Shown here: one piece after another, positions 1 through 64,000 of the stretch
Layout: each line of letters opens with the position of its first letter
Numbering within the stretch: the first letter of the stretch is position 1
Source of the DNA: Selaginella moellendorffii
Lineage: Eukaryota; Plantae; Lycopodiophyta
Reading direction: 5' to 3'
Length of the DNA: 64,000 nt
NCBI RefSeq assembly: GCF_000143415.4
Contig: NW_003314262.1
Location: forward strand, 1,601,960 to 1,665,959
Made by a program: the position numbers and the translations under genes
Notes under the pieces: generated by a model
Seen by the model: only the letters and a program-made list of their open reading frames with translations
Told to the model about the DNA's origin: nothing
Database searches by the model: none

Positions 1-858
1 GAGAAACTCCTATCATTGGCTTGCACTTGTTAGTGTCAAGAACCCCCGGGATATTGAGACTAGTCCTTCAATATTCGTTAAATGATAGCTTAGTACCGTG
101 TCTGCCAAACACCCTCGCTATCACGCCCTTTGTTGTGTTGGTTTCATTTCGGTCCCAAATGCTATTTAAGGAAAGTGTCTAGATTAGCTCATTTGGCATA
201 TTTACGGAATGTAGAGATCGGCCTGAACACAATGGTGTTCGTCCCGTGTCCAAATTCACAATCTAAGGACATTCCATATTTAGTAAGTTTCGGACTTGTC
301 CCAGAGACTAACTCCTGGTACTAAGGGAGGCTTGGGGTGAAAGCCCAAAGCGTGTGTCCCTCAAGGGGGGGGGGGGGCTGTGGGGGGTTCCAAATGTATA
401 GTAGAGATAATGGTTGGAATGCATGTCCGACCACCTGAGACATTAGTTTGGCTCCTGCTGGGCTGTGTCGCTCCTTGTTTTGCGTCCGACTTGGGTCTAA
501 GCCCAAGCTCCACGCTGCTCTAGTCGGTGGAGTACCCTCCTCCTCACGTTAGGCCACCGGTATGCCAAAATTGTGCCAGACTCCGTCTGACACCATTTTG
601 CGTGCAGGTGTTGGATACGAGGAGCTGGTGCTCGTGGGATTGTACCGGACCCTCGTTTCGTAGCGCAACGGGCTTGGAGTTCGACTCCAAATTCAGGTGC
701 GCTACAGTGGCCCAAGGCCCTGAAAGTCGAGTTCCACACCATGTTCCTTTGGAACGTGGCATGTGACACGTGGCATAAAGAGGGTTTAGGTTCTGCTTCA
801 TGGTGTTATCCTATGGTAAACCACCATAGGATAAAGGGTAAAAACCACATGTGCTACA
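1..858. mobile_element. LTR-retrotransposon LTR (5' end outside window)
   Basis: 1-150 aligns with 15495-15640, and 700-858 aligns with ~26430-26560. Ends in ...GCTACA. Contains the GGGTGAAAGCCCAAAGC / poly-G / CCAAATGTATAGTAG core also seen at 7543 and 9509. Confidence 0.65.
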
Positions 859-1399
859 GTATGATAGTATATATGCTCTCATGACACACTGCAACATATG
901 CACCTAAAAGACTACCATCAAATATTTTTTGAGATGGTAAAGATAGAAATGGATACATGAGTATTATGAGTAGTATTGCGAAAAGAACACTGGCAAATAT
1001 ATGAAATGAAAAGTAAATGTTTTTAATTAAATATATAAAGTATAATGAGTTTATATTATTGATAAAGAATAAATATCGATAGAGTTGGAAAATCTAGTTA
1101 GCTCTAAAAGTTTTCTACAACTCAGCAATAATAAGACTTGTTTAGTGTATATGAATATCCACTTTAGGATCTTAGTGCAAAATGTTGATAAAGATGTAGT
1201 ACATATGTTTGCAAGGAGCATATGCCTTCCTATGTTCCTCGTGCTTTATAAAAGTCTGGACATATGCAAAAAAGAAAGTCTTGAATGGTAATTATGTACT
1301 CTCCACCTTTTGTTTTGACTATGTATTCCTTTGCAAGTGCAGTGATATACTTCATGGAGAAAATCTCACACTCAAGTGTTTGAGCTAAGCTTATTTACC

Positions 1400-4300
1400 C
1401 TACTTCTACTTAGAGATAGTACCAATAAATTTAACTACCTTACCTTTTCTTGCTAGATTTCTATGTATCTTTGTAGGAATAGTCTTGGTTCTATCACTTA
1501 TGTTTCCAACTCTCCTTTCAAGATTGAAACCAAATTTCTCAAGGTTTTCAATTTCATCTGAGGTGAGTGTGACCCCATTAACAACTAGCCATTCTTTAGG
1601 TACTGCATTAGGTTTAGTCACTATAATGTCTTTAAGTTGCTTCATATGGTTGCCATCGGTGTTATAACAATACAACTAGCACCATCTCAAAAATCTTGCT
1701 TGCTTGCATTTCCCATAGAAATATGGGGCTAGAACAAAAACAGATTTATCACCACAAATCTAGATTTAATACTTGCCCCTTGGAAACATCCCCACACACC
1801 TTACATTGGATTTTGCTAGCACATGGCGGAATGCTCATTGCTTTGGCTCCACGCTATGGTAAATGATTTCAATTTGCTGTGATACACTCTCTTTATCAAC
1901 CATTTAAGGTGGCTCAGTCCAAGAGCAGTGTCTTAGAGTAGAATGGTACTTAACATTAGACTTATAAGAGCTTTCCACTCCAAGGTCCGTGCCAACATCT
2001 TCACCAAAAAAGGAAAAATGACAGTTTGAGCAGATAATCTTTATATCACCAATAGAAACCCAAAGAATGTACTTCATAAATGTGCCACAGACCACTTCCT
2101 CAACCATAATTGCCATCGTTCAGGTGGGTGGAGTTAATTTTCTCTTCATCCTATCATGTAACATCTCAACCTTCCCATGTATCTTCATTCCTCGAATGCC
2201 AACGGTTTTGAAAACTACTTTATAATGTGTATCAAATTTAATAAATAAGCTTTATATAGACTCATCTTCCCTTTTCCTACCTTAGAGGAATGCAAACTCC
2301 AATGCTTACTTTTGGGGAGATTTTCAGTTGGGGTGTATACAAGATCTTTAAATGGTTGATCCCAATGAAAAAAGGCAATATTAAAAGGCAATAAAATGAG
2401 AAGAAAAAATAAAAACTAACCTAAAAAGAGTGATTGTAAGCAACCAAAGCAAACGACTCGAGAGACAATCCATGGAGTTCAAATATAGAGGGAAAGGGCC
2501 CATGAACAAGAGTGCACCCCCTTTCCAATCAGTTAAAGGTTTTGGGATATTTAGGGTTAAGTGTCCTTGGGTTTGAATAGTACTAGGTTGGGTGACCTCC
2601 CGGGAAGTCCAAATTCAAGGAGTTTACAGTTGGTATTAGAGGGGTCTCGGGTCCAACTCTGTTGGTTGGCTTAGGGGAATCACACCATATGTTGATTGAC
2701 ATTTGGCTGGTCCAGTTTGCTCCTGCTGAGCTCTTAACTTCTGTTCACGAGGGCGTGAACTTGCAGGGAAGCGTGGTGGATTGTAAGAAACCAAAGCGAA
2801 CGACTCGAGAGACAATCCATGGGGTTCATACAATTCAAAGAAAGGGCCCAAGAGTGCACCCCTTTTTCCAATCTGTTAAGGGTCTTAGGATATTTAGGGT
2901 TAATCATCCTTGGGTTTAAATAATACTGGGTTGGATGACCTCCCGGGAAGTTTAAATTCAAGGAGCTTACAGTGATATCTCCACTAGAACATCCTAACTT
3001 CCCACCATCCTAACCACGACTCAAGTTGTGACAGACAACTTATATCCGTATAGCCATCTTCACACCACCACATTTGAATCTCATTTGCTTTTGCCTTATA
3101 CTCTTTTTTAAAAAGTGTAGCTTGCCATTGTTTGCACAACTTCTTAAACATTGATTGAAACTCTAGCTTGATAAGGTGGTAGTGCTAATTTACACTTTGA
3201 GCCCAATGGAACTCATAAGTCCTCTCACGACCTTCCAATAGTTGATCATTCCCAAAAATTGCTCAAACACCATTCTTGTTTACACCAACCTTATTTACTA
3301 TAAAACCACGAAAGTTTGCAAACTTACCAATCCACTTTAGTATAATATCGAAGAGGGAGTTCCAAAATAATTCCTAGGCTATTTGGTCTTGTACTTTAAA
3401 CTTTGCTGTTGCAATTGTAAGTTACAATGTAGCCTGTGAAAACATAAATATTACAACAATTTCAATATAATGAGAATAAAAATTACCTTAGATCATACAC
3501 ATGAACTCACATAGTTGTTCAACCTGATATATGCTCTATATGGTTAAATATACCTATGCATTTGCAAGATCACTAGATCCAAACATGTTTATTTGGGAGA
3601 CAATATTTACATTAGAGGCAGGGCCCATTGTAGATATCTTGAATACGAAGGGGTGCTCCTACTCATTCACAACTTAATCTAGAAACAAACTTCTGTGGAT
3701 GAACTCGTATGGATAAGTCCTTTTTAGTTCAAGGATAGAGTCAATTTTTTATCACAACTTTCCTTCTCAAGATTCACACATCCAAGATTTTATCCTAAAC
3801 AATATAATGTAAGGAAAAGATATTTTTGTAACATATGAAATACAACAAACGTACCTCCTTAGGTTAATAGCAAATTGTACTCCTCATAATAAGTCCCACA
3901 AGCTAACCTTGTTTAGTTGAGTCTTTTGGCAGTTTGGATTGAGTAAGGTGTTTGCAATAAAATCTTTGAAGATAGCCTTTTGAACATGCTTCGAAGTTAC
4001 AAATGAGTTTCTCATAGTCTCTTTCTGCATAACATCTTTAAAATAGTTAAGAGAACTCCTTTGCATCCCTTCCTACATTGATGCATGTGTGTGCTAATAT
4101 GCACTATAGCTCTTTTAGCCACTCCATTCTATGGAAGAAAGTAATACATTTTGGCTTTGTGGATAGCATGATATAAAAGGGTTTTTTTGTAGAATCGACA
4201 CTTGAATCCAATAGCAATGGTGTCACAGAAAGCAGGATTGATTATAGACCATTTGAAAAATATAGAATTTCTACAATGATCTTGATTGCATGCTTTATCC

Positions 4301-4610
4301 ATGCAATTTAAATATCCACCACAATAAACTATAAACACTATGCCTTCAAAATGTTGGAAGTGTGTAGTCTTGATCTTGCACCAATTATGGGTATCCTATT
4401 TGCTCCATCCCCTTCTGTTTGGAACCTATATTGCTGACAAGAGGTGATAGCTCAAATAAAATATTGCTATTATAAGAGGATGGAAGCTCGCTCACGGGCT
4501 TATACAAAAATAAATGTATGTCAATTGAGAGGTGTGAAAATTGAAAAACATTGCTAACGACTTTGAATATTGCTGAAGATGGAGTTAGTAAATTTGGCGC
4601 CAACACTAGT
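1400..4610 (-). mobile_element. Degenerate intron-containing transposase-like gene, probably Mutator/MULE-type
   Basis: Minus-strand fragments: CGGYLNCMDKAC (Cys-rich, ~4290-4325), ANFRGF and LEGRERTYEFHWAQS (~3195-3325, resembling the MULE CxFH region), and a Cys-rich C-terminus (~1700-2100). Many stops; interrupted by a Cassandra element. Confidence 0.4.
2435..2971 (+). mobile_element. Cassandra-type TRIM (complete), LTRs carry a 5S rRNA segment
   Basis: LTRs 2435-2628 and 2782-2971 (TGTAAG...TTACA); 5-bp TSD GTGAT on both sides. PBS TGGTATTAGAG resembles tRNA-iMet; purine tract precedes the 3' LTR. 2556-2610 matches the 5S rRNA box A-box C region. Confidence 0.92.
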
Positions 4611-5309
4611 ATGACTTTTTCACTTGAACTAAAAAAGGACGAGAGGATAATGATTGACTCTTACTTCACATTCATTTTGGTTGAAGTGCATCTTGGCACT
4701 TAAATTAGAGATCCAAAAACTCAAATCTCCTTCTACTTGAAATTTTACAAATTCTATTGTTATCCGCCCTCACCTACACCAGAAATAAGAAACTCTGAGC
4801 ATATAACTATACTGGTGTCATTGCGAATCATAACCTCTAAAGAAATAGAGCCAAGACAAAGATCAAAACGCCTATTTAAAAAACTTTCGAAAATAATATT
4901 TTGAGAGAATGAGAGAGGTGGGTGATCTCGAAAATGTAGAAGAAACCTCTCAATCCTTCTCAATAGGTTTTGGAGTTCTCTCTCTCTCTCTTTATGCTAC
5001 TTATAAAAATTCACAGTGAAACATAATTGAAATTTAAGGAAAGAAATAAGAAGAATGTCAATAACATATAAAATAAATTTAAATTCTATAGCAAATTTAT
5101 GATAATATTAATATTATTGTCATCTGTTATGATATTTAATGCATGTATACACAAATCCAAGGAAGGATTTTCAACACGTGAAATTTGATAGTTAATAATG
5201 ATATCAGTAATGACATTCTATTATAGCATGTCAATCCAAGAGATCCAATTTGATTGTCAACACGTGTGATATGTCAAGATGTCAAAACTTAAGTGCTAGA
5301 TAATGATAA

Positions 5310-5902
5310 TGTAAACAACTAAAAGGAACGACGAGAGAAATGATCCATGGAGTTCAAATATAGAGGGAAAGGGCCCATGAATAAAAGTGCACCCCCTTTT
5401 CCAATTGGTTAAGGGTCTTGGGATATTTAAAGTTAAGTGTCCTTGGGTTTGAATAGTATTGGGCTGGGTGACCTCTCGGGAAGTCCAAATTCAAGGAGCT
5501 TACGTTTGGTATCAGAGCGGTCTCGGGTCCGACTCTGTTGGTTGACTAGGGGAATCACACCACATGTTGATTAACATCTGGCTGGTCCAGTTTGCTCCTG
5601 CTGGGCTCGACCCGAGGGGTAGGATCTCAAGAGAGCGGGGCTCTCGAGAGAGCTGTGGCTCTTAACTTCCGTTCACGAGGGTGTGAACTTGCAGGAAAGC
5701 ATGGTGGATTGTAAGTAACCAAAGGGAACAACTCGAGAGACGATCCATGGGTTCAAATATAAAGGGAAAGGGCCTATGAATAAGAGTGCACCCCTTTTTC
5801 CAATCGGTTAAGGGTCTTGGGATATTTGGGGTTAAGTGTCCTTGGGTTTGAATAGTACTAGGTTGGGTGACTTCTCGGGAAGTCCAAATTCATGAGCTTA
5901 CA
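5310..5902 (+). mobile_element. Cassandra-type TRIM (complete)
   Basis: LTRs 5310-5504 and 5710-5902; TSD GATAA; perfect PBS TGGTATCAGAGC at 5507-5518; 5S-like segment in both LTRs. Confidence 0.93.
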
Positions 5903-6812
5903 GATAAATCTTGTCAAATCTTATCCTTCAATAAAAATTCTTAGTACAACTCAAGTTTTATCCATAATTGTGAACACTGCTCAATGACATTTAAAACACA
6001 TAACTATTGTTTAGGATCTAATACAACACAAAATAAATTTCTGGATGAGGATTCATCCATTTATATATTAATATAGTACAACATATTTTAATGTGCCTTA
6101 TTTATACTCTTTAAAGTTCTTGTAACAATTCCAAAATATGTACAAAATATTGATGAGAATGCATCCTTTCTAGGTAATTTAGAAAAAATAATATCATATC
6201 TCTAATAACAGAAAAAAAAATTATAGGTGCTAGTTATATCATCATTAAAATATAAAAAATAAAGAACCATATTTCACATATAATAATAATGATAAAATAA
6301 AATAAGATCGAAGATATCTTGATGGTTAAGATTTAGGTTATTTGGAATGAACGACCAAGATGAGATATTGGTTAGGGTTAGGGCAGCCATCAAGGGTAGC
6401 TGCCAAGATTAGGTTACTATTTGCTCTGTGAGTGGAGAAAAAGAGCTCGAGAGATTGAGCATCGAGAGATTGAGTGTGCAAGAGATTGAATGCATGAGTG
6501 TGAGAGATCAAGCATGGGAGAGTGCGGGAGATCGAGCACACAAGTGTAAACATGAGTTGAGATTGAGAGAGAGAGTGCAAGAGATCCAACACAATTGAGA
6601 GATTGGGAAGCAACAATGCTGCCAAGGGTAAATTTCCATTTGATTGCTTCCATGTTTTTTCTTTTTGCTTGCCACCTTTTGTCGCCAGCCCGAGCTTGAC
6701 CTCAGGCACTATGGCTGCCCAAAGGGCCGAGGTTATTTGAATAACACTAGCCCCTCGAGCCCCCAAAGTGCCTAAGGTCAAGATCAGGTTGGCCACTTAG
6801 GCACTTTGGGGG

Positions 6813-7225
6813 TGTAAGCTCCTGAATTTGGACTTCCCAGGAGGTCACTCAGCCTAATACTATTCAAACCCAAGGACACTTAACCCCAAATATCCCAAGA
6901 CCCTTAACCGATTGGAAAAGGGGGTGCACTCTTGTTCATAGGCCCTTTCCCTTTATATTTGAACCCTTATGGATTATTTTTCAAGTTGTTCTCTTTGGTT
7001 GTTTATAATCCACCACGCTTCCCTGCAAATTCATGCCCTCGTGAATGAAAGTTGAGAGCTGCAGCTCTCCTGAGAGCCCTGCTCTCTTGACACCCTACCC
7101 CTCAGGTCGAGCCTAGCAGGAGTAAACTGGACCAGCCAGATGTCAATCAACATGTGGTGAGCAAACTAGACCAGCGAAATGTCAATCAACATATGGTGTG
7201 ATTCCCTTAGCCAACCAACAGAGTC
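6813..7225 (-). mobile_element. Cassandra-type TRIM, 5'-truncated (3' LTR plus internal domain)
   Basis: Reverse complement of the elements above: LTR 6813-7007 and internal region 7008-7225 with a ~37-bp tandem duplication. PBS and 5' LTR are missing. Confidence 0.88.
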
Positions 7226-7259
7226 CCGAAAGCATGACCAAAATGATAAAGAGTTCATC

Positions 7260-7530
7260 GGATGGGACCGAATCTGAGATCGAGTCCAAGACCGACTCTG
7301 AGACCGAGTTCGAGATAGAGTCCGGAATTGAGTCTGAGGCCAACTCGGAGACTGAGTTCAAGACCGAGTTCGAGACCGAGTTTGAGACGGAGTCCGAGAC
7401 CTGAAATCGAGTCCGAGACCGAGTCCGAGGTCGAGTCCGAGATCGAGTCTGAGATCGAGTCCGAGACCGAATCCGAAGTCGGATCCGAGATCGAGTCCGA
7501 GATCGAGCCAGAGACTAAGTCTGAGTACTA
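7260..7530. repeat. 12-bp minisatellite (GAGTCCGAGAYC-like) inside an LTR-like sequence that ends at 8317
   Basis: About 20 degenerate units, followed by the GGGTGAAAGCCCAAAGC core. The sequence ends GAAAAATTTGTGGCTTACA (8317), like the LTR at 8843-10501. Confidence 0.8.
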
Positions 7531-8842
7531 ATACGAGTCAAAGGGTGAAAGCCCAAAGCATGCGTCTCCCAGGGGGGGGGGCTGCAAGGGGTTCCAAAAG
7601 TATAGTAGGGATAGTGAGGTCCAGGAACCAGTTTTGAAGGAACTCTCTAATGGGGCTTCCAAATTGACTTGAGGTTGGGATTAGGACCGAGGGGCCTTGG
7701 GTGGGAATGAGCATGGACTTGGTTGGTGCTGGAGGGGCCATCCAAGGAAGTGCTCAAGAGCAGCTCCCACTCCCGAAAGGGAAACTGACTACTCCCAATC
7801 CTGGCTCATGTGGAGTGGTGCCCCACTTGAGTACCATGCGACTCATTGGTCCTCGCCCTTCCTAGGGGCTTGGACCTTCCCTTCGGGATGGAAGTGGGGG
7901 GGTAGAGGTACCCATACCAGGCCGTTAGGCCACGGTGTTTCGCCCCAGCGTCCCGAAGCAAGTGTTGCACCCAAGACTTGGGATTTAGAGGGTCCCATGA
8001 TCAAGTCTTGTGGTACCAAGGGATGTTAGGAACCTGGAAGCTTGGTGTGCTTGGCTGCTTGTGCTTGCAGGGAGTGTAGCCGAACCTTAAGTTCAGTCTA
8101 ACCCGAGGAGGGGGATTGAGTGAGATTTGGGAATCCGTAGATGGATGGCTAACACTCCGTTGCTCATGCAGTGAGTAGCTGAAACCAAGTAGGATCAAGT
8201 AGGAGCTGGTACCATAGGCGAGAACCTTAGCGAGGGAACTTAGCAAAAACCAAGGCAGTGTTGGACGGATAGACGAGGTAAGCTGGCAAATTGAAAAGGA
8301 AAAATTTGTGGCTTACATTATGGCCCTCCCACACATTTATCATGTCTATTTCTATTCCCCCACCCAATTGCCACATATATGTTTGAGTTGGCTAAATTGT
8401 AAAACCACCCTACAGTAACATTCCTAAAGAGTTGGTCCCCTTTTGTTCATTGACACAAGCATATTTGTAACATAGTGGCCTACACAGATAAACAACACCA
8501 CCAATTGTGCAATATTATTTGGACACTGCATGTGAGGTGGAGCCCAACAGCCCATGCATGCACTGGAACTCCAGCAGGGGGTGTGGAGCTAGGCACCCAA
8601 GGTTTGACTTCGACTGCCCAACACTCCCACCCCCACTATCCTTTTGGTGCTCGTGGCCTACCATTTTTAAGGAATTACTAGCATCAATGATTCTATGTAA
8701 CTATATGCCACAAGCTATAGCTTGTAATATGCTATAAAAAAGAAGTTGCATCAAGACCATGAGTTTTATGTCGTAGGGGAATCTTAACTATCAATGCACT
8801 AAAGTTCTATAGATGACTCTACATTGAAACATATGTGGGGAA

Positions 8843-10501
8843 TGTGAGACACAAAATCCCTAGGCCCCAAAGTGGAGCCGGAAGGGTGCCATGTGGTAAT
8901 GGCAGAAGCAAAAACCAAACGAGCATAACACGTTTGGACTAAAAGCTCCGACTTAAAAGGTCGAGAGCGGGAGTGGAACTCCCAATGAAGTGCTCAAAGA
9001 ACAAGCATGAAGCAAGCAATAAGCAAGGCTCCAAAAAGGGACCCAAAAGGACCAACACATGACATGTGGAAGAATCCAAGATGGAGTCCGAGATGGACCC
9101 GAGTTGGAGTCCGAGGTGGGCCTGAGATGGAGTCCGAGATGGACCCGAGATGGAGTCTGAAATGGACCCGAGATGGAGTTTAAGATGGAGTCCAAGATGG
9201 ACCCGAGATGGAGTCTGAGATGGAGTCCGAGATGGACCTGAGTTGGAGTCTGAGGTGGGCCCGAGATGGAGTCCGAGATAGAGTCTGAGATGGACCTGAG
9301 ATGGAATCTGAGATGGAGTCTGAGATGGACCCGAGATGGAATTCGAGATGGAGTTCGAGATGGAATCCAAGATGGAGTCCAAGAAGGACCTGAGATGGAG
9401 TGTAAGGTCGAGACCAAGACTAGGACCGAAACCGAGGCCAAGGCCGAGACCGAGCCCGAGCCCGAGTCCAAGTCCGAGTCTGAGTCCAAGTCCGAGTTCG
9501 AGTCTGAGAGGGTGAAAGCCCAAAGTGTTCGTCTCCCAAACTCTGGGGGGTTTGGTGAGCTCCAAAAGTATAATAGGGGGAGGACTGCAGTGGAGCCAAT
9601 TTGGCCAGGAAAGGCTAGTTTGGCCCAGGAAGGCTGTACCCAGTGTTGGGTGATGAGCTGCCCACTGGGAAGTCCAAGACTAGAGTGAACATGGACCGAC
9701 AAGCGGGGTAGCTTGGTGAAGTGTTCAAAAGCCGGCTCTAGTTCCCCCGGGAGATCGACTGGCCGATGCTCTCAGTCCAAGTGTGGGTGGCACTACCTAC
9801 TTGGATACCTGGTGTGGCTCAACGGAACCTCGCTCTAAGCCCATGGCTAGAGCACCCAAAGGCGGAAGGCGGGGAGAGTACCCATGAGGCTCGCGTAAGG
9901 CCACGGTGTTCTGAAATGTTGTCCTAAAGGCCCAGACTGTGGAAAGGAAGAGGAATAGTCCTCTGGTGTAGTGACCAAGGATACAGTCGGGTGGTGAGGA
10001 AGTCCCAAAGTACTATGGGACTTAGTGGTTGAGCCTGTGGGCCTTGATCCAAGGGCAGTGTTAACAAACACGGCCATGGGCAGAAAGGGACTTGGTGGAG
10101 ACTGGAAAAGGGATGTTGGGGAAGGCTATTCCCCATGTCTATGGGCATCCTAAGGATGCTAAGGAGTGAATCTAGGATGATCACTCATAGACGGATGGCA
10201 CAGTCTTTGAGAGACGGACTGTGATGTAGGTGGTGTCAGACCACTGATGTGACTAAGGTGAATGGGTATGGCCTTAACGTAACGGGCTGATATGTCGGTG
10301 GTACCTTGGGGTGTCGGTCATGGGATCGGACATGTGGAGCACTTGGACCAAGTGCAAAGGTTGAGTGGCGGGGATGCCATTCGTGGGGCTAGCAAGCCCA
10401 AGTCCAAAATAGGACTTATGAAGGTTATGAGTGAGATTCCTCCAAGTGGTTGGAGGTGTGGTTAAGTGACTAAAATAAAATGGAAAAATTAGTCGCTTAC
10501 A
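8843..10501. mobile_element. Solo LTR (1.66 kb) with internal 12-bp minisatellite (~9075-9505)
   Basis: TGTGAG...CTTACA termini flanked by the perfect 5-bp TSD GGGAA (8838-8842 and 10502-10506). Arrays of GAGATGGAGTCC/GAGATGGACCC. Confidence 0.85.
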
Positions 10502-11752
10502 GGGAATTGGCTTTAATCTCCTTCACAAAACTCAATTCAAAATAAACATGGGCCAATATAACTTTTATCATTGCCTGGCTTACTTTATATATTGCATCTC
10601 TTAATTTTCCATTAACATACATAATCCCCTATATCAAATTCTTATAATGTGGAAGAAACTCTTCAAGAAGTGCTTGAACCACAACACTCTTAAGGGGATA
10701 CACCCCTTCCTAGCTTATGGTCTTGAGATATTGGTGTAATATATATTAGTCCACTCCAAATGAGGAGGCAAGATCCCCCATTCTATAGCCTTCCTTCAAT
10801 TTACTCACCCATATAAGAATTTCTTAATTCATTGCAAAACCATTAGCTCATGGAAGAATGCCCGAAATACAACAATAATGAATTTAGCCTATGGCATCCA
10901 AAAAACAAGAACCCCTAACTTAAACTCTAAACTCTGTTGAATGTGGAGTTGAAATTTATACAACAAAAAAGTCACATACATAATGCTAATATAGACTTTG
11001 CCATATATCTATCAATGCATGCCTGTATGTTAAAAAGAAATTATGTTTAAAATATTATTTTAAAAGCCACAAATATGTGTTATAACAATTTAAGCATACA
11101 TGTTTTTTTTCATATATTTTGCAAGTTTGCACAATTTTTTCTTGGCCATCTACCCCACCATTGCAAATTGCTTGCTATAATGTGTAATACATTATTTCTT
11201 TAAAATATAAACTTAGATTAATTTTCCACTTCTAATGGAGTTATAGACACACATGTGCTTTTTTTCGTATATTTTGTAGGCTTGCACAATGTTTTGCCTC
11301 CAAAATTGCATCACAAATTGCTTAGGTCTATAAATCTTTATTTGAAATAATACTAAATATGAATAACACTCAAATCAAACATTACTGCATGCAATGCACA
11401 GCAAATTATTTCTTTAAAATATATACTATCTTCCCCTTCTAATGGAGGTTGCTATTGAGCACTTCATTAATCTCATCATTGAGCTTGATCCTTTTTCTCA
11501 GATCCTCCTGAGTCATCCTCAATACTGAGTCTCCAAGGATTAATCGCAAAAGCCCGTCAAAGAGCCGGCAAGCTCCAGCATGACTAAACCCATTGCTCAA
11601 CATTGTTGGAAGCAGTAACCACGATGAAGTGATCATAGAAGCTTATGAAGCTTAAATTCATTTTTTTCCCTCTCATATTATGGTTTGTAAGGCCAACAGA
11701 ACGAGCTTCTGTTACTTATATCTTTTCCAGGGAATAATGCTGATGGAGCTTT

Positions 11753-12570
11753 TCAAGCTTTGCTTGGATACACTTCTTCAGCAAGGTCGTCCTGGAAGAT
11801 CTTCCTATGGAACTTAGCGCCAAGATCCAACTTCTGGTAGAGAGACTCCATATTGTCAGCCGTCAATACTTGGTGACGAGCAAACGCTACCATCGATTCT
11901 GGGTAATCACCACTTGCACGCACAAGCTGAGCGAGTGTCTCGACCACGACGTAGAGAGGTCCGACCATCGCATACTTGCTGCAATGGTAGCCGCCTTCCC
12001 ACACCGCACACTCCCTCGACTTGTCCTCAGCGAACTTCCGTTCTAGCACGCCGACTATCTTGTCCGTGTCTATGCTAGCGCTCTCAGTGGTTGTCTGCAG
12101 GCGTCTGAGCGCGCTCAAGTCGTGGACGTGGAGCACACTGCCAGTCGGGGCATCTTCATCCTCGATCAAGTCACCCGGATCGCATCTTCGATGGAAAAGC
12201 CAACGAACTCCTCCACCGAACTCCTCCACTCGCGTGTTGGTAGACTCCCACTTCCGCTTACCGGACAAACAGCCATTCAGCCGCTCGATATCTCCAGGGG
12301 ATGAATTGCTTGATCGCCTCCACCAGCGCGAGATGATGAGCAAAGGTCTCCCTCTCACTCTCTGGAATATTGTACCTGCGAGGAGTCCCTCGTCCAGGAT
12401 CTTCTACAGACTCGGGTTCGAGAGCTTGTCCCCGCGCCTTCTTTCACTTTGACAATATCCACCAGCTCCTCGTGGTGACCGCCAGAAGAGATCTCTAATG
12501 GCTCCATGACGCCCAACGTTTGGGGGACGACCTTATCAATCAAAACGCGATGAGAAATCTCGACAAGCAC
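11753..12570 (-). pseudogene. Frameshifted ORF of an unknown lineage-specific family; paralogue of 45650-46650
   Basis: Shares peptides with ORFs at 45701-46633 (IERLNGCLS, STNTxVEE, RKFAED..GGYH, AFARHQ, KFxRKIFQD). Split across frames. Confidence 0.5.
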
Positions 12571-12840
12571 AGAGAGAGAGAGAGAGAGATGTACTTACAG
12601 GAGACGCAGTAGCAGAATGTGCTGGGGCAGAAGCACGCTTCCTACGGATCAGCCTTTGCTGCAGCGCTGCGGTTCAAAGATTTTTGAAGGAAATGCGAGG
12701 CTGGAGTATGCCCATTCGCCAAAAACCCTAAACCTGACCGGTATATTCTATCTGCCGTCAAAAGGCAGAATCTTCTATGAATTTTCTTGTACGGCAAAAT
12801 AAACCCTTGGCCGTAGTTTCACTGTTTATGTTCAAAGCCG

Positions 12841-13602
12841 ATGGCGAGGGATCAGCGGTGAGCCTCCCCACTGCGATTCCAGCGATGGAAGAATGGCGCC
12901 TCAAGCTCAAGGCGAGGATCAAGCGGGGAGCTGGTCGGAATCGGAGCCGTACGACACGGTATTTTCCCACATTCTTTATGCTTGAGTGTGTGTGTGTGTG
13001 TGTGTGTGTCGGGAGCGTCACAGGACGGCAGCAGCATAGATCCATCCGGCGTGCTGCTCCAGGAGGAGAAATCCTGGGCCTCACGACCTCGGGAGTCAGG
13101 AATGAGTGGTGTGGACAAGGAAAAGTCCAGAAGATTGTTTACAAGATGAGCAAAGGATCCCGGTATTTCGAGAACGAGCAGCGCAAAGACGCAGATGATC
13201 GAGAAATTCAGAGAACAGGCTGCAAAAATCAGCACGACTAGAGTTCTTTCTTTACATTTTTTTTCTTTTCCTTTCTCTGGCTTTGTTTTAACATCAAAAA
13301 GAGATCGAATTCTCGAGCTAGAGGCGAGCCAAAATCTCGACAAAACTTGGATGCGATATGGATGCGTTTTATGCCTCTGTCGAAGATCTTTCCTTGTCCA
13401 GCAAGCCTATGGCTGCTTGTCGATGATTTGCAATGTAAACTATGAAGCACTTTCTGAGAGTATCTCTGTATTATTTTTCCACCGCCTTGAAAGTTTGGAG
13501 TGCGTGCTGCAATGCCGGGTTTCATAGCCTGCAAACTGTGTTCAGACGTGGTATTGATAAACATTTGGAAAATACACGCATTACAGGGAACTCACACGTG
13601 AA
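12841..13602 (+). pseudogene. POLK: DNA polymerase kappa 5' partial pseudogene
   Basis: Inverted copy of ~44670-45491 including introns ([22 protein letters not shown]; [10 protein letters not shown]). Frameshifts, deletions and truncation. Confidence 0.88.
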
Positions 13603-13758
13603 CCATATTTGTGTCATATAAATCTGCGATGACTTCGGCCAGAAGATACTCGTCCGGCAAGTACTGATCTTCTAGAAAGGCAAGAACAGCCTTGGGCGCA
13701 TCCACCGAGAGGGCGCATCCACCCCGGATCTTGAACTTCAGCCTCGTATGAGTTAATG

Positions 13759-14147
13759 CATAGTTACCAATTAATGCGTTTGGGTGAAAATTTAGTAACG
13801 CGTTCGTAACGTCGCGTTAGTAACACACGTGCGGGTTCGAGTCACGTTCAAAACGAACTCTTTTAAAGATTCCGAATCTTTCCATAAATTTAAATTAAGT
13901 TTACCATTAAGCTAGGTTTATCATCCATTATGCCTCCACGTAGAGGAGGCAAGAGGAAAGAACCTTTGTGGGAGCTTCATTCTATTGAAGGTGAAGGTTC
14001 AAGTTTCAAGTTTTAAAGATTTCTTTCCACTTTCTTTAGGGTTTTTCACATTCGGTTCACACGTTGCGTTCAGATGAAAATTTGTCATTCATAATGCCGT
14101 TTGTAACACGTATGTATGCAACGTTAGGAAGTTTGGCAGTAACTATG
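13759..14147 (+). mobile_element. Non-autonomous hAT element (389 bp)
   Basis: TIRs CATAGTTAC...GTAACTATG; 8-bp TSD AGTTAATG/AGCTAATG; retains a transposase-like start MPPRRGGKRKEPLWELH. Confidence 0.8.
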
Positions 14148-15483
14148 AGCTAATGGTGGAGCTCCTGGATGTGGCAAGATTCGCTGTGCATGGACAACAC
14201 TTGAGGAGCGGAAATGCAGGCCTGGATGTGCTCAGTCTTCTTGCTATGCAGATCCCTGCGTTTGTGTTGCAGCAAGCTTTGTGGCAGAAGCTGCAAGAAT
14301 CAGCACTTGTCCTTTGGAGGAACAAGACATTGTCTTCTTGGCAAAACTGAGGGGGTAAATGAGATTTGTTGAGCTTCTCGACCCAGCAGCAGCTGCTCAG
14401 GGTGATCATGGAGCTCAACAGGTATGAGATCAAGTCCTTGAAGAGTAAATTTGTTTGCTTTTGGGGCATTTGCCTTCGAGTGATCTACTCAATAATCTTG
14501 GAAAATTTAAATTTATTATTATTACATAAAATCCCTATTATAAGAAATGCTATATATTTTTTTAGATGTAATTTATAAATAAAAATTTCTTTATCTTCTA
14601 TTAAAATCAAATACAATACCAATTTCTAATTCTTTTTCAATGTCATAAACACCTCATATTCAAACATTGCAAGATGATGAAGCCAAAGTTTAACATTTGG
14701 ATCCATCCCAAGAAGTATACAATATACAAAATATATGTGCTTGCAAGGAATGAAAGATTTATCAAAAGTCTGACATTGAAAGACATATGTGCAAATGCAA
14801 TTTGGGAATTAGTTGATTGTGATCTTGTAAACCTTCTCGTTTATACTATTAGTTCTTTAATTGAGAATTGTATACTCATGATGATAATATTGTTACTTGA
14901 TGTTGACACTCTTAACTTTCACCTTCAACTATAATGCTTTTGAGTATGTTGTCTTTGTTTCCTTTGACCAAGTATTTATAATCTTCACACTTTTGTTATT
15001 TTTTGTTTTTAGAACTTCTTGAGAATAATGTTAAGGTTAAACTTGTGGTTGTGGGTGTAAAGTGTTCTCTTCAAATTTAAAGCTTGTTTCAACCAAAGCT
15101 TGAAGCTCCAAATTTATCAAGTTCACCCTTTTTTCAATTGGCCAAGTACATGGTACATGTTCTAATTTTTGGATAATCTATGCTACAACAGACCATATGT
15201 GCATAACTTCTGTTGAACAGAACCATATGAACTGATTATAGTGTTGTGGAGGATCACTATATTATCATCGCTATCATGAATGTAACTTCAGGTATCGAAA
15301 GTTACCTATTGACTAGTCCTTTCAAATATTCTTTCTTTATTGCCATGACAGCAAGAGGTCGGTATTGCTAAATCCTTTATCAGTCTCTACCTAAGCTAAT
15401 TAAGAAACTATTCATCACATATGCACTTAGACTGAAAGGGTACTAAGGAAGGAAATTCTAAATTGTCATTTGTCAAATAGACT

Positions 15484-15845
15484 TGACACAGTGATGAGAA
15501 ACTCATGATGTTGACTTGCACTTGCTAGTGTTGGGAACTCCTATGATATTGAGCTTAGTCCCTTAATACTCGCTAAATAATAGTTTACCGTGTTTGCTAA
15601 ACACTTTCGCTATCATGCCCTTTGTGTTAATTTCATTTCATATTTATGAAAAGTGTTTATTTAAGACTGTTCCAAGTTGCTCCGTGCTCCTATCCCTTTG
15701 CTCCTTGGGCTGTATGCTTGGGAGTTGCTCTATGGTCTAATTTAGTCACTCCTTGGCTCTATGCTTAGGAATTTAGCTCCGTACTTTCATTCAATCTCAT
15801 GGGAGGGTCACAAAGTTGGGCTGTGAGTAAAGCCCAAAGCAAAAA
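15484..15845. mobile_element. LTR fragment of the same family as 1-858
   Basis: Starts TGACAC. Aligns with 1-150 and ~26320-26430, and includes the AAAGCCCAAAGC core. Confidence 0.6.
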
Positions 15846-16749
15846 ATGTAAGAGACTTATTAGGGGTGAACACCCTTTAGATTTGGTAAAGCAAGAGCTT
15901 TTGTTATGGAACTGAAAAGATGCCTCGAGAATGAAGATAATGATTCTATATTGCTTAATACAACAATTAAAAGGTAAGAGCAAAAAATTAGTGGCCAAGA
16001 ATAGGCCATGGAAATCATTAGAAGGAATCCAAATAGCAATGTTAAGTGAGGAACACTTATGTGTTGGATATTAATAGATTATGAGAAAAGAAATATGTTT
16101 CTAAAAATAGATTCCCCAAATGTTTAATTTGGCAAAAATGAAAGTTCTAAGGGAGGGAGCAGCTATGCTAGCACAAACTATGGATAAATGGAACTTAGTG
16201 TTTAAAGTGGCACGAAATAAAATAGAGGATTCAAGTAAAAAAATTTAGAATGGGAAAGTGGAGTTACATAATGTATGCAATACAAGGTGTCGAAAATATC
16301 CAGGAAATTAACTTCAAGAAGTCAAAACTAAAAGCTTCAAAGTGTGATGGTTATGTTGATAAAAACTAAGGATACTCAGGAATGAATAGTTAGATTGAGA
16401 TAGAGAAGACATCTTTAACAAATTTAGTGAAAAATAAACCAAATAAAGGGAAAGAACCACCAAAAGTAGTTTAATGAGTCTTTAAATTGGAAAGACTATA
16501 CTCTTTAAAGGATAAGAAAAGTATGATGAGCTTTCAGTGTCAAAGTCGCTTGTTTAGGTTCCCCATATTAGAATATCCTTGCAATGGGGACTGGCACTAC
16601 CAGTCATATTTGCTTCCCAGTCCTGGAACTTGAGATTTGCATCCTTGTGGACTGAGTCTGGATTCAATTAAGTGATTTCTAACCCCATGGATGCAATGCC
16701 AGATAGTGCTGAAGGAGAGCCCCCTTTGGAATTCCAGTGACTTCATACC

Positions 16750-17100
16750 TTACCTTCAGCCATTGTTCATTGAATTCCTACAGCATTTGGCCCTTCAACT
16801 TGTTCAATGGCAGCTCTCCAACAGACATGGTGATGAACTGCTATGTTGAATTCCTCCCATCCTGGAAGCTTGCCCCTCTGTTCCAAGCTAAACTATTCTG
16901 AAGCCAGGCCTTTAAGGTCTAGCACTGAAAATGCCACCTTGTGAGTATTCGGTGGCCTCTATACACAAACCAATGATCTAAGTTTTCATAGCCATTCTTG
17001 TAGCTTTTGCTGATCGTTTTCCCCTCGATACTCTTCAATCGTGAGTCTATCCTTCCCTTGCCACTGGATTGATTGAGCTTCCTTGAAAAATTGGTCCTGG
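16750..17100 (-). mobile_element. Degenerate retrotransposon gag fragment
   Basis: IEEYRGENDQQKLQEWL and HKVAFSVLDLKGLASE*FSLEQRGKLPGWEEF resemble Ty3/gypsy capsid motifs. Confidence 0.55.
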
Positions 17101-17574
17101 GGCCAACCCAAGTTTGGTGACCATTTGGAGCCTCCCATCAGTGAGATTGCAGGCTGCCAAGGACTTGGTGAAGAGCGGAGCTTCTGATGAGGTCTGAAAG
17201 AATGGCTGGTGTGGAGCCAAAACATTAGCAGAACTTCCATTGGAAGAGGGAAGTCCTAGTGGCCAGCCACCAAGGGAATGATCCATGATGTTCAAAAAGT
17301 GTCGAACCGATCATGGGAAGTTGATTTAGAGCTGAAGCAACATTGAAATTAACCTAAACATTGGTATATGAACTAAACACACAAAGATTGAGCATGGGAC
17401 CTAACCTACCTCACTCTCTCATGGTCCCCTTAATAAACTTCCAGGGTCTCGTAGCCTAGAGTTTTGGCCACCACAAATGAAACAAAGTACTAGGACAACT
17501 TGCTTATTGCCATGGCCACGCTTTCCCTTGCCAGACTATCCATGGCCACTACTCCCTTGGCGATTGCCGATAAA

Positions 17575-18530
17575 TTTGCTGGCTGCAAGAGAAATAGCGT
17601 CATGAAGAAGGAAGAAAGAAAAAACTTACATGTCTTGTGGTCAGCCTGCTAAATGAGCCCTTCAGGGCATTCCTGAAATGAAAGAGAAAAGATAAGAAAG
17701 AAAAAATAAAAACCTGGTCCAAGCTTCCTACTTGTGCAATTTTTGCGGCACTAACAGAATAACCTGCTTCTTCGAAAGATCCACCTAGACAAGCCACAGT
17801 CAGCCAGGGTATGTGATATAAGTGTACAGTTATACTTTGTCCACGATGATCGTGTGCTGGTCCTTGACGTTTAGGCCCTTTTGGTTGACAACGAATTCCT
17901 GTTTCAAGAAAGAGATTACCACCTTTACAATGTTGAGCTAGAAGGCATGTACACACCTCTTTCTTGCTTGCAAAACGCACCTCCACCAGCGACCAAAGCC
18001 TCATCTCCCTTGATCACAACCAACGTAGTTGTAAGGAAAGGCCAGCACAGGCGATACTGGGAAACAGAAAACCTCAATCTTGGATAGCAACTTTGCCTAT
18101 GACGCCAACGAAATGAAATAAGAAATAACCCGGCGACTTGCATTTGAAAGGCCACCTCGATCGCTTCCTTGGAAAAGCCATAGCGCTTCAAGGATTCCTC
18201 CAAGAGCTTTCCAAGTCTGTAGCAATTCTCCTCCATGAAAGGGATTGTTTCTGAGGCAAGCCAGAGATTAAACTTGATCTGTACTGTAGTAGAAAAACTA
18301 GTCTTCGCCCACCTCTGTGCACACTCCACTGTGCCTCGTGCATGCGAACAACGGTTACCGCTTTCCCTTCGCCTAATTCACAACTCTTGATCTTGTGCTG
18401 AAAAGTAAAAAGTCAGGCCAATACGTTCACAGATTTACTTGCTCACAATGAACGCTACGTGCTCCAAGTGATCCCTCTCTGCTCTGGCATACTGAATTCC
18501 TCCTTCGGCCTTCACTTCAATGTCGACCAT
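17575..18530 (-). CDS. Possible multi-exon gene or gene relic, product unknown
   Basis: ATG at 18530 (MVDIEVKAEGGIQYARAERDHLEHVAFI). Short GT-AG introns link plausible exons (HKIKSCELGEG..., VQIKFNLWLASETIPF...). No recognised domain; 3' end uncertain. Confidence 0.3.
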
Positions 18531-18849
18531 TGCAACCTTGCCCTAAATAGAATATTCTGAGGATAATCTAGAGTACAGACTTTAACAAGATTGAATTAGT
18601 ATTTATAAATACTAATTATTCAAATATTAAAATACAAGTTGATAAGGTAAAACCTCAATTAAATAGCACCTAAGATTAGATACTGGTAGTTTACTAAATA
18701 TTATTAAAATTAATAATTTTTTTAAAATACCTATTTAAGAAAAATATTGCCACTAAAATCTTAACAGAATATTCCTTAGTATGCCAGAAGATTCTTAAAA
18801 TATTCTTGTCAACGTAGAACCTCAAGCTAGCATTGAGAAAGGAGATCAC

Positions 18850-21800
18850 TTTTTGCAGGAAAATATAGACAAACACAGCTCTTATGCTCAGTTAGAAAAG
18901 ATGCTTGCAGGAGTAGAGCTTTCTAGGAGTGAACATAAAAGCTATATAGTGATGTTGAAGAAGTTCCCAAAGCTTTTCATAAACTCTTATGAGGAGCTAC
19001 GGCAAATGGATATAGTGGAACATGAGATTCTAATCAAGCAAGGAGCAAAGCTAGTGGCTCAAAAGCTATACAGGTTAGGACCTCTAAAATTTAATATTGT
19101 CAATGAAGTTGATCAAAGCTAACGTCATATTTGAAGTGGAGAATTCAGATTGGGTGTCATTTGTTGCACTAAAGCAAGGAAGGAAATGGAGAGTATGTAT
19201 CAACTATAAAAAGTTGAATGATGTTATACAACGTGATTATCATCCCATCCCATTCATGAATGAGATCTTTGATGAAGTACCAAAGCATGAGTGGTACACA
19301 TTTTGTGATGATACTCTAGATATTTTCAAGTTCAAATCGAGGAGAATCAATTGAAAACAACATTCACTACTCCTTAAGGAACTTTTGCATATAGAGTGAT
19401 GCCATTTAGGCTCACAAATGCACCAACAACATTCAATGACTGATAAACAAAATCTTTGACCCCTACCTTGGCAAATTTATCAGAGTGTACCTTGATGACT
19501 TTTGTATATACAACAATTGAGCAACTCATCTGGAAAAAGTACAAATAGCATTTGAAAGGCTAGATGTCAAAAGGTTGCCTAAATCCAGAGAAATCTTAAA
19601 TTGCGAGCATAAAAGGTACCTTGATTAATCATATAGTCTCGAAGGAAGGAATTGAATCGAGGCAAGATAAGATACAAAAGTTGGTGGAGATGCATGCTCC
19701 AAAGAACATGAAAGATATTTATAGGATTGACAAGTTACTTTTGAAGGTTTGTTGAGGGATTTGCTAAAATAGCATTTCCCTTTAACAAGCATTTATGAAA
19801 AGAAGAAAGCTTTAATTGGACAGCAGAGTGTCAAGAAATATTTGAAAACTTGAAGTAGGGCACCACGACATTAGGATGAGATTTTGTATGTAAACATAAA
19901 CATTGGCAAGTATTCTATCACAACAATTCTATTCCAAAATGGGAGTAAAGGATATATGTTTCCCTTCTACTATGCTAGCCAACAATTTCAAGGACCTAAG
20001 CTAGGATATCCACTTTTGGAGAAGCATATCATATATGTGGTGGAGAAATTCAAACACTATTTGTGGGGAAGGCATGTTGTGCTCCTCACAAATAATGCTA
20101 CATTAAGGTACATTGCAAACAAAGCTAACACTTGTTGGGAAATTTTCCAAATGGATAATAACTTTGGCAGAGTATGATTTTGAGTTTTAACATGAGAAAA
20201 ACACTCGAGTAGGATTGGTTGGAGCTTTGGATTATAAAATACCTCTAACAATAAGTGTTGACATGGAAGAATATTAGGGTATTTACAACTTTTTGGGAAC
20301 AAAGAGTTGCAAAGGCATTGAAAAGCAGAAAATTATATGCAAGTTAAAACCATTCACACTAACTGACACAAACCACAGGAATATTCTAAGAATATTCTAT
20401 GGCCTGTGGGATTTAACGCCGTAACGCCTTAAGGGTTGGGAGGTTGGCCTAGGGTTCGCACTCCTGTTCATTTCATTGGTATTGGAGCAGCACATTCTTT
20501 TGGGGATGGCAGGTGAGCAAGACATTGATCCTGATGAGGAGTATGGCATTAGTGATGATAGTCATGATGATGCGGAAGAGACTCTTGATGATGTCGTTGT
20601 GCAACAAGGATGCCAGATTTTTGAGGTTCAGAGCGACATAAAGGAGGTTAAGGATTCTGTCAATCTCATTAAGGATTTCTTGCTTCACATGGACCTTCAA
20701 GGGTTGAATTGATCTCATGTTCGTGATTACCATTGGTATGTCAAGCATGCCAAGGATTATGGTATCATGGAATCATCACCAGATGTTTGTGATAGTCAAA
20801 AGTGATTCTTGGTTGGAATTGTGGGAAAGTTGTTAGTCTCACAATCCTTGTTAGGATAAAGTGAAGATAAATTTCTTTGTGACAAAGCTTATGGGCCATG
20901 CTTCTTCGTGGTGGAAGAACTACATCAAAGCTAATCCAAAGCCGACTTCTTGGACTGATTTGATGAAAGTTTTCCGCACTTCATTTGTCAAGAAGTTTGA
21001 AGAGTTTGATCTCGTGAACCAGCTATTAGCGATCCGGCAAGGGACTTTGTCTTTGGATGCGTATGCCCGCAAGTTCCATGATCTTTGCCTTAGTCTCACG
21101 GGCACCTATAATGAGTTGCTAAAGGTGCAATGTTTTATCAAAGGATTGAGCTCAGTGGATGTAAGGCTCAAATCTTTTCGCCCGAACTGTCAGTCAACTC
21201 GGTCAAGTTTGGTCAACGAGATAGTCTACAAAGTAGTCAACGTGATGACCAGCTCACTAATTCTTCATATTTGGGGATGAAACAGTTGTTATTCCATAGC
21301 ATGAAGATGGCAGTGAGGCTAAGAAACTTCGTTTGGACCAGCAAGAGAAGGACAAGGCGGAGGGCAATTGTTTTTGTTGCCATAGAGTTGACATTAGAGC
21401 AAGGATTGTTCTAAAGGGGTTAATGAATGATATAATGATTGTGGTGGAAATTATAGGCAATGATGTGAGTGATAGTGCTTTTGGGGCCGTATTGCTTCAA
21501 GTTAGGCATTCTCTCGCATTCATGAGCTACAAGTTTGATACCACACAGTGGAATTGACCTACTCAAGAATGGCAACATTATGGATCGGACTTCTATGTAG
21601 ATTTAGATCATTAGTCTCTCCAAATGTGGATTTTCGAGGCTACTTTGCTCGTTGGCAAGAGTTCTTGTAGGAAATGTTTGTTAAGATCCGGTACAAGCAT
21701 GGAGGTGACAATAAGATGGCTGATGCATTATCTAGGATGGTAAATTCTATCTCGTTTGTGAAGCTATCCAATGATTTCTTGGATGAGCTTAAGGAGTTTG

Positions 21801-24650
21801 TTGACTTCAACTCCTTTATCACTAATATTCGTGCGAAGGTTTTGTTGAGGGACGCCTTTACAGATTTGAAGGGTGACAAGTTTGCGTCATTCAAAATACG
21901 AGATGGAATTCTAGTGAAGAAGGGGTAGTGGTTCCTCGTGTTAACAAACTCATCAAATGGATTTTGGTTAAGTGTCATGATGTGCCAAGTGTTAGGCATC
22001 CGGGGGTATTGAGAACATATATGTTGGTGAAGAGGCATTTTTTTTGGCCTGGGATGAAGTCAGATGTTGAGAAGTACATACGTGGTTGTTTGACCTACCA
22101 AGCAGTCAAAGTTGATCATCAGAAGTTTGCTAGCCTCTATCATCTTTTATATGTACTCGAGAATAAGTGGGATAACATCTCGATGGACTTTATCACTGGT
22201 TTGCCCAAAACCTTTCAAGAAAATGATGTTATTTGGGTTGTTGTGGATCGTTTGACGAAGATGGCTCACTTCTTCCCTATGAAAATGACGATAAAAGCTT
22301 ATGAACTTGCTTAGTTGTTTGTAGACTGGTTATTTAGTTTGCCGAGTGACATTGTGAGTGATCGGGATCCCAAGTTTACATCCAAATTTTGGCAAACAGT
22401 TTTTGAGAAGCTAGAGACTAAGCTGAGCATGAGTAGTGGTGAGCATCCACAATCTGATGGGTAGACAGAGCGCATGAATCAGCTATTAGAAGATATGCTA
22501 AGGTCTTTTGTGGGAAATTTGACTTGACAGAGAGTATGGGAGAAGTACTTGCCTTTGCTTTAGTTTGCTCACAATAGCGCTCATCAATTGGCTATTGGCA
22601 TGTCTCCCTTTATGGCGATGTATGGCTATGAGCCTAGGTCTCCTGTGAGTTTAAATTTGGCTTTAGTTCGGGTTCCTCATGCTTGTGATTTCCTAGAGGA
22701 TATGCAAGACAAGCTTGAGTTGGCAAAATTGAACATGACGCAAGCTCAAGAGCGAGACAAAAGATTGGCTAATGAGCATCGTTGTCATCAAGAGTACAAA
22801 GTTGGTGACAAAGTTTTCCTTAAGTTGTCGGATGCACAACAATCTCTAAAAGGAAGTGGCAATGCTAAGTTGTCTCCACAGTATTGTGGGCCTTGGACAA
22901 TTTTATAGCGTGTGGGGGATCTTGCATACACTTTGGACTTGCTAGTTAGTTTGAAGATTCATCAAATATTCCATGTGAGCAAGCTTAAAGTGTGTTTGCA
23001 CTCTAGTGATATCATGAATCAGTCCATCATCCAGGTTCCAGAGATTGATGCAGAGAAAGCTAGTCTGGCCAATATTCTTGCTCAAAGATTGGTGAAAACA
23101 TGCAAAAAGACAACTAGGGAGTTGTTAGTTCAGTGGAATGGTTATTCCATGGACGAAGCTACATGGGAAACTGAGGATAACATGAAGAGAGTGTTTCCGA
23201 GTTTTGGTTATGACTTGGATGACATTCCTGAAGAAGGGGAGAATTGAGTTCTATAGCCATATTACTATGTGATTTGAGTTGTTTGTTCTATTCTCATTCT
23301 CTTGTTTCCATGACCGTATTGTCATGTGAGAAAGCCATATTGCTTTCTTTCTTTCGTGGCCGTTTGTCGCGATGTTGATGTTGCCGTTTGCACATCTTTT
23401 CTCTATGGCTGTATTGCCTTGGACTCCCTTCATGTGAGGCTTGTTTAGCTTCTCGAGGCTGCCGTATGTAGCTGGGTCATGAGGGAAGGGAGAATGACAC
23501 GAACCACAGGAATATTCCAAGAATATTCCATGGCCTGTGGGATTTAAGGCCGTAACGCCTTAAGGTTTGGGAGGTTGGCCTAGGGTTCGCACTCCTATTC
23601 GTTTCACTAACAAGTGATCAACTTTATTGAATTAGATGAAACAACATTGGACAATTCTTCCATAATTATATGGCCAAGAAGATTGTGAATGTAGGATATT
23701 TTCTGACCAACAATATTCTAGGATGTGAAGGAATGGTGCAAGTCATATCACATTTGTCAAGCTTTTGAAAGAAGAATCCTTCAACCATGAAGTCTTCATC
23801 CAATTTTGTCGACATAACCATTTGAGAAATGGAGGATAGATTTTATAGGATCAGTTCTGATGGCATTAAGTTAAAAAAGATTTATTTTGGTGGCAATAGA
23901 CTACCTTACTGAGTGGGCTGAAGTAGTAACAACTAAAACTAACACAAAAGAAGTTTTTTGGTAAATTTTCTTGTCCAAATTATATGCACAAGGTTTGGTT
24001 GCTTGTTAGAGATTGTCACTGACCAATTTGCAATGAGGTGGTTAAAACACTAATGAAGAAGCTATCAATAAAATATTGACAGTCAATATCATACTATCCA
24101 CAAGCTAACAAGTTGGTGGAGGGAATAAATAATGTATTGTGCAACATTCTAGGAAAACTAACTATTGAGAAGAAGAAAAATTGGGACAAATGACTGATGA
24201 CAGTATTATAAGTTTATAAAACTACACATAAGGTAACAACAATTTCACTCTTTTCTAGCTAGTTTATGGGATAGAAGTTATATTTCTAATTGAGTTGGAG
24301 ATCCTAATTTTACAACTAATGTTGAAGCATTGATAATGAGGACTTGCAATTAAAGCTCATTCAACTTAAGGGGATGGATAAGAATCAATGTCAAGCTTGT
24401 CAACATATGGAAGCAGTTTAGTAGCAACAAAAGCACAAATTTGATAAGAAATGTGTAAAGGCTTTTCAAGTTAGTGATTTAGTTATGAAGTATGATAGCA
24501 GGATTGATAAAACATTCACAAAAAAGTTTCTTCCGCGATAGGGTGGCCCATATCAGATCACAATAATGGATTATACTTGCTAGCAGATTTTGATAGAGAA
24601 CAATATGACACCCAATTAAATGGATATAGACTGAAAATGTTCCATGTTCA
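18850..24650 (+). mobile_element. Degenerate Ty3/gypsy pol (RT-RNase H-integrase, Athila/Tat-like), interrupted by a nested element
   Basis: RT motifs WRVCINYKKLN, MPFRLTNAPTTF and VYLDDF. RNase H FKHYLWGRHVVLLTNNATL. Integrase (WRIDFIG, YYPQANKLVE, GPY) resumes after 23611. Many stops and frameshifts. Confidence 0.88.
20364..23606 (+). mobile_element. Nested chromovirus-type Ty3/gypsy element with 112-bp LTRs; gag, RNase H remnant, integrase, chromodomain
   Basis: LTRs 20364-20475 and 23495-23606; TSD CTAAC; PBS TGGTATTGGAGC; PPT GAGGGAAGGGAGAA. Integrase HHCC and ISMDFITGLP; chromodomain LLVQWNGYSMDEATWE. Confidence 0.93.
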
Positions 24651-25914
24651 ACTATAAAACAACACTACCATTGGGTTGTAAACAACTTGCATGGCTTATA
24701 ACCAAAGGGCTTGTTTGGATGGGATTATGTGACAAGAAAAATTTTCAACAAAAAATGCCATACTCAAAGTTGAGGTATATATATGTACAAGATATGTATA
24801 TACAAAACCATTCCTCTATACCTCTACCCTTACCACTTTACTATTCTATAACCACCTTTTCTCTATGACCTGATATTTGAAGTTAAACCAAATCCTTTCA
24901 CAACTACTCTCTTATCTTTATATCTTATATTTGTCCTATTATCCATCCATTTTACTCTATCTAAAACTTATTTTCCACCACCTTTATAAAATGATTTGTT
25001 ATATACCTTCTACATTTAAGTATACCCTCCAACCTNNNNNNNNNNNNNNNNNNNNNNNNNNNNNNNNNNNNNNNNNNNNNNNNNNNNNNNNNNNNNNNNN
25101 NNNNNNNNNNNNNNNNNNNNNNNNNNNNNNNNNNNNNNNNNNNNNNNNNNNNNNNNNNNNNNNNNNNNNNNNNNNNNNNNNNNNNNNNNNNNNNNNNNNN
25201 NNNNNNNNNNNNNNNNNNNNNNNNNNNNNNNNNNNNCTCTAAAGAAGCGTATGGCAAAGATTTCATGAGTGGACAATACTTAGTGATTAACCAATGGATC
25301 CTAGAGAACACCCAGTAGAGAACAAGGCATAAATCATGGAGAAAATCATTTAAAGTCCTACCATGGAGAAATGAAATTTAGAGTTTTCTTTTTTCCCTTA
25401 ACAGCAAGGATAACATTATTATGTTTAGAACAATCTCTACATTCTATAAATATGCCTCATCAGCAAATTTAGACATTTTCCATAAATAATAATAGGATCA
25501 AACAAAACTAACACATGGGGTATGATAGTGAGGGAGTCTTAGTGGACATGATAAGATATCATTTAGCAAATATTGAAGGATTAAGCTCAATATTCCCCAA
25601 CACTAATAAGTGTAAGCTAACAATTTCTCATCATTGTATCAAAATTACTTGATTAAATGATAATTTAAAATCTATTTCCTTAGTGCTAGTAGACATGTGG
25701 TAACTAGTTTCTCAACTAGCTTGGGCAAAGATTGATAAAGGGAACTAGTAATATTAATCTTTTGCTATTGTAATAGTAAAAGAAGAATATCTTAAAGGAC
25801 TCACTAACATATAATTTTTGATACCTATAGTCACATTTATGATAGCTATGTCCAATTTGATAACATCATTCATAATGGAAAGCCCTCTTTTAATGACCAA
25901 TATCTTTCATTCTC

Positions 25915-26560
25915 GTTCTCCAAATGTATAATAGGGATAGTGAATAAGTCAAACATGGCTAACCAGTCTAGCTCCCATTTATGGGGGGTTTCAAATGTAT
26001 AGTAAGGATAGTGAATAAGTTAGGCATGGCTAACCTAAGGCATAGTCTAGCGCTTATTTATGGGGGGTTTCAAATGTATACTAAGGATAATGAATAAGTT
26101 AACTTGAGGCATAGTCTAGCTCCTATTTGTGTGTCTGTCTTTGTAGTATTTATATCCTTGCATTAGGTTATTGGTATACTAAAATAGCACTAGACTTTGT
26201 TTGACTCTGTTTTGCATATTAGTCTTAGTATTATGATGCTAGATGCTCTAGGACTACTCTAACATCACTCCATGATCATGTCCTTCGCTCCTTAAGCTAT
26301 ACACTTAGGAATCACTCTAGACTCCTATCCCTTTGCTCCTTAACCTATATGATTGGGAGATGTTTCGTGCTCTAGTTTCTTATACTCCTTAGTATATGCT
26401 TAGGAATTTAGCTCCATCTCTTCATTCAGTGGCCCAAGGCTCTGAATTTAAGTTCTACCTTGCTGCCATTGGCCCATGTGTCCAAGGGTTAAAGTTCCAT
26501 TTCATGGTTATTCTATGGTAAACATCATAGAGTAAAAAGTGAAAACCATGTATGCTATAA
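25915..26560. mobile_element. LTR fragment (family of 1-858) with three ~60-bp tandem subrepeats
   Basis: Repeated CAAATGTATA..AGGATAGTGAATAAGT units; the 3' part aligns with 700-858. Confidence 0.6.
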
Positions 26561-27427
26561 TATTATCCTTGCAAAAGCCCTTTAAATTAAAGGGATATAT
26601 AACACTTATATATACCCCACAATAAGCCTTGTGTAAGTAGTAAGGATGAGTGTAGGATTGCACTCATTCCCTATGAAATATGATAGTTGCAATTGCATGA
26701 GCATATGGAATACTATTCTTTTGCCAATGAACCAAAAACACATCTTTCCAACAAGTCTTATAAACTCAAACATGGTGCTTTGAGTGAATCTTGAATATTC
26801 TCATATTAGCTGGACAAATGATGTAGCAATGAGTACAACTACATGGTTAATAATATGAGCTTTAGTAGTATTCACTAAATTAGTGGAAGGTATATCACCC
26901 AATCCCTCCAATGCCACAAATAAAAATCTTAGACCCTATCAAAGTCATTACAAAACATGAAAAAAATTCTTATGTAATAATTTACAAAAAAATAAAAACA
27001 ATACTAGAAGATAAAACTGTAAATCTAGAAAATTTAGAGTTTGATGAATATTTAACAATAATATGAATAACATATGAGCAATATAAAACTACAATAAAAT
27101 CCACATTAATAAATACAAAAACAATTATAAACAAAAACCAAAAGACAGAAACACAAATACTTTTAATAATAAATTATCAAATTTACAATCAAATGTAAAT
27201 ACACATATAATTCTTGATCCATATGCAATAATCAAATTGTTTATCACATATTGTATGTATTGAAACAGAAATAACAAATCTCCTGTAACCAACCTACACT
27301 GGATAAATTATGCAGAATGCTTTATCTTCTTTTGAGATGTTTTTATGAGTATCTAGTTGCATAACGTGTTGGGTTGGGGGTCATTTCTCTTACTGCTAAA
27401 ATATGTTTAATAATCAATGACTACTAA

Positions 27428-27508
27428 GTCAGGATGGCCGAGCTGGTCTAAGGAGCTAGTTTCAGGTACTAGTCCGCAAGGGCATGGGTTCGAATCCCAT
27501 TCCTGACA
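27428..27508 (+). tRNA. tRNA-Leu (anticodon CAG)
   Basis: Acceptor stem GTCAGGA/TCCTGAC plus discriminator A; A box TGGCCGAGCTGG; anticodon arm CTAGT-TTCAGGT-ACTAG; variable arm CCGCAAGGG; T arm ATGGG-TTCGAAT-CCCAT. Confidence 0.9.
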
Positions 27509-27563
27509 AAATAGGCAAAGTACTTGATAAAATTACAACCAAAAAGAATTTACAAGAACACAC

Positions 27564-30187
27564 CTAGGGCCTGCAAGCCGTCATGACAATCCCCTCGTCC
27601 TTCCCAAACCCCGCCACCACCTTCTTCAATATAAACTCCGTCGTCTGGTGCGCATTCTCCACCGCCTTGGACACCCGGATCCACCTCTCCCCGTGCTTGG
27701 GCTCCGCCGCCTTGCACCTCTCCACCACCTCCTGGAGCTGCGCCTCGCTCCCGTGCTGCTGCTCAAACTTGTACAGCAGCGCCCAGAAATCCCCCACGTC
27801 CGGAGCAAACGTCACCGCCCTGTTCATCCAGTTCCTCGCCTTCTCCACCTTCCTGTCCTGCCAGAAAAACTTCCCCACCGCCGCGATCACGTATGGATCC
27901 TGCTCGCTGTTCTTGATCGCGTCGAAGCTCTTGGTCTTCCTCTGCGCCCGCGGCACCATCTCCACATTCGCGGCCCACAGCAGCCCGCTCTGCCGGCACT
28001 CCTGGAGCGCCTTCGCCATGAGCGCGTCCGCCTCCTTCCAGTTCCCGGCCCTCGTCTCCGCCCGGATCGCCGCCAGCCACAGCTCCGGGTTCTCCCTGTT
28101 CTTGAGCCTCGCCGTCGTCAGCATCGCTCTTGCCCTGCTGATCCCCCCGACTTTCTCTTCCAGCTGCGCAGCCGAGAGCCACAGCGGAGTACTAGCCGGG
28201 CATTTCTCCAGCGCTCTCTCGTACACGCTCCTCGCCGCCTCAAAGTTNNNNNNNNNNNNNNNNNNNNNNNNNNNNNNNNNNNNNNNNNNNNNNNNNNNNN
28301 NNNNNNNNNNNNNNNNNNNNNNNNNNNNNNNNNNNNNNNNNNNNNNNNNNNNNNNNNGTCGAGCGATTCTCTCGTTCCGTGGCTCTTTTCAAGCTGCGCC
28401 GCCTTCACCCAGATGCTCTTCTTCCCGGGAAACGCAGCCAGAGCATGAGCGTAGATAGCTCTCGCCGTCTCGATCGAGCCCCGCTTCCGGCACTCGTCCG
28501 CGTCCGCCACCCACGTCCGCTTCTTGTCCTCCTCCTCCACACCGATCCCGATGGTGCTCCTCACGATCGCCACGCACGTCGCCGCCGACCCGGCCCTCTC
28601 CGCCGCCTCCGCCTCCTTCATCCAAAACTCGCGGTCGATCACCACCCCGACCCGCTGGAGAGATCGTATCGCGCGGTCGATGATGCCTTCCACGCGCGAA
28701 ACGTTCCCCTGTGCCTCCTCCAGCTTCGCCGCAGCGATCCAGATTGTTGGCTCCGTTGGCAGCGCCTCGCGAGCTCGGTTGAGCACCACCCTCGCCTTGT
28801 CGTAAGTTTCCAGCCGCGCAAGCGCTAGCCAGAGCTCGACGTGGAGACGGCAGCACTCGGTAGCGCGAGCCAGTAAGATCCTCGCTTCGTCCTCGTTCGC
28901 CAGCTCCACCACCGCCTTCCACAGCCGGACCGAGTCGGGTATAAACTCGAGTCCCTTGCGAAGAACACGGCTCTTGGCGGCGTTTTCCACCTCGAGCCGC
29001 GCAGCCGCCATCCACAGCTTCACGGACGTCGGGATGGACTTCACCGCCATGGCGATCACTTTTTTGGCCGCATCGCCGCTGGCCAGCCGGCAGGCCTCGA
29101 GCCAGACGTCCTCGTTCTTGGGACACTCCTCGCATCCCTTCTGGATGAAACTCCTCGCAGCAGCGATCTTCCCCGCCACCTCTTCCAGCCGCGCGGCCGC
29201 GATCCACCCGGGAGCATGCTTTGGATTGGTCTGGATCACCGACTTGAGCAGCAACCTCGCCTTCTTGATATCGGAGATCTCGGCGTCGCTCGTGATCTTC
29301 ATACTCTTGAGATCGGTGAGGTATCCTTTCGGATCCACCACCGTGAGCCCACTCACCGAGTCGGACAGCCGATCCAGCTTGAGCGACAGAACAGTCCCCC
29401 GCCCCTCCCCGACCGCGGTAAGATCCGTCACCGGCGTCTGCGACCACGGTGTCTCCGCGCCGCCGGCAGTAGCAGCGCCGCCAACTCCAGCGGCGGCGCG
29501 GCTGCGAGGATCCAGCGCAGTGACGTGCTCCTTCTCCTGCCGAGCCTTTTCCAGCAGCGTGTCCGGCGCGGGCACAAAGCTCTCAAACCGCCTCTTCTTG
29601 TTCCTGGAAGAGTAGTCGCCAACCTCGGGGATGTTTTCCCACTCCTCCGCCGGAAGATCCAGCAGCGTCCTCTTCACGTCCGCGAACTGCTCCGTGATCT
29701 TGGGATTGGAAGCTCGGTACTGCTCGATCACCAGCTTGAGCCGCGCCTCCCGCCGGTCCTTGCGCCGCGAATCCATCCTCTTGTCCACGCTCTCCCATAT
29801 CTGGTCGGGCTCCTTGTCGTCCTCGTCATACTCACCCGTCGCGAAGAGCCCCACATCGTTGCCCTCGAATTCATCGAATTTCTGGTTCTCATCGTAGCCC
29901 TTGTCGTCGGCATCGTCGTCGTCGTCTACCGCCGCCGCTGCCGCCGCTCCTCCGCCAAGAGGTGGCGCCTTGCCTCTGCCGCGCCCGACGCCGCCGCCCG
30001 GCCCTGGAGCGCCGCCAATGGCGGTGGCCGACCTGTCGGGGAGATCCGGCGCTGCCCTGGCGGGGCCGATGTCGGATCGAGTGGTGAATCCGGTGGCGCC
30101 GCGCCCCAATCCGGCCACATAGTTGGGCGGCGGCTTGGCGTTGAGGAAATCCAAGCGGCCGCTCCTCGGCTGCACTGGGGCTTGCAT
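27564..30187 (-). CDS. STA1: Pre-mRNA splicing factor PRP6 / STABILIZED1 (HAT-repeat U5 snRNP protein); apparently intronless, spans N-gap 28248-28357
   Basis: Conserved N-terminus LDFLNAKPPPNYVAGLGRGATGFTTRSDIGPAR, DPKGYLTDL, DIKKARLLLKSV, HAT repeats and C-terminal EPKHGERW. An alternative in-frame ATG lies at 30238. Confidence 0.96.
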
Positions 30188-31346
30188 TTCTTCCCCTGTC
30201 AAGAACCCTAAGATAGAGTGCCCTAAATTTTCTAGCATTTAAAACCTCTACATTCTTCTGTTTTGAGAATATTCTTAGAATATTAGTAATTGTTGGAAAA
30301 TCTCATGCTTTGGCCGCAATGCACTGTTTTTCTTTCAATCACTAGGATTCAGTGTCACATAGAATTTAGCTTGTGTAGATTCATGTTGTCAGTTTTTGTG
30401 GAACACGTTGATCAAAATCAGACAATCCACTTCTTATTTAATTATTTTTGTTACGCTTGTTTGTTTCATCTATAGATCTTCTATTACCTTTTCTGTATAA
30501 TCTTCATGTTCTTGTTCTTTTAGCGGCTGGAAGGATTTCATGCTGCCCTGCCCCATGAAGTTAGAGCCTGTGTGATCTTGTCCATGGCATGAGAGCAATG
30601 ACCTCGAGAGCTTTTTGAGCTTGTGCATAAGCAACAAGCATAAGTTTCACGAGACTATATCCTCACCATGGAATTTGGTGTTTTCCTGGGGCTAGGAAAC
30701 CAATCACATGTGAAAACAGTTTAAAATTTAAAATTCTTTAACTGACACTTCTAAGTTCTTTTTGTGAGTTGAGGACGAGAGGATGACATGAAACTCTAGG
30801 TGCTTTCATTTGAATGAAAATCCTTTCCTTTTCATGAACAAGAAGAGGGATCTCGCTCGAGATATAGTCTTTCTTCCCTGCACTGCACAAGCTAGGAAAG
30901 GTGGTAGCTTGAAACTCATCAGCAAAGTCTAGTCACTGTTCAAGTACTTCACCAACGGGATTGTGACAATCCTGAGGCTCATTCATGCATTGCAGGAGAG
31001 GACGCACTGAGTGTCATGGAAACAACACAAAAATCTCAAGGTGAATGTGATGAAAGTGTCTACTGTATAATGAAGGTGGTGTTGAAATTTTTTTCACAGG
31101 TATAGTCTCTTATAGTCTCTTTTGTGGCTTGTCTGTGTCACAAATCATGAGAAAGCATCATGTAAGATTGTGGATTGTACTTTCATAAGATCTGCAGGAG
31201 TAAAGTTGGAAGCAGCTTGATTGTTTTTTTTTGGCACCAAATTAAATTTAATTTGGGAATTCTAAAGTTTATTTTTTAAAGGTTAGAACTCTCTTTAAAT
31301 TATAGATTAACAAATAAAAATGATATATAAACTATAACACTAATAC

Positions 31347-32609
31347 TATGAGATCCAAGTATACAGCATATTAGTGTAGTGGGATCTTGGTAGTTAGATT
31401 GATTTTAATTCAGATCACTTGCTTTTATATATAAGCTAAGTTAATTAATATTCACATTTCTATATTCTATACACTAACATTGGTGGAGATTAAGGGCAAT
31501 TTTATTGTCTTTGAGGAGTGCTAGGATTTGGGATTTTAGTTTAAATTTAACTCTTGTATTATTTAAATCTTCTTTTTCTTATAGCTTTTCTCACCTTATT
31601 CTTTATTGCTCTTTCCTTTTTGTTCATTTTTATGGTAGAGCAGTAGCCTCCTCCTCTGTTGACTGTGAAGCACTAATTGGTGCAATTACTTGATACTATG
31701 TAGTTACAATTAAAAAACACAATTAAACGGTTTAGTAAAATAGTTTTTTTGAACTTTTAAAAAGATGATCATGAAGTATATGAACTTTCAGCATTTGGAT
31801 TAAGATGGTTATTTTCCATCTCTTTATTATGCATATGTCATAAAGGGGTAGAATTCTGTTAATGTTTCACTATATAAACTCTTATATGATCATGATCTAA
31901 TACTACCAATGGAATTAGGTTTACCTTCGCAATTACCATGAATTGTTGATATTAAGTCATGGGATCAGTATTTAACAAGCATTCTTCCACTTGTTCGAGC
32001 AAAGTCTACCAAACATCTATGCCGTATACAAGTGGGACAATAACGGCACTACAACTCCCATCATCGTCCATCTATAAAATGCAAAGTGGATAACTTAGTG
32101 TTAATCTGTTTTCCTAATTTTATAATATATAGTTTATCTAAAGGGCTCTTTGCTTAGTGGAAAGGACTGTATTAAATGTTATAGCAAGTTGAAATGCAAG
32201 TTTATAAGGTTTGGCATGATGTCTAGCAAGTTAATTATCTAGAAATTATATATATACAGTGGCTAAAACACTTCATACAAAGAGATCAAGGAAAATTGTC
32301 ATCACTCATAGATCTACCAATGTCTCCTCTTGATGTTTTTTTAGATCCTGACCCATCCATGAGAAAACTTTGACAATCTTCCATCATTTTGAGAGGAGGG
32401 GATGATATGAGGTTTAAATGTATTGCTACGATGGATGTGAAGTCCAAATGTAGGCTACAATGCTATATACTAATATTAGTGTAGTGGGATTTTAGTAGTT
32501 GTCAATTTGGTTTTAATTCGAACCATTAACTTCTATATATAAGCTATGGTTTTTAGGCTAATTAATATGCACATTTTTGTATTTCATTTCTATATTCCAT
32601 GCACTCACA
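31347..32609 (+). mobile_element. Small non-autonomous LTR element (TRIM-like deletion derivative of 34586-36437)
   Basis: LTR-like repeats at ~31347-31479 and ~32407-32609. PBS TGGTGGAGAT (complement of tRNA-Ala 3' end); PPT GAGAGGAGGGGA; ATAC(T) on both flanks. Internal region aligns with 34760-34990 and 35790-36270. Confidence 0.8.
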
Positions 32610-33241
32610 ATACTTAAATCAAGTATTAAAAAAATAGAAGGAACTATAGATATAAAGTACAATATATACCAAAACAGGAATAACACTAAAATAGGAGATA
32701 AGTAATAATAAATAATATTTAGTTAAATAAGATGCACAACAATTTTAGTTTTCTTTAAAAAATCTGGTTTTTAAATATACTATATGTGCTGGAGGTGGAA
32801 GTAAATTAAAACATATATTTTAAACCTAATAGCTTCAAATGGCCCACTAGATTAATCAACATCCTTTTGATACTACTAAGTGATAGTGCCACTAAAAGTT
32901 TATGAATTTCGGGACTGGAACTCAAGAGAAGACTGATTAAGTGGAGTGAGGCTAGGGCAGATTACCATTATCCAGCTCCTATAACCCCGTAATAATAATA
33001 AAATGATAATATTTTCCTTAATCATTATAAATGCCTAAAATTCAAAGAATATCATAATAAATTTATTTAAATTGGCCAATGTCTATAAAATGCCAACTTT
33101 AGTGTTTTAGTTATGTTAGCAAAACAAAACAAACGCGGTGTAGTGGACATTTGGTCTACTGGTGGTGTGAGAGGTACCCAATAATTGTCTGTGCACTGTA
33201 CGTTTGTATGTATTTCCAAATTTTATTCTTGCCAAAATTGT

Positions 33242-34259
33242 TTACACCTTGGAGCCCAGCACAAGACCAGCAATTCCAAGGGCGAGAGCAACGCTTCCTC
33301 CATACTTCGTTCCAAACTCAGCAATGTTGGTGAAGGAATCGATGGCAGCATAGCCCTTTGCATAAATTTCCTTGCCCACGATGTTGTAGATGGCGCGAAC
33401 TGGAGCAAGCACGGCCTGGTATGCGTATGGCAGGTACTCGGTTGCACCGACAGCATCAAAGATGGAGTCTAAGAACCACTCGCTGTGAGTGGATGCTAGA
33501 ACATTGTTCACCATGATACTGCCAGAGAGAGTGAGTGGGTTGTAGAGGCCTAGCTTCTCAACCTTTGAGATTTCTGGAGAAGTAGCGCAGAATTGTTAGA
33601 AACATCCCACCAATATATATGCTTTTTGCTTTCCTTACCAGTGATTTTAGATGATTCCCACAGGGAATCTCCAACCTTGAGGTCCTCGGCTCTCTTGTAC
33701 ACGAGCTTCCCATTGACAGCAATGGGAACAAAGTGGCCTGCAGTGAGTTCCAACATGTTTGAAGCGCTATGCACTTGGAAAAACTTGGAGATGACATCAG
33801 CATCCTTGTGGCCGAATGCATACACATCTGAATAGATATTCTTGCCTACTGCAACCTGTGGAAAAGTTATACTTGGACAAGATTTGTAAATTTATGTGAA
33901 AGTATTCAACCTTGTCTCCGACATTAAGCTCCCTTACGAACTTAATTTCTCCATTATACATCTGAACAGTTGCATCTCCTATAATAGCTTGAAAATTGTA
34001 AGACAAAAAGTGAATTCACATGAACCCTACCTGGGAAGCATCCTGCCTTTGGAAGGGGTGGAGGGGGTCGAGTGCCTGGAGGAGGAGTTGCTGGAGTGGG
34101 AGGGGGAGTGCCTGGAGGGGGTGCAGTGCCTGGAGGAGTGGCTGGAGCGGGAGGGGAGGCAGGGGGTGGAGTGGGAGGGGCTGAAGTTTGTGCCACTGCA
34201 ATGCTTGCAGCAAAGGCAATGAAAGAAGTCAGGAAGATTAGAGCATTGGTATAAGCCAT
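33242..34259 (-). CDS. Secreted Pro-rich protein fused to a Hedgehog-type Hint (Hog) autoprocessing domain, 281 aa, 4 exons
   Basis: Exons 34259-34031, 33978-33911, 33855-33639 and 33573-33242; GT-AG introns with consistent phases and an open frame. Signal peptide, Pro-rich stretch, AG/CFPGDATV, ELNVGDKV, LELTAGHFV, AEDLKVGD, GLYNPLTLSGSIMVNNVLAS, then an amphipathic/hydrophobic tail. Confidence 0.9.
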
Positions 34260-34585
34260 TAGAACAGAATTATGATATATCTAGCTAGCCCAAAACTGCT
34301 GCTTGCTAACACTCTAGAGCAAGCCATTTTATAGCACAATGTAAGCATCTAATGTTTGGTTTCGTGCACCAAAAATTCAAACATAGTGCACATGGAGCTA
34401 GTGAATGGTGGTCCTAATTAAGACTATCATTTTCACCTATTTTGGTGAGATCCTAAATACTATCCAGAAAGAAGCATGGAGAAACTTTCTTAATATGAGC
34501 ATAATATCTAAAATCAAAATATTGTGAAAATTCTATTAGATTTAAAGAGGAAAGTATTTTTATTAAAATAGATTTAAAATATTTT

Positions 34586-36437
34586 TATGAGGTCCAAGTG
34601 TACGGCTATGATGCCATATATTAATATTAGCGTAGTAGAATTTTAATAACTATCAGATTGGTTTCAATCTAGACCTTTTGCTCCTATATATAAATTAGGG
34701 GTTTTGTGTTAATTGATATGCACATTTTTATATTCTATTTCTATATTCTATGCATTCTCATTAGTGGAGATAAAGGGTAACTTTAATTATCCTTGAGGAG
34801 TATTTGAATTTAGGATTCTACTTTAGATTTAGCTTTTGTATTGTTGAGATCTCTTTTTTTTTTTATAGCTTTTTTCACCTTCTTCTTTTCTACTCTTTCC
34901 TTTTCATTCATCTTTATAGTAAAGTAGTAGTTTCCTCCTCTTTTGACTCGAGCAGTAGTTGTTGTAATTGTTTGATATTATGCAATTGTAATTGAACAAT
35001 CAAACTCAATTGATAGTAACATTCACAACGCATGGTACAACTCCTCATACTCTTATTGCCAATCCTCAAGTCCAACTAGAGTTCTTCCATGGGAATATTA
35101 GGGATAATGTATACCATTGGTTTGATCACTTCATGATAATTGCCACATATTATTCTTGGGATGATACTCAATGTTTATGTGAATTTCCCATGTGTCTCCA
35201 AGGGATAGTGTTTCAATGGTACAATGGTTTAAGCGCAGCCACTCGTGAGGATTGAAGCATTTTCCAAAATGTCTTCAAATAAATATTTAGACATGCTGAC
35301 AATTGTGACAGTGCCTTTTAACAATTGCATCCTTTTTATCAAGGGCCATTTGAGTTTGTGATGCAATTTGGCATTTGGTTCTAGAGCCTTTTACTTCATG
35401 TGAAGTTAAATATGTCGAAATGAATCAAATTGAGAATAGTTAGCATTTCGTTAAAATTTTATAGAACTTATGAATGCACTTGCTCCAACCACCCTTGATT
35501 ATGCTCTTCACTTGGCAACACAACGTTATAAGACATTGTCTTTTCCACTTTTTACTACACATCCTTTACCTTCACAATATGTGGGAGATAATCCTATTTC
35601 AATGAAAGTTAATGCTATTATTTCCCAAGTTTAAGGATAAGGGCAAGGATAAGATCATGGTTGTGATATTTGTTATTGGGCATATAATAAAGTTGGTCAC
35701 ATTAATTGGAGTTGTTAGTGTTTTTTGGATTAGTTCTATTTCCTAGGTGGAGACCTTGGCATCAACAATGTTTTATTGGTGAATGTTTAAATGAAGGTCC
35801 ATGAGTTGATAATGCTATGTTGTGGGATCAATATTTAACAAACATTCTTCCACTTAGCCGAGCAAAGTTTGCTGAACACCTAAGTTGTGTACAAGTGAGA
35901 CAACAATAGCATTATAACTCCCATCATCGTCCACCTATAAAGTACAAAGTGGATGACCTGATGTTAGTTGATTTTCCCAATCTTATGGTATGTGATTTAT
36001 CTAAAGGGCTCCTTACTCAATGGAAAGTACTATATTTGGTGTTGTGGCAAGTTAAACCACAAATTTATAAGGTTTAGCATGACGTCCAACAAGTTGATTT
36101 TGCAAAAATTGTGTATATGCAATAGTTGAAACACTTTTTACAAAGGGATCAAGAATGACTAACACCACCTATAAATCCATTGATGCCTCTTCTTGATGTT
36201 CTTTCAGATTTTGGCCCATCCATAAAAAAAACTTTAATAGTCTTCCATCATTCCGAAAAGAAGGGATGATGTGAGGTCTAAGTGTATAACTATGATACTG
36301 TATACTAATATTAGTGTAATGAGATTTTGGTAGCCATTAAAATTGGTTTCAATTCGAACCATGTAAATAAGCTAGGATTTTTTGGCTAATTGATATGCAC
36401 ATTTCTATATTTTATTTCCATATTCCATGTACTCATA
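34586..36437 (+). mobile_element. Non-autonomous gag-only LTR element (TR-GAG-like)
   Basis: LTRs 34586-34760 and 36270-36437; PBS-like TAGTGGAGAT; PPT GAAAAGAAGGGA. Degenerate gag (FFHGNIRDNVYHWF...LQGIVFQWY) with a Zn-knuckle relic near 35670-35715; no pol. Confidence 0.8.
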
Positions 36438-36479
36438 GTTTAAATTTGTTGTTTATATTTATTTCTCAAATAAGCTTGC

Positions 36480-38370
36480 CACTATTAATTTTGGAACGCT
36501 TCATCATTTCTTTACCTTTCCTGGATAATAGGAATGCTGGTATGGACAAGCATTGAAAGCAAGAGAAACTCTGTAGCCAAGTGGAGCAAACTAGATGCTC
36601 CCAAGCCCTCTTAACACTCGCCCTTTCAAACTGCAGCAAGAGCTTCCTTGGAAGCTTCATTGCATGGATTCCAGTTGCAAAGCTTGGATTGCACCCTCTA
36701 AGGCCTGGCAGCCACTGATCCAAGCTTGCAGCTTCATTCAAATCATCAGCTTCCCTAGAACCATAGTTGCAGCTAGACATGCAAACGTTCAAATGCGTCC
36801 ATGTTTAAATGCCGTTTAAAACGTTTTTTTCAGGACAATCAAACGTTTACATGTTAAAGCCTAAAATGATTAAGAAAACACTAATATTTACTAAAGACAC
36901 TTTAATCTGATATTAAGTTTATAAAACCCATACTAAAACAAATGAAAGAAAAAGCCATTTCGCTGTTCTGCTTGTCCCAGCACTGGACCAGCTCTCTGTG
37001 CTTGCCACCATAGATTCTGCTGCCCCCCTGAACCCTGTGCAGCTTGCTGCAGCAGATGCCCATCATCGGCATCTGCTGGGTCTGCTAGCTCAAAATCGGA
37101 AAAACTGCTGCGAGGTTTTTTAAGAACTTCATAAGGGATCTCCCTCATTGCCTTGCATGTTTTCACACCTCTTGCCTGAACTCCAGCAAGATGTGCTCGC
37201 ACTCGCTCCGCTCCCCCAGTGTGAATCTCATGACAATACTTACATGTCCAGTGCCGCTCTGCTCGTATCACATGCTTCCAGCTCCAGCATTCGTGGCATC
37301 CTCCAATTCCTGCCATGACTACATGAACCCTGAAGAAACCCTAAAGAAACCCTAAAGAAACCTTTGTCTCTTTTCGCAAATAGTGCAAACGCGTTGGGAG
37401 TTTAGAACGGCATTTTTTAACGCGTTTAAAACGTTATGTTTTTTTAGTTTCATACGTTTTCCGGCAACTATGCCTAGAACCATGCCATGAGCAAGCTGGC
37501 TGATCTGTAATCTGGTCCAGGCTAGCTCCACAACCATATTTATTTCATGCATGGATCGCCACTCACCAGTTGCCAATGATTCAACACGGCCTCCAGGAAG
37601 AAAATGCCCTCAGAAAACTCTAGGAGTTTATTCTGCACCCGAGGTTCCGTCTGTAAGTTTTGTACTTGTTGATGGTTTTTGTTTTTGTAAATTGATCGTG
37701 TAGCTCATGTCGGTTTTGAGACTCCCATAAGACTCCGGTCAGCTGACAATGCTAAGTGAACTTTCATATTATTGATTCTTGCAATGCCTGCTCAGAGCTT
37801 CACAACTACGGCACAGGAAATGTGCAGTAAATGGCGGTAAATGTGCTCCATTGTTATAGATCCCTGGCGATGCCACTGCAATAAAATCAGGTGGAAGCTC
37901 GCCGTTATCATGGAAAGCCAATTCTGGATTGTGAGACAAAGGAGAGAAGTCATCCTCATAATGGTACAGTGAAAAGTTATCTTCTTACGCTCTTTTTGTT
38001 TTTGGTGCATACCTGTGTTGAGAATTCCCAGGCTTGGCGCCATCAAGACTACAGTGGCAATGGCAAGAGCAACAAAGCTTTTAGAAGCCATCATGGAGGA
38101 AATACAAATGGGAGATGGAACTAAACGAGTGCATACACATTGTGTATTTATACTCGACCAAGTAACACTACTCTTACTCTACAGTGAGAATTTTCTTGCC
38201 AATACAGACTTTGGGAAAGAGTAGTGACGTGATCGCATTTCTTCTCTTGAAGCCATGAACTCCCACTTTGCCATGCAAGGTCACTACGTACCACGCAATT
38301 AAAGCTTGATAAAGACTTCAAAGAGTGTATTGGAAAGAAAGATAGAATCGAGAACAAGATAGCAAGATGT
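36480..38370 (-). pseudogene. Possible F-box gene relic disrupted by the hAT insertion
   Basis: ILSFFPIHSLKSLSSFNCVVRS..W (~38270-38350) loosely resembles an F-box motif. Coding-like fragments continue either side of the hAT TSD; frameshifted. Confidence 0.3.
36762..37472 (-). mobile_element. Internally deleted hAT transposon retaining a BED zinc finger ORF (36933-37316)
   Basis: TIRs CATAGTTGC...GCAACTATG; perfect 8-bp TSD CCTAGAAC; BED finger WKHV...WTCKYCHEIHTGGAERVRAHL...C. Confidence 0.92.
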
Positions 38371-38599
38371 TTTATTCATCAATCCTCTTGATAGATCCTT
38401 TTATTAAGAGATTCTAGTTGACGCTGATAACTCCAACAGCTAGATATGCAAATCGGTTTAAAGGAATATTTATGAATATTCCTAATTTTTAATTTAATTA
38501 TTATAGATTGGTAATAATCAAATTAATCTTAAAAGTATATAATAAAATTGCTGTGTATTGCAATGCAGCAATGCTAGGTTTGCTTTTGTTTTTAAATAC

Positions 38600-40560
38600 T
38601 TTTTATTATGATATATAATTTATTATGATCTGTTCAGTATGCACTACTCCTGCTTTTGTATATACTATATCTTTTATCCATATAAGATCTATTAGTTTTT
38701 TATTATTTGTATGTATCCTTCTTTCTCTATTATTGTTTGAAGTGGTTTTGCTTCTTCTTTTTGATAATCAATATTGAAATCTCCTATAATTATTACTGGT
38801 TTTTTATTATCTATTTTCTGTATATATTGTTGTAGTTGTTTTATGAATATTTGTATATTTTTCCAGGTTTTCTATGTTAATTTATTATCTGTAATTTTTT
38901 TTCTAGTGATATATACGACATTGCCATTGTTTCTGTTTTTAAATGTTCTATTTTTTCTGATTTATAACCATTTGTATGCAATATTGTTTATGTATATATG
39001 ATTTATATTTATTAAAATATAAATCCTCATGTTTTTGTGTTCTTACTTCTTGCATACATATTATACCTGATGTTAATAATTGTGAATCACTCTTTATATC
39101 TTCTTGATGTGCAGTAATAAGCAATAAGCAATAATAGATGTTGTGTTTAGAACTTGTATAATTGGTAAATTTATCAAATCAATTTGCCATGGTGCTTCTG
39201 TTGTCATTCTGATTATTTCTTTAGCTGCATCTTTATTGATTATAATATGTTTATATTCAATTGGTCTGTATAAATGTATACCTTTTAGTGTTTATGCTCT
39301 TGATAATGTTGTATATACTTGTCCTGGATATTTTGTTTTATATGAGTCATATCCTAATTGCATAACTGTTGGTCTTTGTGCTCTATGTATTGTTCTTCCT
39401 GTGCATGGCTGTACTCGGAAATAGGTTTTACTTATAACATAATTTTAATTTTCAGTAATATTTGTAATCCTTGTTTTTTTCATTGGTGTCCAGTTTTGTT
39501 TTTCATTATTTTGCTTTATTATTATGTTTTCTTTAGCTCTTGTTTTTTTTACCTATTTTTATATTTGGGAATTCTATCCATATTATTTGTTCTTCTTCAA
39601 TCTGAGTTACATCTTGTAATACTCCATCTGCTCTATTTACTAATCTATCTTCTATTGCTATAGATTATTGTTGATAGTTGCTATAGATTATTTTATATAG
39701 TTCTTGTGTTTTTCTTATGTCATTTGGTAATAAGACAAGAATTTCCATGTTTGTCTTGTACTTCTATAATTATATTTTTATCTTGTATGTGTTGTATTAT
39801 TTTTTTCATTATGTTCTCTTACTTATTTGTTAGCTGCAAATATAGATTAATATTCTGTGTTATATGTATTTTTGTGGTGGCTTACATTGTTGGTGGTAGT
39901 GGTGTCAAGGCTGCGTTGTTAGTGTAATTGGAAAATCTGGCCATGATTCCGAGAGCAGGCCACAACTCTAAGATTGTGTGAGTAATTGGCAATTGTGGAG
40001 ATTATGCATTACATTTTCCAAAACTTGGCATCTACTATATATTGGATAGTTCACACTCATTCCAACTTGATGAAAATTTTGTCATTTCTTTTGTTGAAAG
40101 AAGATTTTGTGCTTTGCACTGTGATTCCACAAGTTTGTCTTAGAATGACTGTTTGCTTGCTGTGATCAATGTTTTCCATCATTCCTTGTGAAGGTACTAA
40201 AGATTTTATTGTTGAAAGCTTTCTCTTATATTTATCTAATGTGTCATTTGTTAATATTATTTGACATTGTTTTGATGCTTTTAATCGAAATGCAAAAATT
40301 GAATGTTTTGTTGAACCATTTATATTATAAGTTGCTTTTCCTCTAGGTGCTGCTATTAATACTGTTTGTCCTAGTTGATTATTGATATCTTGGTTTTTTT
40401 TATAATATCATTTGAGTGTTTCTATAAATGTATTTAAAAGCATTGATTTTTCAGTTCCTGCTCCTCCTGTTAAAAAATAAGCACAACTGTTTGTTAAGTT
40501 ATTTATTTATTTTAATATGAAGTCATCATGTATGATTCTTTTCTTTTTATTTATATTTCT
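38600..40560 (-). mobile_element. Helentron (Helitron-like) remnant: PIF1 helicase followed by AP-type endonuclease
   Basis: Helicase: FLTGGAGTEKS, LIAAPRGKATYNINGSTKHS, TIHRAQ, GQVYTTLSRA*TLKG. Endonuclease: HQEDIKSD..IICMQE, PVIIIGDFNID, LIDLIW, Y*TDH. Interrupted by unrelated-looking sequence at ~39880-40195. Confidence 0.8.
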
Positions 40561-41980
40561 TATTAATTAGTGATATTTACTATTTTCCATAAGATAATCA
40601 TCTTGTATTGTAATATTTTGTATTTATTAATATTTTATATTTTACACTATTTATATTATAATGTTTATATTTATATATTTTATATTTTAAACACCACACT
40701 TGTCTCCAACTTACTGCAAATGCCCTTTATGACTGTATTGCGGAATGAGCAGGGGCCATGAGAAGGGATGGAAAAGAATCAAGGAACTCCCCTTCAATTT
40801 TGGAAATTCATCATCCTGTTGCTTGTCACCAAAATGTTCTTGTGCCCCCAAACCAAAACCTCTCACACTGTTAAAGAAGTCCAGGATGAGGCTTGTTTCA
40901 AATGCCCACAAACATCCATAGTCCCAAGGGAGTCCCTTCTCACTCACCAGCTTATGTGCGAGTTCTGGCAAGTTACTGAAGAGGTGCACCTGTCATGAAG
41001 ACGCTAAGAAACTGAAGTTGGAAGATGTATTGTTTGCTTCACCTCCAGGTCTTCCTTTTTGTGTTATAGCTTGGCCTATGGAGGCTTTACTTTGGTCGTG
41101 GCCATTGCAGAAAAACTACTGGGTTAGCATATCATTTTTTAGACTCGTGAAAAACATACATTGTATGTGTTATTTTAAATCTCATCTCTCAATCCATCCC
41201 TTCTACACAGCTCCAAACATGGTAAATCTTGTCTCGAAGGTTTCTTCGCATTTAATCGTGGATATGTTTCACAGGCTCGCTCTATTATCAAGCAAAAAAC
41301 TAGAAGAGGGAAGTAGAAGAGTCATCTCTAGAAAAGCTCGCGTCGAGGCAAATGCGATAGAACCGAGCAAATTTGCCCCTATGTGGCATGAGTNNNNNNN
41401 NNNNNNNNNNNNNNNNNNNNNNNNNNNNNNNNNNNNNNNNNNNNNNNNNNNNNNNNNNNNNNNNNNNNNNNNNNNNNNNNNNNNNNNNNNNNNNNNNNNN
41501 NNNNNNNNNNNNNNNNNNNNNNNNNNNNNNNNNNNNNNNNNNNNNNNNNNNNNNNNNNNNNNNNNNNNNNNNNNNNNNNNNNNNNNNNNNNNNNNNNNNN
41601 NNNNNNNNNNNNNNNNNNNNNNNNNNNNNNNNNNNNNNNNNNNNNNNNNNNNNNNNNNNNNNNNNNNNNNNNNNNNNNNNNACGCAACGCTGGGAGTAGT
41701 GCTAGAGTGATACAATTTGTTGCTAAGACGGCCTGCAATTTGTAGTGAGGATCCACCTGTGACGATTACTTTAGTATCTACCAAAAGCATTGAAAGCAAC
41801 ACAAAGGTAAAACAAAGGGCCGAGTAGTCTAGGCAAAAACTCATCTTTAATCTTTTTCCAGGGACAAAGAAATCTATTTGCGTCTTAAATTATGTAGATA
41901 ATTTTTTTTGTATACAAAACCTAAACAAAATCAAATTAAAATCTGGACCATAGGAAAAGCATATAACATTCTTGGAAGGA

Positions 41981-43050
41981 ATGGATAGCAACCGGCTTTC
42001 AATGGTATGGAGGACTCCACAGCCGTCAAGCTGCTATCCTCGAATTCGAAACGCACATTGTGCTCGGTTCTTGTCAATTCGAGCTCAATCTTCTGGCAGT
42101 GACGAAAGGCCCATCTGGCTACCTGGCTTATCTCCACCCCAACATCTTGATGGCTCGTAAGTCCAACCATTTCTTATCTTTGCTTTCTCGGCCGTGTGAC
42201 TCCTTTGTGGCAAATTTGCTATCGATCGACCATCCAGTCTCGCAGGCGACTTTGGATTTGATCCCCTCGAGCTCGGTAAAGACCCCGAAACCCTTCGATG
42301 GTACGTGCAAGCGGAACTCGTCCATTCTCGTTTTGCTATGGCTGGCATTGCTGGAATCCTCGTCACAGATGTAAGTCACTCTCTTCTATCAACTATAGAA
42401 ACGATACCTTGGCTCTTTTGAAGCTTTTAAGGACTGTGGGAGGCAGAGACCTGCCTGTCTGGTACGAGGCCGGTGCCACAGAATTCGAGTTCGCAGACAC
42501 GCGGACTTTGTTTGTAGTCCAGCTGATTCTAATGGGGTGGGAGAAATCTTATGAGCCCTTTGACAGAGATGTAAAACTTCCACTTGTGTTACCTTGCAGG
42601 TATGCTGAAACGAGGAGATACTACGATTATATCAGTCCTGGTTCGCAAGCGGCTCAAGATACGTTTTTGGGGTTTGAGGATGCTCTTGCTGGACTACAAA
42701 GCGGGTATATTCCTGGCCAAAAGAAAACAAATATTGGATATGACTGAGGAAAGAAAAATGGATTTTTTTACCATATGCAGCTATCCCGGAGGTCCGTTTT
42801 TCGATCCCGCTGGCCTAGGAAGGGACATAAACAACGCACGAACGTTGAAAGAGAAGGAACTCAAAAACGGTAGTAAGGTTTGCTGTTCATACCGATCCTG
42901 ATGTGAGTTGCAGGAAGGCTGGCCATGGTAGCAATACTTGGTGTTTTTGTTCAAGCTTTCTTCACGAAAACAGGCCCCATAGACAACTTGCTGACGCACG
43001 TTTCTGATCCTTGGCATAACACGATTGTCCAAACCCTGTCGCACGGCTAG
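41981..43050 (+). CDS. LHCA5: Photosystem I light-harvesting chlorophyll a/b protein Lhca5 (6 exons)
   Basis: Transit peptide, then [80 protein letters not shown] and ELKNGRLAM. The [13 protein letters not shown] block fits Lhca5. Confidence 0.9.
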
Positions 43051-45491
43051 TTCTTTGCGAAGTATGATTCGATGGAGTTTCTATTCTTTGCGGACTTCTT
43101 CGTACCACGATCGCTGCTTTGAGTTATTGGTCTGAGAATGTGGACCACATCAGTTTGCAATCAAAATAAAAGTTATCGACATACCTCTTGCCAATGCTTC
43201 TTTTCGAAACCTCAAGCTGGTTAACAGAGTCCTGTTGTTGGATCTTTAAAGCAAAGTGAAAGTCCTCGTGCTCTTGTCTGAGGGTTGGATACTCGGAAGA
43301 TATTCTCTCGCCACACAAGGAACATCGATCATCTTGCGTCCACTGGTCTGCCGTATGTTTACAACTTGTATCGCGGTCAGTGTCTGATAAATATGGTGTC
43401 TGTTCATCGTAATCGTGTTCCAAGTCGTCATCCTTGACAGCGGCATCAGAGATGTCTTTCAGAAAGCTTGCAATACTCTTCTGGGAAGGATCGTCTTCTT
43501 TGAACTGGGAAACTCTCACTCCTGCGGTGTTTGAGTTAGCAATGGAGGAAGGTAAGATAAAGTACTTACCCAGCAAGCGCAATGAAATAGGAAGTTCCGC
43601 TTTAAGTAGTTTTATAGCAAGTGATTCGATTTCTTTCTTAGAACTAATAAAATGCTGAACTGATACGGCCCGACTACGTACCTGCCAGAGAAAACATTGG
43701 CTATTATACAAAACTCTATGACTAGAACGCACCTCAAATGTGCTCGTCTTAAGTTTTAGCGTTAATGTCCGGCCTTGCAAATTTTCCTTGATCATGTCCT
43801 CGGACAAACTTTCAGCGAGGTCACCTGATATGCGAAAGGAGTCACAAATTTTACACTCAACTGTGCAAAACGAACCTAAGATTTTGCCAAGAATGTTCGC
43901 GTCACTTGTCGGTGAAAACGTTCTTTCATTGCTTATGCTTTTTCTTTGCTCTTCGTGAGGAGCCTCGGAGGCACCAATACCCAGGCCAACTGATAAGAAA
44001 AAATCTGCAAAAACCTGAAATAATGTCACCATCGTCGAATGAGACATACGATACCTGTGGAAATTGTTGAAAACAAAGCCGAAATCAAATATCTATTTTC
44101 TATCAAATCAGAGCACATATTGATAGAAAGAACGTCTTTCAACAGTCTCTCCGTAACCTTTCCAATACCAGAAACCTTGAAAACAAAAATATCAGGTTTT
44201 AAAACAAAATATTGGAATCAGGAGCTCAAAACCTTCCGAATAGGCAGCTTCGACACAAATTCCATAATCTTTTCGCGATCACTTTCAAGCACAAATTGGC
44301 CATTTGGTTTATTAATGTCAGAACACACCTACAAAAAAGCAAAAAGCAAAGATGGTCAGAAGCTTTAGGAACGAAAGCACCTTCGCTAGGAGACGGTTGG
44401 CTGCAACACCAGCACTGCAAGTAAGCTTAGTTTTCTCAAAAACGTCTTTCCGAAGCCGTTCAGCTACCTGTAAACCGCATGAAAAAATCACATAATACTG
44501 CGTCCAGCCTACCTCTGCCGGAGCAATGCTTTCCGTTCTACAAAACTCCGTAATATCAAGATACGCTTCGTCCAGGCTCCTTGCAATAAAATTTTTGTCA
44601 TATAAGCGAAAGACTGGAACAGAAAGGTTTACTAAGACTCCAAAAGAAAAACGGAATATGGTAGTACCTTGACGTGTGAGTTCACTGTAATGCGTGTATT
44701 TTTCAAAGTTTGGCTTTATCAATACCAAGTCCGGACACAGCTTGCAGGCTATGAAACCAGGCATTGCAGCACGCACTCCAAACTTCCGAGCCTGCGGTGG
44801 AGAAGTGAACACTGAAATTCTTCGTGCACAAAAGGCATACCTCATAGTTTGCAGTGCAAATCATCGACATGCCTCCAACAGCCATAGGCTTGCAAGACAA
44901 GGAAACATCCTCCACTGTCTCGACGGCGGCGTAAAACGCATCCATATCGACATGCATCCAAGTTTTGTCGAGATTTCGGCTCGCCTCTAGCTCGAGAATT
45001 CGTCTATCAACCGCCTATACATCTCTTGTTTTTTTTATGTTAGAGCTGGAAGAGAAAGGAAAAGAAAAAAAAATGAAAACAGAGAAATCTCACCGCTTTC
45101 GTCTCTGCGAGCTTAGTCGTGCTGATTTTTGCAGCCTGTTCTCTGAATTTCTCGATCCTCTGCTGGAGAATTGCTTCTTTGCGCTGCTCGTTCTCGAAAT
45201 ACCGGGATCCTTTGCTCATCTCGTAAACAACCTTCTGGACTTTTTCCTTGTCCACTCCACTCATTCCTGACTCACGCACACACACAAACATAGGAAGAAT
45301 GTGGGAAATAACCACAAATCCAGACCTGCTTTGGCATTCAAGAACACCGTGTCGTAACAATGCCAGGGCTTATCTCCCCCCGCCGCCACTTCCGACGAGC
45401 CCCCCGCTCGATCCTGAGCTTGAGGCGCCATTCTTCCATCGCTCGAATCGCCGTGGGAAGGGCTCACCGCTGATACCTCCTCGCCCGCCAT
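43047..45491 (-). CDS. POLK: DNA polymerase kappa (Y-family, DinB), multi-exon
   Basis: [75 protein letters not shown] finger CSLCG..EHEDFH, and C-terminal PIP-like SIESYF in the last exon (43131-43047). Confidence 0.95.
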
Positions 45492-45649
45492 CGGCTTTGA
45501 AAATAAACCTAATGTACGGCCAAGGGTTTAGTATCTTACCGTACACAAAATCCATTGAATATTCTGTCTTTTACCGGAGATAGAATATACCGGTTGGACT
45601 CATTCTCAAGTTAGGAGCTCCACAACGTTGTGCACGATGGAGCCAGCGG

Positions 45650-46650
45650 AGATCACTCGCGGCAATCACCACGAGGACGTTTTCAGAGCCAACTTCCCGC
45701 TTGCTCGAGACCATCGTCAAAGTGGAAGAAGGCGTCCCATTTCCAGTCCTGGACAAGTTCTCGGGCCCGACGCTGGATCCGGCTGTGACGCAAGAGACCA
45801 GGAGATCCTGGAGCAAGAGGGATGTCCAAGTTTCGCGCAGGTACTGGACTCCAGACAGTGAGAAGCAGGCTTTTGCACATCAGCTCGCGCTGGTCGAGGC
45901 AATCAAGCAGTTCACACTGCCATCCCCTCGAGAGATCGAGCGGCTGAATGGCTGCCTCTCCTCCGGGGTAACAACCGGCAGTGGGAGTACCAACACGGAC
46001 GTGGAGGAGTATCTCATTCAGCGATTCATCGTCTCGTCATTGAGCTTGATCCTTGTTCTCAGATTCCGATGGCAGCGTTCGCTCGTCACCAAGAGTTGAA
46101 GGGTCGGGTCACAAGAGTTCCACCAACTGGCACCAAGTTCTATAGGAAGATCTTCCAAGACAGCTTGTTATCTAGATGGGCGGACGTTGGTTGGGACCTT
46201 CTACATGAGGAGTGTCAATCGCAAAAGCCCGTCAAAGAGCCGGCGAGCTCGAACGTGACTAAACCCATAGCTCCCAGTCGTTGGAAGCTGGAACGACATC
46301 CTTGGGGACTCAGTATGGAGGATGACTTGTGAATTCTGGGTCGATCTTGCCATTCACCACTTGCACAATCCCTCCGGCACAAGTTGAGCATACTGAGAGG
46401 TCTCAACCACGACATAGAGACGACCTCCAAGCGTTCTGGAGAATCACCATCGCATACTCACTGCCATGGTAGCCTCCTCGGCACATGACACTGTCCATGG
46501 AATCGTCCTCTGCAAACTTCCGCTTTAGCATGTGTCCAGTCGCGTCTTGAAGCTGGAACAAGTCGCCTGGGAACTCACGCGACAAATCCTTGATCAGCTT
46601 CGATGGAAAAGGCCATGGATGTAGAGGTGCCAAAAGCTCAATAGCCGCGG
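45650..46650. pseudogene. Rearranged copy of the unknown-family ORF at 11.44-12.57 kb
   Basis: Blocks match 11440-12570 in both orientations. Confidence 0.55.
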
Positions 46651-48539
46651 ATGTGCCTCCCCGGCTGCTTAGCCATTGTATAAAAAGTTTAAAAGCCTTT
46701 TGGATTTTAAAATGGTTTTAAATGTAGCAAAAGACAATAATAAAATTAACAAATCAAAATTGAAGGATTTTTTTTTTTTTTTTGAGATTTAAGTCTTAAA
46801 AGTGTGAGCACATCTATGTAATTCATATAAATTAAAGGGATATGTATTTATTTTAAATTTTAGATATTATCTTTTGAAATTCTTTAAATTATGTAAATTT
46901 AAATTTTTAGAACCCATATTCATTACCAGTCTTCAAACTAAAAATGTTTTATGTTATTTCATAGTTACTGTAATTTAATAAAAATAAAAAATAGCATATA
47001 TTTAAGATTTAATTGTTATATAAAACTTTTAAATTGTCAAAACAGTATTATATAAAAAGTGTACATTAGTTACTTTTTTACTTCAATTTAAACAATATTA
47101 AATATTAATTTCTAAAATATAATATATAAAACTATTTATAAAATATTCAATTTTATTTTCATCCACAAAATTACTGGATAATAATAACAGAATAATTTAA
47201 AAGTTTTATTATCCATTGTACCACTATAGATTTTTTTGGTTGGTTATAAATTCTTTATTTATTAGTAAAGTCTCAATTTTTATTATAATTTTTTTTTTCA
47301 TTCTCAATCTTCATTACAATTAAATAATTCTTCATGAAACATGTTTTTTAAATAAAAATACTTTTTATTAATGTTCCACAAAGAATCTCTTATTCTAAGT
47401 GTTATTATTAGCAAAAATAAAATAAAATATTATTTTTAATTATAACTTTCAAGGTTCCATTCATTCCAATTGTTAGATTATCAAGAAGAGGAGACCAGGA
47501 ATTTTATCAACCAAAGAGTATCTCCTTGGGCAACTGCTGTTTTGGGCGACTGCTGTTTTGGCTGAAAAACAGACCAAAAAATCTTTTTCATTCTGCACCG
47601 TTTGCTTGTTGCCCGAGTCACCCGAGCTGCTTCCGAACATTTTTCTGTCATGGCAAAAGATCCTATTTATTGGGTTGGGGACCGGCCATCCCAGTGCGCA
47701 TGCCATCACCAGTCTTCCCTTCTTTCGTCGACGAGCTCCTGACAAGAGCACCCTCCTCGACATCTAGGGATTCAAGAGCTTCTTGCCTACATTGGCTCCT
47801 GTTACACAAACAAACAATCAGTCCCAGAAGCATACCAAGAATATGCAAGCATTGGTAGCAAAAGGGTGAGGACTACTTGGGTGAGAGCAAGAGAAACAGA
47901 GTGAGAACCAAAGCTCATTCCTTTGCTCCAGGCCACCAGAATTGAAGAGAGAATACGTTTTTTTAGCTCAGATCAACTTTCAGCGATCTCTGGGCTGATT
48001 TCGCATAGAGAACTGCGATCAAGTCGCCATGCCGCCGCTAGATTTGCAAGATGCTCCGTGAAAGGGAATCTAGAGCGATACCAGGAACTGTTTCTAGAGA
48101 TGCCACGGCGCAGCATTGCATTCTAAACGTAAAATGTATGCAATGCATGGCAAAATCAATACATCAAAAGAGGTTCTTGAAAGGATCCAAAGATTCAAAC
48201 AAGATACCGGATATGGGCATATGCAAAACGCACTGCATTCCATGGGAGGCTATCTCCACGTCTTCCTCGCGTTTGGGAGGCCAATGTGATGATCCTCAGG
48301 ACGCTGCGCGCGGCTGCCATGGATAATATAGAGATGCTATGATCCCACGCTTAACCACCATCTCCAATTCTCCTGGAGCCGGGACAGCTAGGCTTTTTTG
48401 AAGGCGCCTTTGTCGATCCTGAGGTGGAAAGCTTTGATTTATCAAGGAAGAGATTGCCGAGCTGCGCACCAGCAGAATGGTTATGAACTCTTAGATCTTT
48501 AGCGTTTACCACAAATAGCGATGACCGCGATGTGAAAAA

Positions 48540-49680
48540 TCACCTGGATGAATCTTTTTCTTTCGAAGGTCGAAACGCAGTCCCTGGAACATGGAGAATT
48601 TTGCTTGGAGCTGGAGATGATTTGATTGTTTTCGCTTGCTTGTTGCTTGCTAAAGACGGGAAGAAGAGAATGGAATGTTGTTTACAAGAGAATCATGAAG
48701 ACTAACGGTTCTTGAAACGTCTGGTGCGCGAATTGCTCCAATGCGCGCGCCAAAGTTTCAATATAGCTTCATTCGTTCCAAGGGGAAAGAGAGATTCCTG
48801 CCGCGAGCGGTTGTCTAGCCAAGAGGAGAAGAGGAATCTAGGGAGTTCTATTCCAACATGAAACAATCGGAAGCGATTATCAGTAGCCAAAACGAAAAGA
48901 GGAATCTTGAGAGTTCTATTTGGAGAGAATTCCTGAAGCAAAGAGGCAGCAAAATACCTCCATGAGAGTCTCTCATGGAGGTTTCTTGCTGCCGCCTTGC
49001 TTCAGAAATTCCCCATATGCACATCCTCCGGCTGCTCGCATGCAAGCTCTAGTTGTTTTTTGTTCGTACCTTTTGTAGAGCTCTGCGCCGTCACCAGCTG
49101 GACCAGAGTTTGGGAAGAGGAGATCTGTTTGTGCAGGGAAGATCTCCTCTTCCCAAAGAAACGCATCACATGTTGGTGATGACAGTGGTGGCAATGGCGG
49201 TGGTATTCAAAAACCTGAACATCTGTCCTGCCGCCCGCACGACAGACACACCAAAGATGTTCACACCACCGCCATTGCCAGGGCGAGCAAGATTCAGTCC
49301 CAACTTAAAGCAATGGAAAGCAAGACCAGGGAAAAAAAGGAAAGCAGAGAGCACTAGGGAGAAAGCGAAACCAGCGAGAGCACTAGGATGGAAACAAACT
49401 GAGAGCGCTAGGGAAACCAGTGGAAGAGCATGGGGCTGGGGCCAGTGATGAAGAAGAATTTTGCGCTTTCTAGATCCTTCCATGGCTCCAGCGCGTCATA
49501 TTCCTTTCGAGTCTGTGTGAGATGTGTGTGGGAGTTGACGAGAATAGGAGTCTGCTGCGTGTCAAGGGAGGGAGCTAATGGAAAATGGAGTGACAAGAAA
49601 CCAGGCCGGCATTCAAGGAGTTTTTGAATTGGTGATCGTTGCAAGATATCCTTCAAATGGACGGGAGTTTCATTAAGAAT
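48540..49680. repeat. Diverged direct duplicate of ~54260-55280 (3' flank of the DCD gene)
   Basis: Shared blocks such as GGATGAATCTTTTTCTTTCGAA, GGAAGAGGAGATCT, GATCCTTCCATGGCTCC and TGTGAGATGTGTGTGGGAG, with internal rearrangements. Confidence 0.75.
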
Positions 49681-49686
49681 TTCAAT

Positions 49687-50730
49687 TTACATAATTTGCA
49701 TTCTCCTCCAATTCCCAGTGAGGGGCTGGAGTTTATCAGACATGCCAAGGAGGCCCCCAGTGTGAATAAACAGCACCTTCTTCCTTGTCCAATACTGGGC
49801 ATCACACGCCATGTCTTGACCTGTCATGCAATGCTTTCCCACTGAGAAACAAGACAAGAGATTTTAGTTGGAGAACACTCGAAAGACTTCTCTCCTCACC
49901 TATAAACTGGATCCGATCAAGTTTTGTTAGCTCTTTCAATCTTCCCATCAATAAGCAACAAACTTACATCAACCAGCCTGGCAATGTCTCGAGGGTTCAC
50001 TTGCGAGTCCCTGGATGTAATCGTAGAAATAGTCCGGGCTGTCACAGACTGTGTAACCATGAACCAGTCCTGATGTTGTTCCACCGCTACGAAAAGAGAA
50101 TCCATAAACAACTACATAAAAAGAGGAAAAGTATGAACTAACCTTCCGCATGCCATGACAATCTCGTCTAAACGGGGACACGTCCCAGCCTCTACTTGCT
50201 GCTCAATCTCCCGTGCAGCGAAAATATAGCCCCTAGCAAGCAAGCTTAGAAACAACGAAGAACAAAACTTAATGAAGGATAAGAGGTACTAACCAGGCAC
50301 GCCACCAACAGGGATGAGATAAGGCTTTCTTTCTTGGGCTCTTAGTTTTTCTACGAGCATGTCTCCAACGCTATCGAACTCTGAAAAACGAACAACCGTG
50401 CTTCGTGTAGTCTTCTTTTGACCAAAGTAAAGAAGAAAAGCTGAAGAAAAAAAAAGAAGAAGAATCTTGCAGGATGAGATAGCAGTCGAGCAGATAGTAG
50501 CAACAGCAGTGGCTCTACAATGGTTGCTTGGGATTCCACCGATGGTTATCACGCAATCGGCACCTTGTACCTTTGCTTCCGCCAGGAGAAATTCCAGCTT
50601 GTTCCCGCTTAGCTGCATTCCAGTGAGCTCATCGAAATGAAAAGATTTTAGAGGATCGAATGAAAAAATTTTAGAGACAAGAAAACACAACTTTGATCCA
50701 GACTCGGGTGCCAACTCGGCAAATCCCAGC
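49687..50730 (-). pseudogene. DCD: D-cysteine desulfhydrase pseudogene (intron-containing duplicate)
   Basis: Colinear with 55288-56760 but carries multiple deletions and frameshifts and lacks exon 1. Confidence 0.9.
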
Positions 50731-51039
50731 AATCTCGTTGTGAAATACTAATAAAACTTCTATGATATAATCATATCCAGACGTTTCACAATGGGGCAAA
50801 TCTGTGGGCTACTAAGAGAAGGAGATTTTCCGATGTGATTGAGAAGGACCAAGAGCCTCCTTCGCGAAGCAGCAGTACCTGGAAGCGCTCCTTAGCTTCC
50901 CTGACTCTGAATAGTAGGATTTGCGTTGAGTCATTACAATGTGCCTTAATTTAATAACACTAATTTAATGCTGGTGGCTCAAATAATGCTTCAGGTGTCT
51001 ATTAGTTCCCGATCGTAATTTATTGGTAAACTACGGCCA

Positions 51040-54000
51040 CAGCACTGTCGATGCCATATTGAAGTCTTGATAGGGAAGAGGACATCGTCTCATATGCAGC
51101 TCCAGGGCAATATGTTTGAACATCAAACTAGCTGCTTTGAACAAAAAGAGTGCATCAATTATTATATTGAGGAAAAAAATAGGAAAACCTGAAGAGCACC
51201 TATATGCCATTTCTGCCTTGGCATCAGGAGCATCACCCATATGCTATTGCTGCCTTGGCATCAGGAGCATCACCCACGATGAGCAAATCATTAATGTAGA
51301 GAGCCATTATGAGCATGCTCCTTGCATGACCTCTAGCATCAAATTTTCTATACTAGATGCAAGATTTTTGTTTTAAACCATACAAAGCTTTCTGCAATTG
51401 CCATACAGCTCAACATCATATGCATGTTGATATCCTCTGGGTATCCCCATTCAAGAAGGCCATCTTGACATCCATATAGCAGCTGCAAGCGCAAAAAACA
51501 ATATGAAGGCTGGCAACTTGGGAAAATGTTTCATTATAGTTGCCATGAACAAGCAATCATGCCTTAAATTTCATACTTTTTGGAAAAAAATTATTTTGAT
51601 CCTAGTGGTGTAAAATCCACGTGCCATTAACCCGAATGGAAGCAACTTATTCCACACTGGCAAGGTGAGCTTTAGGACCAGAGACAATAGAGACAGCCTC
51701 ATCATAGGTCATGCGGATGTTGGCATCAACATGGCTGCAAAAGTCATCAAGCTCCACAACATATGTTTTAGCATTTTCCTGAACTTTCAATGAGGGCCAA
51801 CATTTCTGTAGGTGAATAATGGCAGCAGATTAGGCATGCCATGACGTTGATAAGCATTGGAGGCCTATCCTTGACTAGAGGAGCATTAACTAGTTTAAGG
51901 ATATCTACTTGTAGAGGATTTCCCAGAGGAGCTAATGGAGCTGGTGGCAAAACATGAATAGGAGCTAATGGCAGAGGTAAAACCAAGTTTGCTCCCACAA
52001 GTGGGATCAAAAGAACAAAGCAAGTCTCATCCAGAAAGAGCGAACTTCTAGAACATCGAAGTGTGCCAAACCCAGATGCCAAGAATTAGTGTATGCTTTT
52101 GCAGCAACAGCTAGCAAGCTTCGGGGCCATACAATTGCAAGCCTAATGCCCCATCTCCAAGCCAATTTTCTCAAGAGTGATGGAGATGGCATAGCATCTG
52201 AGGCTAATGAGGAGCTCTACAATGCAGAGGCAGTTGTGGCATTGAGTAGACTCTAGTTATATTATTCTTATGGGCAATAAAAAGATTGTTACCAGGTGAA
52301 CAATAGCAAACATAATGTTTAATTGGCAATGACACAACCATACATATGAAAGGCATTAGTCAATTTTAGCTCTTACTTAATCATGGGAGGACCATGGTAT
52401 TCTATGGTGTGTCTCTATCTCTATCTTGCTATGAAAAATGTAAACTGCTAAATTGTTAAACTGATAAACTTAATATCTGTTGTGACAAAGTGCAATAGTA
52501 ATCTTAAATGCCAAAGGAGTCTCCTGAATTGACTCTAGTGACTTTTCCGTTCTGTTTGTGTAGCTATTTCTTGGGCCATAAGGGATTTGTATGAGCTCAC
52601 TGCTGCTGATTCAATTCAAGCTTTCCAAACCATGGAAGTTGTACAATGCATGCTCAGTGATAAATTATGGTAGTGATGTTTGCCTAGAATGTAGAATTCA
52701 CAAAATATAAATGGGATATTCTAAAAATCCAAGTTAGTAACAATGACATGATCTTTCATATGCATATATCCAAGTCTACGTTTGGACTTGGCATCGACAT
52801 CCCAAGCCATGACATTTGATCACCTTTATTGATGATTATAGCCACTAGACATGTATCCACTTCTTGGTGTAAGATTTTGCCTTTTGAACATATAAGGGAT
52901 ATATTGAGGCAAGATTGAAAGTTGATAGAGGTGGCAAATACTTCAACAAAGAGTTTCAAGGCATCTGTTGTGATGCAAGCATCCAGCTTCAAGCTACAGC
53001 CTACTACATATGCATTTTGGACAAAAGATTGATCCCAAAAGTAAAAAATACGTCTTCATTAGATATGCACAAAATGATGCCATCGGTAAAGTAAAGTTTA
53101 CAGGCGCTTGTAAGCACAAATATCATGTTTAATGAAGACAAGTTTCTTATGCACATCTTGGCATCACTTTGGAGCCTTGGAAGCATACATAGCCTGAGGC
53201 AACTTAGCATAGCTTCAATGTTGCAAAGGCTCCTCACAGCATCTGCCCAAAGTCATCCCTGGCTGAAGAAGCAAGCTTTCCACAGCACTCTTCCAGCTAC
53301 TCAGTAAGGATCTGTAGAGCCGCAGCCTCTGCTGCTCGTCCATGAGGGCATGATTTGCTCCAGTTGCAAGCTGAGTGAAGAAGCCATGAAGTTGCTGTGT
53401 GCTTCCATTCTCTTCCGACCTCAGTGAATTCATCTGTGAGTGGATGTTAAAGACATCCATCTCATTCAGCCACTTTCAAAGTGCTGCAGCCGTGGACATG
53501 GGGATTGATGGGGCAGCAAGGAGCACATTCGAGGAGAGACACATTGTGATACTGCCCCTAGCCTTGGAGTCCCGAAGAGTCCAATCACGAACATTTGCAG
53601 CATTTGCACTCAGTGCTAGCAGTGGCTCTGTCCCATCTACAATGCCAAACAAACCGTGGAAAGGAGATAGGCTTCAAAAACCTTCTCCATCGAACTCACA
53701 AATGGCTGGCTTCCTTTCCATGGCGCTAACCGAGCTCCAATACCATGACACAAACTGGGATTGCAAAACCGGAAGCCCGAACTATGTAGCCTTCCTCCTT
53801 TCAACAAATGAAGTCCAAGCGTCCTGGATACTGTACCTTAGATCTCTTCGGAAGAAATCTGCCAGAAGCCTTTAGAATTCTCTTCAGCAATTCAAACGTA
53901 CTTGCCTTGTTGATGATATAGATGGAGTTTGGGCCTCGCCGTCACCGCCCCTGAAAATTTTTCCTGCTACACATTTTCAGACACTGGGCATTGTATGCTA

Positions 54001-54136
54001 CTGACCTGGGATTGGATAGGTGCGTGCATCTTTTCCGGCAAATCCTTGCGAGCGAGAGTTTGCAGAAACAAACCAGTAACTCTTGGAGGGCTCGTCACTC
54101 GCTTGCAATCAGTCAAGCACGTCTGTTAGAGTGTCA
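51040..54136 (-). mobile_element. Ty1/copia retrotransposon remnant with one probable LTR (53746-54136)
   Basis: LTR TGACAC...GTGTCA; adjacent PBS TGGTATTGGAGC on the minus strand (53734-53745). gag GIVDGTEP...WTLRDSKARGSI; RT relic MDVKMAFLNGD (~51445-51476). Second LTR not recognised. Confidence 0.8.
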
Positions 54137-55287
54137 AGGCGAAGGTCCGCGCCAGTTGATTTCCTTTCGCTTTGAAAGTAGACCTTTTGGCTGCGATTGA
54201 GGTTGCAAGAGCTTGCTTCTAAACACTATAATTGTACAAATAGTGCCAAAATAATCACAAAATTGGATGAATCTTTTTCTTTCGAACATGGAGAATTTTG
54301 CTTGGAGTTGGAGCCGCTTCCTTGTTGCTTGGGAGAAGAGCTCTATAAATAGTTTGTTTGCCAGTTTGGAATAGAACTCCCTTGGCTAGATAATCGCTCC
54401 CGGCAGGAATAGTTCTTCCCTTGAATGAAGCTATTTCTTTTCCGCACGCGCATTGGAGCAATTCGCACACCAGAAGTTTCAAGAATCTACGTTTCTCTCA
54501 TGATTTCCTTTTAAACACACATTCCATTCTCAGTAGCCAAAAGAGAAGAGGAATCTTGAGACCATCCTGCTTCAGCGGAGCCAAAGAAACCAAGGCAGCG
54601 TGATGTCACGCTGCCTTGGCCGCTTTGGCTGTTCACCAACAGTAGCAACCAAAAACAACGGAGCGTCCTGCTCATGATCATGATCATGAGAGCAAGATGC
54701 TCCATCTGATCACCGCTGTTTTTCGTTGGGAAGAGGAGATCTTCCCTCCAGAAAGAAAATCACTGCTGAATTTTTAAGATCTCCTTTTCCCAAACAAAAC
54801 TAGAGGTACTGCACTTGTTGTGATGGCAGTGGTGGCGTTGGTGGCGTTGGTGGCGTTGGTGGCGATGGCAGTGCTGTTCAAAAACCTGGCATTCAGGTTT
54901 TTGAACAAAGATGTTCATGGTTTTGAACACCACCGCCATCGCCAGTGTAAACAAACAAGACAAACGAAATGGCGAGCAGGATGGGCATGGAACGAGCACT
55001 AGAAAGCAAGACCAGGGAAAAAAAATATGGAACCAGCGAGAGCACTCAACCAGGGAGAAAAGGAGAGCACTCAGCGAGGTAGGACGGACACAAGCTCAGA
55101 TCCTTCCATGGCTCCCGCGTGTTCATATTCCTTTCAAGTCCGTGTGAGATGTGTGTGGGAGACAACGAGAATTGGAGTCTGCTGGGAGGGAAATAATGCA
55201 AGAATGCATTCAAGGAGTTTTCGAATTGTTGATCGTTGCAAGATATTCCAAGGGAGGAATTTCGTTTCTCTGACTAAGAATTTAGAT

Positions 55288-57013
55288 TTACATGATTTGC
55301 ATTCTCCTCCAATTCCCGGTGAGGGGTTGGATCTGCTGGAGTTTATCAAACATGCCAAGGAGGCCTCCGGTGTGAATGAACAGCACCTTCTTCCCTGTCC
55401 AATACTTGGCATCGCACACCATGTCTTTAACCATGCCATGCAATGCTTTCCCACTGAGAAACACACAAAGAAACGAAGAGATTTCTAGTTAGAGAACACT
55501 TGGTGAGAAAACTTCTCTCCTCACCTATAAACTGGATCCAGAATTACGCCAGTGGCCTCCGAGATCTCTTTCACCAGCTCAAGCTCTCCTGTACTACTCA
55601 GTGCGTATCCCAGTCCTTTGGCCTGATCAAGTTCTTACAGTGTTAGCTCCTCCAATCCTTCCATCAACAAGCAGCAAACTTACATCAACCAGCCTGACAA
55701 TGTCTCGAGAGTCCACTTGCGCATGTAAACCATCCAGAAGTCCCTGGATGTAATCGTAGAAATAATCCGGGCTGTCACAGACGGTGTAACCATGAACCTG
55801 TCCAAAACCTCTTCATTGTTTAGATACCGATACAAAGAACAAAAACAAAACCTTGGACTTGATCATGCTGAGATGGTTTCCAAGAGCCAGTCCTGCTGTA
55901 GTTCCACCACTATGAAAAGAGAATCCATAAACAACTACATCAGCTACATGAAAAGAGGAAAAGTATGAACTAACCTTCCGCATGCCATGACAATCTCGTC
56001 AAAACGGGGACACGTCCCAGCCTCTATTTGCTGCTCAATCTCCTGTGCAGCGGAAATATAGCCCCTAACAAGCAAGCTCAGAAAACAAAGAAGAAAGAAA
56101 CTCTGAGATACTAACCAGGTTCCAAGAGAATTGGAGCCACCAACAGGGATGAGATAAGGCTTTCTTCCTTGGGCTCTTAGTTTTTCTACGAGCATGTCTC
56201 CAAGGGCCTGCAAAACAAGCGAAAAACTTGATTACAAAACGCAATCGAACTCTGGGAAACGAAGCAATACCTCACTACCGTGCTTCGTGTACTCTTCTTT
56301 CGAGACGAGCTCCACATGAGCTCCCACGAGTCGCTCTACAAGTAAGTTACCAACAAGTCCAGGATCTTCATTCACCAGACTCTACACAAAAAATAAGAAG
56401 AAAGGTTGAAAAGAAAAAAAGAAAAGAAAAGAAGAAGACACACCTTGCTTGTTCTAAGGATGAGATAGCAGTCGAGATCCAGATAGCGAGCAGCAACAGC
56501 GGTGGCTCTACAATGGTTGCTTTGGATTCCACCGATGGTTATCACGCAATCGGCACCTTGTAACTTTGCTTCTGCCAGGAGAAATTCCAGCTTTCTCACC
56601 TTGTTCCCGCTCAGCTGCATTCCAGTGAGATCATCTCTCTGCGATCGAATGAAAAAAAAATTAAAAATCTGAGACACAAGAAGAATAACACACACACGCA
56701 CACACACACAACCTTGATCCAGACTTGGGTATCAGCGGGCAAATTCGGCAAATCCCAGCGATGGATTGGCGATGGAAGCTGCATGAGCAAAATGTAGGCC
56801 ATCAACGAAGAAAGAATGGAGAATTGAGCATACCTGTGCGAGACAGTAGATGCTGCTCGGCGCTGGATTCAAGTGTTTGGCCCAATCCGGAGGAGAAAAT
56901 GCGCCTTTCGAGAGCATCGGAGGCCTCGTCTTCTCGTCGATCGAAGCTCGCGCCATGGGACGAGAGGCGGTACACGGAGAGATCGAGGAGAAAAAAACTA
57001 GGCCGCTGGCCAT
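55288..57013 (-). CDS. DCD: D-cysteine desulfhydrase / ACC-deaminase-like PLP enzyme, multi-exon
   Basis: [93 protein letters not shown]. Confidence 0.94.
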
Positions 57014-57069
57014 AAACCCTAGAAGAGCATCCACGTGGACACCCAAAGCGCGACGTGTACGAAGGAATG

Positions 57070-57116
57070 ACTTGGCCCTAAACCTTAAACCCCAAAACCC
57101 AAACCCTAGACCCTAG
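57070..57116. promoter_or_regulatory. Cluster of degenerate telo-box-like (AAACCCTA) motifs upstream of DCD
   Basis: CCCTAAACCTTAAACCCCAAAACCCAAACCCTAGACCCTAG lies ~60-100 bp upstream of the ATG; a further AAACCCTA abuts the ATG. Confidence 0.45.
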
Positions 57117-57330
57117 CCGTACAAAGGCTCCGTTTTTATCTCTATAAAAAAGTTTTACATTTTCCAAATGTACAGGCCGCAAGTATCAGTAAGAGCAAAT
57201 GATCAAAAACATGGAGAGAAAATTTTCCCGTCTAGTACCGTACGAAACGTTGATCAATGGTTCTCTATCGAGAGCTTCTCACGCCTTCTTAAGCTTTGTC
57301 CGGAAAGACAAAATCCTCTTGCCGCTTGAC

Positions 57331-59527
57331 TCACGCCTTCTTAAGGTTCGTCCGGCACAAAATTCTCTTCCCGTATGGGCTGCTGCGCAGTGCTGGCAGA
57401 TGCGGACGTATAGCTTCCACCAAGCTCGCGTGCAAAGCTCCCTGGATTTGGAATACCACAAGTGTAAGTTCCCAGAGCTAGAACAAATCGAACAAACTTT
57501 GAAACTTTGGCGTACCTTCGTGACTGTAAGCGCGCACTGGATCACGTAGTTTGCAAAGGGATCCTGCAGCAGCTGCCCCAGGAACGCACTCTTGGTTAGC
57601 TCGTGTATGATTCGCGCACGCTTGTCATCCGCCCCTTGCTTCAGGCACTTCTCTACAACGTTACTGCTAAACTTTTGCATCGCGAGGTGCGCGTGGTGCC
57701 CCTCCAGCTGGGCCATCACCTCCGGAGCTATCCACGGCGCCTCGTCCAAGATGTATTGCACAACATAATTACTGCACCAACAAAGCGTCACTGAGGCTCG
57801 AAAGAAAGGAAGGCCATTGCATACCCGTATTGATCCTGCGAAAGCACTAGCGCGTTGGCGGCTATTTCTCCAACCAAGCGCTCCTTTTGTACACCTTTTG
57901 AAAAATCCACACACCGCTGAAGAACACAGCACCCGTGCCTGTGGGTTCCAACTTCGACACAGTGCTGCGCCGCGGCATCAAAAATGAACTGCATGCCAGA
58001 GTTTCCACTTTAGTAAGTTAGAGGCGAGACAATCCAAAAGCTCTAACCTGGTTCTCCTCGTTCCCAAGGCGCTGGAGGCAGCGCTGGACTACGTGGTTAC
58101 CATTCAAGTCCTTGATAAGAATTACTATCCCTTGCTCGAGCGAGGAGGTGATCATAGAAACCTGTTCAGGGGACTTCAACGTCTCAATTAGCTTCTGTAC
58201 AGCTCGGGTGCTGCAAGGAAGAAAGCCTCTAGTGAGCGATAAGAAAAAAAAAACAAGCGTACCCGTGCATGTTCAAGGAGATCGAAATCAACTCGTCTCC
58301 AGAGCACACGACACGTAAAATCTCGAGTCGCTGGTCCTCGGTGCAAACTTCCAGGAGCTTCTGCACGAGATAGTTACCGAATGGATCGGTCATTAAATCG
58401 ACAATGTGGTCGATTATCTCCTCGAAGATCTTCTGCAAGTCTTCTGCAACGCCCTCGTCAAACCTCCGCTGGAGAAATCGACAACCGTACTGATCTTTGG
58501 CAATAGAATAAATACGCCCCTCTACCTCCTTCAGCGACGAGTATCTAAGCGCCTGCTCGTTGGAGCTCCCTAGCTGCAGCTGCTGCAAATCATGATACAA
58601 TAACGATTTCGACGAGCCGTAAAACCCGTCCTCGTCGGCGTCCTCGTTCTCTAAACCAGTGGCATAAACATAACCGCCATTGCTCTGCTTCTTTCTTGTT
58701 CTTGATACCGACGACTTGCCTGCTCGCGAAGGATACTTGTCAGCTCGGTTCCCCGTTACAGGCGCTTGAATGTGCAAATACGGGCACTGATCTCCTCGGC
58801 TGCAATAACCTTGGGCATAGTAGCGGCAAATGGAGTCTATATGACCTTGAGAAGTTGGCTGCCGATGGTACACGTCCCTGTTAACCGCCGAAGGTTGAAG
58901 TTGACGTCCAGCCCGATATGGAGCAACCGCGGCCGCCAGCAACGCCTGAGTTTGCAAACCATAGAGGTGAGCTGCTCGGTCGTGGATTTGCTGCTGCAAG
59001 ATGTGTTGTTGTAGCCTCCGCTGCCGCTCCTCCTCTAGCTCACGTTGGAAGAGAAAGACCTGCTGCTTCTGCGCTTGCAGTATCCTGTCCTGCTGCAGAG
59101 ATCGCAAATAGTCGTAGTACTCGGTCGCAGACCGCTGAGAGTGGCGATACAAGCCATTGTCCACGTAACCACCGGTAAACTTCGCGGGATCATTCGGAGG
59201 CAGCTGGACCAAGTTTCCCGTCTCGTCTTGCGGAAAGGCGCTGTCGTGACTGGTTGTTGTACACGAGCCCCTGTTAACGCTCTTGCTGTTGCTCAGCCCA
59301 AAACCAAACGCATCAAATGCGGCCCGTGGGGGCGTAAACGTTGTGAACCCCTCCGGGTACATACCAGAAGAATTGCTGTCTGTCTCCGAGCTGGTCAAGC
59401 CATCCTCCTGCTGCTGAGCAATAGTACTGTCCCGACCCGGCCGGAATTCATCAAGATGCGGAGGCGCCGAGGTAGCCCGAGGGATTTCACCTAAGAGTTG
59501 ATCAATATCTTCGTCGTCCTGACCCAT
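57331..59527 (-). CDS. Pumilio/PUF RNA-binding protein (APUM7-11-like) with a CCCH zinc finger
   Basis: Eight PUF repeats (DQYGCRFLQ, DPFGNYLVQ, NMHGTRAVQ, DLNGNHVVQ, HRHGCCVLQ, DQYGNYVVQ, QKFSSNVVE, DPFANYVIQ) ending SSPYGKRIL. CRYYAQGYCSRGDQCPYLH in exon 1. Confidence 0.93.
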
Positions 59528-61303
59528 GGCGCTGCTCGCTCGACTGCTCTAAACTGCTACGAAACTTGGCTCCAACACACATGGCACTTCATCTGAAAGC
59601 CATAGCGAAGGCGCTTCTGATCATTGAAACAAAACATTGGAATGAGAAGGGATTTTTTTACTGACCAGTCAGCTCCAAGGTCAGCCTCCTTGTCAATAGA
59701 AGGGAACCGCATAACCACGAAAGCTGTAGCAAACCAAGCGTCAAAATTACGCGTAAGGTACCAACATTATGCTCTGGAACATGACCCTGGAGAGACAAAA
59801 AAGAAGAAAAATTGCGATCTCTCCAGGCAAACCATGACAAAGTCAAATTCTTTCCCCCACGGATCCAGGAATGCAAGGGGATCGATCGATATGCCAAGCA
59901 ATCCGTGCACCGAAACAGGGCAAAGAAGCGCGATCGATTGCACATTACCGAAATACCGACCTCGACGCGATGAATCGCGAATCAGGAGCGCCGATTTCCC
60001 CTCTCCGCGCGGCGCCTGGCCGGAATTCACCAAAGATCGAATCGGGAAAAAGAGGCAATATTACCAGTACATGATCACGGAAATGGGGCCGGCGATTCAA
60101 GGCGCCTCGGATCGATCAATCCGGGCGGCGCCGCGCATCACCTCGGAGCTCCCGACGCGATCCATTGCGTGCCGCGCAGCGCCGGGCGATCGGTGGAGAC
60201 GAGCCGCGAGATCGCCGAGGCCGGAGGCGCCGATCTTTGCCGCTGGTTCTTGAGCCGCGGCGGCTGTGCCGAAACACACTAACACACAACGAAGAATGAA
60301 TGGGGGAAGAAAAAAAATGGATGAATGAATGGAGAAGGCGATTCGCGAATAGAGGAAAAAGAGAAGGGGAGTCCACACTTCACAGCCCGTCAAAAAGCTT
60401 TCTTACATGGGCGATTTACCAGTTTCTTTAGCCCAAAGAAACTCTAATAATAACCCGGGTGCCGCAATTAAAATGCAAGGGGCAAGGGCGTCATTGAGGG
60501 GTACGGAAGGGTAAAAAAGGGAATTTAGGGCGAAGGAACATCAGTCATGTCACGCGGGGTGGATCCTCATGGGAAGCCGAGCATGACGTGGCGTGATCGT
60601 CACGGTGCGATCTAGCGCCGGCCGCGCCGCCACGTGGCGGCTTACCCCGCCGCCAGGATCGGACGGATCGCCGATTTCCACCTAATTCAAAAAGAAAGGC
60701 GGTGTGCTGCAGCTTCAACGAACCATAGGTCCCCAACACGTGAAGCTGTGGAATTTAGGGCAATCGAGCTCACGCTATATCGATTTTTTAATGTGCTGCT
60801 GCTGCCCACCACCTTTTGTTTGATCTTTGATCTTTGGTTTTATTTATAGTGTGGTGCTGCTTATGTCACGCCGAATATCTGGTTGATGGCGTCGTTTGGC
60901 CCGATTGCCTTGTGTTGTGTGTGTGTGTGTGAGGAGGAGCACGGAATATACCGAGATAGTATTTTTAATCGTAGCATCGTACGTAGCACGGGTATTGGAT
61001 GGATTTGGTAGATTCTTTTGTTTGCAACACAAAGTTGGTGTTACCCAGCGGGACACATTTGTCAATGTGCTTGTAAGACACTAGTGGTCTACTTTCCCCA
61101 AGGTTTCACACTTAAGGTTTCATCCTAGCCCCACATTTTAGGGCTTTCCACGTGTCGTGCTAGAACGATCGCACCACGTCGGTGGGACACGCGTCCAGTT
61201 TTTCACACTTGGAGGACTGATCGCAGTTTAGGGCGCTTGAGAAGGGGAAGAGGGAGCTGCCGCTGTTTGTGCTGCTTGCGCCTCAATCGCTTCGATTTTG
61301 GGG

Positions 61304-63026
61304 ATGGAGGATAAGAATGTGGGTGTGAATCCTTGCGGGGGCAGCAATGCCGCCAGTATGATCGCCGAGAAGAAAGAAGGCGCGCAACAAGATTCTCCCT
61401 CGACGCTGCGCGATGTTGCCGAGGGAGGGCTTTCGGGTCAGCAGCAAGCTCTTAAAACTTCGTCCAAGGCATATGATCCATACACAGGTATACATCATTC
61501 TCGGAAAGGAAAGCGCGTTTAACTTTGGCAAAAGGATTTTGTTTCTCTTCTTATCAGGAGTGCTGGTTGATTCTCAGGTTGGAATGGTGACTTCTCTAGA
61601 TGAAAGTCTCGAAGGAGTAGATCCAAAACAGAAAGAGCAGGGTGGTAAATTATTTTTGTTCTATCTCCACATCTTGAAAAACCGCCTATGTTCAGATAAA
61701 GCAGCGCAGCGCTTAGAGAAGTTGGAAGATCCGTCCTGCGATGACAGTAGAATGAGCGCCCGGATTAAAGTTCATGGCTCTGCCACCAGTCCGTTTGCTG
61801 GTAAGGACAACGTAAACCGATTGATCGAGCTTGTTCTAAAGTGTTTTGACAATTTTTCAGCTCAAAACGATGGATCGGAACCCGCAACTGATATAAGGTC
61901 ACAGTGACGATGTTTCATTCTCGTGTTTGCTGTCAATGTCTGTATTTTCTAGTTCTGCTTTTGTTGCCTGGTATGTTCTCGTGTAAAAAAGAAAGCTTTT
62001 TCTTTCGAATTTTCAAGTCTGTGCTTGATGTAAGCTGCAAATCTCGTCCAGGTATAGTTTAAGGCTAAGCTTCCGAGTTCCTCTACTTAACTTTTTCTTT
62101 TAACTTTCTTTCATTGTTTTCTCTTTTTGTAGATCTTTGCCAGTCTCAGCAGCGACAATGAGCATGCTGCAGAGAGTTGTGACAGCAGGTCTCACTGAAA
62201 CCGCCGATCTCTCGCTGAAGGACATGGCTGCTTGCGCATTTGGAGTGGTCGATAGCCACACGGAGGCGATCGTAAGCACTGTTCCTCCTTGTACTCCAGG
62301 TAATAAATTCTTTGTGAGTTCGTGCGTTTTAAGAACTGACACACTTCGATTTTTAAAGGCCGAGCGAACAACTCCGGGATGGTTCCTGGCGCCGATATAA
62401 CGGAGCTCCCTACAACCTCGACATTGTTAAAGAAGACGCATATCATCCCAGACTTGCTAGACAGGTTCTTTTCTTTGTGTTAAACGCTCAAGCTAGTGCT
62501 CTTTCTTACGTACTTTATTTGTTTATTCAGTGTGGAGGAGAATGGATTTTTTCTGGAGATAGCCTTCGGCAACTTCCAGGTTTTTAATGGAATTATCATC
62601 GACCGAGAAGTAATGCACGGACCACCGTCCGTAAGAGTGGTAGAAAGATCTGGTGGATCGAATTCCAGGCCAAGCTTGTTCTTGCTGCTACTCGTGGAGC
62701 TCGAAGCCGGTGGAGAAGATTACTTGCAGTGGATGGTCTTGAAATCTCTTCAAACTGGTATTACTTCAAAAACTCTTTTGCAGAGTTCTCACTTTGGAAT
62801 TGTCTTTCCAGGCTTTGAACACGAAGAAATCCTCGAGTATCGTCAAATGCCGTCCATCTCCAAAGGGAGGCACAAGCACGTCTTCCTTCTCTTCGACACA
62901 GAGGCATGGATGCGGGAAACGGACGCCCCGGATCGCGGGAGGTTCGACGTCCACGATTTTGTCACGCGTCACGAATTTGGGGCGGCAGTCGCCGCCGTTT
63001 ACTTCGAATCTGAGACAGTCTGTTAG
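61304..63026 (+). CDS. Divergent PEBP-family (FT/TFL1/MFT fold) protein with ~215-aa low-complexity N-terminal extension, 375 aa, 8 exons
   Basis: Exons 61304-61487, 61558-61644, 61696-61800, 61861-61897, 62133-62299, 62359-62464, 62531-62757 and 62812-63026 splice in phase (1128 nt). PEBP motifs IIPDLLD, QVFNG, PPSVRV, YLQWMV, EILEY, GRHKHVFLLF, RGRFDVHDF, VAAVYF. Confidence 0.75.
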
Positions 63027-63174
63027 AAACCAGGCTGCCACGTGGCAAGCGGTTGCAAAGTGCCGCGGCCCGGGAATTCGCTACTGGCCGTTGGATCAAT
63101 CTGGGCCTCAACGGCCAGCATTTTGTTTGGTGTTCTTGGTTCTAGGGTGAAATATTTTCGTGTATCTCCTCGCG

Positions 63175-64000
63175 ATGGCTGGATCAGACGCTGGAATCTC
63201 TCATCTCAGCCCGGTAGCGCTTGCATTGGACGATGTTCTTGCGCGGCGGGAGCGCATCGAGCGCGCATTCCAAGAGCTGGAGTCCCGGCGGGCCGCGCTG
63301 GAGAGCTGCACGATCGAGTGGAAGCAGCTTGAGGAGCACTTCGCTCAGGTGGAAGCGGCGCTGCGGAAGAGGTACGAGGAGCTCAGCGATCGCGAGAAAG
63401 CCCTAGACGATGTGGAGGAAGGGCTGAGCCGGAGGGAGGAGGCGATCGCCGCGCGGGAGGAAGCATCGCTGGCCAGGGTCCAGGAGCAGCGCGAGGCAGC
63501 GATCGCGGCCATTGTGGAGGAGAAGCGGCGATTGACCGAGGAGCGGCAGGCCATCTATCTGGAGATTCCGGGGACAGGGATTGGAAATATCGGCAACCCG
63601 GAGGAGAATTGCGGATCCCCGGCCTCGGATCACGATCCTCTCGCCGCCCAGCAGCAGCATTCCGAGGAGAGCAACGATTCCCCCACGAACGGGCAAGGCA
63701 GCAGTGGAACACCCACGACAGAAGCAACGCCAGTGCCATCGCCCGCCCCAAAGCAGCCGACGGTCAACTCAGTGGTGGCGGAGGTGAGAGTTCGTCCAGA
63801 GCTTAAAACACTCTGTGAGAACATGGACGGGGAAGGCTTGAGAAGGTACGTGAGTGAGCATAGGAAGGATGTGAGTGCATTGAGGTTGGAGTTGCCGGTC
63901 GCAATTCGGTGTGCCATTGATCCGGCTCGTCTCGTCCTGGATGCCCTTGAGGGGTATAGCATCCCGTCTGATAGTGAGAGTGGTGGTGGTGGTGATAGAA
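63175..64000 (+). CDS. FRIGIDA-like protein (5' part; runs off the window)
   Basis: IERAFQELES...IEWKQLEEHF coiled coil, then ELKTLCENMDGEGLRRYV...LRLELPVAIRCAIDPARLVLDALEGY, the start of the Frigida domain. Confidence 0.9.
   Translation, partial: MAGSDAGISHLSPVALALDDVLARRERIERAFQELESRRAALESCTIEWKQLEEHFAQVEAALRKRYEELSDREKALDDVEEGLSRREEAIAAREEASLARVQEQREAAIAAIVEEKRRLTEERQAIYLEIPGTGIGNIGNPEENCGSPASDHDPLAAQQQHSEESNDSPTNGQGSSGTPTTEATPVPSPAPKQPTVNSVVAEVRVRPELKTLCENMDGEGLRRYVSEHRKDVSALRLELPVAIRCAIDPARLVLDALEGYSIPSDSESGGGGDR

What the first reader, a model, noticed from the sequence alone, without database searches (positions are those of the whole stretch)
33242..34259. Plant Hedgehog-type self-cleaving protein: AGP/extensin-like peptide fused to a Hint domain
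Seen: an intact 4-exon, 281-aa gene. It encodes a signal peptide (~1-23), a 50-aa Pro/Ala/Thr-rich peptide starting with Gln (QTSAPPTPPPASPPAPATPPG...), and G73/C74 (AG-CFP) opening a Hint domain with TxxH (LTAGH). An amphipathic region and hydrophobic tail follow where the Hedgehog sterol-recognition region lies. Established: Hog domains cleave at Gly-Cys via a thioester and couple cholesterol to the N-fragment; Hog genes have been noted in non-animal eukaryotes, including seed-free plants, without a function known to me; classical AGPs are Gln-initiated PAST-rich peptides anchored by GPI. Inference: autoprocessing would release a hydroxyproline glycopeptide carrying a sterol or other adduct, a GPI-independent lipid anchor or wall-coupling system not known in flowering plants.
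Basis: partly seen in the sequence, partly recalled or inferred. Interest (0 to 1): 0.85.

Follow-up and report, generated by a model that had tools for sequence, protein, structure and literature searches.

The report
Spikemoss Hog gene with proline-rich cargo
This is a real, already annotated spikemoss gene that joins a short proline-rich peptide to a Hedgehog-type self-cleaving domain; the gene family has been published since 2008, so only the kind of cargo and its untested fate are new.

Summary
On the minus strand, 34259..33242, lies an intact 4-exon, 281-aa gene: signal peptide, a 50-aa cargo that is 50% Pro, Gly73|Cys74, a Hint module (Pfam PF01079, 91 bits; best fold matches Drosophila Hh-C 6TYY/1AT0), a conserved helical region and a hydrophobic tail.

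The window is Selaginella moellendorffii GL377566.1. The product is exactly GenBank EFJ37173.1 (SELMODRAFT_403332). Plant Hog genes were published by Bürglin in 2008. The scan has flagged a sister locus on other DNA (s1-388112).

- The Pro-rich cargo marks a young clade of three loci, with dS 0.07-0.14 between them. The clade is nested among Selaginella Hog genes whose cargo is only 5-6 residues.
- The cargo is encoded by an unstable repeat of roughly 18-21 nt and differs in length between loci and haplotypes (29 to 70 aa).
- It has no Ser-Pro3-5, no Tyr and no alternating [AST]P modules, so "AGP/extensin-like" is a statement about composition only.
- Cys74, Thr137 and His140 are kept. The Hedgehog general-base Asp is an invariant His, and the Cys143 equivalent is Thr and varies across the family.
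- The Hog part is under purifying selection (dN/dS 0.14-0.32).
- Only intron 3 splicing is shown by reads.

Self-cleavage is likely. A sterol adduct and Hyp glycans remain inference.

The parts
33242..34259 (-). Whole gene from ATG to TAA: 4 exons, 281 aa. Identical to GenBank EFJ37173.1 (SELMODRAFT_403332).
34191..34259 (-). Signal peptide codons 1-23. The hydrophobic core is A6-A23, with A-V-A before Q24.
   Evidence: Hydropathy; AF2 helix 2-23; N-terminus conserved in paralogues. No signal-peptide predictor was available.
34041..34190 (-). Cargo codons 24-73: 50 aa, Pro 50%, PAST 84%, ending in Gly73.
34051..34175 (.). Imperfect coding tandem repeat that encodes most of the cargo. TRF reports periods of 9-54, and the PPGTxPP-type unit is about 18-21 nt.
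34038..34040 (-). Cys74 codon (TGC). It aligns with Hedgehog C1 (C258 of fly Hh) and is invariant in 51 family members.
33979..34030 (-). Intron 1 (52 nt, GT..AG), phase 1, splitting the codon of Gly77 in CFP|G. The same position is used in all paralogues.
33911..33978 (-). Exon 2, the first strands of the Hint module.
33856..33910 (-). Intron 2 (55 nt, GT..AG).
33639..33855 (-). Exon 3, the Hint core. His115 (33810..33808) sits at the place of Hedgehog D46. Thr137 (33744..33742) and His140 (33735..33733) form TxxH.
33574..33638 (-). Intron 3 (65 nt), confirmed by a spliced contig.
   Evidence: the joint from 33573 to 33639 skips 65 nt with CT..AC ends on the + strand
33482..33573 (-). Start of exon 4: the last Hint strands and motif J (A-S-T-H-S). 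Thr200 (33490..33488) sits at the place of Hedgehog C143.
33305..33481 (-). Residues 203-261: a conserved helical region in the place of the Hedgehog sterol-recognition region. W204, L206, D207, Y223, Q224, P229, R231 and G238 are invariant or nearly so.
33245..33304 (-). Residues 262-281: a hydrophobic, transmembrane-like tail (mean KD about 2.2 over 15 residues in the near-identical allele) followed by S-K-V.

Best explanation
The gene encodes a secretory-pathway precursor of the plant/algal non-Hedgehog Hog family. It belongs to a Selaginella-specific subfamily with very small cargos. The following steps are inferred. The signal peptide is removed after Ala23. The Hint module makes a thioester between Gly73 and Cys74, helped by Thr137 and His140. 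The thioester is then resolved by a hydroxyl nucleophile that His115 activates, in the place of the Hedgehog general-base Asp. This frees a 50-residue Pro/Thr-rich peptide. The Hog part stays in the membrane through its C-terminal hydrophobic helix. The conserved helices before that tail lie where Hedgehog recruits sterol, so a membrane lipid such as a phytosterol is the leading candidate for the nucleophile, with water as the alternative. In the secretory pathway the Pro runs of the cargo would probably be hydroxylated and carry short arabinosides. The following is shown: gene structure, homology, fold, conserved catalytic residues, purifying selection on the Hog part, the cargo's origin as an unstable coding repeat, and splicing of intron 3.
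For: The product is identical to an annotated S. moellendorffii protein. Pfam Hint scores 91 bits over residues 71-203. The family profile matches fly Hh-C at E 3e-33. The AF2 model has pLDDT 84.6, with the Hint part above 90, and its best Foldseek matches are 6TYY and 1AT0 at TM 0.79-0.80. In 51 family members C74, F75, H115, H140 and D207 are invariant, and position 137 is always T or S. The D46H mutant of Hedgehog remains active (PMC12054796; solved structure 6TYY). Hog dN/dS is 0.20-0.32 among the three Pro-rich loci and 0.14-0.16 against the 5-residue-cargo sister. A hydrophobic segment near the C-terminus occurs in 35 of 51 members, usually followed by K/R. A spliced contig crosses intron 3 and a few raw RNA reads lie on exon 4.
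Against: The Cys143 equivalent is Thr200, and the position varies in the family (A20, S10, T8, C7, V6). C143A and C143D block processing of animal Shh, so the animal mechanism cannot apply unchanged. Neither Pfam nor the family profile aligns beyond the Hint module with full-length Hedgehog chains, so homology of the tail to the sterol-recognition region is not shown. Sister genes release only 5-6 residues, which questions whether the cargo is the point of the protein. No reads covered exons 1-2, and RefSeq has a 5'-truncated model here. No biochemical work on any plant Hog was found.
Confidence: 0.65

Rival explanations
1. The Pro-rich stretch is a tolerated, slippage-driven expansion of a short linker or propeptide. 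The functional product is then the membrane-anchored Hog part itself, or the cleavage event, and not a glycopeptide.
For: The Pro-rich clade (support 98/97) is nested among genes whose cargo is TNTTG or TNTNNS. The cargo is an imperfect repeat of roughly 18-21 nt. Its length is 29, 48, 50 or 70 aa across loci, and 48 against 29 aa between the two haplotypes of one locus. Bürglin attributes a Thr-rich stretch in another Hog protein to polymerase slippage.
Against: All copies stay in frame, start with Q-T and keep P/T/A/G composition. However, the frame is enforced by selection on the downstream Hog part, so this is weak evidence. No test of selection on the cargo itself was possible because of the indels.
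Confidence: 0.25
2. The protein does not cleave. It is a type I membrane protein with a Pro-rich stalk reaching into the wall and an inactive Hint fold.
For: The Cys143 equivalent is missing and the general-base Asp is replaced. C143 mutants of Shh are dead.
Against: C74, T/S137, H140 and H115 are invariant across 51 members from lycophyte, moss, liverwort, fern and green alga. That is hard to explain without catalysis. Hog dN/dS is 0.14-0.32.
Confidence: 0.08
3. This haplotype's copy is not expressed as a full-length mRNA, either because transcription starts in exon 3 or because the copy is falling silent. The 281-aa protein would then not be made from it.
For: The RefSeq model at this locus starts at M133 (149 aa). 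Reads and contigs covered only exon 4 and the end of exon 3. Decayed relatives exist (P0163 and P0164).
Against: The ORF and all splice sites are intact. The allele differs at 3 of 1018 nt and keeps a full-length RefSeq entry. Coverage was only 2 reads per raw run from about 12% of each run, too thin to show absence.
Confidence: 0.1

Closest known systems
Plant non-Hh Hog proteins (pSm Hog, pSl Hog, pPp Hog; Bürglin 2008, PMC2362128)
   Same: Same family and species. pSm Hog, from ESTs DN839649 and DN837769, has the same signal peptide type, CFPGDATVQMYNG start, GH at the D46 place, AS-x-HSEWFLD, LPxAYQAVLAPxR and a hydrophobic tail. Its near-identical database relative P0154 is 77% identical to this Hog part. 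The paper already notes that the motif J Cys is replaced by S, T or D.
   Different: pSm Hog has only a few residues (TNTS) between signal peptide and Cys. Here 50 Pro-rich residues lie there. The Pro-rich cargo did not appear in the paper's text or held supplements.
Animal Hedgehog C-terminal autoprocessing domain (fly Hh-C 1AT0/6TYY; human SHH)
   Same: Hint fold, Gly-Cys junction, TxxH and the position of the module at the C-terminus of a secreted precursor.
   Different: There is no Hedge domain. The general base is His, not Asp. Thr replaces C143. No detectable similarity exists in the sterol-recognition region. There is a real hydrophobic C-terminal tail.
Choanoflagellate Hoglet and nematode XC Thog (Thr-rich cargo plus Hog)
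   Same: A low-complexity stretch that could be O-glycosylated lies in front of a Hog domain. It is thought to arise by slippage.
   Different: Those cargos are Thr-rich rather than Pro-rich and occur in other lineages, so the origin is independent. Not compared by sequence here.
Classical arabinogalactan proteins and AG peptides
   Same: A signal peptide followed by a PAST-rich, disordered stretch (general definition in PMC8471777).
   Different: There is no GPI signal after the PAST stretch and there are no alternating [AST]P modules. Pro occurs mostly in runs of 2-4.
C. elegans warthog proteins (source of the RefSeq names 'warthog protein 4/6')
   Same: They share only the Hog module.
   Different: The 50-aa cargo is low-complexity and leaves no room for a Wart domain. 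The name is an automatic transfer.

Membership tests
Hedgehog-type Hint/Hog domain | Pfam PF01079 above the gathering score | tested here: met
   91 bits against a cut-off of 29.7, residues 71-203, on the allele that differs at 2 residues. Colinear partial hits on exons 2-4 of the window.
Hedgehog-type Hint/Hog domain | Hint fold | tested here: met
   AF2 pLDDT above 90 over the Hint part. Foldseek best matches are 6TYY (E 1.9e-10, TM 0.79) and 1AT0 (TM 0.80), followed by BIL domains and inteins.
Hedgehog-type Hint/Hog domain | Nucleophilic Cys at the first residue, preceded by Gly | tested here: met
   G73|C74-F-P-G. C74 and F75 are invariant in 51 members, and the -1 residue is Gly in 25 of 51.
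Hedgehog-type Hint/Hog domain | TxxH motif | tested here: met
   T137 and H140. Position 137 is T or S in all 51 members and H140 is invariant.
Hedgehog-type Hint/Hog domain | General-base Asp (D46 of Hh-C, D303 of fly Hh) | tested here: not met
   The position holds His115, invariant in the family. The D46H mutant of Hedgehog is active, so function may be kept.
Hedgehog-type Hint/Hog domain | Cys143 (motif J), required for animal Hh processing | tested here: not met
   The position holds Thr200. The family has A, S, T, C or V there. C143A and C143D are inactive in Shh.
Hedgehog-type Hint/Hog domain | Sterol-recognition region after the Hint module | tested here: inconclusive
   Conserved helices lie in the right place. 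One weak phmmer stretch matches SHH 338-394 (13.9 bits, i-E 0.23). Pfam positions 163-213 and the family profile do not align there.
Hedgehog-type Hint/Hog domain | Self-cleavage with transfer of sterol to the N-fragment | not testable with these tools
   This needs biochemistry. No study of a plant Hog was found.
Classical AGP / AG peptide | Signal peptide plus a PAST-rich backbone | tested here: met
   PAST 84%, Pro 50%. Hydrophobic N-terminus.
Classical AGP / AG peptide | Clustered non-contiguous [AST]P glycomodules | tested here: not met
   There are 0 [AST]P[AST]P units. Pro runs are 2,3,2,1,2,3,3,1,3,4,1. The criterion is taken from my knowledge of the Hyp-contiguity rule.
Classical AGP / AG peptide | C-terminal GPI signal after the PAST region | tested here: not met
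   The PAST region is followed by the Hog module. The hydrophobic tail belongs to the Hog part.
Extensin | Ser-Pro3-5 repeats | tested here: not met
   There are 0 SPPP, one SPP and three TPPP.
Extensin | Tyr cross-linking motifs | tested here: not met
   The cargo has no Tyr.

The most novel reading that the evidence does not exclude
The Hog module esterifies the C-terminal Gly73 of a hydroxyproline-glycosylated peptide to a phytosterol or another membrane lipid. This would give seed-free plants a lipid anchor for wall glycopeptides that does not depend on GPI. The chemistry would use a His general base and would not need the Cys143 branched intermediate described for animal Hedgehog.
Probability: 0.15. 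Interest if true: 0.8.

Novelty: new member of a known kind. Interest (0 to 1): 0.4.

Why it matters
Non-animal Hog proteins are widespread, and a 2026 paper still describes their function as unknown (PMC13353863). This small gene, with its paralogues carrying cargos of 5 to 70 residues, is a compact natural series for three questions:
- Do plant Hog domains cleave?
- Which nucleophile do they use?
- Is processing possible without the Cys143 that is reported as indispensable in animals?

A sterol-linked hydroxyproline peptide would be a new kind of plant surface molecule. If the cargo turns out to be a neutral repeat, the gene is simply one more member of a published family.

Tried and rejected
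- Nematode origin. Short introns and the RefSeq 'warthog' names suggested it. It was rejected because the window matches S. moellendorffii GL377566.1 exactly.
- Extensin or classical AGP membership. Rejected on motifs.
- GPI anchor on the tail. This was considered, but there is no polar spacer between the small residues (G-G-S) and the hydrophobic stretch, and most relatives have K/R after that stretch. No predictor was available.
- First homologue search with a whole Pro-rich protein. It was swamped by Pro-rich words: 8000 candidates gave only 18 hits. It was repeated on residues 74-281 alone.
- Contig look-ups for two RefSeq-only models failed. They were replaced by GenBank models of the same loci.
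- Supplements of an AGP survey and of the Selaginella expression atlas held nothing on this gene; some of these files were cut when stored.
- Selection on the cargo itself could not be tested, because the indels prevent a codon alignment.
- The AF2 coordinates could not be read, so active-site distances were not measured.
- A second Hog gene in the window was looked for and not found.

Full report
**Observation**

The minus strand between 34259 and 33242 carries four exons: 34259..34031, 33978..33911, 33855..33639 and 33573..33242. The three introns are GT..AG and measure 52, 55 and 65 nt. They are AT-rich (29-38% GC), while the CDS has 51% GC. The 846-nt CDS gives 281 aa.

The protein reads as follows:
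- A hydrophobic N-terminus that ends A-V-A before Gln24.
- 50 residues with 25 Pro, 8 Thr, 7 Ala, 4 Gly and 2 Ser.
- Gly73|Cys74-Phe-Pro-Gly.
- L-T-A-G-H, with Thr137 and His140.
- G-L-Y-N-P-L-T-L-S-G and A-S-T-H-S.
- About 60 helical residues, then a hydrophobic tail ending S-K-V.

**Identity of the gene**

The window is Selaginella moellendorffii assembly GCA_000143415.2, scaffold GL377566.1, near 1.63 Mb. The spliced product is identical to EFJ37173.1 (SELMODRAFT_403332, UniRef D8QTU1).

The other haplotype (GL377581.1) carries the allele EFJ27773.1 / XP_002971175.1. It differs at 3 of 1018 nt (T58A, G278A and one silent change) and has the same PRP1-type neighbour downstream. RefSeq lists only a 149-aa model for this haplotype, starting at Met133.

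The neighbours in the window are ordinary genes: a PRP1/Prp6-type splicing factor, a Y-family DNA polymerase, a chlorophyll a/b-binding protein and a PUF/CCCH protein. The window holds no second Hog gene.

**Transcription**

A 333-nt contig from a public run joins 33573 to 33639, skipping exactly intron 3. Two of three raw RNA-seq runs gave two reads each, on exon 4 only. Twenty runs from eight studies hold 11-21% of the sampled words.

This shows a spliced transcript at low level. It does not show exons 1-2.

**Homology and fold**

- Single exons give colinear partial matches to Pfam Hint. The full-length allele gives 91 bits against a cut-off of 29.7, over residues 71-203.
- phmmer finds fly and human Hedgehog chains.
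- A profile of 51 relatives finds fly Hh-C at E 3e-33. The D46H mutant 6TYY scores best.
- An AlphaFold2 model built on that alignment has mean pLDDT 84.6, with the Hint part above 90. Helices span 207-280 with falling confidence in the tail.
- Foldseek ranks 6TYY and 1AT0 first (TM 0.79-0.80 on the target), then BIL domains and inteins.

**Active site**

The residues align as follows:

| This protein | Hedgehog Hh-C |
|---|---|
| Cys74 | C1 |
| His115 | D46 |
| Thr137 / His140 | TxxH |
| Thr200 | C143 |

In 51 family members C74, F75, H115, H140 and D207 are invariant, and position 137 is always T or S. Position 200 is A (20), S (10), T (8), C (7) or V (6). H201, S202 and W204 are nearly invariant.

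A 2025 paper reports that D46H Shh still processes. It also reports that C143A and C143D do not, and that C143 carries a branched thioester intermediate (PMC12054796). So the plant family keeps what is needed for the first step and has a workable general base. It cannot use the animal branched intermediate in the same form. Bürglin already noted the loss of this Cys in plant and red-algal Hog domains.

**The region after the Hint module**

Residues 203-261 are predicted helical and partly amphipathic, with hydrophobic moments of 0.35-0.61. They hold some of the best-conserved columns of the family: W204, L206, D207, Y223, Q224, P229, R231 and G238.

A hydrophobic segment near the C-terminus occurs in 35 of 51 members and is usually followed by Lys or Arg. 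That pattern fits a membrane anchor with a short cytosolic end.

Similarity to the Hedgehog sterol-recognition region is not established. There is one weak phmmer stretch against SHH (13.9 bits, i-E 0.23). Pfam positions 163-213 and the family profile both stop at the end of the Hint module, even against full-length Hedgehog chains.

**The cargo**

It is PAST-rich (84%). It has no Ser-Pro3-5, no Tyr, no Cys and no alternating [AST]P units. Pro occurs mostly in runs of 2-4, with three TPPP. By the usual motif criteria, which I recall from memory, it is neither an extensin nor a classical AGP. Contiguous Pro of this kind is expected to carry short arabinosides once hydroxylated. That expectation is inference.

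The DNA is an imperfect tandem repeat. TRF reports periods of 9-54, and the unit encodes roughly PPGTxPP.

**Paralogues**

Three loci in S. moellendorffii have this cargo type:

| Locus | Position | Cargo |
|---|---|---|
| A (this gene) and its allele | GL377566.1 near 1.63 Mb; allele on GL377581.1 near 2.31 Mb | 50 aa in both |
| B | About 0.6 Mb away on the same scaffold | 48 aa; 29 aa in its counterpart on the other haplotype, whose Hog part differs at only 2 residues |
| C | About 70 kb from the allele of A | 70 aa; a RefSeq isoform lacks 20 aa inside the repeat |

All CDSs rebuilt from the natural loci equal database proteins and share the same intron positions.

On a tree of Hog parts the Pro-rich genes form a clade (support 98/97). 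That clade lies inside a Selaginella-only clade (100/99). Its successive outgroups carry TNTTG, TNTNNS and a small four-Cys peptide.

Between the Pro-rich loci, Hog dS is 0.07-0.14 and dN/dS is 0.20-0.32. Against the TNTTG gene, dS is about 0.4 and dN/dS is 0.14-0.16.

No other Pro-rich cargo appeared among 150 representatives at 50% identity or among 34 closer relatives.

Named relatives come from a moss (Ceratodon), a liverwort (Marchantia paleacea), a fern (Adiantum) and a green alga (Gonium). No seed plant was among the named hits.

**Literature**

Bürglin 2008 reports Hog domains in S. moellendorffii, S. lepidophylla and Physcomitrella, and none in Arabidopsis and other higher plants. Its pSm Hog, given in a supplement, is a short-cargo member (TNTS before the Cys) of the same Selaginella clade. 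[quoted passage not shown] I found no paper on a Pro-rich or HRGP-like Hog cargo, and no biochemistry of a plant Hog.

**Earlier scan notes**

The scan has flagged Hog genes of this genome several times. One un-followed note (s1-388112, 1075 letters) has the length of locus C from ATG to stop.

**Reading**

Self-cleavage at Gly73|Cys74 is the best-supported function. The reasons are the strictly kept catalytic residues and the purifying selection on the Hog part.

Whether the freed peptide is the purpose of the protein is open. It is young, length-unstable and absent from the nearest relatives. This fits a tolerated linker expansion as well as it fits a fast-evolving glycomodule.

A lipid or sterol adduct rests only on the position and conservation of the helical region and the membrane tail.

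**Verdict**

This is a real gene, already annotated, in a published family. The new content is the cargo type, its repeat dynamics, and a clean statement of how the active site differs from animal Hedgehog.

Noticed in passing
window 33242-33756 (RefSeq XP_024534526.1, P0165): RefSeq models this haplotype's gene as a 149-aa protein starting at Met133. That drops the signal peptide, the cargo and the catalytic Cys. The GenBank model and the allele's RefSeq entry are full length.
   Followed up: partly
L004:5001-6014 and L005:5001-5956 (locus B on the two haplotype scaffolds): The Hog parts differ at 2 residues, but the Pro-rich cargo is 48 aa on one haplotype and 29 aa on the other, so the coding repeat is length-polymorphic. 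GenBank models at both copies mis-splice: EFJ37209.1 reads into intron 2, and EFJ27735.1 inserts A-I-I inside CFPGD.
   Followed up: partly
L006:6378-7452 (locus C, GL377581.1): This is a third Pro-rich Hog gene with a 70-aa cargo, about 70 kb from the allele of the window gene. RefSeq isoform X2 lacks 20 aa inside the repeat, which may reflect the other haplotype rather than splicing. GenBank model EFJ27964.1 adds a doubtful 146-aa N-terminal extension.
   Followed up: partly
P0021 (Logan contig of 982 bases, organism not named): This protein joins a hevein-type chitin-binding domain (PF00187) to a Hog domain of this family. It keeps Cys at the C143 place (A-S-C-H-S).
   Followed up: no
P0163, P0164 (SELMODRAFT_418602, SELMODRAFT_415625): These gene models contain scrambled pieces of this Hog subfamily, with a recognisable signal peptide and Hint fragments. 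They are probably decayed copies, which suggests birth-and-death turnover.
   Followed up: no
L003:11492-12186: A second Hog gene lies about 4.6 kb downstream of the TNTTG-cargo gene on GL377679.1, forming a tandem pair.
   Followed up: no
window 28118-30238 (-): This is a 706-aa uninterrupted ORF for a PRP1/Prp6-type splicing factor in a stretch of 61% GC. GenBank models it as 833 aa on this haplotype and 966 aa on the other.
   Followed up: no
window 38001-42000: The sequence upstream of the Hog gene is very AT-rich (29% GC) with a strong T-over-A skew (-0.24 at 38-40 kb). No long tandem repeat was found between 30.2 and 42 kb other than the cargo repeat.
   Followed up: no
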